Shown: piece by piece, positions 1 through 64,000 of the stretch | Layout: each line of letters opens with the position of its first letter | How positions within the stretch are numbered: position 1 is the first letter of the stretch | Sequence record: MK327931.1 | Direction: 5' to 3' (one strand) | DNA: 64,000 bases | The notes under the pieces: model-generated | What the model was told of the DNA's origin: nothing | The model's input: only the letters and a program-made list of their open reading frames with translations | Databases searched by the model: none | Program-made: the position numbers and the translations under genes

Positions 1-572
<572 letters not shown>

Positions 573-657
573 ATTACTTCTTTCTCCATATAAACTATGT
601 AAAACGTAAAATTGGGTAAATACTTTATAAAAATAACAATAAGATTGGAGATTAACA

Positions 658-2060
<1,403 letters not shown>

Positions 2061-2063
2061 AAT

Positions 2064-2094
2064 AAAAGGAGCAACATTTTGTTGCTCCTTTTTT
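2064..2094. terminator. Bidirectional intrinsic terminator
   Basis: AAAAGGAGCAAC-attt-GTTGCTCCTTTTTT between convergent genes. Confidence 0.85.
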
Positions 2095-2095
2095 A

Positions 2096-3696
<1,601 letters not shown>

Positions 3697-3710
3697 ATAT
3701 TATACCCATA

Positions 3711-3734
3711 AGAAAAGGGATTCATAGAATCCCT
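3711..3734 (-). terminator. Intrinsic terminator after nrdB
   Basis: AGGGATTC-tat-GAATCCCT-TTTCT on the minus strand. Confidence 0.7.
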
Positions 3735-3746
3735 GTTAGTTTGAAT

Positions 3747-4871
3747 TTATAGTTTGAATGGTGTGAATGTATCTACTTGGATATCATTCACAATACCACC
3801 AATGATATAAGAACTTATTTCAGTTTCTTGTGGTGCAACTTGTACTGAACCACCACTAACCCAATGCTCAGTCCAAGGTAGTGGGTTACTCTTAGATACG
3901 GTATATGGACATTTAATTCCTAGTGCAGTCATACGCTTAGAACCAATCCAACGAACATATTGTTTTAGGATTTCTGCATTCAGCCCAATGATTGAACCAT
4001 CTTTAAAGAGGAAGTCTGCCCAAGCTTCTTCTTGACGGATAGCAGACATAAACATTTCCAGTACTTCATCATAACACTCTTCTGCTATTTTTACCATATC
4101 TGGATCTTCTTTTTTCAGAAGACGTAGAATCATTTGGGTTGCTGCTAGGTGTAGGTTTTCATCACGACAGATTAGACGGATAATCTTAGCATTACCTTCC
4201 ATTAGATTGTTTTCAGCAAACGCCCAAGAACACGCAAAGCTTGCATAAAAACGAACACCTTCAAGAATGTTAATACTATTCAGACACAACCAAAGTTTTT
4301 TCTTTAGTTCGTACAAACTAATTTCAACTGTTTCACCATTGATTGTATGTGTCCCAACGCCCAATGCACGGTATAAAGTTCCTAATACATCAAGTTCATC
4401 GTAGTATTTGGAAACATCAGCCGCACAATCTGTGATTTCTGGAATGTCCAACATAGTATCAAATACTTCAGATGGATTAGGATAAATGTTACGAATAATG
4501 TGAGTGTATGATTTGCTATGAATCGCACCTTCAAAGAATGCCCATGTCTCTATAAAGTTCTCTAGTTCAGGTAGAGATGCATATGGAAGTAACATTAGGT
4601 TTGGACCACGACCTTGTACGGAATCAAGAAGAATTTGACGTTTCAAGTTAGAGGTAAAAATGTGCTTCTCGGAATCATTAAGGTTGGCAAAATCAATTTT
4701 ATCTTTAGATACGTCAACTTCACCAGGAGTCCAGAAGAAACTTTTCTGTTGCTCTGTTAGTTTTTCAAGTGTAGAGTATTTGTTACTTTCAAAGCGTTGG
4801 ATATCAACACTTTCATCAAAAAACATATTTTTTTCTAGGTGAGACTTCTCGTTAATTTTGAAAACTGACAT
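3747..4871 (-). CDS. nrdB: Class Ia ribonucleotide reductase beta subunit
   Basis: FFWTPGEVDVSKD, ILLDSVQGR, IHSKSYTH (radical Tyr), EGVRFYASF, RDENLH, VAPQETEISSY. Confidence 0.98.
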   Translation of the reverse strand: MSVFKINEKSHLEKNMFFDESVDIQRFESNKYSTLEKLTEQQKSFFWTPGEVDVSKDKIDFANLNDSEKHIFTSNLKRQILLDSVQGRGPNLMLLPYASLPELENFIETWAFFEGAIHSKSYTHIIRNIYPNPSEVFDTMLDIPEITDCAADVSKYYDELDVLGTLYRALGVGTHTINGETVEISLYELKKKLWLCLNSINILEGVRFYASFACSWAFAENNLMEGNAKIIRLICRDENLHLAATQMILRLLKKEDPDMVKIAEECYDEVLEMFMSAIRQEEAWADFLFKDGSIIGLNAEILKQYVRWIGSKRMTALGIKCPYTVSKSNPLPWTEHWVSGGSVQVAPQETEISSYIIGGIVNDIQVDTFTPFKL

Positions 4872-4901
4872 ATATATTCCTTTATATATTTTGAAATAAT
4901 A

Positions 4902-4919
4902 ATCCCGCCGAAGCGGGAT
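4902..4919 (-). other. cUUCGg-capped hairpin between nrdA and nrdB
   Basis: ATCCCGC-TTCG-GCGGGAT on the minus strand; weak U-tract. Confidence 0.7.
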
Positions 4920-4925
4920 CTTAAA

Positions 4926-7244
4926 TTAGATTTTACAACTATCACAATCACCTTCATCCAAATCAGGAAGTGATGGTAATACAAATTGTCCAGATTCTGG
5001 TTTGGCAGCTTCTTTCAGTACTTTTTCAACGTCTACTTCATCTGAACCATCATTTGTATTATGATAATAAAGATTTTTCAAACCAACTTTATATGCATAC
5101 ATAAGTTCAGTTAGAAGAGTTGACATTGGCAACTTACCATCAGGGAAGTGTATTGGGTTATAACTAGTATTAACACTGATACTTTGGTCAATGTATTTTT
5201 GTAGAACACCACAGATTTGTAGATAACCAATGTTATCTTTCTGATCCCATAGTAAATCATATTTGTTTTTCAACTTATTGATTTCTGGAACTACTTGTTT
5301 AAGAATACCATCCTTAGATAGTTTCTTCGTTACAAGAGAACGTGGCTTTTCAATACCGTTAGTACTGTTACTGATTTGTGCACTTGTTTCTGCTGGCATT
5401 AATGCCATTGTTGTTGCGTTACGAATACCATATTCTTTGATATCGGCACGTAAGGATTCCCAATCTTGTTTTAGTTCTTTAGTTACTAATTCATCAATGT
5501 CCGATTTATAAGTATCGATTGGAAGGATACCTTTGGCATATTTTAGATTATCAAATCCTTCACACTTACCTTTCTCTTTAGCAAGCTGTACAGAAGATTT
5601 AATTAGATAGTAAGACCATGCCTCGGCCCACTCGTTAACTGTTTCTAGTGCTGCTTCATTATAACGTAAACCACGTTTAGCAAGGAAGTATGCAAAGTTA
5701 ATAATACCAACACCTAGTGGACGATACATTTTTGTAGCACGGTCAGCATGAACTACTGGGTAGTCTTGATAGTCTAATAGAGAATCAAGAGCACGAACAG
5801 AAAGATCACATGCCGTTTCCATATCTTCTGGACGGTCAAAGTTACCCCAGTTGATTGCACTCAATGTACATAAACTAATCAAACCTTCCCCAGTATTAAT
5901 GTCATCAAATGGCACAGATGGTAGTGCGATTTCTTGACACAAGTTGGATTGTTCAATAGGTGCAATAGATTCAATAAATGTTGAATGAGTGTTTGCATGG
6001 TCAATATTTTGAATATAGATACGCCCAGTTTCAGCACGCTCAGTCATTAAAGTACTGAATACTTCAACAGCAGGTACGGATTTTTTACGGATGCTTTGGT
6101 CAGCTTCGTATTTTTTATATAACTTTTCAAATTCTTTTTGATCAGAGCAGAATGCTTCATATAGCCCAGGGACTTCATTAGGACTAAAGAATGTAATATT
6201 CTTTCCATCAACCAAACGTTGATACAAAGTTTTGTTTACTTGGAAACAATAGTCCAGTTGACGCACACGGTTAAACTCAGTACCTTTGTTATTTTTAAGG
6301 ACTACCAAGTTATCAAATTCCAAATGCCACAATGGGAAGTGAACAGTTGCTGCACCACCACGAACACCACCTTGTGAACAGCTTTTAACAGTCTTAGCAG
6401 TAGCTGCAATGAACGGAATCAGCCCAGTGTGTACTGCATCACCTGAACGAATCTCGGAGTCCAGAGCACGAATGCGGCCCATATTAATACCAAGACCAGC
6501 TTTACGTGAAATATAACGTAGAATAGCGTGGTTAGAGGAACCAATACTATCCAAGCTGTCACCAACGTTTAGTACTACACAAGAGCTAAACTGACGTGTA
6601 TTTGTACGTAGACCAGCCATAATAGGCGTAGGAAGACTAATGTCAAAGTTACTTACTGCATCATAAAACTTTTTAACATATGACATACGAACAGAACGAT
6701 CATACTCCATAAAGATGATTGCTGCAATAGTCATATATGCCATTTGTGGAGTTTCATAAATTTTCTTAGTAACGCGATTTTTGTAAAGGTATTTTCCTTC
6801 CCATTGACGCATTGCAACATAAGTAAATTTATCGTCACGTTTATGTTTGATATAACGTCCAAGCTCTTCTATTTCTTGAAGAGTATATTTCTCAAGAATT
6901 TCAGGATCATATATTTTGGTATCAACCATTTCTTGAAGATGAGCAGTATATTTAATTGGGTCATACTGCCCATATACTTGCTTACGAATACTATAGTTTA
7001 ATAGTCTTCCAGCAACATATTGGTAATTAGGTGTATCTTCTGAAATAAGTTCTGCTGCTGCTTTAATAAGAATATCATGAATAGTACTAGTTTCAATACC
7101 TTCATAAAACTGAAGCTGTGCTCGGATTTCAATTTCAGAAACTGAAATACCACTTAAACCTTCAGCAGCGAAAAATAAAATTTGATGGATCTTATCCAAT
7201 GATAACGGCTCTTTCATTCCATTACGCTTGGTTACGTTAATCAT
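4926..7244 (-). CDS. nrdA: Class Ia ribonucleotide reductase alpha subunit with ATP-cone
   Basis: VTKRNG ATP-cone, QFSSCV, SNLCQEI, NSTNGIE, LYYHNT, C-terminal CDSCKI. Confidence 0.98.
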   Translation of the reverse strand: MINVTKRNGMKEPLSLDKIHQILFFAAEGLSGISVSEIEIRAQLQFYEGIETSTIHDILIKAAAELISEDTPNYQYVAGRLLNYSIRKQVYGQYDPIKYTAHLQEMVDTKIYDPEILEKYTLQEIEELGRYIKHKRDDKFTYVAMRQWEGKYLYKNRVTKKIYETPQMAYMTIAAIIFMEYDRSVRMSYVKKFYDAVSNFDISLPTPIMAGLRTNTRQFSSCVVLNVGDSLDSIGSSNHAILRYISRKAGLGINMGRIRALDSEIRSGDAVHTGLIPFIAATAKTVKSCSQGGVRGGAATVHFPLWHLEFDNLVVLKNNKGTEFNRVRQLDYCFQVNKTLYQRLVDGKNITFFSPNEVPGLYEAFCSDQKEFEKLYKKYEADQSIRKKSVPAVEVFSTLMTERAETGRIYIQNIDHANTHSTFIESIAPIEQSNLCQEIALPSVPFDDINTGEGLISLCTLSAINWGNFDRPEDMETACDLSVRALDSLLDYQDYPVVHADRATKMYRPLGVGIINFAYFLAKRGLRYNEAALETVNEWAEAWSYYLIKSSVQLAKEKGKCEGFDNLKYAKGILPIDTYKSDIDELVTKELKQDWESLRADIKEYGIRNATTMALMPAETSAQISNSTNGIEKPRSLVTKKLSKDGILKQVVPEINKLKNKYDLLWDQKDNIGYLQICGVLQKYIDQSISVNTSYNPIHFPDGKLPMSTLLTELMYAYKVGLKNLYYHNTNDGSDEVDVEKVLKEAAKPESGQFVLPSLPDLDEGDCDSCKI

Positions 7245-7307
7245 GTGTCATCCTTGTTTTTTGATGTAAATTTCTTTTTTTAGTGGAAGAAAAAGGCGGG
7301 ACGCCTT

Positions 7308-7889
7308 TTAAGGTTTGTCCCACCCACGATATACAAATTCTATATGATATCCTGAATTTAAATAATCCGAGTTAACTATGTTAAATTGCATATTTCCAGT
7401 TGTAGAATCATATGCAGGATCTTCAAATGAGATAGAAATAATTGCGTCAGTTCTATTTGTATTATTTGACTGTGCAATCATCGTGTTTGTACCAGCAGCT
7501 ACAATTTGAATAGTTCCTGATTCCAAAACCGTTTCGGTATCATCATATGCAATATAATCGATGAATACTCTACTTTCACTTTCAAGAATAACTTCTATAC
7601 TTTCTTGATTTTGTGGAAGATCAACTTTAAACGGTCTGTTAATTATTTTTGATACCGTTCTCCACGGTGAAAATTCTGTAATTATTTCTACGTTTTCTTT
7701 ACCTGAATTTGGATCAGTAGTCCAAGTTCTACCTGCAACTAAGCTGGCGGGGTCAGATGATGATGGAAGGCCAATAAAAACACGACCCACATCAGTACTG
7801 AATCCTATCTGACCTTTTTCTAATGCATCAGGTAAGTCTCTCTGTTTACCAGTTCTTACTTGTTGTAAAGCAATTTGTTGTTGTGCCAT
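7308..7889 (-). CDS. Putative virion structural protein (Mtd/hyaluronidase-type N-terminal motif)
   Basis: QVRTG...LP.AL.KGQIGFSTDVGRVFIG resembles the fibre N-terminal motif R.GT...P..L..GE.G..TD...L.IG. Confidence 0.5.
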   Translation of the reverse strand: MAQQQIALQQVRTGKQRDLPDALEKGQIGFSTDVGRVFIGLPSSSDPASLVAGRTWTTDPNSGKENVEIITEFSPWRTVSKIINRPFKVDLPQNQESIEVILESESRVFIDYIAYDDTETVLESGTIQIVAAGTNTMIAQSNNTNRTDAIISISFEDPAYDSTTGNMQFNIVNSDYLNSGYHIEFVYRGWDKP

Positions 7890-7917
7890 AAAAACTATCT
7901 CCTATAGTATTATAGGA

Positions 7918-8490
7918 TTATTTAGCTTTTTCTTTAACTTCCGCAATACGCTCATTAATTAGTTGAGATACAACTGAGCTATCTACAGAAGATAAAATTT
8001 GTTCTGGTACTAAAGATTTTAAATGTTTAACATAGTTGGAAACACTTTTAAATTCTTTAGTCTGTAATGCTTCTTTGATAATGTCCAAATCTTCTTTAGA
8101 TGAAACAACACGCTCAATAACGACTTCATCTTCTTCCAATTCAGGAGCAAGTTCTTCTGCAATAATTTCAACTTCTTCAGAAACTTTAACTTGTTCTTCA
8201 CTATCAACAACATACTCTTGGATAACTTCTGGTGGTACATTGCGTGATACTTCATCAACACTAATATCTTGTGCAATTTGTTCTTTAATTTCTTCAACAG
8301 GTTTAGCACCACGTTGTTTATAATCTTTGATATTTAGAATTAGCTTATTTGATAAATCAAGTTTATCAATCTCTTCTTCACTAAGTTTAATTACTTCTTC
8401 TAAATCATAACCTTTACTTACTAGTGCACGAATTGTATATAGATCTTGTTTCATTTTTTTATGCTGCTCCATTTGATTCAATTTCTCCAC
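7918..8490 (-). CDS. Hypothetical acidic protein (probable start 8454)
   Basis: Long Glu/Val-rich ORF in the operon. Confidence 0.6.
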   Translation of the reverse strand: MEKLNQMEQHKKMKQDLYTIRALVSKGYDLEEVIKLSEEEIDKLDLSNKLILNIKDYKQRGAKPVEEIKEQIAQDISVDEVSRNVPPEVIQEYVVDSEEQVKVSEEVEIIAEELAPELEEDEVVIERVVSSKEDLDIIKEALQTKEFKSVSNYVKHLKSLVPEQILSSVDSSVVSQLINERIAEVKEKAK

Positions 8491-9178
8491 GTAAAATATA
8501 GTATTGTTCTACACGTTCAATCCACATATTGACTGCATCTTTGAAGTCTTGACCTTCTATGACAAACTCTTGATATTGTAGATTGTTAGGATCTTTTCTT
8601 ACACAGATGAAAATCACACCACGTTCTATATTAGTACCAAACATTTGATTATGGGCTAATGCATATGCTGCAATTTGCATACGATAATTTTCGATTTGTC
8701 CCCACTTCTTAACTTTACGGGAATTTTTATAATCCATAATGGTTGGGATTCCATCATGAACACCTACTAAATCAGTTGTTCCGGCCCATAAACCTTCATA
8801 GTACAATGGGACTTCCTGTCCCCATACTTCATTAATTCTAGGCCATGCTTCTTGCTGAATTTTGTCAGCCATTCTACGTGCAAGAACTCGAATTGGCATA
8901 CCGCCTTCATGGTCTGGCTTTCCTTCCAATCTAAATTCCAAGTTCTCATGCATAAAAGTACCAACTGTACATGCTTCTAATGTAATCTCATTAGCCTTTT
9001 CTTCACCAACAAATTCTCTCCATTTCTTTAAACCTTCGTCATTCGAGGTCGCACTTAGAATTGTTGTTACTGACGGCAGATTACCTGTTGGAGTTGAATA
9101 AAGGCGACCTTCTGGGCCGCCTTCAATTCTATTGTAACCAACATATGTATATCTGCTAACAATTGGTGGTGTGTACAT
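8459..9178 (-). CDS. PD-(D/E)XK exonuclease (lambda-exo/MGME1-like)
   Basis: PSVTTILS, GTFMHENLE, EVPLY, AGTTDLV, DYKNS, YRMQIAAYALA. Confidence 0.88.
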   Translation of the reverse strand: MYTPPIVSRYTYVGYNRIEGGPEGRLYSTPTGNLPSVTTILSATSNDEGLKKWREFVGEEKANEITLEACTVGTFMHENLEFRLEGKPDHEGGMPIRVLARRMADKIQQEAWPRINEVWGQEVPLYYEGLWAGTTDLVGVHDGIPTIMDYKNSRKVKKWGQIENYRMQIAAYALAHNQMFGTNIERGVIFICVRKDPNNLQYQEFVIEGQDFKDAVNMWIERVEQYYILRGEIESNGAA

Positions 9179-9191
9179 CCGTGTACTCCTA

Positions 9192-9219
9192 ATTATAGCA
9201 TTATATTTTAATTTGTCTC
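9192..9219 (-). promoter_or_regulatory. Phage middle-like promoter (GAGACA-N16-TATAAT)
   Basis: tgagacaaattaaaatataatgctataat upstream of the exonuclease. Confidence 0.75.
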
Positions 9220-9553
9220 AGTTTTTTTGTTTATTTGCTGTCACAGCAGCTTTTGTGGCCCAATCTTCAACTTGCTCTTCAGAATCTTGCTCGACTTCTT
9301 CTGAACCTTCTGCTGAATTTCCTGCAAAAGTTACAACATCAGAATTAGCATCCTGTACAAAAGGAAGGGAATTCAAAATGTCCATCATTACATTGTATGG
9401 AACATCGATGTTGGTTCTCTTTTTAATTTCAGAAATCAAAGATTGAACATTTACTTCTTCTCGACCCGTGGACACTAAAGACAACGCAATAGTAGTAATC
9501 ATATTGCGTATATCTTTACCAGGAGCCTCTTCAGTAAGATCACGAAATCTCAT
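9218..9553 (-). CDS. Hypothetical protein, candidate internal head protein
   Basis: 111 aa, acidic tail, LTE motif near the N-terminus. Confidence 0.6.
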   Translation of the reverse strand: MRFRDLTEEAPGKDIRNMITTIALSLVSTGREEVNVQSLISEIKKRTNIDVPYNVMMDILNSLPFVQDANSDVVTFAGNSAEGSEEVEQDSEEQVEDWATKAAVTANKQKN

Positions 9554-9569
9554 GTAGAATTGTCCTTAA

Positions 9570-10226
9570 TTATTTTTTAACGTATCCTAGAACACGTTTA
9601 ACTTTCTTTTCATTCTCAGAAAGCCATGTTTTCATTTCTTCTTTTGAACTAAAGTATTTAGTACCCACAGTTCCGCGAATACTTTCCATTTTTACACCAA
9701 CTTTACTTGGTTTAACAGATTCTTTCATTTCACGTTCAGTTGGTACTGGCTCAGAGATAATGTCTTCTTCAAAGTCTGCGTCTGCATCCATATCAAAAGT
9801 TGGGGTATCTGCTGCAATATCAATATCAACATCTTCACTTCCAATATCAGAAACATCTGGACCGTCAGTGATATCACCAGTTAGTTTAAGTGTTTCAGTA
9901 CTGATTTTGTCTTTTACATCCATTAAGGTAGTAACTGCATGTTGTAGTAGATGGCGAACATTATCACTAAAATTTTGTGCAGCATCTAGACCTTGCTCGG
10001 CTTTAATACGGTCAAGTAATGGGCCTAGTACGTCAACACCCATGTTGTTAATAACCTCAGATTGACGTTGGAGTTTATCCACAATCTCACCTTTTACTGA
10101 AAGAACAATTTCTGCTTTTTCAATATTAGATTCATTTAGTTGAATAAACTTCATAGCTTCTGCACGAGAAGCTGCTTCCATTAGTTTTTTATATTTTGAC
10201 ATTTGTATTTCCTTATAAAATATCAC
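9570..10226 (-). CDS. Hypothetical protein, candidate internal head protein (probable start 10202)
   Basis: Acidic; LME|A, LNE|S and MKE|S motifs. Confidence 0.6.
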   Translation of the reverse strand: MIFYKEIQMSKYKKLMEAASRAEAMKFIQLNESNIEKAEIVLSVKGEIVDKLQRQSEVINNMGVDVLGPLLDRIKAEQGLDAAQNFSDNVRHLLQHAVTTLMDVKDKISTETLKLTGDITDGPDVSDIGSEDVDIDIAADTPTFDMDADADFEEDIISEPVPTEREMKESVKPSKVGVKMESIRGTVGTKYFSSKEEMKTWLSENEKKVKRVLGYVKK

Positions 10227-10234
10227 TCATTTAT

Positions 10235-10906
10235 TTACTTTATATAACCTTCGCCTTTTAGAAAGTTTAATACACGCTCTTTTAATTTATACGCTTCAGC
10301 TTTCTTTTCTGCAATAATTATATCTAAATCTTTTGCTTCATCATACTTCGATTCATTAAGTACGCGTTGACGTTTCTGGGCTGCTTTCAATGCTTCACTA
10401 ATCACATTCGTGTATTGAAGACCCGAACTGATTATACCAAGTACTTTTGCATCTGTCAACATTCTTCCTTCATTAAGAAGATTAACTAATGTAAGTGCTG
10501 CTTCATACATCATAATATTATTCATGATAATTTGTGAACTATGATTACACTTAATGCTATAAACTTTAGTAGATTTAGTACCTTGTACTTTTTCTTCCAC
10601 TAAACTCCAATTAGTTTTTGGTTTAAGAGGTGCTTGTGATGGTCGTGGCGAAGGTACTGGTGAATTCCCTGATAAATGTTCATTATACGGAGAATTGTAT
10701 TGAACCATATGTGGATGTTGTGGTTCACCATAATCCATACCTGCTTCATTTAATGAAGTTAAAATAGAAGCCATAGCACCGATATCACCACCAGTTTTAT
10801 ATGGAACCCCCGATGCGTTATGTGTTTCACCAGCTTCAATGTCATTCAATCCACTTAACAAATCAGCCATCTGATTAACTGATTGTTGATCATATTCGTA
10901 ATTCAT
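10235..10906 (-). CDS. Hypothetical protein
   Basis: 223-aa ORF in the operon. Confidence 0.65.
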   Translation of the reverse strand: MNYEYDQQSVNQMADLLSGLNDIEAGETHNASGVPYKTGGDIGAMASILTSLNEAGMDYGEPQHPHMVQYNSPYNEHLSGNSPVPSPRPSQAPLKPKTNWSLVEEKVQGTKSTKVYSIKCNHSSQIIMNNIMMYEAALTLVNLLNEGRMLTDAKVLGIISSGLQYTNVISEALKAAQKRQRVLNESKYDEAKDLDIIIAEKKAEAYKLKERVLNFLKGEGYIK

Positions 10907-11121
10907 TTACTACTCCTAACTGTTTGGTAAGATTCAGTACCGTCATCATTTTCTATTTTATTTAGAACACCACGTGATACCATCTTATCAGCTAATTCCT
11001 GATAATATTCATTTACCTTTTCAACTGGAACAGTACCGCGTGCTTTTATCTTTTGTAATAGTTTATATTCTTCATTAGAAACCATTGTATTGTGACCATG
11101 CACATTTAGTACTGTTCTCAT
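10903..11121 (-). CDS. Hypothetical protein
   Basis: 72 aa, overlaps neighbours in a translationally coupled pattern. Confidence 0.6.
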   Translation of the reverse strand: MRTVLNVHGHNTMVSNEEYKLLQKIKARGTVPVEKVNEYYQELADKMVSRGVLNKIENDDGTESYQTVRSSK

Positions 11122-12119
11122 TAACGACCTCGCATACGATGACAGAAATCGATAATTTGGTCTACCATGTCATCATTATCAGATTGTGATGTGTTTGCCA
11201 TAACACTTTCATCACCATAGATATCATCTTCTTTTTCAATATCAGAAATTGCATGTATCATTTCGCCCATACCAGGTGCGTGATGTGACAATGGTGATGG
11301 TGTATCAGGATTACTATCAGGCTCTAAACTGGAATTAGCCATAAGTTCACTGTTAATTTCTTGTGGAGATTTTTCTTCACGAATTGGATTATTTTGATTA
11401 TCAATAGGATTAACATCACTCAAAGGAAAAACGTTCAACTCATTTGGCTTAGTCCCACTTTTAGTAATAACTAATGATTGCTCCGGTGTTTGTCCTGGGT
11501 CAACACCAACTACAGGTTCAACCGAATCTGTCCCGCTTTGTGTACCAGGAACACTAACTTTCATATTATTAGCATTTCTTTGCAACTCAGCTTGTTTCAT
11601 TTTAGCTTGAGTTTGTGGATTGACTTGTTGTTGACCCTGAGAAACATTCATTTTAGCAATTTGTTTTGCTTGCATTTGTGTGGCTTGATTTTGTAAATCT
11701 TCAAATACAATTGCTTTTAATTCTTGTGTGGTTAGTTTTGTTATATCTGAATATGTATAATTTTTATGATACTCTTCTGCTAATTGCTTTAGTGACATTG
11801 AATCAACAATACTATGAAGTTCAGTGCTTTCATTAATATGTTTGTTAACATTTTTAGTACTAAAATAATTATAACATTCACTCATCTGTGCTTTGTATTT
11901 TTGTAAAATTTGGAATATTTCACGATTGTCAGAATTATCAATCGCAGAATTTAAAGTGATAAAATCACCTGCATCCATATTATCAAGAATAACAGAAACA
12001 TCAACATTCAAATTATGTGCATCTGCGAACTTTTGAAGTTCAGTTGCTGTTTGGTTTATATCCATAATTTCTCCATATAAAATAAAAAGACCTCTGTCTT
12101 GCTTTATGATATTTATCAC
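11121..12119 (-). CDS. Hypothetical protein, Gln-rich middle region
   Basis: 332-aa ORF; INE|S motif. Confidence 0.65.
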   Translation of the reverse strand: MINIIKQDRGLFILYGEIMDINQTATELQKFADAHNLNVDVSVILDNMDAGDFITLNSAIDNSDNREIFQILQKYKAQMSECYNYFSTKNVNKHINESTELHSIVDSMSLKQLAEEYHKNYTYSDITKLTTQELKAIVFEDLQNQATQMQAKQIAKMNVSQGQQQVNPQTQAKMKQAELQRNANNMKVSVPGTQSGTDSVEPVVGVDPGQTPEQSLVITKSGTKPNELNVFPLSDVNPIDNQNNPIREEKSPQEINSELMANSSLEPDSNPDTPSPLSHHAPGMGEMIHAISDIEKEDDIYGDESVMANTSQSDNDDMVDQIIDFCHRMRGR

Positions 12120-12121
12120 AA

Positions 12122-12514
12122 TTAAGAAAAGGTCTGTTTGCTGATGCTAATGTTAATATCATCACCAGATGTGATAAATTTTGTTATTCGTTTTCCATTT
12201 AATTCGGTTGGTAGAACCAATGGTATACCATTCAAACGAAGTTCGACATCCATTGGTAATGCGAATTTGAATGTGCTTATGGTACATTTTCCCCAAGAAA
12301 TTGGCATGTTATAAAAAGATGAATTATTATCTTTATATAAATCGACTTCATTTTTAACAACGCTTACCATCATTGGATAGTCATATACCATAATAGCTTC
12401 CAACAACCTAGACAAGTTCATAGCACCAGTGAACTTAGAATCTATGATTGTTGGGGTTTTACCATCACCAATATCTACTACAGTGTGAATTGTGTAGAAT
12501 GTATATGGTTTCAT
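12122..12514 (-). CDS. Hypothetical protein
   Basis: 130-aa ORF in the operon. Confidence 0.6.
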   Translation of the reverse strand: MKPYTFYTIHTVVDIGDGKTPTIIDSKFTGAMNLSRLLEAIMVYDYPMMVSVVKNEVDLYKDNNSSFYNMPISWGKCTISTFKFALPMDVELRLNGIPLVLPTELNGKRITKFITSGDDINISISKQTFS

Positions 12515-12705
12515 TCTTTGTCCTTATCTTTTTTCTCTACGACTTTGTATCCAAAGAAGTTAGTAGGAGGCAATCTACGATGTAATGGATAATGTAAACC
12601 AGTACTGACTGATGCAATAGCACCTGCTGAAGTAGCTCCAGAAGATGCATTTTCTTTGATATTCTTTTTCTTCATATTAATTTCCTTTATTACGTTTTTC
12701 ATCAA
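12511..12705 (-). CDS. Small hypothetical protein
   Basis: KENASSGATSAGAIASV core; start uncertain. Confidence 0.55.
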   Translation of the reverse strand: MMKNVIKEINMKKKNIKENASSGATSAGAIASVSTGLHYPLHRRLPPTNFFGYKVVEKKDKDKE

Positions 12706-12949
12706 GTGCTATATTCTCTAACCCTTTTTGAAACTTTTTATAATCTCGGTTTTTTATACTTAGAAATAAGCGTTTTTTTAAATCTTCAGCATCAGTTTGG
12801 TTAAACTCATCTTCAATGCTCTCCAATAAATGAATCACAGAGTTTATTGCGTGGTCGGCACGATTACTAAAACTCTGTAATGTATCTTTCTCTGGCGTAT
12901 AGTCAACTATACTATCAAGTAGATTCTTTTTATTGGATTTACTAGACAT
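12677..12949 (-). CDS. Hypothetical protein
   Basis: 90 aa, directly downstream of the helicase. Confidence 0.6.
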   Translation of the reverse strand: MSSKSNKKNLLDSIVDYTPEKDTLQSFSNRADHAINSVIHLLESIEDEFNQTDAEDLKKRLFLSIKNRDYKKFQKGLENIALDEKRNKGN

Positions 12950-12952
12950 TTA

Positions 12953-14473
12953 TCATTTCCTTTGATTTAACCATTGCTTCATTGCATGAACACGATCAGT
13001 ACCAGCATGTGTCTGTGGATTCTGTATTTCGTTTTGTGTCGTAGAGTTAGGAGCACTATCAGTATTTAGTGTTACTGTATTGTCAGGTTGCACAGATGGT
13101 GATTTAGCTGCACCAGAAAGCGAATGACGTAATGTTTGCATAGTGCTGGGTGGTAACGCCATGTTCCCTCCACCAATCTTAGAAACACCGCTGTGACGGA
13201 ATCCATTACCTTCGGTTTCCATTTGTTGTACTGTAGTTGCGTGGTCAAGAACTCTCAATGAATCAATATCATATGACATACGCAAACGGGAACCTACTGC
13301 ACTACTGTTACGTGTTTTTTGGAAATCAAACCATAGTTCGCCAGTTTCTTTTTTTGCTTCAATATAAATTACGTTATCAGCAGTATAAATTTTTGAAATA
13401 CCACCAGCAATCTGACTTTGACTTTTCTTATCTTCGTCCATACCACTACGGTTAAACTGAGATGCAGTGAAAACAGTCAAATCCATTTTGGATGCAAGAG
13501 CACGTAATTCTTCTGATACAAATTTATCTTTAGTAAATGTATTGGATTTATCATTTGGTCCAAGACGATTAGAAGTTAATAGATCCAAATAGTCCACGCA
13601 TACATAATCAAGTTTGATTTCCATCTTAATTTGTAATTCACGTAGATAACTTTCAATATCGTCTGTGGTTGTTACAGATTCAGGTAAGCGTTTAATACGC
13701 AACATACCACTGTTTTTACCTTCAACTTTAACAGCAAATCCAATCTTTTCAGCTTCATTTTTTACGTTACTGAGTTTTGATTCAGTCATCATACCATAGA
13801 TACGAACAGCAACCAACTCTTCAGCTAGTTCAAGTGAAATGTATGCACCATTCATTCCAGCTTTCGCAAAGTTAACTGCTAAATTTTGCAGTACTACTGA
13901 TTTACCACCACCTGATGCAGCAGCAAAGATCTCTAACTCTCTACGCCCAAATCCACCGAAAAGTTTGTAATCAAGAGTTTCCCAACCACTCTTAAATGAT
14001 CCTTGCATTGTACTGAGTGAGCGGATTGTATCTTCAGGGTTTTCAAAAATATCCAAACCTAACTCATTCTGTACCGTTACCAACATTGCTTCTCGGATTA
14101 GTTCTTCGATTCCACCATATTTTTTCTGATGGACAAGTTCCATTCCTTTTTCAACGGCTAAAGCTAATGCTTTATGGCGACAAAATTCACCACAGGTATC
14201 AAGTACTGATTGTTTATGTAATTCTTGAACTTCATATTGATCGTATTGATAACCACCTTTAACTTCAATATCTTTCAAAGTAGGTGATGAACTATATTTT
14301 GCAGCATAATCATGCACGTATTGAATACTTTCATGAAATGTTTTATCAAAATATTCTGGTTTAAGGATATTTTTACAACGTACATATAAATCAGGATTAC
14401 TGAAAATCTGAGATAATAAGTATTGTTGTGCATTAATCCCATATTGTTTCACATCCACTGTGCTTTGAATCAT
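12953..14473 (-). CDS. gp41: Replicative DnaB-like helicase
   Basis: Walker A AAASGGGKS, ISLELAEE, VDYLDLL, FTASQFNRSG, QKTRNSS. Confidence 0.93.
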   Translation of the reverse strand: MIQSTVDVKQYGINAQQYLLSQIFSNPDLYVRCKNILKPEYFDKTFHESIQYVHDYAAKYSSSPTLKDIEVKGGYQYDQYEVQELHKQSVLDTCGEFCRHKALALAVEKGMELVHQKKYGGIEELIREAMLVTVQNELGLDIFENPEDTIRSLSTMQGSFKSGWETLDYKLFGGFGRRELEIFAAASGGGKSVVLQNLAVNFAKAGMNGAYISLELAEELVAVRIYGMMTESKLSNVKNEAEKIGFAVKVEGKNSGMLRIKRLPESVTTTDDIESYLRELQIKMEIKLDYVCVDYLDLLTSNRLGPNDKSNTFTKDKFVSEELRALASKMDLTVFTASQFNRSGMDEDKKSQSQIAGGISKIYTADNVIYIEAKKETGELWFDFQKTRNSSAVGSRLRMSYDIDSLRVLDHATTVQQMETEGNGFRHSGVSKIGGGNMALPPSTMQTLRHSLSGAAKSPSVQPDNTVTLNTDSAPNSTTQNEIQNPQTHAGTDRVHAMKQWLNQRK

Positions 14474-14495
14474 CTATGTTCCCTCATTATATGTA

Positions 14496-15551
14496 TTACA
14501 TCCATTTATCCGTTTGAGCTTTAATATAAAATGGCTCATCTACTATACTATCATGTATTAATTGTAAACAAAATAACCTACCAAATCGTGCACAAGCTTC
14601 TTCAAAGTCTTTGATATGACGTATTGTACTACCTTCTCTTACAGCACCAAAGTCTGGGAAGGAAACACTGAATCCATTTTCAAGTGCTTGGTCTATAGTT
14701 ATTAATCCATCTTTATCTCTATCTGGAACAATAACTATTTTTTTACCTTTTTGCTGTGCATCTTTTAATACATCAATCTGTACGTTTGATAATTTAAAGT
14801 TATTAGCAGATACACCACCCATTAATGCTGCGTCTAACGGACCCTCACATACTAAAATTGTTTTTATTCGTTCATCTTTTAATAAATCATAGTTATATAG
14901 TATATTAGTACTTACTTGATTTATGAACCTGTATGTACTTCCAGGATCTTTTAATTTATGTCGTGCAGTATAACCAATAATTTTACCATTCATGAAATAT
15001 GGAATAATAAATCTGTCATACATTTTATGTTCTTTATTAGGTGACCAATATAATTCTAAGTCTAACAGATATGGGTTTCTTTCATTGACATTATGCAAAA
15101 CACTTATAAATTCTTGTGGAATTTTATCTTCAGGTAAAGAAGCCCATTCCCAAAATGTTTTTGCATTTGATGGCAAATCACGTACTGTTACTCGGTCATA
15201 CAATTTTGATGCAACAGTTTCTTGTGCAGCAAAATCACCGCTGTCAACCATTTCTTTAATATAAAACTTAACTAATTCTATTTCTTTATCTTGTGCACCA
15301 AAAGAAATGAGCAAAGACTCCATATCTTTGCTCATATATTTTCCTGGTTGCCAACCAGTTTTTAAACTACAGTTAAAGCAGTTATATGAAACGGAACCAT
15401 CTGCATTGAACATATGATTACCACGGTGCTTTGTATCCGGCCTTGAATGTCCTCTGAACACACAAGCTGGACAGTTGTGTTGTGACCATGTACCAATCGC
15501 AGGTACTGGATCATTCATAATTTGTGCCATTATGTTTTGTACAGCGTTCAT
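14496..15551 (-). CDS. gp61: DNA primase
   Basis: Zn ribbon CPAC...CFNC; TOPRIM CEGPLDA and PDRDKDG; next to the helicase. Confidence 0.92.
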   Translation of the reverse strand: MNAVQNIMAQIMNDPVPAIGTWSQHNCPACVFRGHSRPDTKHRGNHMFNADGSVSYNCFNCSLKTGWQPGKYMSKDMESLLISFGAQDKEIELVKFYIKEMVDSGDFAAQETVASKLYDRVTVRDLPSNAKTFWEWASLPEDKIPQEFISVLHNVNERNPYLLDLELYWSPNKEHKMYDRFIIPYFMNGKIIGYTARHKLKDPGSTYRFINQVSTNILYNYDLLKDERIKTILVCEGPLDAALMGGVSANNFKLSNVQIDVLKDAQQKGKKIVIVPDRDKDGLITIDQALENGFSVSFPDFGAVREGSTIRHIKDFEEACARFGRLFCLQLIHDSIVDEPFYIKAQTDKWM

Positions 15552-15580
15552 AAGTTAATCCTTGTCTTTTCTTACAAATG

Positions 15581-15608
15581 ATTATAGCACACCTTCTAGT
15601 TTTGTCTC
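15581..15608 (-). promoter_or_regulatory. Phage middle-like promoter (GAGACA-N16-TATAAT)
   Basis: tgagacaaaactagaaggtgtgctataat upstream of primase. Confidence 0.75.
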
Positions 15609-16650
15609 ATCTACGTATCAAAATTTTAGGTACTGTTAGGAAAGGGTCATACACTTTTCGGACAGCAGCATAGTCATATGGTACTGGAACAATTTTGGGA
15701 TGAATAGCAACCACCAAACGTAACCACATATAATTTCCTTTAAAATTAAATGCTTGTATTCCGTCAAGTTCTTTTGGAAAACCTTCTGAATCAATTCCAT
15801 TTTCAATATAATCCTTTCCATCTAATTTAATAATAAACCATTTATAGTTTTCATTATCATTAGGTACGTTGTTACACAAGCACCCTTGTAGCTGTATTCT
15901 ACCAATAAATTTATCAAAATAGATTGCAATACTACTTAATCCATCTACTAATCCAAACTGCATTTGTGCTGGTAGTGGAGTTGATGCGAGAATATCATAT
16001 TCACCAATCATACCATTTCCAATTGGTTCATGATATAAACGCTTTATAGTTGTCCATGCTGGATTTTTATTAACTGATATTTCAGTACTGGGGACAAATA
16101 CAGGTGCTGCTTGGTCTGAAATTATTAGCTCTGCTGATGCCTCAAAGTTCATCCCTGTATATAGATATTGTGTTGGTTCTATAAGTGAACCATCCATTGT
16201 TACTTTAGTAATGCTCCATCTATATTTTGAACCAGGACTGGTATCTTGAATAACTCCTGCTGGAACAATACATCCATAATATACTTTCTTTTTATTTCCT
16301 AATGTTTGTCTTGCTTGTCCACTTTCTGATAACCAACTGGGTTCTTGTTTTTCTAATACAACATCAAATAGTTTAGTATTATTTCGTGCATCAAAAATCA
16401 TAAATGTAAGATATTCATTATCTTTCAATAAAGTATATTTTCCATCAGCGTTGTGAACAGTAAAAGATAAATTATTATTTGCCCCTCTATATATAGTTAG
16501 TTTTTCATTGCTATATGGCATATTAAAATTGCCCAATGATACTTCCTGATTATAAGGGTACATAAACACGCCGTGATGAGCCATAGTTTTTCCTTCCATA
16601 AATAATAGGTATAAATTTATACTAATATTTATGGAACTAATATGAATCAA
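15607..16650 (-). CDS. Hypothetical protein, probably virion-associated (probable start 16584)
   Basis: Beta-rich; SD before ATG 16584; ATAAATA late-like element near 16626-16632. Confidence 0.55.
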   Translation of the reverse strand: MIHISSINISINLYLLFMEGKTMAHHGVFMYPYNQEVSLGNFNMPYSNEKLTIYRGANNNLSFTVHNADGKYTLLKDNEYLTFMIFDARNNTKLFDVVLEKQEPSWLSESGQARQTLGNKKKVYYGCIVPAGVIQDTSPGSKYRWSITKVTMDGSLIEPTQYLYTGMNFEASAELIISDQAAPVFVPSTEISVNKNPAWTTIKRLYHEPIGNGMIGEYDILASTPLPAQMQFGLVDGLSSIAIYFDKFIGRIQLQGCLCNNVPNDNENYKWFIIKLDGKDYIENGIDSEGFPKELDGIQAFNFKGNYMWLRLVVAIHPKIVPVPYDYAAVRKVYDPFLTVPKILIRR

Positions 16651-16995
16651 TATAACACTATTCCACCATTCATTACTGTAATCCAGTATGATGGTAAAAC
16701 GTTTGTTGGTATCATCAAAATCAAAAGCAAACAGTATACAACTCTTTACTGTTTCGATGATATGGATGATTCAATGCAAGACGAATTGTTAGGTATAGCA
16801 CACGATTGGTGGTGGCAAAGTAATAGAACCATTCCAGTTTGTCTATTCTTTCAAGAAGAGATGGAGAAATTTGAACCGTACACACAGAGATTCGATACAC
16901 CGTCGGTGAATTTCGTATGTGGTCCAGTAGTTTCTTTAAGCAATTTGCCACAGAAACGCATCAAGCGTCGTAATGTGGCTCTTAAGAAGAAGTAA
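16642..16995 (+). CDS. Hypothetical protein (lone plus-strand gene)
   Basis: 117 aa; divergent from the previous gene; CATAAATA element at 16597-16604. Confidence 0.6.
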   Translation: MNQYNTIPPFITVIQYDGKTFVGIIKIKSKQYTTLYCFDDMDDSMQDELLGIAHDWWWQSNRTIPVCLFFQEEMEKFEPYTQRFDTPSVNFVCGPVVSLSNLPQKRIKRRNVALKKK

Positions 16996-17620
16996 GATGT
17001 TCAACTAAAGCATTTAGTTGTACAACAATCATTAAGCTATATGCGTAAGCATGTGGCTTTTTGAAATATCGTAATTTATTTCCTGCTTGGTCAGTGCCTA
17101 TAGTACTATAATCCCATATGGTAGCTTTAACTTCGTCCCATGTGTTCATACTTTGGCACTGCCTTTTTCCTGGGCGAATCATTGCAATAAACATTGCTAG
17201 TTCGTCTATAGATTTAGGCTTCCATACATTTAATAAAGTTACATGTTTTTTAATTTGCGATAGATGTTCTACAATTTCGGGTTCTAACAATAGATCCCAA
17301 TTTGGTTCCTGATTCATTAGTTCTTTTAAATGCTCTCTATCACGAACATACATGTAAGCTGACTGTGAAAGAATATCAACTTTTTGATACCCTAACCTTT
17401 CAGCTTCTTTATATTGTATACTTGCCAATCCAGTGATTGGATCAATAGGTATATTATCAAAATGAACACCACTATTATGGGGGATTAAACCATCCTCCGT
17501 AATTTTTTCAGTACTTCGCACACATGGAAGTTTAGCGATTACGCTTTTACTATCCTTGAAGTCAATGTCAATATCAGTTCGGGCTTTTCTATAATGTTTA
17601 GAATCGGTCGAATCCTGCAT
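16982..17620 (-). CDS. Minimal DNA polymerase III alpha (DnaE)-like protein
   Basis: TDIDIDF, HNSGVHF, KVDIL, ELAMFIAMIRPG and FKKPHAYAY match DnaE palm/finger motifs in order; only 212 aa. Confidence 0.8.
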   Translation of the reverse strand: MQDSTDSKHYRKARTDIDIDFKDSKSVIAKLPCVRSTEKITEDGLIPHNSGVHFDNIPIDPITGLASIQYKEAERLGYQKVDILSQSAYMYVRDREHLKELMNQEPNWDLLLEPEIVEHLSQIKKHVTLLNVWKPKSIDELAMFIAMIRPGKRQCQSMNTWDEVKATIWDYSTIGTDQAGNKLRYFKKPHAYAYSLMIVVQLNALVEHLTSS

Positions 17621-17927
17621 TTTTTATTTGCTCCTGTAACTGTTTAACTGTATTAGTCAAAGTTGATATTTGATTCTCTAATAATCTACAATTTTGTTTT
17701 GTCTTTGCCAATTCTTGACTTAAACTGAAAAAGCGTTCTTCGTGTCTTTCTACCAAAGAAATAATTTTTTCAATACGAGCAGGATCATGAACTTGAAATG
17801 TTTTACCATCTAAAGTTATTTCAGTAATAGATCCTTGTCTAAGTAGAGATATTTGTTTTGATTTTTGTTCTTTAGGTACAGGTACATACCCTTCTGGTAT
17901 TTTATTATATATACTTTTTCCATTCAT
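17598..17927 (-). CDS. Hypothetical coiled-coil protein
   Basis: Heptad pattern in the C-terminal half. Confidence 0.6.
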   Translation of the reverse strand: MNGKSIYNKIPEGYVPVPKEQKSKQISLLRQGSITEITLDGKTFQVHDPARIEKIISLVERHEERFFSLSQELAKTKQNCRLLENQISTLTNTVKQLQEQIKNAGFDRF

Positions 17928-18634
17928 AATCCTGCCTCACATAGCATAATCTTAATTTCATCACAATCCTTTTTGTATTTTATAGTTTTGATTTCAAAAT
18001 AACTTGGATCGATGTATTTAAGTATATATTCAATTTCTGAGTTTGATAGTTTTTTAAAAAACTTATTAGTACTTTTTTTAGGAGCAAGCCAGATAATCCA
18101 AGGTGAAATTTTACCACTCTCAATCCATGCAATTGCACGGGCAGAACTTACATTTTCAAAGAAAGTATTCCATTGTACATTCAAATTTTCAGCCCATTCA
18201 ACCAGTGAGATAACACTTCTTGCAATTGCTTCTTTTGGGTGCTCGGCACGAATTGTTTTTAATATCCATTCATCTTTTGCTTTATATGTACTCCATTCCG
18301 TGATTGGTTTGTTATTGATAATCAAGTACTTTACAAACTCGTCCACATTAATAATATCTCTATTATTCAAATAGTATTCGGCAAAACTATAAAAATCATT
18401 AAAGTACTTTGACTTTATAAAAGCAATAAAAGGCTCTACGCCTTTTTTAAATGGGAACTTATTCAATTCCATAAATTGCATATATATACGAAAAGCCTCC
18501 ATCATCTGGCGGCTTTGGCGGTCTTCGTATCGGTCACGTTTTATACATTTATGTGTGTTTACAGTTTCTTCACGTTTAAATTCACGATCACAAAATCTAC
18601 AGGTATATACTTTATTACTTGATTTCTTTGCCAT
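17924..18634 (-). CDS. Hypothetical protein with N-terminal C2H2/C2HC-type zinc finger
   Basis: YTCRFCDREFKREETVNTHKC. Confidence 0.65.
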   Translation of the reverse strand: MAKKSSNKVYTCRFCDREFKREETVNTHKCIKRDRYEDRQSRQMMEAFRIYMQFMELNKFPFKKGVEPFIAFIKSKYFNDFYSFAEYYLNNRDIINVDEFVKYLIINNKPITEWSTYKAKDEWILKTIRAEHPKEAIARSVISLVEWAENLNVQWNTFFENVSSARAIAWIESGKISPWIIWLAPKKSTNKFFKKLSNSEIEYILKYIDPSYFEIKTIKYKKDCDEIKIMLCEAGL

Positions 18635-19460
18635 ATTTTTTACATTCTTCTTTAAACAATTTCATCATAGATTTCTTTTCATTATCTTGAAAACCATTAT
18701 TGTCAAGAAATGTCTCAAATGTTTTTTTATCATACTGCAATAGAACAATTTTGTACTCATCTTCATTCATTTGAGTAGATATAGTATCAGGTTGTGAGCT
18801 TTTAATTAACTCAAATAATTCGTTATTTGCCTTTTTGAAATTCTTAGAAAAGTTTAACCAGTTACGTGGCATTTCTTGTCCACCAATCATATCATGGACT
18901 GAACACATAAGCTGATATACTAATTCTGGATGTTCTTTCATATCCCAAAATCCATCATTAACCATATCATTTAGCATAATAAGTTGGTATTTGACAACTT
19001 CAGTATCTACTAATGAAACAATTTCTGAACCTGATACGCCAAATTCGACCATTGAGGATATTAATTTTTGTGCGTCATCTTTTGATTGGACTGCAAATTT
19101 AATACGCCAATCATAATCACTATGACAGTACTTAGTTACTGATGAAACATTTGTCCCTGAAGACTTTAATTCAGTAACTAGTTCAGTCAGTGCTTCTTTA
19201 CCACCAGATTTCCATTTTCCAAATACACTTTCAACTTTACTACTAGGGTAGGTTACTTGTAACGAATCATCTAAAGAGCTTACCCATCGCAAAACAGTAT
19301 ATGGAGTAAACTCTTTTCGTTCTTTTTCGGTCATGTCATTATAGTACTTATAATCAGCACGGTCAATGTGTTTTAGAAATTCAGCAATAGAAAAAGAATG
19401 CTGTGTTGGTTTTTCATCATCATCGACCGACTTATTTTTAATATCACTGAAATCAAACAC
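18615..19460 (-). CDS. Putative clamp-loader small subunit (gp62-like)
   Basis: YY......RKEFTPYTVLRWVSS and HPELVYQLM resemble gp62-family motifs; central insertion. Confidence 0.45.
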   Translation of the reverse strand: MFDFSDIKNKSVDDDEKPTQHSFSIAEFLKHIDRADYKYYNDMTEKERKEFTPYTVLRWVSSLDDSLQVTYPSSKVESVFGKWKSGGKEALTELVTELKSSGTNVSSVTKYCHSDYDWRIKFAVQSKDDAQKLISSMVEFGVSGSEIVSLVDTEVVKYQLIMLNDMVNDGFWDMKEHPELVYQLMCSVHDMIGGQEMPRNWLNFSKNFKKANNELFELIKSSQPDTISTQMNEDEYKIVLLQYDKKTFETFLDNNGFQDNEKKSMMKLFKEECKKYGKEIK

Positions 19461-19464
19461 TATT

Positions 19465-19962
19465 TTATACTCCTAGATACAAATCTTGAATTTTTTCGTT
19501 TTCATCTGCAAAGTACACACATGGTGGATTTTCACCACTATGTAGTGGGACGCATAGTAAATTCTTTTTAGGTAACATTGGTATCTGCCACTTTGTAGTT
19601 AATGCAAATACACGTAGTACTTTGACTGGTTCAAACTTAGGATACATTGAACGGATAGGATTGTAAACAAAAGCTTTTGGTTCTTTCATGTTAAGAATGT
19701 TTTCAATTGTACACATCTCAACCATACCAGTTTCTTCATCACCTAACATAATTTGCCATCCTAGAGGCACTTGAATAATCTTTTCACCAATTTGAAGATC
19801 AGCACTAATACTATTAAATGATACGGTGTTTAGAATATGTCTAAAATAAAAATCAGATTCACCATTTGGGCTTAGATCCAAAACACAATACATTTCTTCA
19901 GGGATATGTTCTGTTACTAAATCCATGTCAAAAGAATTATTTTCAGGTGTTAATACGTTCAT
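19465..19962 (-). CDS. Hypothetical protein
   Basis: 165-aa ORF in the operon. Confidence 0.65.
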   Translation of the reverse strand: MNVLTPENNSFDMDLVTEHIPEEMYCVLDLSPNGESDFYFRHILNTVSFNSISADLQIGEKIIQVPLGWQIMLGDEETGMVEMCTIENILNMKEPKAFVYNPIRSMYPKFEPVKVLRVFALTTKWQIPMLPKKNLLCVPLHSGENPPCVYFADENEKIQDLYLGV

Positions 19963-19971
19963 GTCATCTCC

Positions 19972-20400
19972 TTAGTACTGCGAATCTTCTTCGTCATCAT
20001 AATATTCTTCATCATCTTGGTCTTCTACCCCATAAAATTCAAGTCCATAAGTTTCACACATCTCTTGAATTTTATCTACATCAGTATCCAGATATGAATC
20101 AAAATTACCACTTAGACTTACTACATCAATAAAAGTTTTCGTGTCAGTACTTGCATAGATGATATCATATTTCAATGATTCTACTTTAGAATCAATTCGT
20201 GTCTGTAATTCATAGATATTAATCCAAGAATCACTATCAATATTACATCTCCATACGTTAGTATCATCCGTTTCTAGCTCAGGTATATAGTCAAGAGAAG
20301 ATACCATGTCATCCATAATACCATCATCGTTCAACAATACATCCATAACTTCTAAAGTTTCTTGGTCACAAATAAAAGCAATACTAGATCTCAATTCCAT
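19972..20400 (-). CDS. Hypothetical acidic protein
   Basis: 142 aa, directly after a class promoter. Confidence 0.65.
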   Translation of the reverse strand: MELRSSIAFICDQETLEVMDVLLNDDGIMDDMVSSLDYIPELETDDTNVWRCNIDSDSWINIYELQTRIDSKVESLKYDIIYASTDTKTFIDVVSLSGNFDSYLDTDVDKIQEMCETYGLEFYGVEDQDDEEYYDDEEDSQY

Positions 20401-20434
20401 TTTATTTTACATCCTTGTTGTTGTCATATGACAC

Positions 20435-20462
20435 ATTATATCACAAACAGCGGGTTTATCCC
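20435..20462 (-). promoter_or_regulatory. Phage middle-like promoter (GGGATA-N16-TATAAT) overlapping the uvsW 3' hairpin
   Basis: cgggataaacccgctgtttgtgatataat; hairpin CAGCGGG-tttat-CCCGCTG at 20448-20466. Confidence 0.6.
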
Positions 20463-21940
20463 GCTGTGTTTTCCCAATCTTTAACATCTATTATACTATG
20501 AGGATATTGTGCTTCCTTATAGTAAGCTAAACGTTCTCGTAAATGCTTAGCACTATACTTATTAGAACCACTAATATCATATATTTCTACGTGGTCTTTA
20601 TCTTCTGCTCGGCGTAATCCACGTCCAATTGACTGTATAGTTCTTACAAAACTTTTTCCTGGCTCAATCAATACTACATTATATAACCTTGAAATACTAA
20701 TACCAGTACTGGCAACGCCGTATGTCGCAATAAGTATTTTATTATCAGCCCAACGAATTTCACCATAAGATGATTCTCGATCTTTCTTTTTAGTTTCTCC
20801 ACGAACGAATTCTGATTTGGGAATGCCTAAAAATTCACATAGCAACTCACCTGCTTCAAGTCTATCTACTAAAACTAAAGTGTTTCCTGATTCAGATAAC
20901 GCAGATATCAATGACGCTACATATGCCATCCTATCTCTGTCAGTTACTAAGTATTTCAACTCTTCAGCATATGATGCAAACTTCATACTACTTTTTAGTT
21001 TGATGCAATTCACATTACATGTACTTAGTATTTGTTTATCTTGTAATTCCTTTGCAGTTATTTTAAATATAACATCACCAACATTACATTTGATTTTCGC
21101 GGCAACTACCGGATCTTTAGGAATTGTTCCAGTAAGACCCCAACGTAATGGTACGTTATTCATAACTTTAGAAAGTACTTGAACTAATGCGTCACCGCCT
21201 GCACCTTGACACTCATCAACGATAACACAAACTACTCCATCGATAAAATCATTCACGTCTTGTTCAGTTAATTCAATTTCACCTTTCTTGGTTTTCTTCC
21301 ATAGAGAGTTAAATGATTGCCAAGTCGTAATAGTATGTTGGTGACCAAAATCTTTTTGTGAACCATAGAACATGCCAGTATCCAACCCACACATAATGTA
21401 GTCATCATATGTTTGTTGTACTAAGTCAGTACTTGGTACTATTATAACAGAACGTCCATACTCTTGCACTTTCTTTGACAATGCAGCAGTAATGAGAGTT
21501 TTACCTGCACCAGTAGCTGCCAATAGCAGTCCGTGTGGATTAGCCAAACATGCATTAACCGCATTAACTTGATGTTCACGTAGTTTTATGGATTTACCTT
21601 CCATGTGGTGTCCTGCACCGAATACAACATCACTAAAAATATCTTCATCAATGGGGTCAAATTTAAATCCATAATCTACCCTATGATCTACTAATTCAAT
21701 GTCAATCTTAGCTTCATCAAGAATAGGCAATAACTTATCTAACATATGATAATAAGTTGTTCCGCCTAAATTCATAAACTGAACTTTACCATCCCAACGT
21801 CCAATACGTCCTGCTGGTGTGAACTTTGCATATGGTAACACATATTCAGTTGCACGAATCATCTTTTGTCTAATTGAGGGATCAAGTCCCTCAAATTTAC
21901 AATTCACCTCATCCAATAAGGTTAACTTACAAGTTTTCAT
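20456..21940 (-). CDS. uvsW: UvsW-like SF2 DNA helicase
   Basis: LREHQ, ATGAGKT, VDECQ, GLTGT, STGISI, QSIGRGLR. Confidence 0.92.
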   Translation of the reverse strand: MKTCKLTLLDEVNCKFEGLDPSIRQKMIRATEYVLPYAKFTPAGRIGRWDGKVQFMNLGGTTYYHMLDKLLPILDEAKIDIELVDHRVDYGFKFDPIDEDIFSDVVFGAGHHMEGKSIKLREHQVNAVNACLANPHGLLLAATGAGKTLITAALSKKVQEYGRSVIIVPSTDLVQQTYDDYIMCGLDTGMFYGSQKDFGHQHTITTWQSFNSLWKKTKKGEIELTEQDVNDFIDGVVCVIVDECQGAGGDALVQVLSKVMNNVPLRWGLTGTIPKDPVVAAKIKCNVGDVIFKITAKELQDKQILSTCNVNCIKLKSSMKFASYAEELKYLVTDRDRMAYVASLISALSESGNTLVLVDRLEAGELLCEFLGIPKSEFVRGETKKKDRESSYGEIRWADNKILIATYGVASTGISISRLYNVVLIEPGKSFVRTIQSIGRGLRRAEDKDHVEIYDISGSNKYSAKHLRERLAYYKEAQYPHSIIDVKDWENTAG

Positions 21941-21955
21941 CCATGATTACCTTTA

Positions 21956-22774
21956 TTAATTAGTTCGAGTATTATATTCGTACTCAAATGTATATACTAA
22001 ATCTTTATCACAGTTAGGGTTACTTGCATCTAAAATGTCACTATTAGTAATCATCCATTCAATGTAATTCAATGGAACTGTACTCATTGGCTCACCTTTG
22101 TGTTTACCAAATGGCATGAATTGATAACGCATTGGTGTGTTGCAGAAAGTTACAATTTGCTCACCAATATCACCATTAGGTTCGATATGTCCACGTTCGA
22201 TTGCAATTTCAACTAATTTGATTAGAACCTGATAACACATAAACACATCGTCTTTTGCTGCGTGTGCATTAACAGGTCGATGAACATCACGATAACATCC
22301 AAACTTATACCACAAATAACTTAGAGTTAAGTTTTTAAATTCAATATCTTCTGCGAACATTTTCTTAGCAAGACGAAGGGTACAAATCCATTTATTTTCA
22401 TCAAGTAAGTACTGTGAAATTGAGTTACGATATTTATATTCGTTATCTACCATCATTCTACGGTCAAATTGTACATTATGACCAACAAAATACTTACGGC
22501 ATCCCATAAGTGCATCAATGTTATCTAAATCATCTTTATACCCAACACAATTAGCTACATCCTCAGTACTGATAAAGTGCACAGCAGATGCCTCTGGTGG
22601 AATATCTTTCAAGGGTTTGTATCTCAATGTATAGTTATCAATAGTATCAATGTTTTCATGTGAAGTATGTGGATACGAGATACTAAATTCAATAATATCA
22701 TCTTCACTCTCAACCCCAGTAGTTTCAGTATCTAGAACTGCTACATTTGATAAAAACTCATTTAATTTTGTCAT
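21956..22774 (-). CDS. DEDDh 3'-5' exonuclease (DnaQ/ExoX-like)
   Basis: LDTETTG, VGHNVQFD, AHAAKDD; C-terminal MPFGKHKG module as in ExoX. Confidence 0.9.
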   Translation of the reverse strand: MTKLNEFLSNVAVLDTETTGVESEDDIIEFSISYPHTSHENIDTIDNYTLRYKPLKDIPPEASAVHFISTEDVANCVGYKDDLDNIDALMGCRKYFVGHNVQFDRRMMVDNEYKYRNSISQYLLDENKWICTLRLAKKMFAEDIEFKNLTLSYLWYKFGCYRDVHRPVNAHAAKDDVFMCYQVLIKLVEIAIERGHIEPNGDIGEQIVTFCNTPMRYQFMPFGKHKGEPMSTVPLNYIEWMITNSDILDASNPNCDKDLVYTFEYEYNTRTN

Positions 22775-22788
22775 TTTATTCTCGCATA

Positions 22789-22813
22789 GAAAAAGGACGC
22801 GATATGCGTCCTT
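22789..22813 (-). terminator. Intrinsic terminator after uvsY
   Basis: AGGACGC-atatc-GCGTCCT-TTTTC. Confidence 0.75.
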
Positions 22814-22821
22814 AATGATAA

Positions 22822-23283
22822 TTATTCTAAACGTGCATCCTCAATACCAGCGGCACGTAGTCTCACAATATTGTTTAACTGAAAAGCTTTCATCTCTAAG
22901 GATTTAACAATACTTGAATATGTATTTCTTATATAAGATACCTCGTTTATAAGTTCTGCTAACTCACAAACATCTTTATCACCTTCAACATACTTTTTAC
23001 AGTCAGATGAAGATAGTGCACGGCGGTATCCTTCGAGAAAGTATTTGAACTTCTCGGCTTGTACCTGACGCATTTCAATTTCTAACATTTCCAATACTGC
23101 TTCAAGTTCTTGAAGCTGGCTTAGACGCGTCTCATGCCAGCCAGGAATCTCTTGAGCAATTTTTTCAATGATGCCAATCTTCTTTACTTCACGACGAGCT
23201 TCTTCAACTTCGTTGTTAAAGAACTCAATCATTTCAATAATTTTAGATTTATCATCTTTGATAATCCAATGCCAAGGTTTCAT
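22822..23283 (-). CDS. uvsY: Recombination mediator UvsY
   Basis: Helical 153 aa, Y.EGDKDV...NEV...K.LEMKAFQLNNIV.L..AG; directly after uvsX. Confidence 0.8.
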   Translation of the reverse strand: MKPWHWIIKDDKSKIIEMIEFFNNEVEEARREVKKIGIIEKIAQEIPGWHETRLSQLQELEAVLEMLEIEMRQVQAEKFKYFLEGYRRALSSSDCKKYVEGDKDVCELAELINEVSYIRNTYSSIVKSLEMKAFQLNNIVRLRAAGIEDARLE

Positions 23284-24401
23284 TATTCCTCACTAATATC
23301 CACATCAGTACCAAAAGTTTCATCACCTTTTTCTTCTTCTTTAACTTCTTCAATCAAAGGATGATTTTTAAATTGATGCATTACCAAATCAAGACATGAA
23401 TCTTCATTACGCATCCACTCTTTGCGATATTTTAGAATCTGTTCGCCAGTTACAATATCAACATACAATAGACGGTTACCTGATTTAGTGATTAGACCGT
23501 ATTTTTCAAACATATCTAGTAGACCACTACGTGGGTCCATACCTTTATCCCAAGGAATTTTAATTTCTACATCTTCGAACGGCTTGTTGTAACGAGTCTT
23601 CATGACTTTACATTTAGCACGAATACCATTTACTTCGGAAGTTTTATTTCCGTCTTCATCTTCTTTAAGTTTTAATTTACCCATTGCGATAACCATAGAT
23701 GAAGCATAAATCAAGCCACTACCACCTGAAACTTTAGGATCTGGGTTAAACATGTCCTGAGATTCATAACTGTGGTTAACGCAAACCATACCAATGTTCA
23801 ATGAACCAATAGAGTTTACACAGTTTGTGATATATGCTTTAAGCTGTTTGGGTTTATGACCCATGTCACCTTTAAGGTTACCCGCTTTCATTTGATCATT
23901 GGCTACTTCAGTGTTTAGCATACCAATTGAATCAATAATAAACAATACTTTTTGACGTTCATCTTTAGGTGTATTTTCGTATTCTTTACGATATCCTTCA
24001 ATGAACTCATAGGTGAATTTTGCAACGTCACCAATCATACCCATATTGACTTTCAAAAGTTTTTCTTCAGAAGTGTCAACACCAAGTGCTTGAAGCCAAT
24101 CTGAATCCAATGCGTTCTCTGAGTCAATCATAACAACAAAGATGCCTTGTTTTTGAGCTTCACGTGCAATATTACCAGATACGATAAAAGATTTACCACT
24201 ACCTGATTCACCAGCAAACATCGTTACTTTGCCTAGTGGGATACCACGGTCAAAATAGCCACTGATGCGATAATTTAGTGCATAGTTACCAGTACTAACC
24301 CATGTATCTGGATCATGAAAACCAACACTAACACCAGTATTCTTTTTAACACTACCAGTACTGTTTTTAAGAATGTTCGCAAAACCACTTGTCATTTTCA
24401 T
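23283..24401 (-). CDS. uvsX: RecA-like recombinase UvsX
   Basis: AGESGSGKS, IDSENALD, IIDSIGML, SGGSGLIYASS, KTRYNKPF. Confidence 0.95.
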   Translation of the reverse strand: MKMTSGFANILKNSTGSVKKNTGVSVGFHDPDTWVSTGNYALNYRISGYFDRGIPLGKVTMFAGESGSGKSFIVSGNIAREAQKQGIFVVMIDSENALDSDWLQALGVDTSEEKLLKVNMGMIGDVAKFTYEFIEGYRKEYENTPKDERQKVLFIIDSIGMLNTEVANDQMKAGNLKGDMGHKPKQLKAYITNCVNSIGSLNIGMVCVNHSYESQDMFNPDPKVSGGSGLIYASSMVIAMGKLKLKEDEDGNKTSEVNGIRAKCKVMKTRYNKPFEDVEIKIPWDKGMDPRSGLLDMFEKYGLITKSGNRLLYVDIVTGEQILKYRKEWMRNEDSCLDLVMHQFKNHPLIEEVKEEEKGDETFGTDVDISEE

Positions 24402-24425
24402 AATTCGCTCCTTGAATTTTATGAA

Positions 24426-24453
24426 ATAAAACGGGGCAAACTCCGTTGCCCCT
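24426..24453 (-). terminator. Intrinsic terminator after gp32
   Basis: GGGGCAA-cggagt-TTGCCCC-GTTTTATTT. Confidence 0.75.
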
Positions 24454-24470
24454 TAACTTTTCAAAAACTA

Positions 24471-25523
24471 TTACTTACCTTGTTGTTTCAAACGAGCAAC
24501 TAGTGCAGATGCAGATAGTTGTTCTTTTGGTGCTTCAGGAGTGGTTGCTGCTGGGGTAGCGACTGGAGTTACTGGAGCAGCTTGTGGGGCTGGTGTAACT
24601 GGAGCAGTAGGTGCTACTGGTGCAGGTGCTGACTCTTGTTGTACTGGAGCAGGAGTTGGTTTTGATTCAGTAACAGTTCCAGAGTTAGGTTTTGGTACAC
24701 CTGCTGGACGATATGCAAATGCCCAACGTGCTGGATCATATGCTTCACCATTTACTGATGCTTCGAACATTTCTTCAATTGCTTTCAACTCTTCTGGAGT
24801 TGGTTGTTTTGGCATAAAATCATTTAGATTGTATAGGCCATATTTTTCAATTGCTGCTAGTTCTTCTTCGTTTAGTGGACGCTCAGACATGGAGAATTGA
24901 GACATGTCGTAGCTATTATAACCACCACCATTCTTAGTTTTAACAATACCAAAATCACGACCTTGAACGTAGTGAGTTGGAGACTCTTTGATGCCTGGGT
25001 TTAGCAGGATGGATTTAACTTTATCAAAGATATCTTTGTTAGCCAGAATACGACGAATTGGATTTTCTGGTGCAATGTCGTCTTTTACTGCAACGCTATC
25101 AGGAGCAATAAAACATTGCATTAGATAGGTTTTCTTCTTCCAGTAACGACCAGCCATTGCTTTTAGTTCTTCGTTCCCTGTTTCATTCGCACTTTGGAAC
25201 CATTGACGTACTTCTTTCAGAACCGGACAGGATTTAGGAACCCACATTTCGTTACAAGGTACTTGAACGGTAACTTTATCAGTGTGCATACCGACTACAC
25301 CATTGAAAGTTAGGTTAATCATGTCACGTTCACGCCAGAAGAATGGGTTAGACTCATCTGCATCTGGTAGAAAACGTAGGTTTAGTGGTTCGTTATAAGG
25401 TACGTTCCAGAAAGCTAAGAACGAATCAGCTTTACGCTCGCCAGTAAATGTACCATTCTTTTGAGCTTCTGCTTTTTCTTGTTCTGCTTTTAGGTGTGCA
25501 CGAATTTCAGCTAGAGATTTCAT
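24471..25523 (-). CDS. gp32: Single-stranded DNA-binding protein
   Basis: LRFLPD...PFFW, CPVL.E, YWKKKTY, GRDF.I.K, Y..S.F; Pro/Ala-rich tail. Confidence 0.9.
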   Translation of the reverse strand: MKSLAEIRAHLKAEQEKAEAQKNGTFTGERKADSFLAFWNVPYNEPLNLRFLPDADESNPFFWRERDMINLTFNGVVGMHTDKVTVQVPCNEMWVPKSCPVLKEVRQWFQSANETGNEELKAMAGRYWKKKTYLMQCFIAPDSVAVKDDIAPENPIRRILANKDIFDKVKSILLNPGIKESPTHYVQGRDFGIVKTKNGGGYNSYDMSQFSMSERPLNEEELAAIEKYGLYNLNDFMPKQPTPEELKAIEEMFEASVNGEAYDPARWAFAYRPAGVPKPNSGTVTESKPTPAPVQQESAPAPVAPTAPVTPAPQAAPVTPVATPAATTPEAPKEQLSASALVARLKQQGK

Positions 25524-25610
25524 ATATATCTTCCTTGATTTTGGGTTTCTTTGTTATTTGTTAATTGGCTTCAATGTTTCAGAAACTTCATTGTTCCTTC
25601 AACGTTTTAC

Positions 25611-25638
25611 ATTATAGCACAGGTTTTTATACTGTCCC
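25611..25638 (-). promoter_or_regulatory. Phage middle-like promoter, gp32 proximal (GGGACA-N16-TATAAT)
   Basis: tgggacagtataaaaacctgtgctataat. Confidence 0.78.
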
Positions 25639-25650
25639 ATATTTTTTTAA

Positions 25651-30908
<5,258 letters not shown>

Positions 30909-30917
30909 TCATTGATA

Positions 30918-30945
30918 ATTATAGCACATCTTGAATCACTTTCCC
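30918..30945 (-). promoter_or_regulatory. Phage middle-like promoter (GGGAAA-N16-TATAAT)
   Basis: tgggaaagtgattcaagatgtgctataat upstream of rnh. Confidence 0.6.
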
Positions 30946-31069
30946 AGATTTGATAAATAATATCATAGAAATTCATTAAATATCTCAGTAAATTTAAATG
31001 CTAGTGATATTTTTTGATAAATAACTTTAAGCAGGATATACCTGCACAAAATTTGACAAGGAGATTTTC

Positions 31070-31669
31070 ATGAGTCTTAATTCTTTTAACCGTAACTATG
31101 GTATGTCTAGCGTTGCTCGCGAATGGTGGGGTGGTAATAACGGTTTCGTTACCATCGTAATCGATCTACCAACTGATGTTGAACTAGGTACTACCAAAGT
31201 TACTTCTGACGGTTCTGATGTTCAAGCTGAAGCGTATCAAACTGCTCTAAGTAATGCTCAATATAACCTATTCATGGTTACCCAACTACTACAACAACGT
31301 GCAGTTCTAGTTACTACCTCTCTACTAGCTCTTGATTCAGAAGTTGTTATTCCTGCTGATTTCAAAAATGCTAATCCAAACGTAGTTGCATTCGGTACTA
31401 GTGGTGCTGATGTAGCAGGTGGTGCTAATTCTGTTGCATTGACTTTCATCTGTGAACGTCAAGACGTATTTAACAAGCAAGAAGTTCGTCCTGGTTCAGC
31501 ATGTCCTGCTCCAGTTGATCCAACTGTTGACCTAGCTAAGTCTATCGCTCAAGCTAAAGTTTTCCGTACCAAAACTTTCGTAAGTCAAGGTACTGATGGT
31601 GTTGGTGATGCAGGTGCATCTACTGCTGTAGCAATTAAAGTACGTGCTGCTCTTCCTGTTCAACTATAA
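31070..31669 (+). CDS. Highly expressed virion protein, paralogue A (capsid decoration-like)
   Basis: GATAAATA late-like elements upstream; strong codon bias; shares QQRAV and TF..ER..VFNK with the next gene. Confidence 0.6.
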   Translation: MSLNSFNRNYGMSSVAREWWGGNNGFVTIVIDLPTDVELGTTKVTSDGSDVQAEAYQTALSNAQYNLFMVTQLLQQRAVLVTTSLLALDSEVVIPADFKNANPNVVAFGTSGADVAGGANSVALTFICERQDVFNKQEVRPGSACPAPVDPTVDLAKSIAQAKVFRTKTFVSQGTDGVGDAGASTAVAIKVRAALPVQL

Positions 31670-31683
31670 TAGGAGGATAGATT

Positions 31684-32373
31684 ATGTCATATACTAATAC
31701 TTCTTTTGAACGTATCAATGGTTATTCCTTTGAACGTATTCTAGGTTACTTTTGTGGCACTAACGCCCTAGCATCCATTGCTATCAGTAAGCTAGGAAAC
31801 GTAAACGTTCTAGTTACTGGTGCAGTTTCTTCTTATGCTGGTCTACAACGTTTTCTAAACACTGATATTCCAGAAGAAATTCTAGCATATCTAAATGATA
31901 AAGGTATCAAACGTATTGATGGAACTGCATTTGTTCTTGGCACACTAGAAGCTGATTACAATGCATCTTATGCAGCACAAACTAACGTTAAACGTATTGT
32001 CGATGTTGTTCAACAACGTGCGGTTATCATCGCTACCTCTAACATCGCAGGTAATGGTCTTGAAGTATTTCCAGTTACTGGTTTCACCAACGCACCTGAT
32101 GGTGTATTGAGTGCAGGTTCAGTTAGTATTGCTGATGCTTCCGTTGTAACCTTCCTAGTTGAACGTGCTGGTGTCTTTAACAAAGATCTTAAATCACCAC
32201 AAGGTGTACCAAGTACTGAATCCGAAGAAGGCCGTCTACTAATTGATGATCTAACTGGTGTTCCGCTACTTGCTAAAGATGGTGTTACTGAAGTTTATCT
32301 ACGTTCCCAGTCTGCTGATGCAGCAGGGGATTTCGGTGTTAAACTTTTCCAATACATCCCAGCATTGGTTTAA
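31684..32373 (+). CDS. Highly expressed virion protein, paralogue B
   Basis: VQQRAVIIATS and VTFLVERAGVFNK match paralogue A; strong AGGAGG SD. Confidence 0.6.
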   Translation: MSYTNTSFERINGYSFERILGYFCGTNALASIAISKLGNVNVLVTGAVSSYAGLQRFLNTDIPEEILAYLNDKGIKRIDGTAFVLGTLEADYNASYAAQTNVKRIVDVVQQRAVIIATSNIAGNGLEVFPVTGFTNAPDGVLSAGSVSIADASVVTFLVERAGVFNKDLKSPQGVPSTESEEGRLLIDDLTGVPLLAKDGVTEVYLRSQSADAAGDFGVKLFQYIPALV

Positions 32374-32386
32374 TATTTTACAAAAG

Positions 32387-32415
32387 AAAAGGAGAGCAAA
32401 TGCTCTCCTTTTTTT
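32387..32415. terminator. Bidirectional intrinsic terminator
   Basis: AAAAGGAGAGC-aaat-GCTCTCC-TTTTTTT between convergent genes. Confidence 0.85.
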
Positions 32416-32419
32416 ATTT

Positions 32420-33157
32420 TTATCTATATGAACGAAATCCTTCAGGTAAACCAGGTAGCTTGTCTAATCCTTCGTTCGCACTCACTAGCTTTGTGTCGTA
32501 ATCATCACTGAAATCATCCGTAGCAAGTTTACGCCCCAAGTCTCTAACAAAGTTATCTATGATTTCTTCTTCATCATTACCTGGATGACCTTCGGCTTTC
32601 AACTTTTTCCAGAAATATTCGTTATAGTCAAAAACAAACTCAACTTCATTTGTTTCAGGATCAAGAACCACATCCAAATCAATCCAAGGCTCTTTTCGAA
32701 GTGTATATATCTCCTTTGAATATTCACTTTGAGTGATTTCTTCATAACGATATGCAAATTCTATAGCCTTAAGCCTTTTTTCATCACCGTCTGGCATTAA
32801 CTCAATGATTTCCATATCATATTCTTTTTCAGTAATAGAACCAGTACTTAGTTTTGCATCAAGAACTTTAACATTATACTGTTCACGAGTAATTTTAGAA
32901 TATTTTAGTTCAACATCAAGTACAGTAATTAGATATTCCAAATCTCCAATTACGCTATATTTCTTTTTAATATCCAATTGGGCCAGTTCAACTTCATATG
33001 GAGTTAGATATGTCAATTCAGCAACTTTCATATCAGCTTCATAATCATCATTGTAGTAGTATGCTTTAGCTATCTCTTTTGCCTTTCCAGAAAGTCCCCA
33101 GTGAGCAGGGACCATCCAAAATGGAATAAATTTCTTTTTAGCCATTTTTCTTACCAA
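32420..33157 (-). CDS. Hypothetical protein with SHOCT-like short repeats
   Basis: Four x-I-T/G-x-x-E/Q-Y repeats. Confidence 0.6.
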   Translation of the reverse strand: MVRKMAKKKFIPFWMVPAHWGLSGKAKEIAKAYYYNDDYEADMKVAELTYLTPYEVELAQLDIKKKYSVIGDLEYLITVLDVELKYSKITREQYNVKVLDAKLSTGSITEKEYDMEIIELMPDGDEKRLKAIEFAYRYEEITQSEYSKEIYTLRKEPWIDLDVVLDPETNEVEFVFDYNEYFWKKLKAEGHPGNDEEEIIDNFVRDLGRKLATDDFSDDYDTKLVSANEGLDKLPGLPEGFRSYR

Positions 33158-33437
33158 AAATCTCTTCGATTTTCATTACATAATATGTATCTTCACCACC
33201 ACCAAGATCTTCAGTCAGAGGTGTGTTCAAAGATGAACGACCAAACACAACCATATCACCTTCTTTAATATTATGTTCTGCAAGTTGTCCGTTCGGAAGA
33301 ATTTTACCTGGACCAACGGAAATTACCATCCCAATACATGGTGGTTCAACATTACCTAGAATAATACCACCAGTACTTTTATTCTGTGCTTCAATTTGTC
33401 GAACAAGAACGTAATCATTAATCATTTTAATTTTCAT
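33138..33437 (-). CDS. groES: GroES-like co-chaperonin
   Basis: NDYVLVR...KSTGGIILG...GMVISVGPG...IKEGDMVVF...EEIFG. Confidence 0.93.
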   Translation of the reverse strand: MKIKMINDYVLVRQIEAQNKSTGGIILGNVEPPCIGMVISVGPGKILPNGQLAEHNIKEGDMVVFGRSSLNTPLTEDLGGGEDTYYVMKIEEIFGKKNG

Positions 33438-33438
33438 A

Positions 33439-33645
33439 TTAGTAACCTCCAGTATTTGCAAACCATTTTCCACGGAAATAAAGATTAGCACCCTTATCAC
33501 CTGGAGTGAACACTTCCAACTTCATAGTTTTTTCACCATTACATTTAGGACAATCATGAGGTTCATCACGATTTGCAATTTTAACAATTTTTTCCATGCT
33601 ATGTTTGCATTCTTCTTTTTCACAACGATATGTATATAATGGCAT
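33439..33645 (-). CDS. FmdB-family zinc-ribbon protein
   Basis: MPLYTYRC...C...CPKC. Confidence 0.8.
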   Translation of the reverse strand: MPLYTYRCEKEECKHSMEKIVKIANRDEPHDCPKCNGEKTMKLEVFTPGDKGANLYFRGKWFANTGGY

Positions 33646-33701
33646 TTTGTATTCCTTTACTTTTTAAATCAAACTAATTTGGGGAACATAGTGTTCCCCG
33701 T

Positions 33702-33709
33702 TATTTATA
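33702..33709 (-). promoter_or_regulatory. T4-type late promoter TATAAATA
   Basis: Exact consensus upstream of the zinc-ribbon/GroES genes. Confidence 0.65.
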
Positions 33710-34441
33710 TTAGCAGCCTGTTACGTAAAATTTGTATACTGCAATTCCAGTATCTAGTGTTACATTTAGCATACCAGTTTTAGTAATACCAAGTGATACT
33801 GATTCGGCATTAGATACGCGAGATAATGCTTGAAGTACGCGATCAATATTATAACCAAAACCAAGACCTAATTCACCTTCAGTTTTAGAAAAAGCTAGAG
33901 AACCAACGTGGTTACTTTTGTTTTTCTCACCAACGTGAAAGTATAGGGTGTCGCCTTCAGTATACGGAGTTACAAGAGAACTAAAAGATTTAAATACACC
34001 AGAAAAACTCTTTAGTTCCTGAACTTTTGCTGCACTAGGAATAACCTGTACGTCATATGGTTGTTCATGAAAACGTGGTTGAACTGGAATAAGTTTTTCA
34101 GCTTGTACCATAAATGTAGTGCTTGCATCTTCAGATTTAAATGCCAGACTTTTAACTGAACCATCTTTAACATTTGATGTGATTGTGGTTCCTTCGGTAC
34201 TGTATGTTTTTAGAGACATTAGACCCTGAAGAAGACCTAGATTACCTAAGCCAAAACGACCCTGAACTTCAGGAACATCTTCTTTAGTATATGCTCGCAT
34301 TACAAGAGTTCGGTCATCTGTGTACGCTTCTAGATATACACGTTGTCCTTCACCACGGTCTTCACTGCTTACTGCAATACAAGAGAAGTCAATACCACTG
34401 GTTGTGTTTACGAGGTCACGTAGTACGTTGCGTAGATCCAT
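33710..34441 (-). CDS. gp45: Sliding clamp
   Basis: 243 aa, two-domain beta-rich pattern (FGLGNLGLL.GL, L.F..GE), position near the polymerase. Confidence 0.7.
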   Translation of the reverse strand: MDLRNVLRDLVNTTSGIDFSCIAVSSEDRGEGQRVYLEAYTDDRTLVMRAYTKEDVPEVQGRFGLGNLGLLQGLMSLKTYSTEGTTITSNVKDGSVKSLAFKSEDASTTFMVQAEKLIPVQPRFHEQPYDVQVIPSAAKVQELKSFSGVFKSFSSLVTPYTEGDTLYFHVGEKNKSNHVGSLAFSKTEGELGLGFGYNIDRVLQALSRVSNAESVSLGITKTGMLNVTLDTGIAVYKFYVTGC

Positions 34442-34505
34442 TATATAATTCTCCGTTTTATTTGTTAATCAAAAAATGTTTTTATGTAAGATTACTACAA
34501 GCACC

Positions 34506-34533
34506 ATTATATCTCAAAAATGATGCTTGTCTC
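34506..34533 (-). promoter_or_regulatory. Phage middle-like promoter (GAGACA-N16-TATAAT)
   Basis: tgagacaagcatcatttttgagatataat upstream of the clamp. Confidence 0.72.
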
Positions 34534-34542
34534 AATTTTTTA

Positions 34543-34839
34543 TCAGTATTTTGTATTCCAACGTTGAAGATAAGGCTTATCAATTGTAGAACTCATGCCA
34601 ATTTTATCGCGTAATTTTTTCAAGTCTTTTAATGTATGTACATCATCGACAAAAACAACTTTACGCTTTTTCACAAGAGTGTAAACATCAGCAATCTCTC
34701 CGTCAACTTCCACTGAACCAGTGCGAGTAAAACCCGCACCAATTAGAACTACTTCTTCATCATTATCATATGCTAGTACAGAATTAATGATACCATTACC
34801 TTCTAATACTTCACCAATACGCTTATATATATTACTCAT
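34543..34839 (-). CDS. Hypothetical protein
   Basis: 98 aa in the pol operon. Confidence 0.6.
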   Translation of the reverse strand: MSNIYKRIGEVLEGNGIINSVLAYDNDEEVVLIGAGFTRTGSVEVDGEIADVYTLVKKRKVVFVDDVHTLKDLKKLRDKIGMSSTIDKPYLQRWNTKY

Positions 34840-34981
34840 TATTTTTACCTTGTAATGAAGTCCATTCTACATATTTTTCCCATGCCTCATTTACACTTTC
34901 TTCAGTAAGATTCAACATCTCATTAGTGAAAGTATCGTTTACTTCATCATAGTTTAGTTCAATTTCATTTACAATAACCAT
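34832..34981 (-). CDS. 49-aa acidic hypothetical protein (not in track)
   Basis: MVIVNEIELNYDEVNDTFTNEMLNLTEESVNEAWEKYVEWTSLQGKNNE; TAAGGAG SD; fills the gap after pol. Confidence 0.7.
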   Translation of the reverse strand: MVIVNEIELNYDEVNDTFTNEMLNLTEESVNEAWEKYVEWTSLQGKNNE

Positions 34982-34992
34982 ATTATTACTCC

Positions 34993-37900
34993 TTACCAAG
35001 TGAAGAATCCATTGTTTACTGACGCAGTACTTTTTTCATGAATACCAATATCCATATCCAAAATACCAAAAATATTCTCTAATTTTTTAGTTAGAACAAT
35101 CTCTTCCATTTTTTCAGTATCAAATGGTAGTTCCAAGAACCATTCTGGTAGATACTCAACACAGTCAATTGGATATCCAACAGCTTTAATTCCCATAGGA
35201 TTATCTTTTAAGTTACAGACAATTACTTTTGTTCCATCTGTTACTTCTGGAACAGATTTATCATCATAAACTTCACGTAGACGGTTCCATTGGATACCAG
35301 CAAGAACGTGACCAACTTTACACTTACCAGTTAGCTGATATTCAGCCTCTAAATTAGTGTAGTTTTTTACAGTTTTTGGTGAACCTTTTTCATGTACAGG
35401 CATATCCTTAAATACGTCCTTAAACTCACGTACACGCTGTTTTAGCTGCTGTTCACTCTCACCTACCAGTAATGCGATTAGAGTCTCTTCTAGGAAGTTC
35501 TGGATGTATTTTGGCGTGTCTGAGCGTTTAATTTCAAGACCCATCGCTTTGATTTCACCTGGTTTACCATCAATATCTTTACGGAACCCATCTTCCCAGT
35601 ACTTCAGAATTGCATAACGTTTTTTCTTCAAGAATAGGCCACGTGAACCAACCATCTCAAGGTCTGCACCAACAATCTTACCTTTTTCAATACCAGTGTT
35701 GAACATCTCATGCATAAATGATGGGAAAGATTCACCAACTTCTTCACCAATTTTAATATACATATCAACAATCTCTTCTTTAGATAGATTATATGGAATA
35801 CCTTGTTCTTTCAGATAATGCGTTACACTAAAGTAAACTGAGTCAGTATCACCATAAATTACTGAACCACCTTGGTGATTATATACACCAGTAGTAATCT
35901 CATTGATACGACTTGCCATATGTTTGGTCATAGAACGTCCAGTTAATGTTACGGATTGACCTAAACGTTTGTCAAAGAAACGAGAACCTTTGTTCAATAG
36001 TGCACCATATAGACTGTTTAGAAGAATCTTACGAATCTGTTGGTTCTGTTTCCAGAAAGCACTACGTTGTTTGAAGTAATCTTTTTCTTCTTTAGGACAG
36101 AAAATACGACCATCTTTTAGTACTAAACCATTTTCTACAATCAACTTAGCAACTTCATCCCATTGTCCTTTACCAATTTCTTTACGAAGTAAGTATACAG
36201 GATCATTATCATGAATATTAGTTCTAAACATTGTACCAGGGGTATAGTTTGATAGTAGTGGTTCGACTTTTTCATAGCCATTAAACTCCCAACCATCAGT
36301 ATACATATGTTTATAGTCAATGACCATTTTTTGCTGTGCTTTACGTTCAGAATACCATTGAGTTAGAATGTCAGGAATTACACCAGACTTAGACTTATCA
36401 AAAAGTGTTCCGTTTGCACTAAGTACAATAGTACTATCTTCTGCAAAAATAATATCATATAGCTCTTTGCCCGTTGCTTTAAAAGAACTCCCATCTTCTA
36501 AATCAACAATCAATGTTTCTTCTGACTTTTCATGAACCATTGTAAATTCAACAGCAGCAAATAAACCATGCCATGCCGCAGTCCAATCTGGTTCAAATGA
36601 TTTAGATTTAGATTTGTTCTTCTGTTCTTGGATTTTAGCTGCAAGATACGCATCGGTGTAATCTTGACGTAATTGACCAAGAATACATTCAGTACTCATA
36701 CCCAAAGTACGTAGAACAGTAGGGTAAAGAGAGTTAAAGTCAGTACACCCAAGGTCACTTACAAGTCCTAGTACTGGATCTTGTACCCATGCACCTGCTG
36801 CTTTTGCACTAATTTTCTCATCTTCATCTTCACCATCTTCACCATAATATTCCATTTCTGGATCAAACTCAAGATCATCTTTAGGTGCTTTGTTAAAAAC
36901 AACTTCACCACGAGTATGTGCTAAGTTGATAATAGCAGTGTCGATTAGTGCTACTGAACCCATTGTTGTGCTGATAAGTACACATTCTTTGTGTGCAAGT
37001 CGATTGTGTAGGTTGATATAGTCACATTTAGCATCAATCTTTTTAAGAAGAATACTATCCTGTTTAGAATAACGCAAGAAAGTAATGTAATCCTCTCTGT
37101 AAAGTTTATCCAATGAACCTTCATATGATACTTTATTTTCTTTAGTTACTTTTTCAGCAATATAATCTAGTTTATAAGATTGTTCAACTTGACCAGCATG
37201 TTTCTTATACAAAGCCAAATAATCAAGATGGACGCGACCTACCAGATCATATGTTTGAACAGTTTTACCAAAGTTGTCTGCTTCACGTGAATTTGGTTTT
37301 TTATTCCATAAACACCAACGAGCAGTTGTTGCTTCATTGAAGATTTTTTTAGTTCGATTGATCATATATGGAATATCAAAGAATTCACTATTCCATCCTG
37401 AAATAACATCAGAATCATCAATTAAACTAAAGAATTCCATAAACATTTCCTTTTCGTCTGTATATAAAATTACAGTACTGTTAGGATCGTTTGTTTCTTC
37501 ATTTAGTTGGCGAACAATATCTTGTGCTTCATAAATTTCCATATCAGCAGGTGGTAAAGTAAGTACATAATCCTTTCCAGTCCACGATTGATATAGAGAA
37601 ATAGCGGTTACTCGGTTAAACGGGTCTGATGGTGGAGCATAACCAAATTTCTTATGGAAATCAGTCTCGATATCGAAGAACACGATGTTCAAATCGGGTG
37701 AACCTTTTCCCATATATTCTTTAGCTAATGTTTTAAATGTAATGTTACAATCACTTTCAAAAATACGTAGACCTTCACTTTTGTGTTGCTCTACACTTTT
37801 ATTCATTTGAGCTTGAGTTTGAAACTCAAAATGTTTAGCCATTGTACCATAAACAGTTTTATGTGTTCCTTGTGGGGATTCAACATAATATTCATATACT

Positions 37901-37998
37901 GGATCTAATTCGCGTAGAATACGTTTACCATTCTTACGTTCAACTACATGAAGAATATCACCAGTACGTTTACGTTCCATATAAGCATCGATATACAT
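34993..37998 (-). CDS. gp43: Family B DNA polymerase
   Basis: Exo motifs FFDIETD and GWNSEFFDIPY; pol motifs DFNSLYP, KILLNSLYG, YGDTDS, KKRY. Confidence 0.98.
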   Translation of the reverse strand: MYIDAYMERKRTGDILHVVERKNGKRILRELDPVYEYYVESPQGTHKTVYGTMAKHFEFQTQAQMNKSVEQHKSEGLRIFESDCNITFKTLAKEYMGKGSPDLNIVFFDIETDFHKKFGYAPPSDPFNRVTAISLYQSWTGKDYVLTLPPADMEIYEAQDIVRQLNEETNDPNSTVILYTDEKEMFMEFFSLIDDSDVISGWNSEFFDIPYMINRTKKIFNEATTARWCLWNKKPNSREADNFGKTVQTYDLVGRVHLDYLALYKKHAGQVEQSYKLDYIAEKVTKENKVSYEGSLDKLYREDYITFLRYSKQDSILLKKIDAKCDYINLHNRLAHKECVLISTTMGSVALIDTAIINLAHTRGEVVFNKAPKDDLEFDPEMEYYGEDGEDEDEKISAKAAGAWVQDPVLGLVSDLGCTDFNSLYPTVLRTLGMSTECILGQLRQDYTDAYLAAKIQEQKNKSKSKSFEPDWTAAWHGLFAAVEFTMVHEKSEETLIVDLEDGSSFKATGKELYDIIFAEDSTIVLSANGTLFDKSKSGVIPDILTQWYSERKAQQKMVIDYKHMYTDGWEFNGYEKVEPLLSNYTPGTMFRTNIHDNDPVYLLRKEIGKGQWDEVAKLIVENGLVLKDGRIFCPKEEKDYFKQRSAFWKQNQQIRKILLNSLYGALLNKGSRFFDKRLGQSVTLTGRSMTKHMASRINEITTGVYNHQGGSVIYGDTDSVYFSVTHYLKEQGIPYNLSKEEIVDMYIKIGEEVGESFPSFMHEMFNTGIEKGKIVGADLEMVGSRGLFLKKKRYAILKYWEDGFRKDIDGKPGEIKAMGLEIKRSDTPKYIQNFLEETLIALLVGESEQQLKQRVREFKDVFKDMPVHEKGSPKTVKNYTNLEAEYQLTGKCKVGHVLAGIQWNRLREVYDDKSVPEVTDGTKVIVCNLKDNPMGIKAVGYPIDCVEYLPEWFLELPFDTEKMEEIVLTKKLENIFGILDMDIGIHEKSTASVNNGFFTW

Positions 37999-38027
37999 CG
38001 TTTGTATTCCCTTACGTTTATTAAGTT

Positions 38028-38055
38028 AAAAAGAAAGCCTCCGTCATTGGAGGCT
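38028..38055 (-). terminator. Intrinsic terminator between dsbA-like gene and pol
   Basis: AGCCTCC-aatgac-GGAGGCT-TTCTTTTT. Confidence 0.7.
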
Positions 38056-38077
38056 ATTTAATATATTTTAGTACTAA

Positions 38078-38380
38078 TTAGTAATCATCTGCTTGTGGAA
38101 GATTATTAGTAACACTAAGAATAGTTTCGATATTATCGAGTTTATTTTGTTTGTCAAAGTAATCACCTTTGTACATACGTTGTGCAGCTTGTTTGATATC
38201 AGATGCATCGATACCAAGTTCATCAGAAACACTAGAAACAAAATCAGATAAGGATGCTTTGGTATCATCAATGAAAGTTAGTTGTACAACAATGTTGTTA
38301 AGTGCATCGCCGAGACGTTTACGTTGTTCATCGTTTAGATCACGAATTTCAACTTTAACTTCTTTTTTAGATTTAGCCAT
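38078..38380 (-). CDS. dsbA: T4 DsbA-like double-stranded DNA-binding protein
   Basis: MAKSKKEV...DELGID...A..MYK resembles T4 DsbA (MAKKEM...KDELGVD...L.LYHK). Confidence 0.7.
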   Translation of the reverse strand: MAKSKKEVKVEIRDLNDEQRKRLGDALNNIVVQLTFIDDTKASLSDFVSSVSDELGIDASDIKQAAQRMYKGDYFDKQNKLDNIETILSVTNNLPQADDY

Positions 38381-38444
38381 TTTGTATTTCTCCATGTGTG
38401 TTTTCAAAAAAATGTCACCTCACCACAATCGGTGAGATGACTTA

Positions 38445-38472
38445 ATTGTATCACGTCTTTACGTGTTGTCTC
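38445..38472 (-). promoter_or_regulatory. Phage middle-like promoter (GAGACA-N16-TACAAT)
   Basis: tgagacaacacgtaaagacgtgatacaat upstream of dsbA/pol. Confidence 0.72.
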
Positions 38473-39028
38473 ATTTTTTTTCCGGTTTAACTGGAAATGA
38501 AAATGTTTTCTTGATCATGTCTGCTGGTTTGATTGAATTCAATTGCGTTACATAATCTTTCAATTTTACAAACAATACAGCTTCTTCATCAGTTGCTAAC
38601 TCAAGATCCATAGCAGTTTTTAAGTGTCCAAGTTCTTGAATTGCAATGTATTTCAAATTAGATAATTCATTTTTTAGGCGTTCAATTTTTTCTTCTTTAG
38701 TTTCAATATAGTCATGAATAGTATTTCCATCGTAAACCATACCATAAAGTTTGTTAATATCACCATCATATTCAATTTCAGAAACACTAAAACCTAAAGG
38801 TACTAGATCATAAATGTTATATGATGCTGAAACAATTAAACCATTAGTATCATACATAAATTTTGCTTTATTAATGTCAAACAATTCACGAGATTCATAC
38901 CAATCCATACCTTCATCGGACATCATATACAAAGAATTAGGATTACCACCTTCTTTTTCATACATCTTAAAATTTGTTAGTTGCATTACACATTCCTTAT
39001 TGTTGACGTACTGTTTCCCAGTTACCAT
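38471..39028 (-). CDS. Tail fibre assembly chaperone (Tfa/Caudo_TAP-like; probable start 38986)
   Basis: L.NF..Y...SDEG.DWYES...P.GFSVSE and C-terminal DL.LATDEE...FPVKP; follows the fibre gene. Confidence 0.8.
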   Translation of the reverse strand: MVTGKQYVNNKECVMQLTNFKMYEKEGGNPNSLYMMSDEGMDWYESRELFDINKAKFMYDTNGLIVSASYNIYDLVPLGFSVSEIEYDGDINKLYGMVYDGNTIHDYIETKEEKIERLKNELSNLKYIAIQELGHLKTAMDLELATDEEAVLFVKLKDYVTQLNSIKPADMIKKTFSFPVKPEKK

Positions 39029-40607
39029 TTATTTGCATTTGAACATAGCGATAACTAATTCGTTCTAAGTGAGTGCCTGAACTACCATTAACAGAAATCC
39101 ATACGCCATCCATAAATGCACCTTCTGGTGTATATGTCCATGAAGAATCAGGTATTTTACTTGTTTCAATACGTGCACTCAAACGAATACTTTGTACGTT
39201 ATTAGTACTAATTTGCAAAGTAACGTTGCCACTAGCATCAGCAGCAGTACCGTTAATTGAACGAACAATATTTTTACCACCAACAGTAGCTGAGTTGTTA
39301 GAAACAGTTAATGATGGAGCAGCTAACGTACCAGAAGAGTTTACAGTAACTTCTGCTCCACCGGAACGTAATCTCAATGTATTATTTGAAGAGTTATGAT
39401 ACACTGCCGCACGCTCACCACCGCTTGCGTTACGGAAATATAGAACTAATGATGTATCATTTGACTTAATTGACGCACTGTTTGCAATAGTCAATGAACC
39501 AGTCATTGTATCACCAGTTTTTAGTACATAACGAGTGTTTGCAACTTTTTCACTCAATGCGACGTTAGATTCAGCAATGTTATATAGATATGCAACGTTA
39601 AAGTGTTCCACATCAATGTTACTAATACCATGATAGTGTGGTTGGTTTCCACCAAGTGTGTTAGTGTTTCCACTAAATGAGTGAATGTGGTCTGGTGCTT
39701 CGTTAATGTTATTGATTACAGTTGGTATACCGTTATCATTACTTGAAGTTAACGCATTTAGACCACTACGGTCCATACCTTTTAGTGCTTGACTATGACC
39801 ATGACGACCAGCAGCCCCTGTGGTCCCACTAAAACTAAATGAGTGTGATGGTAATTGGGCAACACTTAATACTGTGCCGCTAATATTACCGCTACTACCA
39901 ATAACACTATCAGTTTTAGTTACACCTGATGTGGATATCCCTTTTAAGTACGCGTTTTGGTTAAGGTTTGGTACTTGTTTGGTAATTGTACCATTTTCCC
40001 CCTCCCATTGCCACCACATACCATCAGCAAAACACCAACCGTCAGACGTTTTCCACGGAGCACCTTGTGAACCGTTTCTCCCACTTTGTCCATTCGATTG
40101 TCCTGACATTTGTTCACGTATACTAGCAACAGATTGACCAGAAGTCAATGAATATTGTGTAATAGCACCAGGTTTAAGTGAAGTGTAAAGACCAGTTGGA
40201 CCAGAACCACCACTAGAAGCAGTAGGGAATACAATGTTTAAGTTTGTTCCACTAATACTTGCACTAGGAACAGTACTACTACTATAAGTTACACTTTCTA
40301 CTTTTAAATTTAGTTTTCTATTTACTTCATCAAGTGAAATTCTAATTGGTTCTAAAATGGTATCAGTATCGTATACTGCAATCCAACTAGTACCGTTATG
40401 ATACTTCAAAACTAACTCGTTTCTATCAAAGACCATTGCACCTTGTTCACCAGTTGGTAAAGTTTGTACTGGTATGATAACTGATGACGAGTTAAAACGA
40501 ATAGGTCTTGGGTTAGTTGGTGTACCACCAAGCACTATTAGTTCTAAAGATCCATTAGCACCAGTACTGGTCATTGTATCCAATGGGTTATTAAAACTTA
40601 TGCTCAT
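38997..40607 (-). CDS. Tail fibre protein (collar domain plus HxH metal-binding tip)
   Basis: KPGAI...GWCFADG...VPNL collar; HSF, HGH, HIH, HYH motifs; C-terminal YRYVQMQINGNW. Confidence 0.85.
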   Translation of the reverse strand: MSISFNNPLDTMTSTGANGSLELIVLGGTPTNPRPIRFNSSSVIIPVQTLPTGEQGAMVFDRNELVLKYHNGTSWIAVYDTDTILEPIRISLDEVNRKLNLKVESVTYSSSTVPSASISGTNLNIVFPTASSGGSGPTGLYTSLKPGAITQYSLTSGQSVASIREQMSGQSNGQSGRNGSQGAPWKTSDGWCFADGMWWQWEGENGTITKQVPNLNQNAYLKGISTSGVTKTDSVIGSSGNISGTVLSVAQLPSHSFSFSGTTGAAGRHGHSQALKGMDRSGLNALTSSNDNGIPTVINNINEAPDHIHSFSGNTNTLGGNQPHYHGISNIDVEHFNVAYLYNIAESNVALSEKVANTRYVLKTGDTMTGSLTIANSASIKSNDTSLVLYFRNASGGERAAVYHNSSNNTLRLRSGGAEVTVNSSGTLAAPSLTVSNNSATVGGKNIVRSINGTAADASGNVTLQISTNNVQSIRLSARIETSKIPDSSWTYTPEGAFMDGVWISVNGSSGTHLERISYRYVQMQINGNWETVRQQ

Positions 40608-40647
40608 GTATAAATCCCTTTATGATTAATATATACTATATTTATTC

Positions 40648-40974
40648 CTATAGCAAGTCGTTATCCATATCATCCCATACGGAATCAATAATGTTGGCTG
40701 CTATCTTTTTAGACATTTTAAACCACTCGGTATTGGGTTGTCTAGTTGCATTCATCTGCTTAAGCCTTTTATGTATTTCTTTTTCAGCCAAACGTGCATC
40801 ATCAAAATGAACTTCATGATATACTTCAAAGTCACGAAATGGTGTAGCAGTCTGATACGTTCTTAGACGTTCTGTCATTTCTGATTTTGAAGTAAAACCA
40901 ATTTTAACATACTCAGGCCATGCAGAATTTATTATAACATAACATATCTGTGACATAGATTCAATCTCCATCAT
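40648..40974 (-). CDS. T5orf172/MUG113 GIY-YIG-superfamily protein
   Basis: YVI.N...YVKIGFT...ERL..YQT..P...EKEIH..L...EWF. Confidence 0.8.
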   Translation of the reverse strand: MMEIESMSQICYVIINSAWPEYVKIGFTSKSEMTERLRTYQTATPFRDFEVYHEVHFDDARLAEKEIHKRLKQMNATRQPNTEWFKMSKKIAANIIDSVWDDMDNDLL

Positions 40975-40995
40975 TAATATGGAGATATTTATCTA

Positions 40996-41355
40996 TCAAC
41001 TAATAGTGAATTTCAAACCAATATCTATTAAACGTTGAAAAGGATTATGGGGCTGAAATTCAGAAGGTTCTTGTGTAATGTTTAGTACTGGAGCGTCTGA
41101 GTGTAATTGTGACATACGTTCCCTATAATGATCTATGTATTCTTCATATAACATATCTTCAGTATGTGTGTTTAGTATATCTTCTATAAAAGAATCTAAA
41201 CTATAATCCAATCTATCATCATTATAATACAATGTTTCAGTGGCTTCATCATATCCAACTAACGTACCATAAGGAACATTTATTTCTATATTTGAGTACT
41301 GACTCTTTAAGTACTCTTCTTTGTTAAATTTGTATACAGTTAACATCCGTGTCAA
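40996..41355 (-). CDS. Hypothetical protein
   Basis: 119 aa; ATAAATA element just downstream. Confidence 0.6.
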   Translation of the reverse strand: MTRMLTVYKFNKEEYLKSQYSNIEINVPYGTLVGYDEATETLYYNDDRLDYSLDSFIEDILNTHTEDMLYEEYIDHYRERMSQLHSDAPVLNITQEPSEFQPHNPFQRLIDIGLKFTIS

Positions 41356-41369
41356 CTCCTTTAGATTGT

Positions 41370-42293
41370 TTACTTAAAAGTATTTACAATTTCTAAAACA
41401 CTTTCAAGATACTTAGCATCAAATGTTTCAGTAAATCCTGACGGTAACTCTTCAGTACTTACAACACCACTTTCAATGTATTTCTTTATGAACTTTTCCA
41501 ACAGTAATGGTTGATTGCCATCTTCAAAGTAGCGTTCTACAAGTACTTCATGCTCGAACTCAGAATTGCGACTTTGTTCGTTTACACGGCGTTTCATATC
41601 ACCAGTGATTCCATACTTGTACACCGTCTTGTCATTGTTAGTTAGTTTTTGAACATAGAAATATCCAGGTTTTGATGGTTGATAACCATACTCACCACAT
41701 GATGGACATCCTCTTCCTGCCATATGAGATTTGGGTATTTGTTTAAAGACACCATGTTCAGGACAAATAATATCCACATGTTCATCACTAGTCTTGTAAT
41801 CCACCAAGCTATAATCATACTTATGGTTATGGATAGGCGACACAAGTTCAATGAAACGTTCAGTACTTCTTCCACCTTTACCAGAACATATTCCACAACT
41901 AGTTTTTCCTTTTAATAATGTTGCGGCTGATACTTCCCAATCATGCACATCATTCGGATCATTATGACATGTAACGATGACTCGCCCATTACTGTCACTT
42001 TGTTTTTTGTAGATAGTTTTCTCAAATGACAATGTTGGATGGATGGTTTTAACTTTTTCAATAAACGTTTCGGTCGTGTATGCTGTGTTTTTTTGACAAA
42101 TGTTACATCCTTTTGCAGAAGGTCGGACTATTTGCATAGGAGTGATTTTGAAATAATGACAACCTTCTACACAATAAAGTTCAACCTGTTTATGAGCATT
42201 AATATATACCATTTTATCAAACAAATACACACCAGTACCATACTTTTCATTCACTGCATTAATAAATTTTTCTTCATTTGGATTCATTGTCAT
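41370..42293 (-). mobile_element. Free-standing putative homing endonuclease (three Zn-binding repeats plus C-terminal GIY-YIG-like domain)
   Basis: Three F(I)E.V..IH...Y...V.I.C..H.......G..C..C repeats; GYFYVQK...YKYGIT..MKRR. Confidence 0.78.
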
Positions 42294-42321
42294 TTCTCTT
42301 CTTCATTTATAATGTACGCGT

Positions 42322-42350
42322 ATTATTACACAAAAAATGTGACATGTCAA
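42322..42350 (-). promoter_or_regulatory. Sigma70-type promoter of the endonuclease (TTGACA-N17-AATAAT)
   Basis: ttgacatgtcacattttttgtgtaataat; -35 overlaps palindrome TGACATGTCA. Confidence 0.65.
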
Positions 42351-42353
42351 CAC

Positions 42354-42383
42354 AAAAAAGAAAAGGGACTCCGAAGAGTCCCT
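42354..42383 (-). terminator. Major capsid gene terminator with cUUCGg loop
   Basis: AGGGACTC-TTCG-GAGTCCCT-TTTCTTTTTT. Confidence 0.88.
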
Positions 42384-42426
42384 ATTGTTTTTAATTTCTT
42401 GATTAAATCTTTTAAATCGATTACAA

Positions 42427-43602
42427 TTACATGAAAGTAACGTTTTTGATAGCGATTTTGCTGTAGTAGTCAGCAGCGTTACCAAGAGAAGAAGTACTAT
42501 CAGTCAATTGTACATAACCATACCTGGTAAGGAAAGTTGTGACCAATTCCCCAGTGTTAGGGTCCATTACAGTACCGGAAGCCATTAGTGGGATGTATGG
42601 GCAATAGAACACACCAGCATCAGTTTCTGCATTACCTTTATAACCAATTAGAATATCTTCTGCATCACTTGCATAAGTATCAACAAAAATACGCATAGTG
42701 CTGTTTAGAGTACCTACAAACTTAACGTTAGTTGGGGCTTCGAAAGTACCTTCAGTGGTACGTGCAAAGCTAGAAGTAGTAGCAGATTGTAGAATGGTTA
42801 GTGCAGTTGGGGAAACAACAGCCCAGTTTGCAGCACCACGCTTAGTACGACGAGCAACTTCGTTTGCTTGACGGTTAATTAGAGTTGCTAGAGCAGCGTG
42901 CTCATCACCAACGAAGGTTGCAACACCAGTAACTTTAGATTGGTCATAAGTTACAGCAGCAGCACCAGGTAGTGCACGTAGACGGCTTAGTAGCTCTTGG
43001 TCGATTTCTACGGTAACTTCTTGAGCGATTGCAGCCATTAGTTCTGCTTCAACGTCAACACCATGTTGGGATTGTGCATCTTGTGCAGATTCAACAGTCC
43101 AACGTGCAGATAGACGACGAGATTTCGCTTCAACAGTTTCACGTAGAATACGGATGTTAACGCGACGACCCATAGTACCTTCTAGTTGGCTAGTAGGAGC
43201 AGCTTGTGGGTTGCTATTATCCGCATTTAGATCACCAGAGTAAGATTTAGCGATTTTGTATGGAGAAAGCATTTCTTCACCAGCGATTACACCAGGTGCG
43301 TTATCAGCATATTGTACACGTAGGGTGTGGATCTGACCAACTGGACCAGTCATAGGTTGAACACCGATGATTTCGTTAGCAATAACGGTTGGCATTACAC
43401 GACGCATAATTGGTAGAATCACTTTGTTTAGAGTAGCGATGTTACCAGCGGTAGTTGCACCAGAAGTTGCGGATTCAGTTAGCATAACTTTACGATGGTT
43501 ATCAAGAACAGTTTCCATTACAGACTTACGAGTACCCTGTAGACCTTCAACTAGTTTCTCTTTTACTGCTACCCATTTGGATTCATTTAGTAGTTGTGAC
43601 AT
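42427..43602 (-). CDS. gp23: Major capsid protein (T4 gp23 family)
   Basis: IMRRVMP..IA.EIIGVQPMTGPVGQI..LR, AKSRRL.ARWT.E.AQD, EIDQE, FYCPYIPL, TRYG. Confidence 0.98.
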   Translation of the reverse strand: MSQLLNESKWVAVKEKLVEGLQGTRKSVMETVLDNHRKVMLTESATSGATTAGNIATLNKVILPIMRRVMPTVIANEIIGVQPMTGPVGQIHTLRVQYADNAPGVIAGEEMLSPYKIAKSYSGDLNADNSNPQAAPTSQLEGTMGRRVNIRILRETVEAKSRRLSARWTVESAQDAQSQHGVDVEAELMAAIAQEVTVEIDQELLSRLRALPGAAAVTYDQSKVTGVATFVGDEHAALATLINRQANEVARRTKRGAANWAVVSPTALTILQSATTSSFARTTEGTFEAPTNVKFVGTLNSTMRIFVDTYASDAEDILIGYKGNAETDAGVFYCPYIPLMASGTVMDPNTGELVTTFLTRYGYVQLTDSTSSLGNAADYYSKIAIKNVTFM

Positions 43603-43647
43603 TATATATCTCCTTAAAGATGTTATATTCGTTTTTCAGTATGATAT

Positions 43648-43655
43648 TATTTATA
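43648..43655 (-). promoter_or_regulatory. T4-type late promoter TATAAATA
   Basis: Exact consensus 46 nt upstream of the capsid start. Confidence 0.8.
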
Positions 43656-43693
43656 GAACTGAAAAATTTGATTATTAAAATGCTTTAAAATGT

Positions 43694-44809
43694 TTATTTT
43701 TTATTGATACCTGAAAGAACATCTAGTTCTTTTAGGAATGCCATATCGTCAGCGGTCATTTCTTCGCTTTCAACAATAGCCTGACGGTTGCCAGTGATTA
43801 CTTTACCTTCTGCAAGAGTTTTCTTAGCGGAAGACTGAACTGCTTGACGAGTGGTAGCAGATTCATTTACTTTAGTACCGTTAAGTACTGACTTATGGTA
43901 CTTGCTGAAATCTTCTTTAAGCTTTTCAGTAGGTGAAGTAGCTAGAAGGGATTCCATAATTTGTTTTTGCTGTGCAGTTAGTGGTTTTACTAGTTCAGAC
44001 ATAATCGCATTACGTGCTTGTGCATCTTCCATAATACGTAGTTTGGTTTTAGCAGCTTTAACGGCATTAGCAGTTTCATGTAGTTCTTGCTTAACTTGAG
44101 CAATTTCATCTTCTTTAGATTTAATTGATTCAGTTAGGGAACGTAGCAATGAGTTTTCATTAAATTGTTTGACATTAAACTCTTGAGCAAATGCTTCAAA
44201 GATTTTACGACCAAACATATTTTGTTTTGCTTCCACTAGATCTTGTTTCAACGCATATAGATTCTTCTGAGTGGTTTCTGCAATATATTTAGCAGCACTT
44301 TCAGATGTACGTTTGATGAAGTTATTACGAGCTTCAGCAATTTGACGTGAACCTTCAGCAAGTAGTTTAACGCGAGTTTCTACTAGTTGGCGTTTTTCAG
44401 TGTGGAATTCTTTTAGCTCTTCTGCTAGGATACCGTTAGAAAAATTAACGAATTTACCCATGCATTCATGAAGATGCTTACGTTCTTTACGCATTTGTTT
44501 AACTTCTTCAGCCAAAACAGAGTTTGAAAACGCAGAGAAATTGCTTAGTGTTTTACGTAGAGTTACACGATCTTCAACGAGACGTTTTTTCTCTTCATAT
44601 ACAGCACCCATTTCTTCAGCAATGACTTGAGTAACCATCGTGTTCAAACCTTCGGTTAGTTCAGCCAAATCTTGCTGATAACGGCCTTTCATTTCTTCAC
44701 GCATCTCTGCGGCTAGTGTATTCTTTTCTTCATTCCATGCTTCCTGAATTAGCTGTTTTGCCTCATCAGAAAGAGATGATTCTTTTAGAAGCTTTTCTAA
44801 TTTAGACAT
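43694..44809 (-). CDS. gp22: Prohead scaffold protein
   Basis: Long coiled coil between protease and capsid; GRKIFEAF..EF motif. Confidence 0.88.
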   Translation of the reverse strand: MSKLEKLLKESSLSDEAKQLIQEAWNEEKNTLAAEMREEMKGRYQQDLAELTEGLNTMVTQVIAEEMGAVYEEKKRLVEDRVTLRKTLSNFSAFSNSVLAEEVKQMRKERKHLHECMGKFVNFSNGILAEELKEFHTEKRQLVETRVKLLAEGSRQIAEARNNFIKRTSESAAKYIAETTQKNLYALKQDLVEAKQNMFGRKIFEAFAQEFNVKQFNENSLLRSLTESIKSKEDEIAQVKQELHETANAVKAAKTKLRIMEDAQARNAIMSELVKPLTAQQKQIMESLLATSPTEKLKEDFSKYHKSVLNGTKVNESATTRQAVQSSAKKTLAEGKVITGNRQAIVESEEMTADDMAFLKELDVLSGINKK

Positions 44810-44856
44810 TCGTTCTCTCCTTTAAGTACTGAAATATCTGTACTTCAACATACAGA

Positions 44857-44864
44857 TATTTATA
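44857..44864 (-). promoter_or_regulatory. T4-type late promoter TATAAATA
   Basis: Exact consensus upstream of the scaffold gene. Confidence 0.75.
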
Positions 44865-44875
44865 TTTTTAAAATG

Positions 44876-45499
44876 TTAACCTTTTAATTTCTTGAAAAAA
44901 TCGTATATTTCAGAATCTAAATTATTTACTTTTTTAGATTCAGTGATTTTTTTAGAACTATTACAAGGTGATCCGTACTTACTCATCAGAGATTCAAATA
45001 CCGCTGTTGGGTATGCTTCTGGAGCACTAGGTTGAGCAACAATATCAATAGTGATAATTTCAAAATCAGAAACTATTCCATTATAATCAACGTTACCGGA
45101 ACCGCGAGAACTTACACCAAGTTTTACACCAGCCTCTAGCATTTTACGGATATTCTGACCATGTGCAGTATCAAGTAGTTTGATTTCTGCCATACCATTA
45201 GCACCTTCCATCCAAACCTTAGTAATCATTGCTGCTACACGGTCTAGGTTAATAGTTAGTGTTTCTGGATGGTCACATTCAACAAGAATGCTTTCACCTT
45301 TAGCTAAACGCTGGTTCATGTTATTTACTGCCCTTGTAATTTCAGATAAAGGGTAAATTCTCTCGTTCAAATTTCGTTGGTCGGCTTGAATAGCAATACC
45401 ACGAAGATAGCAGTCACGCCCACCAAATCCATTATCACGATGTTCCAAAACAACTTTAGAATCATTGAATGAAGACCATTCACGAATCATACTACTCAT
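44876..45499 (-). CDS. gp21: Prohead protease
   Basis: NLNERIYP, ECDHP (His), LGVSSRGSG (Ser), DIVAQPSAPEAY. Confidence 0.96.
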   Translation of the reverse strand: MSSMIREWSSFNDSKVVLEHRDNGFGGRDCYLRGIAIQADQRNLNERIYPLSEITRAVNNMNQRLAKGESILVECDHPETLTINLDRVAAMITKVWMEGANGMAEIKLLDTAHGQNIRKMLEAGVKLGVSSRGSGNVDYNGIVSDFEIITIDIVAQPSAPEAYPTAVFESLMSKYGSPCNSSKKITESKKVNNLDSEIYDFFKKLKG

Positions 45500-45519
45500 A
45501 ATGATCTCCTTTCAGATAT

Positions 45520-46380
45520 TTATTTTAGTTTAGGTTGTGCTTTGCTTAGTGGTGATTTAGAATTAGATGCAGTAGTTTTTGGTGCTTTAACATCTTTCAT
45601 TTCACCGCGAGCATTTTTACCAAGATCTAGGCTATCTTTTGGTAGAACAGATTTATCATCTAGGTCTAGTAGTGGGGCTTGGTCAGTTTTCTTAGCGAAT
45701 TTAACTGGCTCTGCTCCTGCTACTGGAGATTTAGCTTCTGGTGCTACTGGAGATTTGGAATGAGTGCCAGCTTTTTCTTTCTTATCAACTGGAGCAACTT
45801 TTTCTAGTTTGAAGGATTCACCGAATTTTTCATCGCCGAATTCAACATCAGCAAATTCGTCGTCACCGTCAACACCAACTTCTTCTTCGCTATCTTCTAC
45901 TTCTTCTTCAGAATCTAGATCAACTTCACCGTCACCGATTTCATCAAACATTTGTTGTAGGCCACGGAAAGCATCTTGGATTGATTCCCATTGGTCTTCG
46001 GAAGGAACATCAGCATCAGCTTTCACTTCAACGTCAACATCGTCTTCACCGTCACCATCTGCATCAGCAGAGAATTCAACTTCTTCTTCTGCACTTTCAT
46101 CTTCTTCACCAAGGGTGTATTCGATTTCAGCATTTAGACCTTCGTCTGGTTGTACATCAAAATCTTCGTCAAGCTTTTCTTCATCTTTGACTTTAACTTC
46201 GACTTCACAATCTTCATCGTCGTCTTCATCTTCCATGCTTTCTTCTAGTTGTTTGTTAATTTCTTGAGCTTGCTCAACGAAATACTTACGCATTTTTTTA
46301 TCAGCAATATCTTGTTCGCCATTTGCAAACGCCGCAATTGCTTCTTGTAGTAGTTTTAAATTCGCCATTATATCCTCCAT
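45520..46380 (-). CDS. Highly acidic prohead core protein (gp67/68-position)
   Basis: Asp/Glu-rich centre, basic tail with three KSP repeats; between portal and protease. Confidence 0.65.
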   Translation of the reverse strand: MEDIMANLKLLQEAIAAFANGEQDIADKKMRKYFVEQAQEINKQLEESMEDEDDDEDCEVEVKVKDEEKLDEDFDVQPDEGLNAEIEYTLGEEDESAEEEVEFSADADGDGEDDVDVEVKADADVPSEDQWESIQDAFRGLQQMFDEIGDGEVDLDSEEEVEDSEEEVGVDGDDEFADVEFGDEKFGESFKLEKVAPVDKKEKAGTHSKSPVAPEAKSPVAGAEPVKFAKKTDQAPLLDLDDKSVLPKDSLDLGKNARGEMKDVKAPKTTASNSKSPLSKAQPKLK

Positions 46381-46469
46381 AGATATATTACATTCGTATA
46401 AAGTATGATATTATTTAGTACTGAATAAAATCGCCTTTTTTAAAAGCTTTAAAAAGTGCGATTTTCGGT

Positions 46470-46697
46470 TTACATTAACCCAGAACCGTCACCTGTTGGT
46501 GCAGCGGCATAAACAACTGCAACCACATTTTTGCGGCGTTGTTCTTCATGTGCTTTAAATTCACGGTACTTTCTTAAGTTGTTTAATACTTGTAATGTTA
46601 GTTTCGGTTTTCTGGAATCAGTAATTTTATATACGTTCTGATCATCTTCAGGGTCGTACATTGAATCACTGCTAGATTCAAAGATGTCCTTTAACAT
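46470..46697 (-). CDS. Small head-module protein
   Basis: 75 aa; RKPKLTL..LN.LRK. Confidence 0.6.
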   Translation of the reverse strand: MLKDIFESSSDSMYDPEDDQNVYKITDSRKPKLTLQVLNNLRKYREFKAHEEQRRKNVVAVVYAAAPTGDGSGLM

Positions 46698-46770
46698 TTG
46701 ATCTCCTTGAAATATGCATTATAAATGAGGGTAAAAATAAACCCTCATTCTTATACATTGTTATTTATGT

Positions 46771-48510
46771 TTAAAAAGAATTGCCTAAATTATTAGGGTC
46801 GAAACCACCACTTCCACTCTGTTGCTCTTGGTATTCGGCATCAGCACTTTCCAAATTACCTTCTCCATCAATACCAAGATCCATTCCAGGATCATTTGGA
46901 GCATCAATACCAACAGACTGCAATCCTGCGGAATCTTCTTCACCACCAGAAGGTTGGGAACCATCTTGTGGATTCTCTTGTAACCACATTTGTTCATTCT
47001 TAACAATATCAGCTTTAGAAAAGCCCATTTTTTCAAGAATTGTTTGTTTTGCCATATAAGGCAAGTCATTAAGAGGAAGATATGTATTAATTAGTTTAGC
47101 ATCTAGTTCAGCTTTACGATAAGAAGCTAAGTTAATAGGTGGATTCATAATAACTTCAAAAGATGAAGTACTAATGTTATATCCATTTTTAACCATAAAT
47201 CTTTTGAATTCAGCATCAAAATGTTTTGCAACTAAACGTTGATAACGCATACATTGATTATTGAATCGCAATTCACTTGCCATAGCTTGTGTAGCACCAT
47301 CACCAAATAATGAAACACCACCATCATCTGGACCTTGTGGTAGATATGAAGCTGGTATTTGAAGACCACGAATCAATTTATTATTGAAATAACGTAAGTC
47401 ATCAATTTGTCCTAAGTTATCACCGCCTGGTAATGTTTGAACATCTGAACCACGACCTTCAGAAGTTTGTGGGAAAAAGTAGTCTTCTAAAATGCTTAAT
47501 GGATTATACGCTGCATCCATTAGTGAAGTACTTCCACCTTTGTTTGAAGGTATTCTACGCTGGTGGATTTCATTTTTAAATCTTTCAACATAAGCCATCG
47601 CTTGGTGTGCTTGCATATCACCAACATCAATTTTAAATACACGACGCTCAGGTGCACGTTGTACACGATAAATTATGATACTATCTTCCAGAAGTTCTTT
47701 TTGCTTATAGACTTTAAATACGTCCTCAAGTATACTAGTACCAAAAGGCCATACCCCATCTTGTCCTGTATTTAGTGTTAGATGAATTACGTGTTCTGCA
47801 CCAACAGGAATAACGTCTAATTGACCGTTAGTACTGAATGGGTCAGCCGTATTTCCTTGACTTGTAAAACCAGATGCACCACCAGCAGCTACTGAACCAC
47901 CACCACCCATTGTTGTTGGAATAGCTCCTGGATAAGCGGTTTTATCAAATCCTACTTGAAGGTTACTAAAAACTTTATCTTTCAAATTTAATGATACGTC
48001 ACGTATATAATAAATTACTGGTGTTTTACCAGTGGCTTCGTTAACAAATACTTGCTCAACATTTTTGGGACTTACCCAATACCAATCGAATGTTTCTGGA
48101 TCTCGAATGAAAAATTGATCACCATATTTCAGAAGACCACGCACAATTTCATACATTCGTGTTTTAAAATCATTTTGTTCAGTCCATGCATCTAAACGAT
48201 CTTCAATAGTCGTTACTTCAGTATCACCAATATCATCTTTATATTTGATTTTATATGGTAAACCAAAATCTTCAGTACTTTGAGTACAAAAGTCAGCAAT
48301 TATATTCAATGCAGTTCTAATTTCAGGATCTTGGTCCATTTGCTCATACTGACTATAACGCTCAGTACGATTTGCCAATCCATTATATACAACAGGAAGA
48401 TAGGAAGCGAAATTTGTTTTCGTTCCTGTTGATTTATTGCTATTACTGGACTGATTTGGGATGGTCGATAGTTTAGACCTTCCCACTGTCATATGTCGTT
48501 TCCAACTCAT
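46771..48510 (-). CDS. gp20: Portal protein
   Basis: Y.QM.QDPEI..AL, LEDSIIIYRVQRAPERRVFKIDVG, EDYFFP...GRGS.V.TLPGG.NLGQIDD. Confidence 0.98.
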   Translation of the reverse strand: MSWKRHMTVGRSKLSTIPNQSSNSNKSTGTKTNFASYLPVVYNGLANRTERYSQYEQMDQDPEIRTALNIIADFCTQSTEDFGLPYKIKYKDDIGDTEVTTIEDRLDAWTEQNDFKTRMYEIVRGLLKYGDQFFIRDPETFDWYWVSPKNVEQVFVNEATGKTPVIYYIRDVSLNLKDKVFSNLQVGFDKTAYPGAIPTTMGGGGSVAAGGASGFTSQGNTADPFSTNGQLDVIPVGAEHVIHLTLNTGQDGVWPFGTSILEDVFKVYKQKELLEDSIIIYRVQRAPERRVFKIDVGDMQAHQAMAYVERFKNEIHQRRIPSNKGGSTSLMDAAYNPLSILEDYFFPQTSEGRGSDVQTLPGGDNLGQIDDLRYFNNKLIRGLQIPASYLPQGPDDGGVSLFGDGATQAMASELRFNNQCMRYQRLVAKHFDAEFKRFMVKNGYNISTSSFEVIMNPPINLASYRKAELDAKLINTYLPLNDLPYMAKQTILEKMGFSKADIVKNEQMWLQENPQDGSQPSGGEEDSAGLQSVGIDAPNDPGMDLGIDGEGNLESADAEYQEQQSGSGGFDPNNLGNSF

Positions 48511-48521
48511 TATTTTCGTCC

Positions 48522-50726
48522 TTAACTGTTTCTCTCACCTTGAGTGTTTTCAGAGATAGTTCTTAGATAGTTATTTGTCTGTTGCACAGCAGATAGAGAT
48601 TGCTCATTAACATCAGCAAGTTTTTTAAGTAACTCTTTCATGTCTTCTGATATTGTGGCATTATTATTAGCATTTGCCATACTACTACCACTATTTATCA
48701 TCGCTTTCATGGACTCATAATCGTCCGGTTCAGCTTGAATTGGTAGATCATTTGGTCCCCATGCTGATTTGTCAAATGTTTTTGGAGTTATCGTTACATA
48801 TGGTGCAACATGTTCAGATTTTTCAATTCTCGCAGTAGCTCTTGGCTTATTTTCAAGACCACTACTAATAAGTTTTTCAGCAACTGATTCATCAAGGGGT
48901 TTTGGTTGTTTAAAGTTTCTACTTGAATTCCATTTTAAAAAACCATCAAATGAACTAGAAATATAATCACCAAATGAATTCATTTTTTCTTCAAAATAAT
49001 TATTAACTTTTTCTGCACCATCGGTAACAGAATTGTTTTCTACTTTTACTTTGTCGTCTGAACCACCAAACCAACCTTTAACAGAATCCCAAAGTTTACC
49101 AGGAAGATCCATTAGGTTATTCATAAAGCTATCAAATGCTTCTGAAACTTTATTATATCCACTACCAAAAATTTCAGTACCTAACCCTTCTAACCACTGC
49201 TCAAACTCACCACCAATCCTATCCAAATACGCAACTGCATCTTTCGCAATAGGAACCAAACCAAAACCATCAAGTGCTAACTCTCCGATAAATTCCCATG
49301 CACCATCAGTACGGTCTGCAATATCAGTAAGGTAATCCGCAATAGAATTTTGTGTATCTGCATACATTTTATTAAATGGTTCAGTAAATTCTTTACTAAT
49401 CCATCTATTGAATCTATCCGTGAATTGTGTTAGTTTATCTGCTGGTTGACTCTTAGGATCATTAATCGCAGCTTCCATATCAAGTAGCTGTTGGTTGAAG
49501 GTTGCTGCTGTAGTGTTTCCTAATTGTATCTGATTTAATAAATCTTGCTTTATTAGTTCTTTGTTCTTTTTAACAAATTCCAATTGTTGACGGCGAATTT
49601 CTTGTGAATCAGTAACACCACTACGTACCAAGTTCTCACCTAAATCAGCAAATTGGTTCAGTACTGGAGTCAATAAATCATCTGGTACTCCACCAATAGT
49701 TAAACGATGTGAAATTAAACGTAGAAAATCTGCACCAGCATCACCCATACTGGCAGCCGCTTCGTTAAATGCTTTTGATGTTGCAACTGCTGCTTTACTA
49801 GATAATCCAGAATAGTTTTGTAATGCGATTTGCATTGAACGTGTGTCTAATGATTTATCTAAGTTTTGTGTTTTATTTAATAGTGCATCAACTGACTCAC
49901 CCATGCTTTTACTGAACTTAGTCATGCTCATGATAAACTGTTCAGTACTTTTTGCTTGATCCATACTACGTAACATTTCTCTTCCACCAAATTGCTTTTG
50001 GAATTTAATATTACGTGCAGTTAAATCAGTTAATGTTTTTTGTGAAACACCATATAAACCTAATTGATTTTGTGCTTGTTGCACAGTACCCAATAATTTA
50101 CCAAATGTAGAAACACCATCACCATATGCACCATCTAATTGTGCAACAACGGCACTATGAGTTTGTAATGCTTCACCAAATGCATCAATACTCATCATTG
50201 ATGCACCAGCACCTTTTAATATGGAGCCGTAACCTTCAGATAGAGCGACACCAGCACTGTTTATTCTATTATAAACTTCAAGCTGTGCATTTAACACATT
50301 ATAAACTGCTAAACCAGCGTCAGCAACCAATTTGAAGGCAGATGCTGCTGCACCAACTGGACCTGGGATCATTGCTAATGAACCAGCAAATGAAGATGCA
50401 CTCATTCCTAGTGAGTTTACAACATTGCTAACGTTTGCAGACGTACTCATCATAGTTTTGCCGACATTCGATACTTCAGATGATAATGATTTAAATATTT
50501 TTCCAAATTCTTTACCATCATCAGCTTTGTTATTTGTTCGAGAGCCACGGTTTCCAGTACTTGATGAATTACTTCCATTACGTTTTCCACTTTTAGAACC
50601 GGATTTCTTTCTATCATTTTTTATATTTTCAGCCAATAACTCACGTATAGCACTCAAACTATCGTTGTTATCTTTAGTTTGATTAACCAACTGCTGGAGT
50701 AGGTAATCACTTGTATTTCCAGCCAT
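48522..50726 (-). CDS. Tape-measure/baseplate hub-like protein (gp29-like)
   Basis: 734 aa, helical Ala/Gly/Ser-rich, W/F periodicity in the C-terminal third. Confidence 0.5.
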   Translation of the reverse strand: MAGNTSDYLLQQLVNQTKDNNDSLSAIRELLAENIKNDRKKSGSKSGKRNGSNSSSTGNRGSRTNNKADDGKEFGKIFKSLSSEVSNVGKTMMSTSANVSNVVNSLGMSASSFAGSLAMIPGPVGAAASAFKLVADAGLAVYNVLNAQLEVYNRINSAGVALSEGYGSILKGAGASMMSIDAFGEALQTHSAVVAQLDGAYGDGVSTFGKLLGTVQQAQNQLGLYGVSQKTLTDLTARNIKFQKQFGGREMLRSMDQAKSTEQFIMSMTKFSKSMGESVDALLNKTQNLDKSLDTRSMQIALQNYSGLSSKAAVATSKAFNEAAASMGDAGADFLRLISHRLTIGGVPDDLLTPVLNQFADLGENLVRSGVTDSQEIRRQQLEFVKKNKELIKQDLLNQIQLGNTTAATFNQQLLDMEAAINDPKSQPADKLTQFTDRFNRWISKEFTEPFNKMYADTQNSIADYLTDIADRTDGAWEFIGELALDGFGLVPIAKDAVAYLDRIGGEFEQWLEGLGTEIFGSGYNKVSEAFDSFMNNLMDLPGKLWDSVKGWFGGSDDKVKVENNSVTDGAEKVNNYFEEKMNSFGDYISSSFDGFLKWNSSRNFKQPKPLDESVAEKLISSGLENKPRATARIEKSEHVAPYVTITPKTFDKSAWGPNDLPIQAEPDDYESMKAMINSGSSMANANNNATISEDMKELLKKLADVNEQSLSAVQQTNNYLRTISENTQGERNS

Positions 50727-50814
50727 AACATTCCCTTTTAATAGATGTATTATAGAAATATTTATGAAACTATAGAGAATATAAAAATTAGTTTAATTTA
50801 ATCTTTTTTGGTCT

Positions 50815-50822
50815 TATAAATA
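50815..50822 (+). promoter_or_regulatory. T4-type late promoter TATAAATA
   Basis: Exact consensus upstream of the gp26-like gene. Confidence 0.75.
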
Positions 50823-50856
50823 CTAAAACACATTTATTACATGGAGATTTAATAAA

Positions 50857-51693
50857 ATGGCTATGAATCCACTTGCTAAGTACACTAAAATTGAAGAGAT
50901 CAGTACTAAGTTAGTTACAAACGGCGTTATTCCTTATAAAGAAGGAGTTCTAGGTCCAAAAGGTGTCAAATGTGGAGTTTGTGCACGTAGTGCACGTGAT
51001 GAAATGACACTTAATACCCCCGATATGTTACTAAACGGAGATGCAGTATCCCGTGTTATTGAAAACTGTGTTCCTAATGTAATTGACGCTGATGAGTTGT
51101 ATGTAAATGACGTTGAAATGCTTCTTATTGCTATTAAAGTTGCTTCCAAAGAAGAAACATATGATATTAACGTTGTATGTCCTGAATGTGAAAAAGAAGG
51201 TCGATTTGAGCGTAATCTATCATATCTTCTTGAAACTGCACAAGCATTTGAAGAAATCCCATCAATTGATTTAGATAATGGACTCCGTTTAGAATTTAGA
51301 CCACTGACATGGAAAGAATATTCATCGTTTGCTGAACGCATGTTCAGTGAGCAGCAGAAGACTAAGTTTCTTGAAACTGCTGATATTGATAAAGATGAAA
51401 AAGTAAAAATATTTTCTGAAGTATTTGAAAACATGGCTCAACTTAACTTCGACATGATCGGTGGAGTTATTGCAAAAATTATAACACCAGATGGTGATGA
51501 AGTAGTTGAAAAAGAATTTATTAATGAATGGCTTGGACAACAATCGAAGGGAGTACTTAAACTAATTCGTGAAAAAATGGATGAAGTACTTGAAATTGGA
51601 GTATCACATAGTATGGAAGTAGAATGTGATGGATGTAATCATCAATGGGAAATTGATGGACTAAAATATGATCCTAGTCATTTTTTCGAGTAA
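50857..51693 (+). CDS. gp26: Baseplate hub assembly protein (gp26-like)
   Basis: NPL..Y, TARDE..L.TPD.LLNG, D.E.LL.AIK.AS, CPEC, C..C zinc motifs. Confidence 0.75.
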   Translation: MAMNPLAKYTKIEEISTKLVTNGVIPYKEGVLGPKGVKCGVCARSARDEMTLNTPDMLLNGDAVSRVIENCVPNVIDADELYVNDVEMLLIAIKVASKEETYDINVVCPECEKEGRFERNLSYLLETAQAFEEIPSIDLDNGLRLEFRPLTWKEYSSFAERMFSEQQKTKFLETADIDKDEKVKIFSEVFENMAQLNFDMIGGVIAKIITPDGDEVVEKEFINEWLGQQSKGVLKLIREKMDEVLEIGVSHSMEVECDGCNHQWEIDGLKYDPSHFFE

Positions 51694-51902
51694 TGCTTCT
51701 CCAGTCATCTCCTGAAGAAATACAAGAAGTACTGAAGGAGATAGAACTGAATAAGTCAGAAATCAAAAATGCACTAATGGAATGTTCTGTATATATGGAT
51801 AACATTGACTATGGAACACTCCTTAATATGCCATTAATAGATAGAGACTTATTAGTTAAGTCTTTTAATAAAAAAATTAAAAAACAAAACGAGAAGCACT
51901 AA
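51693..51902 (+). CDS. Baseplate hub assembly catalyst (gp51-like)
   Basis: 69 aa coupled to gp26; Y..LLNMPL.DRD motif. Confidence 0.55.
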   Translation: MLLQSSPEEIQEVLKEIELNKSEIKNALMECSVYMDNIDYGTLLNMPLIDRDLLVKSFNKKIKKQNEKH

Positions 51903-51911
51903 TTTTCATAT

Positions 51912-51938
51912 AGCCAGCACATTGTTGCTGGTTTTTTT
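51912..51938 (+). terminator. Intrinsic terminator
   Basis: GCCAGCA-cattgt-TGCTGGT-TTTTTT. Confidence 0.8.
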
Positions 51939-52157
51939 GGTTTTAAACTACAGAATTATTTGAATTGAATTATGAAAGGATTAATTTTAATATTATTGGA
52001 TTCATCTAACTCATTTCATTCGTTAGCTGAAGAATATTCGTTACTACGTAACTCATATTCATTTAATTAAATTAATTATAAAGAACTTTAAAAGATTTAA
52101 TACTTGACGGGATTTGTTGAGGACATTTTCATCCCCCCGCAGGGGAATGAAGACAAT

Positions 52158-52611
52158 AAAAAAGAGACAATGAAGTCTCTATTTCTTGACGCTGATGGTT
52201 TCAGCATTTATTGTATTGCGAATTTCTTAAAAATATATTAAGAACGAAAGCGGGTTGCTCTGTTTCTCTCTATCGCAGTCATGTGCAACGGTCGTCAGTC
52301 TTAATCATCCTGACACTCACCTGAAAGTCTATACAATCAAACTTCAGGCTGTTTATTAAAATCACTTAATAAACTCCCTTAGCAAATCTGGTAAGGTGCG
52401 ATCCTTATATGTCTATCGAGGAACTCTCTGTATGCTTATCGGAGTTCTTTATTGAGCCGCATTGCCGTGAGGGGTTCAAACTATGCCCACATCTAACGGG
52501 TTTCTTTTGCTCATCGCACTGTTGAACTGCTCATCTGCCATCTACATTTTCGATAGGATCAGGTTCTAATTTATATGCATTTCTGCATTCAACAGGATTG
52601 TCATTACTACA
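52158..52611 (-). ncRNA. Candidate ~450-nt structured non-coding RNA
   Basis: Class promoter at 52618-52645, terminator GAGAC-ttcatt-GTCTC-TTTTTT at 52158-52179, no ORF of 60 aa or more, visibly higher GC, about ten stems including UGCA-GAAA-UGCA. Confidence 0.55.
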
Positions 52612-52617
52612 ACAAAC

Positions 52618-52645
52618 ATTATAGCACAAACTTTAAAGTTGTCTC
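52618..52645 (-). promoter_or_regulatory. Phage middle-like promoter (GAGACA-N16-TATAAT) pointing into the non-coding gap
   Basis: tgagacaactttaaagtttgtgctataat. Confidence 0.78.
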
Positions 52646-52699
52646 ACTATTTTTATAAAAATATTCATTAAGTACTTAAAATATTGCAAATAACTAATC

Positions 52700-52707
52700 T
52701 ATAAATA
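52700..52707 (+). promoter_or_regulatory. T4-type late promoter TATAAATA
   Basis: Exact consensus 30 nt upstream of gp49. Confidence 0.72.
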
Positions 52708-52737
52708 TTTTGATAACAAATAGTTTGGTGAGGAATT

Positions 52738-53229
52738 ATGAAAAAAAGATTAAAAGATAGTAAGGATGCTGCAAACTATCGAAACGAATTACTAAAGAAA
52801 CAAAATGGAATAGATCCTATAATTAAAGAACCAATAACTAAACCAGTACTGGATCACTACCACTATGGTAACCAACATTGTAGACAAGTTCTTCAAAATG
52901 AAGTCAATGCTTGGGAAGGAAAGGTACAAAACAGCTTCAATCGATATATGAAGCACTTAACTGATAAACCATTATATGAGGTACTCAGAAATCTTGCTGA
53001 TTACTTAGAGCGTAATAACAGCATTCCTGACGATGAACAAGTTATACATCACACTGCACTAACTGTGGATGTTAATAAGTTTAAAAGGCTTCCAGCAACA
53101 CAGCAAAACGCGATTCTGGAAGGGTTAGGAGTTGTCCCTGGTAGTAACACTACTGCTCGTGTAAAGCAAGCCAGAAAGCTGATTAAGGACGGTAAATTAA
53201 ATATGGTTGATATAAAAAAAGGGAGCTAA
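52738..53229 (+). CDS. gp49: Endonuclease VII (Holliday-junction resolvase), Zn ligands absent
   Basis: KQNG...VLDHYH...R.VL...NAWEGK...FNR...L.NL.DYL aligns over the full length with T4 EndoVII. Confidence 0.88.
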   Translation: MKKRLKDSKDAANYRNELLKKQNGIDPIIKEPITKPVLDHYHYGNQHCRQVLQNEVNAWEGKVQNSFNRYMKHLTDKPLYEVLRNLADYLERNNSIPDDEQVIHHTALTVDVNKFKRLPATQQNAILEGLGVVPGSNTTARVKQARKLIKDGKLNMVDIKKGS

Positions 53230-53240
53230 GGCTCCCTTTA
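53214..53240. terminator. Bidirectional intrinsic terminator
   Basis: AAAAAAAGGGAGC-taag-GCTCCCTTTA between convergent gp49 and gp46. Confidence 0.75.
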
Positions 53241-53247
53241 TCTTTAA

Positions 53248-55395
53248 TTAGAAAACATCGTCAAGGGTTGCATATTCAACAGTACTGAAACCGTCCTCTT
53301 TAACAACTTTGAGGATTTTTTCAGTCTTAGATAGTAACTCTTCTCTGTGGGAAATAGCATAAACGTTCTTACCACGTACAGCAGCCATATCTTGGAAGAT
53401 AGACCACACACGTAGAACACCACTTGAGTCAAGACCTTGGTCAATCATCTCATCAATGATAAGAATATTAATACTTTGGTATAATGACTCATATGTATCA
53501 CGGAAAGCACAAGATAATGCGATGTTTACCCTTGTACGCTCACCTCTACTAAGCTGTTTATAGTCAAAGTACTGTCCACTCTTCTCAATTTCAACACTCA
53601 AATCATTCAAAAACACAACATTATGCTCAGAACCGCACATATCGATATAGTACTGAAGTCGTGTATTCAAATATGATATATTTTGCTCAATAATACGTTT
53701 ACGGACATAAGAATCCTTGTTTAAAAGTAATTTAACCAAGAAATCTTGGTGATTTGACATTTTATCAAGATTATTATAGTCGCTATAATCAATTGGTACT
53801 AAAGAATCAGTCTTCAGGGTATTAATTTGGCTAATAAATGTGTTAGTAGTCTTCAATTCACGATCTAATTGCTGTGATAATGAATTTACAGTCATTTCTA
53901 ACTCTTTAACTTCATATTTGTTTAATGTATCTGGAACTTCCATTAGTTCATATGAGTTAAGTTCATCATATGATGACATAAGTTCATTTGCATAGATGTT
54001 TATTTGTTCTTCTTCACTCTTTCTGACCAATTCTTGAAGCTTATGTTCATGCATTTGTGCTTCTGAAAGTGTATTATAATATGTCACAGGCTTAGGTGGC
54101 ATATCAAAAATCTCAATACTATCAATTTCTTGAAGTAATGTTTCAATTTCAGAAGAAGAACTATCAATTTTAGCTTGAAGATCATTAATAGTACTTTGGA
54201 TTTTGTCTTTAATTGAAGAAGTATGTTCGTTATGTTCCAATTCAGACATACAAAGTGGACATTTGCTGTTTTCAACTGTTGATAATTTGTCAATTTCAGC
54301 ATTAATTGAACATTCATATCCTTTTAAAGCTATTTTTAGTGAGTTTAGTTTTTGTTCTTTGAAACGTTTTTGGTTATTATTCTCTTTTAGAATACCCTCT
54401 AACTGTTTCCATATCTCCAACTCATTATGATTTTCCAATTCTGCACTAATATCAATAGTTTTTAGCTTATCAATGCTTAGATTTAATGCTCTTTTAGATC
54501 TTTCAAGTTCACGGTCATATGCATCAAATTTTAAAGCCAACTCTTGTACACGGCGTTCGATTTCACCACGCTTTGCGTTATGAATAAGAGCTTTCTCTTT
54601 TATGTCCGCAGCTTCATAGAGGTCATTAAAGTCTAAAGTTTTATATATATTCAACTCTTCATTTAACTTATATACTCTATTATTTTTATCAATTTCAAAC
54701 TGGTTTGCCTGTTCTTGTAGTGCCTCAATACTTTTTTGAATACGTTCATTACTTGCAGCTACAGTTTCATTTTTGAACTTTTCTTGTTCGGCTAAACGTT
54801 TAGTATCCTTATACATCTCCTTTAGCATTTCAGCTTTTTCCGTCAACTGTGTTATTCCAAGAAGTTCTTCTATCATATCACGTTGTTTTTGTGTGGATAA
54901 AGCTAAGAAAGGTTCAACGTTAGCATTCAGTACTACAATATGTTCAAATAATAATTGAGATATACCAAGAATTTCATTCAAATCTTCTTGTGTGTCTTTC
55001 TTTTCTCCCCTTGATTCATCTTCAATTTTATTATCTTTCCCTAAAGTAACAAAATTGAAATACGTGGGACTTCTCCCACGTTCAACCAGATATTGTACAC
55101 CATCTTTTTCAAACTCTACAACTACTTCACAATTTTTTCCATTAGTTTTATTGACTAGGTTAGGAATTTTAATATCGTTACCAATACTTTTACCAAATAA
55201 TCCAAAAACTAATCCTTGAATAATAGCACTTTTCCCTACACCATTTCGACGTCCGGTACTGTCACCACCTTCAATAACTGCATCATTATTTTGACCCAGT
55301 ACTAATGAAATGTCGGAACCATTCAAGTCAATTGATTGTGGTGCATTACCAAATGAAAAGAAGTTCCTCATAGATATACGTGTAATGTTTAGCAT
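53248..55395 (-). CDS. gp46: Rad50/SbcC-like recombination ATPase
   Basis: RNFFSFGN, NGVGKS, CPLC zinc hook, LSRGE signature, LIIDEMID..LD. Confidence 0.96.
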   Translation of the reverse strand: MLNITRISMRNFFSFGNAPQSIDLNGSDISLVLGQNNDAVIEGGDSTGRRNGVGKSAIIQGLVFGLFGKSIGNDIKIPNLVNKTNGKNCEVVVEFEKDGVQYLVERGRSPTYFNFVTLGKDNKIEDESRGEKKDTQEDLNEILGISQLLFEHIVVLNANVEPFLALSTQKQRDMIEELLGITQLTEKAEMLKEMYKDTKRLAEQEKFKNETVAASNERIQKSIEALQEQANQFEIDKNNRVYKLNEELNIYKTLDFNDLYEAADIKEKALIHNAKRGEIERRVQELALKFDAYDRELERSKRALNLSIDKLKTIDISAELENHNELEIWKQLEGILKENNNQKRFKEQKLNSLKIALKGYECSINAEIDKLSTVENSKCPLCMSELEHNEHTSSIKDKIQSTINDLQAKIDSSSSEIETLLQEIDSIEIFDMPPKPVTYYNTLSEAQMHEHKLQELVRKSEEEQINIYANELMSSYDELNSYELMEVPDTLNKYEVKELEMTVNSLSQQLDRELKTTNTFISQINTLKTDSLVPIDYSDYNNLDKMSNHQDFLVKLLLNKDSYVRKRIIEQNISYLNTRLQYYIDMCGSEHNVVFLNDLSVEIEKSGQYFDYKQLSRGERTRVNIALSCAFRDTYESLYQSINILIIDEMIDQGLDSSGVLRVWSIFQDMAAVRGKNVYAISHREELLSKTEKILKVVKEDGFSTVEYATLDDVF

Positions 55396-55403
55396 ATAGT
55401 CCC

Positions 55404-56453
55404 TTATAACGATCTGTAAATTTGGATTAGAAGATTTTTATCAAACATTGGTGAATCAATTTCCATAATTTGCTGCAAAACTATCTCATCAACTGATTCA
55501 GTACTTTCAAAACTAACACCATCTTCGATTAATTCTGAAATACTTTGCTTGCTTGTCACAACATTAAACTCTCTAATGTTATAAAGTTTAGTAAATGTAT
55601 CACGAATAAAACTAATCTCATCAGTTGTTATTGATATATCAACTTGAACTTTTGATATTGTGTTATCTTGTAGATAATAGCTTGGATCAGTCAACAATTC
55701 AGAAAGTGTGAATGTTCTATATTTTGGTGCATTATCCCATGACTTGAAAATAGGTTCTTTGCCATGTTCAAGAATCATCACACCTCTTGCATCATCCCAT
55801 GTATCGGAAAAATTATGTGGAAAACAATTACCAGTATAAACTACACGAGTTCCTTTTGAAGTTGTTTTTGACTGTCGTTTATGAAAATGTCCACTAAAAA
55901 CATACTCACATCCACCAAAAGAACCTTCTGTTTCTTTTCCATGATCAGGCATTTCTACCATCTTGTTAAGCAAGTAACCTGGTAACTCTAAGTGACCAAA
56001 AACATACTTACTTTTTAGTTGAGGTAACAACTTATATTCATCTTCAATCATAAATGGAATGAAAGTACAATCATCAAAGGTTGTAATTTCATTAATGAAT
56101 TCTATATTTTCATAAACTTGAGCCATATTGATACTTGTTATATCACGTTTGTTTTTATGATACATATCATGGTTGCCGACTAAAAAATATACTTTTTCAA
56201 AATTATCATTTAATAATTGAAGAATTTGTAAACCATAGTTTAGTGTTTGAATATTGATATTACTTCTATTATGAAAATAATCTCCCATAAAAACACAAAC
56301 TTTGATATTATTTTTTTTAGCTACATCAATCATGAATTTAATGAAGTTTAAACAATCTTCATTGTGTTGCTTGCTGTTATTCTTTAAACCTAAGTGAATA
56401 TCAGTGAATGTAATTGCTTTATCAAACAGAGCCATCTTCATTTTTCCTTTCAA
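55404..56453 (-). CDS. gp47: Mre11/SbcD-like nuclease (probable start 56435)
   Basis: TDIHLG, GDYFH, VGNHD, GHLE, SGHFH. Confidence 0.96.
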   Translation of the reverse strand: MKGKMKMALFDKAITFTDIHLGLKNNSKQHNEDCLNFIKFMIDVAKKNNIKVCVFMGDYFHNRSNINIQTLNYGLQILQLLNDNFEKVYFLVGNHDMYHKNKRDITSINMAQVYENIEFINEITTFDDCTFIPFMIEDEYKLLPQLKSKYVFGHLELPGYLLNKMVEMPDHGKETEGSFGGCEYVFSGHFHKRQSKTTSKGTRVVYTGNCFPHNFSDTWDDARGVMILEHGKEPIFKSWDNAPKYRTFTLSELLTDPSYYLQDNTISKVQVDISITTDEISFIRDTFTKLYNIREFNVVTSKQSISELIEDGVSFESTESVDEIVLQQIMEIDSPMFDKNLLIQIYRSL

Positions 56454-57261
56454 TCATGTTCAATTCAATTTCAATTTGACGTGTATGTGATGGCGTAAAG
56501 CCATGCATTTCAAGTAAATCATCACGTATATTTCGAACATTTTTCTCACTATTCAATATAGAACGAAAACTATTGTTTACGAATGATGTATAGTAAGAGA
56601 AAGGATTTAGCTGAACTGCTGGTTTATCTTTTTTATAAAGAATGCTCTCTTTAAAGAGAAGTGCGTTTTTAACTAATTGTATTCTTGCATCACCCATCAT
56701 TTCATCTAAGTATGTATAGTTTCTGTAATTAGATTTATGAGAGATTTCCTCAGCAAGTTTAATGAACATCTTCCCTAGTTCATTTGTAATTTTACCATGA
56801 ACAGTACTGAATTCACCAGTTTCAAGATCTCCTTTCCAATGAGAACGACATACTTCATAGAGAATTCCTTCATTATCTACAATGTAATGCTTGAATGGTT
56901 CAAAGTTAACTCTAGTGTCGGGTGGAATATGTTCATCAGTGATAACACGAATAACAACTTCATCGATTGGAACATCAGTGATAACTAAATTATTTTCATC
57001 TGCATATTCTTTAGCTTTTTTAGCACTCATACTTTCCTTTTCACGAATACTATCAAGCATTTCATTGTTTAGTCGTTTGATTCGTGCTGCTTTGGCTTTT
57101 TCAAGTAACTCAGTAGTAATTTCTGACTCATGAAAAACAATATAATCATACATACTATATGATTTGTCTAATAACCAGCAGTATGAAATCTTACTTTTTT
57201 GTATTTCACGAAGTAAATCAGCATTATTGAGATACTTTTTACGCTTTGGCCTATTTGTCAT
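56422..57261 (-). CDS. gp55: Late-transcription sigma factor
   Basis: YLNN..LL, ELGKMF..LA, NY.NYTY.DEM..DA, NPFSYYT....NSF...L..EK. Confidence 0.88.
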   Translation of the reverse strand: MTNRPKRKKYLNNADLLREIQKSKISYCWLLDKSYSMYDYIVFHESEITTELLEKAKAARIKRLNNEMLDSIREKESMSAKKAKEYADENNLVITDVPIDEVVIRVITDEHIPPDTRVNFEPFKHYIVDNEGILYEVCRSHWKGDLETGEFSTVHGKITNELGKMFIKLAEEISHKSNYRNYTYLDEMMGDARIQLVKNALLFKESILYKKDKPAVQLNPFSYYTSFVNNSFRSILNSEKNVRNIRDDLLEMHGFTPSHTRQIEIELNMIERKNEDGSV

Positions 57262-57318
57262 TGTATTTTACTCTCCATGTTTAAATCCAATAGGTACAAT
57301 CCTTGTACCATCAATGTT

Positions 57319-57346
57319 ATTATAGCACCAAAAAGCATTTTGTCCC
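57319..57346 (-). promoter_or_regulatory. Phage middle-like promoter (GGGACA-N16-TATAAT) for gp55-47-46
   Basis: tgggacaaaatgctttttggtgctataat. Confidence 0.78.
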
Positions 57347-57349
57347 ACG

Positions 57350-57357
57350 TATAAATA
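57350..57357 (+). promoter_or_regulatory. T4-type late promoter TATAAATA for the baseplate operon
   Basis: Exact consensus, back-to-back with the gp55 promoter. Confidence 0.78.
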
Positions 57358-57392
57358 CATCAAATGTTCCCTTATTATGGAGAATCAAAAAG

Positions 57393-58124
57393 ATGATTGA
57401 TCGTAGAATTCGATTACGACCTAAAGCCGCAGGTGCTAACTATGTATATGGTGATTTCGGGGATAGCTCCGAACCAACACTACTTTCGTTTCTGCGTCCA
57501 ACTAATGGGTTGGTTTGGACTGTAACACCAACAATTACTGAACAAAGGTCAATTCAGTATGAAACACAGTCTCCTATACATACCAACAGTAACTATAACA
57601 ACTATAAGAACACTACTAATACAGTTTTCACTATTCAGGGTGAATTTTATGCAAATACAGCAGCAGAAGCTATGTATGCGTTGGCATGTGTTCATTTTAT
57701 ACGTTCTGTTTCATTGATGGATTTTGGTAGACAAGCTGCTTCGGCTAATAACCCCGAACTCGCAATTGCGGGTGCACCACCACCAATCTTACTTCTAAGT
57801 GGATATGGTCGTTATACATATAATGATATTCCTGTTATTTTAAAATCTTATAATTTTACTTACCCAAATGATGTTTCTTATATTCAAGTTCCATTGAATA
57901 GTAGCGATAGTACTTTTAATTTATCCGACATGGATAGTAGAAAATTCTTCGAACAACTTAGAAGTACTGGATATATGAACCCACAAGATGAAGTTTGGGT
58001 TCCACAAAAAATCTCAGTTATGTTACAACTTGAAGAACAACCAACATCGGATTATATGACTAAAACGTTCAACCTCAATGCATTCAAACGTGGTGAACTA
58101 TTACGTAAAGGAGGATTCATTTAA
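57393..58124 (+). CDS. Tail-tube initiator / tube-fold baseplate protein (gp48/gp54-like)
   Basis: GGAG SD before ATG 57393; GAPPP.L.LSGYG....DIPV....N.T.P..V motif of contractile-tail tube-fold proteins. Confidence 0.6.
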   Translation: MIDRRIRLRPKAAGANYVYGDFGDSSEPTLLSFLRPTNGLVWTVTPTITEQRSIQYETQSPIHTNSNYNNYKNTTNTVFTIQGEFYANTAAEAMYALACVHFIRSVSLMDFGRQAASANNPELAIAGAPPPILLLSGYGRYTYNDIPVILKSYNFTYPNDVSYIQVPLNSSDSTFNLSDMDSRKFFEQLRSTGYMNPQDEVWVPQKISVMLQLEEQPTSDYMTKTFNLNAFKRGELLRKGGFI

Positions 58125-58438
58125 TGTCCAACTATAGTCAATACTCACCTTACGCTAAGGTGAAACAAACATGGTATCTTGGGTATAATTTACCACGTGA
58201 TATTGTTCCGGCTGATACTGATGATTTTTATGAGATCCCATTGAAATATGAATATCAACCTTGGCGTTTAGCATACGAAATGTATGGTAATGAACGCTTA
58301 TATTATATTTTCGCATTGTTAAATCCAGACATACTAGGAGAAGATCCTATATATAATTTTAAAAGTGGAGTAACAATTAGAATACCAGCAAATCAAAGAG
58401 TACAGAATTATCTTAATGGTACTCGAAACATAGGCTAA
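58124..58438 (+). CDS. gp53: Baseplate wedge protein with LysM-like fold (gp53-like)
   Basis: Y.I...Y..QPW.LAY.MYG...LY.IFA..N....P. Confidence 0.72.
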   Translation: MSNYSQYSPYAKVKQTWYLGYNLPRDIVPADTDDFYEIPLKYEYQPWRLAYEMYGNERLYYIFALLNPDILGEDPIYNFKSGVTIRIPANQRVQNYLNGTRNIG

Positions 58439-58449
58439 TGGAGTAACGT

Positions 58450-60699
58450 ATGGCAGATTTACGAAGTACAGTTGATAATTTTCAAAATGATATTACAAGT
58501 ATTACTGGTAAGGCTAAAACCACCACATCTAATGCACTTGATAGTTTGAAAGCTACAGCAAATACATTACAAAATGATGTAAAAACTATTACAAAAAATA
58601 ATTACAAAGCAAATGTAAGTAATGTAGTATCATTACCAAAACAAAGTGCTAGTGTTGATCAAGTTTATGAAGATCTCGATTTAAGTCAGTTTGTAATACC
58701 GTATGACAATAAATTATTGAAATATGATAACCCAACTTGGCACTTTTGTTTATTTGCCTTAGATAAAGATGATTTTAAAAACTTTTGGCTTTACCCAGAT
58801 GCAGAAGTGCAACGACATGTGATATCAGAAAGTGGTGTTACTGGCAAATATAATATCACTAGTGTACAAATGACACAAGCTGGACCTTCAACACCAGGAA
58901 TGACAACAAACTATTGTTTTAATACAGCAGTACTTAATATGTCTGAAAATAATAGTATGAGTCTATATGATGAATTAATTTCGTTAAGTAACAAACTTAG
59001 ATATCATAAATTTATGGACTTGCCATTGATCTTGGAATTAAAGTTTATTGGCTTTAATAAAAATGGAATACCTGAAATTATCCCAGAAACAACAAGACGC
59101 TGGTCAGTTAAAATTAATAGTGTTACTGCAAGTGCTTCACAAAGTGGTAGTACTATGATGTATACTATGAACTTAGTTCATAATAGAGCAGCTTTAGTTG
59201 ATAACATTGAATGGACCTTAAAAGAACCATTCAATTGTACTGCTGAAAACTTTGGTGACTTCTGCTTTGATTTAGAAGATAAATTAAATCAGATGGCTGA
59301 CCAACAATATGGTTATCTTAGATATAAATTTGGTGAATTATCCGAAGGTAAATTTTTCGAATTTAAAGTAGCACCTGATTTGCAAGATTTGTTTATAAAC
59401 TATGATTCTAAACAAATGGCAGAGGCCGGAACAACTAAAAGTGGTGCACAAGGTTCTAAAAACTTTTCATGGAACCCAAGTACTCCTATATCTCGAATTA
59501 TTGATGACGTTATTGATACATGTACTGTACAAGCCGATGATAGTACTAGTGTGCGTCAATTTGTAAACATTATACCAGTTAAACAATACGTTGGTTTTGA
59601 TAATTATCGTAATACTTCTGTGTATAAAGTAATTTTTTATATTGTTAGATTTAAAATAGGTGATATTGTTCATGAATCGGATTTACAACCTGAAAATTTC
59701 ACATTTGAGTACTTTTTTGAGAACGCAGAAAAATACGTAGATCCTAATGATCAAAAACCAAAAATAAACATGAAAACTTATAATTATCAATTTAGTGGGC
59801 TTAATAGTGAGATACTTGATTTGGATTTGAAATTTGATCAGCAATTTTTCGTAGCCACTACACGTAACCCTGGTCCGATACAAGATGTAGCGAACCATGC
59901 AGGTACACATACATCCCAAGAACTCAATATTCAAGGTGTACAATACAATAGTATACCAGACGCATGGGCAAAAACAAGTGATTTACGTGTAACTCGTGAT
60001 TTAGGAGGGATGTTAACACAAGCCCAACAACAATTGTTAACTGAAGTTGAAACTTTAGCAAAAAATCAAATGCAGGTTGGTAACGCAGAAGAACAAGACC
60101 GTTATAATAACTATCAAGTCAATGTTTTACCTCAATATATTGAAGATTATGTAACCACTTATGAAGAAAACGATGGTGGCACTGATGGTGTTGGTCACCG
60201 TTATGGTGAAGTGTTCACAATGCCAACCGAAGCAACTAACAATGAAACAACTTTATCCGCTTCGTTAAACGATAACAGCAGCACATATGAAATGGATAGA
60301 CGTAAAATACGTGACAACTATTACAATAGACCTTTTTTGTGTAAACTCGATATGCGTGTAGTAGGCGACCCGTACTGGTTAGGGTGGAGTGATTACTCTT
60401 ACTTACAATATCTAGAACAAGTAATTAATGGTGAAGATATGGAAATTAACCCAGATGATTATCATGTAGCAAATTATATAACATCTGAAGCGTATCTATT
60501 ACTAAAATTACAACCAGTAATATCAATAAATGATAACACTGGTGTTTTGGATATTAATACACCAACCACATTTAACCAAACAATTTATCGTGTTAATAAA
60601 ATTGTTCATGATTTTGGTGCAGGTGGTTCTTTTACACAACAAATTCAAGCTGCAATTGTAATTCGTGCACTCAAACGTCACGATAGTATAGTTGATTAA
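58450..60699 (+). CDS. Baseplate hub protein (gp27-like)
   Basis: Between gp53 and gp5; C-terminal L.M.V.GDPYWL and Y.V..I.H.F..G.FTQ.I motifs. Confidence 0.65.
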   Translation: MADLRSTVDNFQNDITSITGKAKTTTSNALDSLKATANTLQNDVKTITKNNYKANVSNVVSLPKQSASVDQVYEDLDLSQFVIPYDNKLLKYDNPTWHFCLFALDKDDFKNFWLYPDAEVQRHVISESGVTGKYNITSVQMTQAGPSTPGMTTNYCFNTAVLNMSENNSMSLYDELISLSNKLRYHKFMDLPLILELKFIGFNKNGIPEIIPETTRRWSVKINSVTASASQSGSTMMYTMNLVHNRAALVDNIEWTLKEPFNCTAENFGDFCFDLEDKLNQMADQQYGYLRYKFGELSEGKFFEFKVAPDLQDLFINYDSKQMAEAGTTKSGAQGSKNFSWNPSTPISRIIDDVIDTCTVQADDSTSVRQFVNIIPVKQYVGFDNYRNTSVYKVIFYIVRFKIGDIVHESDLQPENFTFEYFFENAEKYVDPNDQKPKINMKTYNYQFSGLNSEILDLDLKFDQQFFVATTRNPGPIQDVANHAGTHTSQELNIQGVQYNSIPDAWAKTSDLRVTRDLGGMLTQAQQQLLTEVETLAKNQMQVGNAEEQDRYNNYQVNVLPQYIEDYVTTYEENDGGTDGVGHRYGEVFTMPTEATNNETTLSASLNDNSSTYEMDRRKIRDNYYNRPFLCKLDMRVVGDPYWLGWSDYSYLQYLEQVINGEDMEINPDDYHVANYITSEAYLLLKLQPVISINDNTGVLDINTPTTFNQTIYRVNKIVHDFGAGGSFTQQIQAAIVIRALKRHDSIVD

Positions 60700-60712
60700 G
60701 GAATAAAATATT

Positions 60713-63376
60713 ATGGCAGATACAAGTAAAAAGTATGCACAACAGCAGTTGGGTCGTTTTGACCCATCTTATCCGCAGTTAGCAACTGTTATGGATAACA
60801 GAGATCCAACTAAATCAGGAAAACTGAAAGTTTGGATACAAGGTTCTCAAAGTGATAAAAACTCAAAAGAATCATGGATAGAAGCATCTTACATGTCTCC
60901 TTTTGCTGGTAAAACACCAGGTATTCCAAGTGCTGATGCATATGGTCAATATCCAAAAGGATACGGTTTTTGGGCAGTACCACCAGACGTAGGGTGTACA
61001 GTTGTTGTAATTTTTGCACAAGCCCGTACATTCCAAGCATATTGGATTGGTTGTGTATATGACCAGCGTATGAATACTATGGTTCCGGGTATGGCAACTG
61101 AAGTAAGTAATTATGGTGGAACTGATATGCCACTTCCTGTTACTGACTATGATCGTAACACTATCACTACCGATATGCAAGACAAATATGCTAACGTTCC
61201 AATCATCGCAGGTCTTAAAAAGCAAAACCTTTTATATGACGAAGAAGCTGGGTTGGCGAATCGTAGTAGTACTCGACAAACCACAAGTACTGTATATGGA
61301 ATGTCATCACCACGTGGAAATAGTTTCATTATTGATGATGGATATACTGAAGAGGAATTAACTGCACCCACATGGGATCAAGACCCAGATGGATATCAAG
61401 ATACGCAATTTAATAACCCAGTAAACGATACCCGTGTTGGTTCTCGTAAAAATGAAGGTGTTGTAATAAAAACACGTAGTGGTGCACAACTTCTTTTATC
61501 AGAAGCAACTGGTGATGTTCTTTTAATTAACCGTGACGGTACTGCACGTATTAAATTCACTGGTGAAGGTGATATTGACATGCATTGTGACAAGAATATC
61601 AATATTCGTGCAGGACAAGATATTAATATTACGGCTGGACGTTCATACAACATTGAAACCGGACAAGATTTCAATGCACGCGTTGGTGCAAATACTAAAT
61701 TAGATCTAATTGGTGCTCTTGATGCAAAAGTTGGTGGACAAGTGGTGGTTAATTCAGGTGCTGACCTTCGTTTAGTTACGGCTGCATCATTACGTATGCA
61801 AAGTGGTAGCAGTACTGATATTACGGCTGGTTCAAATGCTTCTATTTCTGCCGCAACATCTGCAAACCTAATTGGATCATCATCAGCAATTATTAGTGGT
61901 GGTGGTCAAACATTAACAGTTAATAGTGGTGGTAATAGCGGTACTGCTGAATTTACTGCACCAAACTTTAGAACACCATCTGCTGGTCTTAATGAACACA
62001 TTCATGATATCGCTGCATGGGTTAACGCTGAAAATCATGGTAGTTATGTTGAACCACCAAGACAAGGTGGTGGAAGTGGTTCTAGTGAATCACCAGTACA
62101 ACCACAACCAGCAAATGATGTATCACCAGAATTACCCGTAGCACAAGACACTGAAGCTGTTCAGTTTGTTAACTATACATCAGAAACTGAACAAGTTCAA
62201 TCACAAGATTTGATGACATCTGATCCTGGGATGACTGGATATAGTATTACATATGAAGGTTTACATATGTTAATGCCATGTAGCGGTACTATTCGACAAT
62301 ATGGTTACTGGGGGAAAGGTGTTCCAACACAAAGTGGAGGAAAGGCAGACCGTTCAGGTTGGGAAATACAATGTAAAGGTGATGTAGTTGCACCAGATGG
62401 TGGTGTGGTAGTAATTACTAATGGTGCTCTTTTAATACAACATAAGTCTGGATATAAATCTATTTTTTATAATATTCAATCTGATTTATTAAACAAAGAT
62501 GTTGTTCAAAAAGGTCAAGTTGTTGGAAAAGCAAATGGTGTCATACAGTTTGAAATTCGTGTTACATCAGCAAATGTTCTTGGATTCAGTGGTTCTGTTG
62601 ACCCAGGATTATTTTATGCTTCACAAACAGGAACAGGGTCTGATGCGGCGAATAAAACATTAATTGGTGGTCAAGCAACTAATCAATCTGCTCCAAAAGC
62701 AGTTGTACAACCTTCAGTTGATAGTGATGAATTGGTAGTTACAACAAAAATCAAAACGATAGGTACTGGATATTCTCAACGTGGTTCTCGTCATGTGCCT
62801 CGTAGGAGAAGAACACAGAGAAGTGGAGCTTCAACAACTCCGGTGGAGCAACCTACCTATAATATTGGAAATGTTGATAAAACTGCAATCGATTGGAAAG
62901 TTGTTCCAGGTGATGCACAATTTATTTCTGAATTAAAAGAATATGAAGGTACATTACAATACCAACAAGCAAAAGGATATTATCGTAATGGTAAATTCTG
63001 GCGTTATTTGGATAGTCGTGGGTATCCAACTATTGGTTATGGTCACTTGATTATTAGTGGTGAAAACTTTTCAGATGGAATAACTGAACAGCAAGCCAAC
63101 GATATGTTAGTTCGTGATAGTAGTAAAGCTATATATGATGCTAAATCAATTTATGCTTCATATAACATGAAAACACCTTATTTGGCTCAACAAGTACTAT
63201 GCCAAATGGTATTCCAGATGGGTAAAGGTGGGGTACTTAAATTTAAAACTATGTTGTCTGAATTAGCTAAAGGTAATTATAAACAAGCTGCTGCTCAAAT
63301 ACGTAATTCAGCTTGGTATCGCCAAACTACTCGCCGTGCTGAGTTAATGGCTCGTCGTTTAGAGGCATGTCAATAA
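60713..63376 (+). CDS. gp5: Baseplate central spike: OB-fold, beta-helix, degenerate M23-like domain, C-terminal T4-lysozyme domain
   Basis: DNRDP...G.LKVWI; W..PPDVG..V.V.F; beta-helix repeats; EYEG...YLDSRGYPTIGYGHL. Confidence 0.9.
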   Translation: MADTSKKYAQQQLGRFDPSYPQLATVMDNRDPTKSGKLKVWIQGSQSDKNSKESWIEASYMSPFAGKTPGIPSADAYGQYPKGYGFWAVPPDVGCTVVVIFAQARTFQAYWIGCVYDQRMNTMVPGMATEVSNYGGTDMPLPVTDYDRNTITTDMQDKYANVPIIAGLKKQNLLYDEEAGLANRSSTRQTTSTVYGMSSPRGNSFIIDDGYTEEELTAPTWDQDPDGYQDTQFNNPVNDTRVGSRKNEGVVIKTRSGAQLLLSEATGDVLLINRDGTARIKFTGEGDIDMHCDKNINIRAGQDINITAGRSYNIETGQDFNARVGANTKLDLIGALDAKVGGQVVVNSGADLRLVTAASLRMQSGSSTDITAGSNASISAATSANLIGSSSAIISGGGQTLTVNSGGNSGTAEFTAPNFRTPSAGLNEHIHDIAAWVNAENHGSYVEPPRQGGGSGSSESPVQPQPANDVSPELPVAQDTEAVQFVNYTSETEQVQSQDLMTSDPGMTGYSITYEGLHMLMPCSGTIRQYGYWGKGVPTQSGGKADRSGWEIQCKGDVVAPDGGVVVITNGALLIQHKSGYKSIFYNIQSDLLNKDVVQKGQVVGKANGVIQFEIRVTSANVLGFSGSVDPGLFYASQTGTGSDAANKTLIGGQATNQSAPKAVVQPSVDSDELVVTTKIKTIGTGYSQRGSRHVPRRRRTQRSGASTTPVEQPTYNIGNVDKTAIDWKVVPGDAQFISELKEYEGTLQYQQAKGYYRNGKFWRYLDSRGYPTIGYGHLIISGENFSDGITEQQANDMLVRDSSKAIYDAKSIYASYNMKTPYLAQQVLCQMVFQMGKGGVLKFKTMLSELAKGNYKQAAAQIRNSAWYRQTTRRAELMARRLEACQ

Positions 63377-63388
63377 ATATTTTAGTAC

Positions 63389-63396
63389 TATAAATA
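63389..63396 (+). promoter_or_regulatory. T4-type late promoter TATAAATA
   Basis: Exact consensus upstream of the lysozyme gene. Confidence 0.7.
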
Positions 63397-63412
63397 AAAC
63401 GAGGATATCTTT

Positions 63413-63901
63413 ATGAGTAAATGGGAAATTAAAAATACAGATGAGCAATTTTTTAAGGAAATTAAAGAATTTGAAGGAACTATTGCTTATCAGAAAAAAC
63501 TTGGTTATTTTAAAAATGATAAGTTTTGGGTATATAAAGACAGCTTAGGTCTTGATACAATTGGCTATGGTCACCTAGTTTTACCTGGTGAAAATTTCAA
63601 GAATGGTTTAACAGAAGCACAAGCTGACCAACTTCTTCTTAAAGATGCTCAAACTGCGTACAATGATGCAAAATCAATTTATGAACAATTTGGTATGACC
63701 GCACCTATACAGGTTCAACGTGTATTATGGTTGATGGTATTCCAGATGGGCAAAACCAAAGTTTTAAAATTTAAAAAAGCAATGACCGCATTAGGTAAGG
63801 CTGATTATAAAACTGCTGGTAAGGAATTGCGTGATAGTACATGGTATAAACAAACCACTTCAAGAGCGGAAAAGATGGCACGTATTGTTGAATCCGTATA
63901 A
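63413..63901 (+). CDS. T4-lysozyme-family (GH24) muramidase, paralogue of the gp5 C-terminal domain
   Basis: EFEG...YKDSLGLDTIGYGHL, MVFQMG...V.KF..., S.WY.QT..RA. Confidence 0.93.
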   Translation: MSKWEIKNTDEQFFKEIKEFEGTIAYQKKLGYFKNDKFWVYKDSLGLDTIGYGHLVLPGENFKNGLTEAQADQLLLKDAQTAYNDAKSIYEQFGMTAPIQVQRVLWLMVFQMGKTKVLKFKKAMTALGKADYKTAGKELRDSTWYKQTTSRAEKMARIVESV

Positions 63902-63916
63902 TAAAGGAAATAGTCA

Positions 63917-64000
63917 ATGGCAGTTGTTTTTAAAGGTTTTTCTACCCCAGTAGTGGGTAGAACTGAAACATTGTATGATAGTGAATTGGTTCGCCAAGAT
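63917..64000 (+). CDS. gp25: Baseplate wedge gp25-like protein, N-terminus (runs off the right edge)
   Basis: MAVVFKGFSTPVVGRTETLYDSELVRQD matches the KGFST...L.D.ELVK.D pattern; AAGGA SD. Confidence 0.7.
   Translation, partial: MAVVFKGFSTPVVGRTETLYDSELVRQD

What the first reader, a model, noticed from the sequence alone, without database searches (positions are those of the whole stretch)
16982..17620. 212-aa mini-DnaE in a phage that already encodes a family B replicase
Seen: DnaE motifs in order (DIDIDF with two catalytic Asp, H.SGV, KVDIL with the third Asp, A.IRPG, FKK.HA.AY). The PHP, most of the thumb, clamp-binding and OB domains are absent. It lies one gene from the primase/helicase block. 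Inference: a stand-alone C-family nucleotidyltransferase (primer extender, lesion or gap filler, or non-templated signalling-nucleotide synthase) rather than a decayed gene, since the catalytic residues are intact.
Basis: partly seen in the sequence, partly recalled or inferred. Interest (0 to 1): 0.65.

Follow-up and report, generated by a model that had tools for sequence, protein, structure and literature searches.

The report
C-terminal half of split mini-DnaE
This 212-residue gene of a 121Q/PBECO4-type jumbo coliphage is the metal-binding half of a two-gene miniature bacterial-type (Pol III alpha) DNA polymerase whose nucleotide-binding half lies about 30 kb away, an arrangement already described by comparative genomics in 2021 but, as far as I found, never tested at the bench.

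Summary

"Stand-alone" is wrong. The ORF lacks the GRGS nucleotide-binding part of the palm. That part sits in a separate ~172-aa gene about 30 kb away, outside the window. It ends at the equivalent of E. coli DnaE residue 394, where this ORF begins.

- **Co-occurrence:** eight of eight diverse phages carry exactly one copy of each half, 4 to 182 kb apart.
- **Fused forms:** rare single-chain proteins of 336-376 aa exist in metagenomes. One modelled fusion matches Pol III alpha at Z 22.
- **Conservation:** the three catalytic Asp are essentially invariant across 104 representatives. dN/dS is 0.02-0.14.

Iyer et al. 2021 (PMC7824862) already described this split minimal Pol III alpha of group 2.2 jumbo phages. 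I found no experimental work.

The protein is most likely one subunit of a heterodimeric accessory DNA polymerase. Assembly and activity are inferred, not shown.

New here: the fused forms, one of them next to a primase-type replicase gene, and the conserved synteny of each half.

The parts
16982..17620 (-). C-terminal (Mg2+-binding palm plus reduced fingers) subunit of the split minimal Pol III alpha; 212 aa, protein P0001
   Evidence: ORF and translation. PHROG 11778 at E 2e-108. Model pLDDT 92.3. VIA-align Z up to 9.7 to Pol III alpha or PolC, covering E. coli DnaE 394-784. dN/dS 0.02-0.14.
17558..17575 (-). DIDIDF motif (residues 16-21). D18 and D20 correspond to E. coli DnaE D401 and D403.
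   Evidence: The fused-family profile aligns the DxDxD motif to E. coli PDFDVDF within one stretch, 319-418, at E 1e-11. D16 and D18 are present in 102/102 representatives and D20 in 99/103.
17465..17479 (-). HNSGV motif (residues 48-52) on the palm beta-hairpin
   Evidence: H48 is kept in 101/104 and G51 in 100/104 representatives. Strands E34-41 and E44-53 in the model.
17369..17383 (-). KVDIL motif (residues 80-84). D82 corresponds to E. coli DnaE D555, the third catalytic carboxylate.
   Evidence: hhalign pairs KVDIL with E. coli KFDFL at 553-557. K80 and D82 are kept in 104/104 representatives.
17165..17179 (-). IRPGK finger motif (residues 148-152), equivalent to E. coli FRPGP at 638-642
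   Evidence: Aligned. R149 is kept in 101/104 and P150 in 102/104 representatives. Weak Pfam DNA_pol3_finger hit over residues 129-162.
17039..17065 (-). FKKPHAYAY finger motif (residues 186-194), equivalent to E. coli FNKSHSAAY at 756-764
   Evidence: Collinear weak stretches. H190 is kept in 99/104 and Y194 in 90/104 representatives.
34993..37998 (-). Context: family B DNA polymerase (1001 aa), the phage's main replicase candidate
   Evidence: PF03104 at E 4e-23 and PF00136 at E 1e-21. Homologues are present in all 8 phages that carry the split mini-Pol III.
12953..15551 (-). Context: DnaB-type helicase (12953..14473) and primase (14496..15551), syntenic with the C half in distant phages
   Evidence: Pfam DnaB_C. 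PHROG 47 DNA primase. PA5oct shows the same order: C half, opposite-strand ORF, structural protein, primase.

Best explanation
The ORF encodes the C-terminal subunit of a two-subunit, non-covalently assembled, minimal C-family (Pol III alpha / DnaE-type) DNA polymerase.

- **This subunit** supplies the three metal-binding carboxylates (D18, D20, D82, equivalent to E. coli D401, D403, D555). It also supplies a cut-down finger domain carrying the RPG and KxH...Y motifs.
- **The partner** is a ~172-aa protein encoded about 30 kb away on the same strand, outside the window (PBECO4 gp449, next to the clamp loader and topoisomerase II genes). It supplies the helix and GRGS loop that bind the incoming nucleotide's phosphates.
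- **Together** the two should rebuild one Pol-beta-type active site.

The enzyme has no PHP domain, thumb, clamp-binding domain or OB domain. It is therefore expected to be a short-patch or partner-dependent polymerase working beside the family B replicase. Possible jobs are primer extension, gap filling, one strand of the fork, or repair.

Shown: homology, the exact split point, co-occurrence, natural fusions and purifying selection. Inferred: heterodimer formation, templated DNA synthesis and the biological role.
For: **Second piece in the nearest complete record (121Q).** PF07733 positions 16-95 match at E 3e-10 in a 180-aa frame. It aligns to E. coli DnaE 319-394 at E 3.4e-6 and ends there. 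The model of this ORF aligns from E. coli residue 394 onward.

**Natural fusions.**
- P0300 (375 aa), P0391 and P0392 (376 aa) and P0380 (336 aa) are single-chain forms.
- P0300 and P0380 each carry PHROG 11127 (N half) followed by PHROG 11778 (C half) in one chain.
- The PF07733 match of P0300 (E 5e-16) spans the junction.
- The P0300 model has pLDDT 83.5.
- It matches Taq Pol III alpha at Z 22.2 (rmsd 3.1, 291 residues aligned), M. tuberculosis DnaE1 at Z 22.1 and PolC at Z 20.9. The next unrelated chain scores Z 3.6.
- Foldseek gives 17 hits at E <= 1e-3, all C-family, best 9.7e-9.
- The fused-family profile hits only Pol III alpha in the PDB at E <= 0.001 (best E 1e-11). One stretch covers both GRGS and PDFDVDF.

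**Co-occurrence.** 8 of 8 phages have exactly one C half and one N half, on the same strand, 4.2-182 kb apart. They are PBECO4, RAS14, Slickus01, Vibrio 2.275.O, PA5oct, RsoM2USA, Atu_ph07 and SCTP-2. All 8 also have a family B polymerase homologue. Genus tallies in the phage database are almost identical for the two halves.

**Selection.** The catalytic residues are invariant or nearly so in 104 representatives at 25-47% identity. dN/dS is 0.02-0.14; the least saturated pair has dN 0.034 and dS 0.897.

**Context.** The gene lies in a minus-strand replication and recombination block: SSB, UvsX, UvsY, DnaQ-like exonuclease, helicase, then this gene, then primase and DnaB.

**Prior description.** Iyer et al. 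2021, PMC7824862.
Against: - No direct evidence that the two proteins bind.
- No biochemical or genetic data were found.
- For this half alone, sequence similarity to DnaE is below significance. Homology rests on the fold and on the fused relatives.
- Loss of the thumb, clamp-binding and OB domains leaves open how DNA is held.
- The two genes are far apart, in different gene clusters, so co-expression is not shown.
- Metatranscriptome contigs cover parts of the gene, but DNA carry-over cannot be excluded.
Confidence: 0.75

Rival explanations
1. One reading: the 212-aa protein is a self-sufficient, stand-alone C-family nucleotidyltransferase.
For: The Asp triad is intact and conserved. The protein folds confidently on its own.
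Against: It begins about 15 residues before the DxD strand. It therefore lacks the helix and GRGS loop that every Pol-beta-type palm uses for the nucleotide's phosphates. That piece is a separate gene, always present with it and fused to it in relatives.
Confidence: 0.05
2. The two halves do assemble, but the enzyme is not a templated DNA polymerase. It could be a template-independent terminal transferase, a nucleotide-signal synthase or an RNA-directed activity. Splitting could serve as an assembly switch.
For: The Pol-beta-type palm is shared with many non-templated nucleotidyltransferases, which appear as weak hits at about Z 3. The thumb, clamp-binding and OB DNA-holding parts are gone. 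The two genes sit in different clusters.
Against: The conserved finger motifs (RPG, KxH...Y) and the overall fold are specifically those of Pol III alpha (Z 22 against about 3). Both genes lie among replication genes: primase and helicase for one, clamp loader and topoisomerase for the other. One fused form directly follows a primase-type replicase gene.
Confidence: 0.15
3. The two ORFs are decaying remnants of a once-complete dnaE captured from a host, with no present function.
For: Most Pol III alpha domains are missing, and no PHP domain is found in the genome.
Against: Both pieces are kept intact in phages as far apart as Escherichia, Pseudomonas, Agrobacterium and Salicola hosts. Catalytic residues are invariant and dN/dS is at most 0.14. 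The profile search found 511 proteins at E <= 1e-3; nearly all of the 150 best listed are shorter than about 235 aa, most of them 180-220 aa.
Confidence: 0.02

Closest known systems
Split minimal DNA polymerase III alpha of group 2.2 jumbo phages (Iyer, Anantharaman, Krishnan, Burroughs, Aravind 2021, Viruses 13:63, PMC7824862)
   Same: The same thing. The paper describes a phage-specific minimal Pol III alpha, split into an N-terminal NTP-binding protein and a C-terminal Mg2+- and template-binding protein, encoded by distant genes and accompanied by a family B polymerase, with no other Pol III domains. Atu_ph07, which the paper names as group 2.2, carries both halves homologous to those of this phage.
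   Different: Nothing essential. The quoted passages do not mention three things added here: natural single-chain fusions, one fusion next to an AEP-type replicase gene, and the conserved synteny of each half.
Bacterial Pol III alpha (DnaE) and PolC, family C replicases
   Same: The Pol-beta-type palm has the same three carboxylates, GRGS loop and finger motifs. The fold match is Z 22 for the fused form and Z 9.7 for this half.
   Different: Bacterial enzymes are single chains of about 1100-1450 aa with PHP, thumb, full fingers, clamp-binding and OB domains. Here about 380 aa in two chains keep only the palm and reduced fingers. Bacterial Pol III alpha binds its epsilon proofreader through the PHP domain (my own knowledge), and that domain is absent here.
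Cyanobacterial split DnaE joined by a split intein (own knowledge, not tested against those sequences here)
   Same: dnaE is encoded as two distant genes.
   Different: There the halves carry intein pieces and are ligated by protein trans-splicing at a site in the fingers. Here the N half ends at the equivalent of E. coli residue 394. The C half starts about 15 residues before the DxD motif. Polymerase-homologous sequence accounts for both lengths, leaving no room for an intein. Assembly must therefore be non-covalent.

Membership tests
Family C DNA polymerase catalytic core (Pol III alpha / DnaE / PolC) | Three catalytic carboxylates on the palm sheet (E. coli D401, D403, D555) | tested here: met
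   D18 and D20 align to D401 and D403. D82 aligns to D555. All are conserved in 99-104 of 104 representatives.
Family C DNA polymerase catalytic core (Pol III alpha / DnaE / PolC) | Helix plus GRGS loop of the Pol-beta-type palm that binds the incoming nucleotide | tested here: not met
   Absent from this ORF, which starts about 15 residues before the DxD motif. Present instead in the separate N-half gene, where GRGSS is invariant, PF07733 matches at E 2e-9 and the alignment covers E. coli 319-394.
Family C DNA polymerase catalytic core (Pol III alpha / DnaE / PolC) | Palm-plus-fingers fold | tested here: met
   C half: Z 6.0-9.7, 180-206 residues aligned, against 3.9 for the next unrelated chain. 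Fused relative: Z 13.7-22.2 against 3.6 for the next unrelated chain.
Family C DNA polymerase catalytic core (Pol III alpha / DnaE / PolC) | Pfam PF07733 or PF17657 above the gathering score | tested here: not met
   C half: only PF17657 at 13.5 bits against a cut-off of 22. The N half (37.8 bits) and the fused forms (59.6 and 35.4 bits) pass PF07733.
Family C DNA polymerase catalytic core (Pol III alpha / DnaE / PolC) | PHP domain, thumb, clamp-binding and OB domains of cellular enzymes | tested here: not met
   No PHP match in the nearest complete record. 212 residues span E. coli 394-784, with the stretch between the DxD and H-GV motifs cut to 28 residues. Nothing aligns beyond residue 784.
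Family C DNA polymerase catalytic core (Pol III alpha / DnaE / PolC) | Template-directed DNA synthesis | not testable with these tools
Split minimal Pol III alpha of group 2.2 jumbo phages (Iyer et al. 2021) | [quoted passage not shown] | tested here: met
   The halves are 30.4 kb apart in PBECO4 and 4.2-182 kb apart in seven other phages, one copy each. There is no N half in the window.
Split minimal Pol III alpha of group 2.2 jumbo phages (Iyer et al. 2021) | Accompanied by a family B polymerase and no other Pol III domains | tested here: met
   Family B polymerase at 34993..37998, with homologues in all 8 phages. No PHP domain.
Split-intein DnaE | Intein segments at the split ends | tested here: not met
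   The N halves end at EFLK plus 0-10 residues. The C halves begin 0-15 residues before the DxD motif. In fused forms the two are joined by a linker of about 10 residues. No unexplained sequence is left over.

The most novel reading that the evidence does not exclude
The rare single-chain forms of 336-376 aa could be complete, self-sufficient C-family polymerases. One of them overlaps by 4 nt the end of an AEP-type 'Replicase' gene on an 8-kb contig. If so, they would be the smallest polymerases of this family, acting as the extender for a primase-type initiator. The jumbo-phage split pair would then be a heterodimeric version of that minimal replicase and a live model of the ancestral Pol III core, rather than an accessory remnant.
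Probability: 0.2. Interest if true: 0.65.

Novelty: already known. Interest (0 to 1): 0.3.

Why it matters
A polymerase built from about 380 residues in two chains would be the smallest known family C enzyme. It would also be a natural test of which Pol III alpha parts are needed for catalysis.

It raises the question of why phages with a full family B replisome keep a second, bacterial-type active site under strong selection. The idea itself was published in 2021. What remains open is biochemical: whether the halves bind, what the enzyme synthesises, and what it contributes to replication or repair.

The natural fusions found here give a convenient single-chain control for those experiments.

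Tried and rejected
- **Own assembly:** it is not held. I used the nearest record, G001 (348,532 bases, the length of the 121Q record), and public phage records instead.
- **Sequence-only tests of the C half against DnaE:** these were not significant, namely Pfam E 0.045, profile against PDB E 1.4 and hhalign against one E. coli sequence E 0.036 at probability 1.4%. I do not use them as proof. Homology rests on the fold and on the fused relatives.
- **Alignment A3:** MAFFT laid the N halves on top of the C halves, so I discarded it. A4, with four fused sequences, aligned correctly.
- **Complex prediction for the N half plus the C half:** There is therefore no computed support for or against binding.
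- **Expression:** four wastewater metatranscriptome runs hold short contigs, with 0-3 differences, inside the gene. They are contigs from libraries that may contain DNA, so transcription is not shown.
- **Split-intein joining:** rejected, because no spare sequence exists at the split ends.
- **Signalling-nucleotide synthase idea:** no specific support.
- **Upstream 236-aa zinc-finger protein:** the protein atlas returned only phage clusters of unknown function.

Full report
**What the window is.** A 7-kb stretch around the finding is 99-100% identical to Asteriusvirus jumbo coliphages (vB_EcoM_G17, slurp01, Sharanji, PBECO4, 121Q). The finding's ORF runs on the minus strand at 16982..17620 and encodes 212 aa. 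It sits in a long minus-strand block of replication and recombination genes: SSB, UvsX, UvsY, a DnaQ-like exonuclease, a helicase, several unknowns, this gene, then a structural protein, primase and DnaB-type helicase.

**Check of the observation.** All five motifs are present at residues 16-21, 48-52, 80-84, 148-152 and 186-194. The 1001-aa protein at 34993..37998 is a family B polymerase.
- PHROG 11778, labelled DNA polymerase, matches at E 2e-108.
- By sequence alone, similarity of this half to DnaE is weak: Pfam finger domain E 0.045, profile against PDB E 1.4 though collinear, and hhalign E 0.036.
- The structure settles it. The model has pLDDT 92.3. Its 15 best VIA-align matches are all Pol III alpha or PolC, at Z 6.0-9.7 with 180-206 residues aligned, covering E. 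coli DnaE 394-784. The next unrelated chain scores Z 3.9.
- Foldseek's top 17 hits are the same family, best E 3e-3.

The protein starts about 15 residues before the DxD strand, so it lacks the helix and GRGS loop that bind the incoming nucleotide in every Pol-beta-type palm.
- The nearest complete record (G001, 348,532 bases, the length of the 121Q record) holds a second piece. PF07733 positions 16-95 match at E 3e-10 in a 180-aa frame, probably 172 aa from the second Met.
- That piece aligns to E. coli DnaE 319-394 at E 3.4e-6 and ends there. This is where the C half picks up.
- In PBECO4 the piece is gp449 at 239915..240433, on the same strand as the C half and about 30 kb from it. It lies about 13-14 kb outside the window.
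- The window itself has no N half, and no PHP domain is found.

**Evidence that the two belong together.**
- **Co-occurrence.** Eight phages each hold exactly one C half and one N half, on the same strand, 4.2 to 182 kb apart. Five were chosen through a C-half hit, two through an N-half hit, plus PBECO4. All eight have a family B polymerase homologue. Genus tallies over the whole phage database are nearly identical for the two halves.
- **Natural fusions.** A full profile search found 511 proteins at E <= 1e-3. Of the 150 best that are listed, all but two are shorter than about 235 aa (most 180-220 aa); the two longer ones are 375 and 336 aa.
  - Both carry PHROG 11127 (N half) followed by PHROG 11778 (C half) in one chain.
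  - The PF07733 match of the 375-aa protein runs across the junction.
  - Two more fused relatives turned up.
- **Alignment.** In alignment A4 the N halves end, and the C halves begin, on either side of a linker of about 10 residues in the fused proteins.
- **Profile of A4 against PDB.** At E <= 0.001 it hits only Pol III alpha (best E 1e-11). One stretch covers both GRGS and PDFDVDF of E. coli. This fixes D18 and D20 as D401 and D403.
- **Fused model.** It has pLDDT 83.5, high from residue 80 onward. It matches Taq Pol III alpha at Z 22.2 (rmsd 3.1, 291 aligned), M. tuberculosis DnaE1 at 22.1, PolC at 20.9 and E. coli at 13.7-16.2. Unrelated Pol-beta-type nucleotidyltransferases score about 3. 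Foldseek gives 17 hits at E <= 1e-3, all C-family.

**Selection.** Across 104 near-full-length representatives at 25-47% identity to the window protein:

| Residue | Conserved |
|---|---|
| D16 | 102/102 |
| D18 | 102/102 |
| D20 | 99/103 |
| K80 | 104/104 |
| D82 | 104/104 |
| R149 | 101/104 |
| H190 | 99/104 |

Pairwise dN/dS among seven orthologues is 0.02-0.14. The least saturated pair has dN 0.034 and dS 0.897.

**Context.** Each half keeps its own conserved neighbourhood.
- The C half keeps a 236-aa zinc-finger protein upstream, a convergent 117-aa ORF downstream, then a structural protein and the primase. This order holds in PA5oct and the Vibrio phage.
- The N half lies a few genes from the clamp loader in PBECO4, Atu_ph07 and SCTP-2, and near topoisomerase II in PBECO4.
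- One fused form overlaps by 4 nt the end of a 552-aa gene with a PF03090 'Replicase' domain on an 8-kb contig.

**Mechanism.** The most likely reading has three parts.
- The two proteins form a heterodimer that rebuilds one Pol III-type active site.
- This ORF gives the metal ligands and the template-side fingers, and the partner gives the nucleotide-binding loop.
- Without a thumb, clamp-binding or OB domain it should be poorly processive unless other proteins hold it on DNA. This fits an accessory role beside the family B replicase, such as primer extension, gap filling or repair.

Binding and activity are inferred. RNA evidence is inconclusive.

**Comparison with what is known.** Iyer et al. 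2021 (PMC7824862) describe exactly this for group 2.2 jumbo phages. [quoted passage not shown] These come from distant genes, sit beside a family B polymerase, and were proposed to reconstitute an enzyme acting on one strand or in repair. I found no later experimental paper.

The finding is therefore a correct rediscovery with one wrong inference ("stand-alone"). It differs from cyanobacterial split DnaE in having no intein sequence at the split (the comparison itself is from my own knowledge).

**Verdict.** The feature is real and functional, and it is already known from comparative genomics. Interest is modest, resting on the missing biochemistry and on the newly noted natural fusions.

Noticed in passing
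window 16642..16995 (+): A 117-aa ORF converges on the C-half gene and overlaps its 3' end by 14 nt. It is a real conserved gene of unknown function (PHROG 11637, E 1e-57). It holds the same position in PA5oct, Vibrio phage 2.275.O and RAS14.
   Followed up: partly
window 17924..18634 (-): A 236-aa protein with an N-terminal C2H2-like zinc finger (PHROG 11058, function unknown) lies close upstream of the C half in this phage, separated only by the 109-aa ORF at 17598..17927. Its homologues lie likewise just upstream in PA5oct, the Vibrio phage and RsoM2USA. The atlas finds only phage clusters. It is a candidate partner of the mini-polymerase.
   Followed up: partly
window 21956..22774 (-): A stand-alone DnaQ/RNase T-type 3'-5' exonuclease (PF00929, E 7e-15) is annotated elsewhere as 'DNA polymerase exonuclease subunit'. 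The family B polymerase has its own exonuclease domain, so this might proofread for the mini-Pol III, although the PHP docking site is absent.
   Followed up: no
window 17598..17927 (-): A 109-aa coiled-coil protein labelled virion structural protein (PHROG 14909) overlaps the C half's start codon by 23 nt. This suggests translational coupling inside a replication block.
   Followed up: no
L006:1516-4181: On an 8-kb metagenome contig, a fused 336-aa mini-Pol III (P0380) starts 4 nt before the stop of a 552-aa protein with an AEP-type PF03090 'Replicase' domain. A peptidoglycan-binding, endolysin-like gene is nearby. This may be a small phage or plasmid that replicates with a primase-initiator plus mini-Pol III.
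   Followed up: partly
records behind L009, L004, L003, L010, L012, L011 (family B polymerase loci): Matches to the family B polymerase come in two or three pieces in five phages. In PA5oct and Slickus01 the pieces lie in two separate open frames. In RAS14, RsoM2USA and SCTP-2 they lie within one long frame. The Atu_ph07 match has two in-frame stops inside it. This hints at inserted elements or split genes in the main replicase too.
   Followed up: no
protein P0386 (metagenome): A 233-aa protein joins the first ~110 residues of a C half to a pseudouridine-synthase fragment (PF00849). It is probably an assembly or frameshift artefact rather than a real fusion.
   Followed up: no

Follow-up and report, generated by a model that had tools for sequence, protein, structure and literature searches.

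The largest interval of this region of the Escherichia phage vB_EcoM_G17 genome that is free of open reading frames raises the question of what it holds. We analysed a 64-kb stretch of the genome of this Asteriusvirus, a Rak2-like jumbo phage (hereafter the window). The interval of 835 bp is the largest one of the window without ORFs of 60 aa or more, the next largest being 250 bp, and the ORFs found inside it are 45 aa or shorter. Its GC content is 0.37-0.42, compared with 0.23-0.30 in the flanks. The initial annotation proposed that this gap harbours an undescribed, structured non-coding RNA of ~450 nt running from a promoter to a terminator. Our analyses support this core inference and show that the RNA, whose two ends are predictions in the absence of expression data, belongs to a larger family. 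The features of the locus are collected in the table below.

Table. Features identified or predicted in the ORF-free interval.
Positions	Strand	Feature	Elements	Supporting observations
51903-52737		ORF-free gap
52646-52618	minus	Promoter	-35-like TGAGACAA, 12-nt spacer, extended -10 TGCTATAAT; predicted transcription start near 52611	Consensus scan
52611-52157	minus	Predicted primary transcript, about 455 nt	Structured non-coding RNA; both ends are predictions	Conserved in 72 phage records
52595-52519	minus	5′ domain	Long-range helix H1 (52595-88 with 52526-19) enclosing the variable hairpin H2 and the hairpin H3b/H3, which carries the conserved GAAAAYGUA loop and is followed by the conserved AGAUGAG	Changes on both sides in 5 of 8 pairs of H1 and 3 of 5 of H3
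52513-52453	minus	Domain 2	H4 (UGAGC/GCUCA) enclosing the conserved GAAACCCGUUAG, H5 (CCGU/ACGG), a replaceable inner hairpin and CACGGCAAUGCGGC	H4 and H5 are 100% and 99.5% paired in 53 sequences, with up to 4 pair types per position; two alternative inner hairpins, or a UUCG tetraloop, occupy the same site in different members
52447-52320	minus	Central hairpins	H6 (52447-21), H7 (52407-392), H9 (52374-51, variable) and H10 (52348-20), separated by the invariant GAUAGAC and CUAAGGGAG	All 6 pairs of H6 show compensatory changes; 8 of 8 pairs of H10 have changes on both sides
52337-52210	minus	Pseudoknotted core	H10 loop pairing with the 3′ strand AUACAAU (H11, 52337-31 with 52216-10); H12 (52314-294); H13 (GUUGC/GCAAC, 52289-85 with 52258-54) crossing H14 (UGCGA/UCGCA, 52277-73 with 52221-17) and H15 (GAGAG/CUUUC, 52270-66 with 52250-46); variable hairpin 52244-24	H11, H13, H14 and H15 are 99-100% paired in 53 sequences, with 2-5 pair types; block best conserved out to RaK2
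52205-52191	minus	Hairpin H16	GCUGA/UCAGC, followed by the first CGUCAAG motif	As read from the alignments, a hairpin is present in the members examined but its register differs (GAYGN/NCGUC in most); 33% of cells pair in the focal register
52180-52157	minus	Intrinsic terminator	AGAGAC-UUCAUU-GUCUCU (hairpin 52180-52163) plus a U-run	Terminator scan; the stem sequence differs between members, yet 97% of cells pair and 5 of 6 pairs show compensatory change; absent from 6 of 30 members
52151-52128	minus	GC hairpin beyond the terminator	CUUCAUUCCCC-UGCG-GGGGGGAUGAAA	Present in all phage and bacterial members examined; zero pairs with changes on both sides, i.e. conserved as sequence rather than only as structure
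52122-52103	minus	C-rich, G-poor tail	CCUCAACAAAUCCCGUCAAG, carrying the second CGUCAR motif and followed by TATWAA	CAAAUCYCGUCAR nearly invariant in all 50 members that have downstream sequence
52060-52006	minus	Two further hairpins	GAAUAU..GUUAC-GUA-GUAAC..AUAUUC (52060-52032) and CUAAC..GUUAG (52026-52006)	Equivalent hairpins with different sequences at the same place in other members, for example GAAUUGAG..AAAAUUC and UUGACAUUC-GAA-GAAUGGCAA or AGACAAUC-GAA-GAUUGUCU; read by eye, not scored formally

We first asked whether the interval has the signals of a transcription unit. The motif TGRGACAA-N12/13-TGNTATAAT, to which the promoter of the RNA belongs, was found seven times on the minus strand of the window, and other copies head the sigma-factor/gp47/gp46 operon, a gp32-like gene and a PD-(D/E)XK nuclease gene, indicating that this promoter is of the class that heads the replication and recombination genes. 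Terminator-like sites number 6 in the region against 0.7 expected. The predicted transcript folds with a minimum free energy of -111.7 kcal/mol (z = -2.8 against dinucleotide shuffles, 1 of 100 shuffles being as good).

Next, we collected homologues of the element. The genome of G17 harbours four paralogues that are 69-79% identical, and relatives carry 2-5 copies at conserved genome positions, with 4 places per Asteriusvirus genome, 5 in GAP32, CBB, BF and Yen9-04, and 2 in RaK2. The copy next to endoVII is kept in several genera (Asteriusvirus, GAP32, CBB, BF, Yen9-04) and in further uncultured contigs, and the copy at the dam locus is shared by 121Q and RaK2. Single copies were also found in small integrative islands of Serratia, Enterobacter, Silvania, Buttiauxella and rare E. 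coli chromosomes. Of note, TGnTATAAT/TATACT with an upstream TGRRAY motif precedes every family member, including the bacterial ones. In contrast, no homologue was found among the plasmids of PLSDB, and all hits in the INPHARED collection are jumbo phages, with none in temperate phages. Members differ by indels that are not multiples of three and by swaps of whole hairpins, and there are stops in all frames, which argues against a protein-coding gene or pseudogene.

We then tested whether selection acts on the fold. RNAalifold on a plain MAFFT alignment gave a poor and strand-ambiguous result (-154 against -149 kcal/mol), and we therefore used a hand-built structure tested by pair counts. In an alignment of 30 sequences, 83.6% of cells pair, compared with 70% in shuffles, and 73 of 113 pairs show changes on both sides. 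The covariation score is 0.345, against 0.127 or less in slid controls, and none of 500 shuffles reaches it. With 53 sequences below 95% identity, which support about 17 helices and two pseudoknots, 88% of cells pair, against 41-44% in slid controls. G:U cells number 250 against 132 A:C cells, which favours the promoter-sense strand.

Ten of the eleven stems listed in the initial annotation are kept by covariation or as hairpins (H1, H2, H4, H6, H7, H9, H10, H12, the UUCUUAA hairpin and H16), although the focal register of H16 is poorly supported across members. The remaining one, a long-range pairing of GAUCCUAUCGA with UCGAUAG..GGAUC, is not supported, as its partners change without compensation, for example C to A in EC22.5-2. 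A second pairing of CCUUA with the invariant UAAGGGAG is not supported either, because the CUCA of L013-type members cannot pair with it. Helices H3, H5, H14 and H15, the pseudoknots H11 and H13, the paralogues elsewhere in the genome and the conserved sequence beyond the terminator had not been noticed. The implied uniqueness of the element is not supported, as it is a multi-copy family that also occurs outside phages, and the specific roles initially offered (scaffold, decoy or ribozyme) are not supported or could not be tested by our analyses.

The family matches no catalogued RNA in Rfam 15, which includes tmRNA, RNase P, group I/II introns, GOLLD, ROOL, HEARO/omega RNA, 6S, CsrB and Y RNA. 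No hits were obtained in the window at gathering scores, and at E-values up to 10 only sub-threshold terminator-like sRNA hits were found in positions 51850-52800, with tmRNA at 5.5 bits against a threshold of 47. Similarly, seven paralogue or orthologue loci gave no hit overlapping the RNA. ARAGORN found no tRNA or tmRNA gene in the window, and we judged an apparent 11-nt resemblance of the opposite strand of the tail (GACGGGAUUUG) to the E. coli ssrA 5′ region to be due to chance. None of the jumbo-phage genome papers searched mentions the element. Altogether, the data strongly support that the locus is a gene for a large non-coding RNA of a previously uncatalogued family, with its own promoter of the early/middle replication-gene class of the phage and, in this copy, its own intrinsic terminator, and that selection acts on a complex fold with invariant junction sequences and not on any reading frame.

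The function of this RNA is a matter of inference. Our tentative proposal is that it works in trans as a folded particle, made in quantity soon after infection from several gene copies, and that it binds or sequesters a component shared by all its hosts, such as a host protein or RNA machine, in the manner of a host take-over or anti-defence decoy or scaffold, rather than acting by antisense pairing or as a leader for the neighbouring genes. Consistent with this hypothesis, orientation relative to the downstream genes is not conserved, being convergent at the endoVII locus and in most islands and co-directional elsewhere, most copies end in a covarying terminator, and copies are driven by the promoter class of the gp32-like, sigma-factor/gp47/gp46 and nuclease genes. 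Furthermore, tblastn analyses found no protein shared between the conserved backbone of the true bacterial islands and a whole jumbo-phage genome, with only two sporadic cargo hits (a DUF4326 protein and one small ORF), and any partner is therefore most simply a host component, although no candidate has been identified. However, three observations fit a position-dependent role in cis better than a simple dosage model: each paralogue is kept at its own locus across genera; the 6 of 30 members without the terminator, namely paralogues B and C and the BF copy L049, would run on into the downstream sequence; and about 150 nt beyond the terminator are conserved in every context. The presence of the RNA in islands that carry a DarTG defence cargo is not obviously what an anti-defence decoy would predict. 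We provisionally read the conserved hairpin and tail beyond the terminator as a 3′ processing, stabilising or back-up termination module of the same unit.

Among the alternatives, each copy might mark an origin of the T4-like replisome, with a transcript that stays hybridised near the conserved GC hairpin, tail and AT-rich stretch and primes leading-strand synthesis, similar to ColE1 RNA II or the R-loop origins oriF and oriG of T4; island copies would then be origins fired by an infecting jumbo phage. The promoter class, the dispersal of 4-5 copies per roughly 350-kb genome, 50-110 kb apart at conserved positions, their orientation independent of the neighbouring genes, the sequence-level conserved elements just beyond the RNA followed by DNA of 23-25% GC, and the islands, which carry no replication genes of their own yet keep the phage-type promoter, fit this view. 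We nevertheless consider it unlikely, since a primer RNA does not need 17 helices, two pseudoknots and invariant junctions held over such divergence, and most copies have a canonical terminator that should release the RNA before the conserved hairpin. GC skew shows no inflection at copies B, C and D, but this is a weak test for a T4-like phage. No RNA I-like antisense promoter is conserved: plus-strand promoter-like sites in the region are no more frequent than in shuffles (7 found against 7.8 expected), and they fall on covarying helix positions that are not conserved as hexamers.

More doubtful is a cis-acting element, i.e. a put- or EAR-like processive antiterminator or a very large riboswitch-like leader, by which the nascent RNA would modify the polymerase or sense a signal so that transcription passes the terminator into the downstream unit. 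The location of the RNA between a strong promoter and a terminator, the co-directional arrays of small genes headed by most non-focal copies, the copies that lack the terminator and must read through, and the conservation beyond the terminator are in favour of this model, and the need for a copy at each locus would explain the positional conservation. On the other hand, the best-conserved copy, next to endoVII, is convergent with its downstream genes in every phage lineage where that locus was recovered, most island copies are convergent with the CI-like repressor gene, six other promoters of the same class in the window work without this leader, and the RNA is several times larger than any known antitermination RNA. 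By inspection of the focal copy only, no segment upstream of the terminator is complementary to its 5′ arm, whereas such a segment would be expected for a switch. A ribozyme or self-processing RNA, cleaving or ligating for example at the CGUCAR motifs that are repeated 2-4 times per RNA on the 3′ side, is less likely still. Invariant unpaired nucleotides are packed around a double pseudoknot and the size is within the range of large ribozymes, but no ribozyme family of Rfam 15 matches, no hallmark of group I, group II or RNase P cores was found by inspection, and nothing in the sequence shows a cleavage site. Finally, conservation at the DNA level only, for example as a repeated protein-binding region, a packaging signal or a recombination site, or a decayed protein gene, appears very improbable. 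The GC hairpin and tail are conserved without compensatory change, and part of the region is annotated as a repeat_region in phage UE-S1, but dozens of compensatory double changes keep the helices, including long-range pairs and pseudoknots, while the sequence drifts, which largely refutes this possibility, and the excess of G:U over A:C points to one transcribed strand.

A more speculative and rather unlikely scenario, which our data do not rule out, is that the RNA is a new class of large functional RNA that sits at the centre of a conflict between jumbo phages and chromosomal defence islands. The phage would need it in several copies, as an RNA machine or scaffold or as the RNA component of its replication origins, and the small SOS-type islands (serine recombinase, CI-like repressor, DarTG cargo) would keep a copy under the phage-class promoter, to be switched on by an infecting Rak2-like phage. 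That copy would then either amplify or mobilise the island or act as a decoy that starves the phage of the partner of the RNA.

We also compared the element with known systems. Like GOLLD and ROOL, large ornate RNAs of phages and prophages shown by cryo-EM to form homo-oligomeric RNA-only assemblies (PMC12286853), it is several hundred nucleotides long, has many helices and pseudoknots supported by covariation, is carried by phages and other mobile elements, has no associated protein gene and is of unknown function. However, it has no sequence or structure match to them, occurs in Enterobacterales and their jumbo phages, is multi-copy per genome, has its own phage-class promoter and is not next to tRNA genes in the window; only a loose resemblance stands. 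It shares with ColE1 RNA II and the T4 oriF/oriG transcripts a promoter of the replication class, a similar size (about 450-550 nt for RNA II), conserved DNA elements at the 3′ side and several copies per genome, like the multiple T4 origins, but its fold is far more elaborate and conserved, a terminator precedes the putative transition point, and there is no equivalent of RNA I and no evidence of an R-loop or of RNase H processing. The HK022 put RNAs and the EAR element similarly lie between a promoter and terminators, need no dedicated protein and occur in several copies per phage genome, but they are about 70-120 nt long and always head co-directional operons. As for 6S RNA and CsrB-type RNAs, which would share the proposed titration of a host factor, no 6S-like open-promoter mimic was found, and there are only two GGA-type motifs, against about 18-22 in CsrB. 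PA5oct ncRNA002, a putative lncRNA of about 450 nt that makes up to 5% of phage reads in a distantly Rak2-related jumbo phage (PMC7318152), is of similar size and lies in an ORF-free gap inside an array of small early genes. It has no detectable similarity with the family profile (nhmmer --max, E up to 10) and, by inspection, none of the conserved blocks, but it shows that such phages do make abundant long ncRNAs.

Large RNAs with complex conserved folds are rare and have often marked new biochemistry, such as ribozymes, RNP machines and RNA cages. The 2-5 conserved copies per genome imply strong selection, and the presence of the RNA in small chromosomal islands under the same promoter type links lytic jumbo phages to integrative elements in a way that no shared protein does. 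Whichever mechanism proves right, the family would fill a gap in the almost unknown early biology of Rak2-like phages, and it explains the largest 'empty' intervals in these genomes. Of note, it is found in phages that grow on E. coli K-12, and the locus of phage Sharanji is 100% identical to that of G17.

The 841 bases around the element are 100% identical to Escherichia phage vB_EcoM_G17 and to phage Sharanji, 99.9% identical to 121Q and 99.8% identical to PBECO4. These phages are Asteriusvirus, Rak2-like jumbo myoviruses of about 350-370 kb. The window holds no N. The element lies in a gap flanked on one side by two plus-strand genes, coding for a T4_baseplate-domain protein and a 69-aa ORF, and on the other side by the plus-strand endonuclease VII gene (see the table). 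With 835 bp, this gap is the longest stretch of the window without an ORF of 60 aa or more, the next one being 250 bp, and it is GC-richer than its flanks (0.37-0.42 against 0.23-0.30). A promoter and an intrinsic terminator followed by a T-run were predicted on the minus strand. The 455-nt interval folds better than dinucleotide shuffles (z = -2.8, with 1 of 100 shuffles as good).

The promoter motif TGRGACAA-N12/13-TGNTATAAT occurs seven times in the window, always on the minus strand. Other copies are found just upstream of the sigma-factor/gp47/gp46 operon, a gp32-like gene, a PD-(D/E)XK nuclease gene, a gene for a 351-aa zinc-finger protein (possibly primase-like) and other genes. The proposals of the initial annotation that the RNA is driven by a class promoter and co-expressed with replication genes are therefore reasonable. 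Of note, a similar divergent RpoD-like promoter with a TGAAACG -35 region near DNA-synthesis genes was described in the CBB genome (PMC5259590). We also identified a further, looser match to the motif (TTGAGACAAG..GAGATATAAT), which shares the initial transcribed sequence UUGUAGUAAU with the RNA.

Coordinates of the features of the locus and of related elements (window coordinates unless another record is named)
Feature	Position	Strand	Sequence or remark
T4_baseplate-domain protein gene	50857-51693	+	
69-aa ORF	ends at 51902	+	
ORF-free gap	51903-52737		835 bp
Intrinsic terminator of the baseplate-protein/69-aa gene pair	51912-51933	+	just inside the gap
Second downstream hairpin	52026-52006	-	
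First downstream hairpin	52060-52032	-	
C-rich tail	52122-52103	-	CAAAUCYCGUCAR
Post-terminator GC hairpin	52151-52128	-	CUUCAUUCCCC-UGCG-GGGGGGAUGAAA
Intrinsic terminator of the RNA	52180-52163	-	followed by a T-run
Domain 2, H4/H5	52513-52453	-	
5' domain, H1	52595-88 with 52526-19	-	
Promoter of the RNA	52646-52618	-	TGAGACAA, 12 nt, TGCTATAAT
T4-late-type motif	52695-52710	+	TATAAATA
Endonuclease VII gene	52738-53229	+	
Bidirectional terminator between endoVII and the gp46-like gene	53218-53239	both	
Copies of the promoter class	57347, 52646, 38473, 25639, 15609, 9220, 3523	-	TGRGACAA-N12/13-TGNTATAAT
Looser promoter match	about 34535-34507		TTGAGACAAG..GAGATATAAT
Optional hairpin module, UE-S1 (locus L002)	L002 3549-3706; columns about 345-395 and 520-550 of the 30-sequence alignment A1		UACAAUAUAGAUCCGUC(C)AAAAUU
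Island of Enterobacter chinensis (locus L234, JARDVI010000005.1)	L234 5909-16417		
PA5oct ncRNA002 (locus L077)	L077 1452-1902		

In order to determine whether the element is unique, we performed BLASTN searches, which found it in 72 phage records. All correspond to Rak2-like jumbo phages of Escherichia, Salmonella, Klebsiella, Erwinia, Serratia, Yersinia, Cronobacter and Pectobacterium, plus two 'Xanthomonas' phages, with 4-5 matching places per genome even when the promoter was left out of the query. In the unannotated 352-kb genome of EC22.5-2, the four copies lie at about 90.0, 143.5, 223.1 (the focal one) and 333.2 kb, all on the same strand, and the other three are 69-79% identical to the focal copy. 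In 121Q, the other three copies fill otherwise unexplained gaps of 0.6-0.7 kb, between gp415 and gp416, between gp515 and gp517, and after the sigma-factor gene gp167. Using an nhmmer profile and IUPAC pattern scans of IMG/VR, we recovered 2 copies in RaK2 and 4-5 in GAP32, CBB, BF and Yen9-04. The flanking genes define synteny groups. The endoVII-adjacent copy is present in several genera (Asteriusvirus, GAP32, CBB, BF, Yen9-04) and in further uncultured contigs, a second locus is shared by the BF, CBB and related contigs, and the dam-locus copy is shared by 121Q and RaK2.

Next, we asked whether the element is under selection as an RNA. Its members differ by non-triplet indels and by replacement of whole hairpins, and stops occur in all frames. 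We tested a hand-built structure of 113 pairs on the 30-sequence alignment. In this analysis, 83.6% of cells pair, against 70% in shuffles, and 73 pairs carry changes on both sides. The covariation score is 0.345, against 0.127 or less when the 3' partners are slid by 1-3 columns, and no shuffle out of 500 reached it. We then counted pairs on 53 sequences that are all below 95% identical, including the bacterial ones. Overall pairing is 88%, against 41-44% in slid controls, and helices H4, H5, H11, H13, H14 and H15 are 99-100% paired, with up to five pair types per position. G:U cells outnumber A:C cells 250 to 132, in agreement with the strand set by the promoter and the terminator.

On the transcript, H1 closes a 5' domain that holds H2 and H3, and the following domain, H4/H5, holds a replaceable inner hairpin. 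The central hairpins are H6, H7, H9 and H10. The loop of H10 pairs with AUACAAU near the 3' end (H11), forming a first pseudoknot, and in a second one H13 (GUUGC/GCAAC) crosses H14 (UGCGA/UCGCA) and H15 (GAGAG/CUUUC). H16 and then the terminator are found at the 3' end. Ten of the eleven stems proposed in the initial annotation are retained, whereas the long-range pairing it proposed for GAUCCUAUCGA is not. Between the helices lie blocks that are invariant or nearly so, namely GAAAAYGUA, AGAUGAG, GAAACCCGUUAG, CACGGCAAUGCGGC, GAUAGAC, CUAAGGGAG, GACCGU and GAAACNG..ACCCGC.

The conserved unit is longer than the promoter-to-terminator interval first delineated. Beyond the terminator, every member examined keeps a GC hairpin, a C-rich tail and two more hairpins. 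The GC hairpin, which has a UNCG-type loop (UGCG), is conserved as sequence from RaK2 to the bacterial islands, with no pair showing changes on both sides. The tail is C-rich and G-poor, like a Rho-loading site, and is followed by TATWAA. In contrast, the sequences of the last two hairpins differ between members but, as judged by eye, their pairing is kept. Six of 30 members lack the terminator hairpin altogether. A short module, UACAAUAUAGAUCCGUC, is present zero to two times at two different sites, and CGUCAR-like motifs therefore recur 2-4 times per RNA. In some members this module takes the form of an optional hairpin of about 25-45 nt inserted at either of two positions. It is present in the UE-S1 orthologue of the focal copy but not in G17, adds a further CCGUC motif and behaves like a portable RNA module or mini-insertion.

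No Rfam 15 family reaches its threshold in the window, and permissive scans of the focal region and of seven other loci gave only sub-threshold noise. ARAGORN found no tRNA or tmRNA. PA5oct, a distant relative, has an RNA-seq-defined 'putative lncRNA' of about 450 nt (PMC7318152), similar in size and context but without similarity to this family, which may be an independent or analogous large phage RNA. Searches of 8.4 million papers and preprints by phage name, by topic and by literal sequence found no description of the element, and the Sharanji, UE-S1 and CBB genome papers do not mention it. GenBank records annotate nothing at these places, or short hypothetical ORFs, or in UE-S1 a 'repeat_region'.

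To look for the element outside phages, we used a degenerate core pattern and checked the matches with the profile. Full-length homologues (profile positions 50-543, E about 1e-70) were found in bacterial assemblies, namely Serratia fonticola (complete chromosome), Serratia sp. 2723, Silvania hatchlandensis, Enterobacter chinensis, an Enterobacteriaceae isolate, and Buttiauxella and Enterobacteriaceae MAGs. They also occur in about 70 metagenome loci recovered by the profile. Two of 5,426 complete E. coli genomes carry it, unannotated by PGAP, in an island next to ffs, as in E. coli LR-29-1. A 2.8-kb contig labelled Clostridium sp. UBA10317 (DPOH01000171.1) carries an island-type copy whose profile score and extent match those of the Enterobacteriaceae RIT714 copy, and this is probably a binning error rather than a Firmicute homologue.

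Small integrative islands of about 10 kb in enterobacterial chromosomes carry one copy of the RNA between an integrase or recombinase and a CI-like S24 repressor and, as cargo, a DarT/DarG plus UvrD-like helicase defence module (E. chinensis locus L234, and also loci L146/L233, L119, L104 and L211 of our collection). In E. chinensis, the island is about 10.5 kb and is inserted in ppdD, which it splits. Its gene order is a serine recombinase, a 1.28-kb non-coding gap that holds the RNA, a convergent CI-like S24 repressor, an HTH_35 protein, a 286-aa protein with no Pfam domain, an LprI-domain protein, a resolvase, DarG/DarT and a UvrD-like helicase. In S. fonticola, the RNA lies at the island edge next to rof and tilS, convergent with a recombinase/ParB/ParB operon. 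The island copies keep the same promoter type (TGAAAY..TGNTATACT), the same core, and the same hairpin and tail. No homologue was found on PLSDB plasmids or in temperate phages of the phage collection. A tblastn search found no protein of the islands' conserved backbone in a whole jumbo-phage genome, the only hits from true bacterial islands being a DUF4326 cargo protein and one small ORF.

Altogether, the element is a multi-copy, independently promoted gene for a highly structured RNA whose ends are predicted, with selection on the fold. It is not explained by anything catalogued, and it is experimentally accessible in E. coli K-12. We consider it to be a new RNA class whose function is open. 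As for its mechanism, which is inferred, we tentatively favour a trans-acting folded RNA that engages a factor common to its hosts, as a decoy, a sponge or an RNP, because orientation relative to the neighbouring genes is not conserved, most copies terminate and no partner protein travels with it. The positional conservation of each paralogue, the copies devoid of a terminator and the conserved post-terminator module argue against this hypothesis. Together with the replication-class promoter and the 4-5 dispersed copies, those three features fit an origin or primer RNA, which would be reminiscent of the T4 R-loop origins or of ColE1 RNA II. However, such a role, which we deem unlikely, does not explain so elaborate a fold, and GC skew gives no support to it. 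A cis-acting antitermination or leader function is contradicted by the convergent arrangement of the best-conserved copy. A ribozyme cannot be excluded but has no positive evidence, and a purely DNA-level repeat is largely excluded by the covariation.

A plus-strand intrinsic terminator closes the baseplate-protein/69-aa gene pair, and a bidirectional terminator is found on the far side of endoVII. A T4-late-type motif lies about 30 nt upstream of the endonuclease VII start codon, suggesting late transcription divergent from the RNA promoter.
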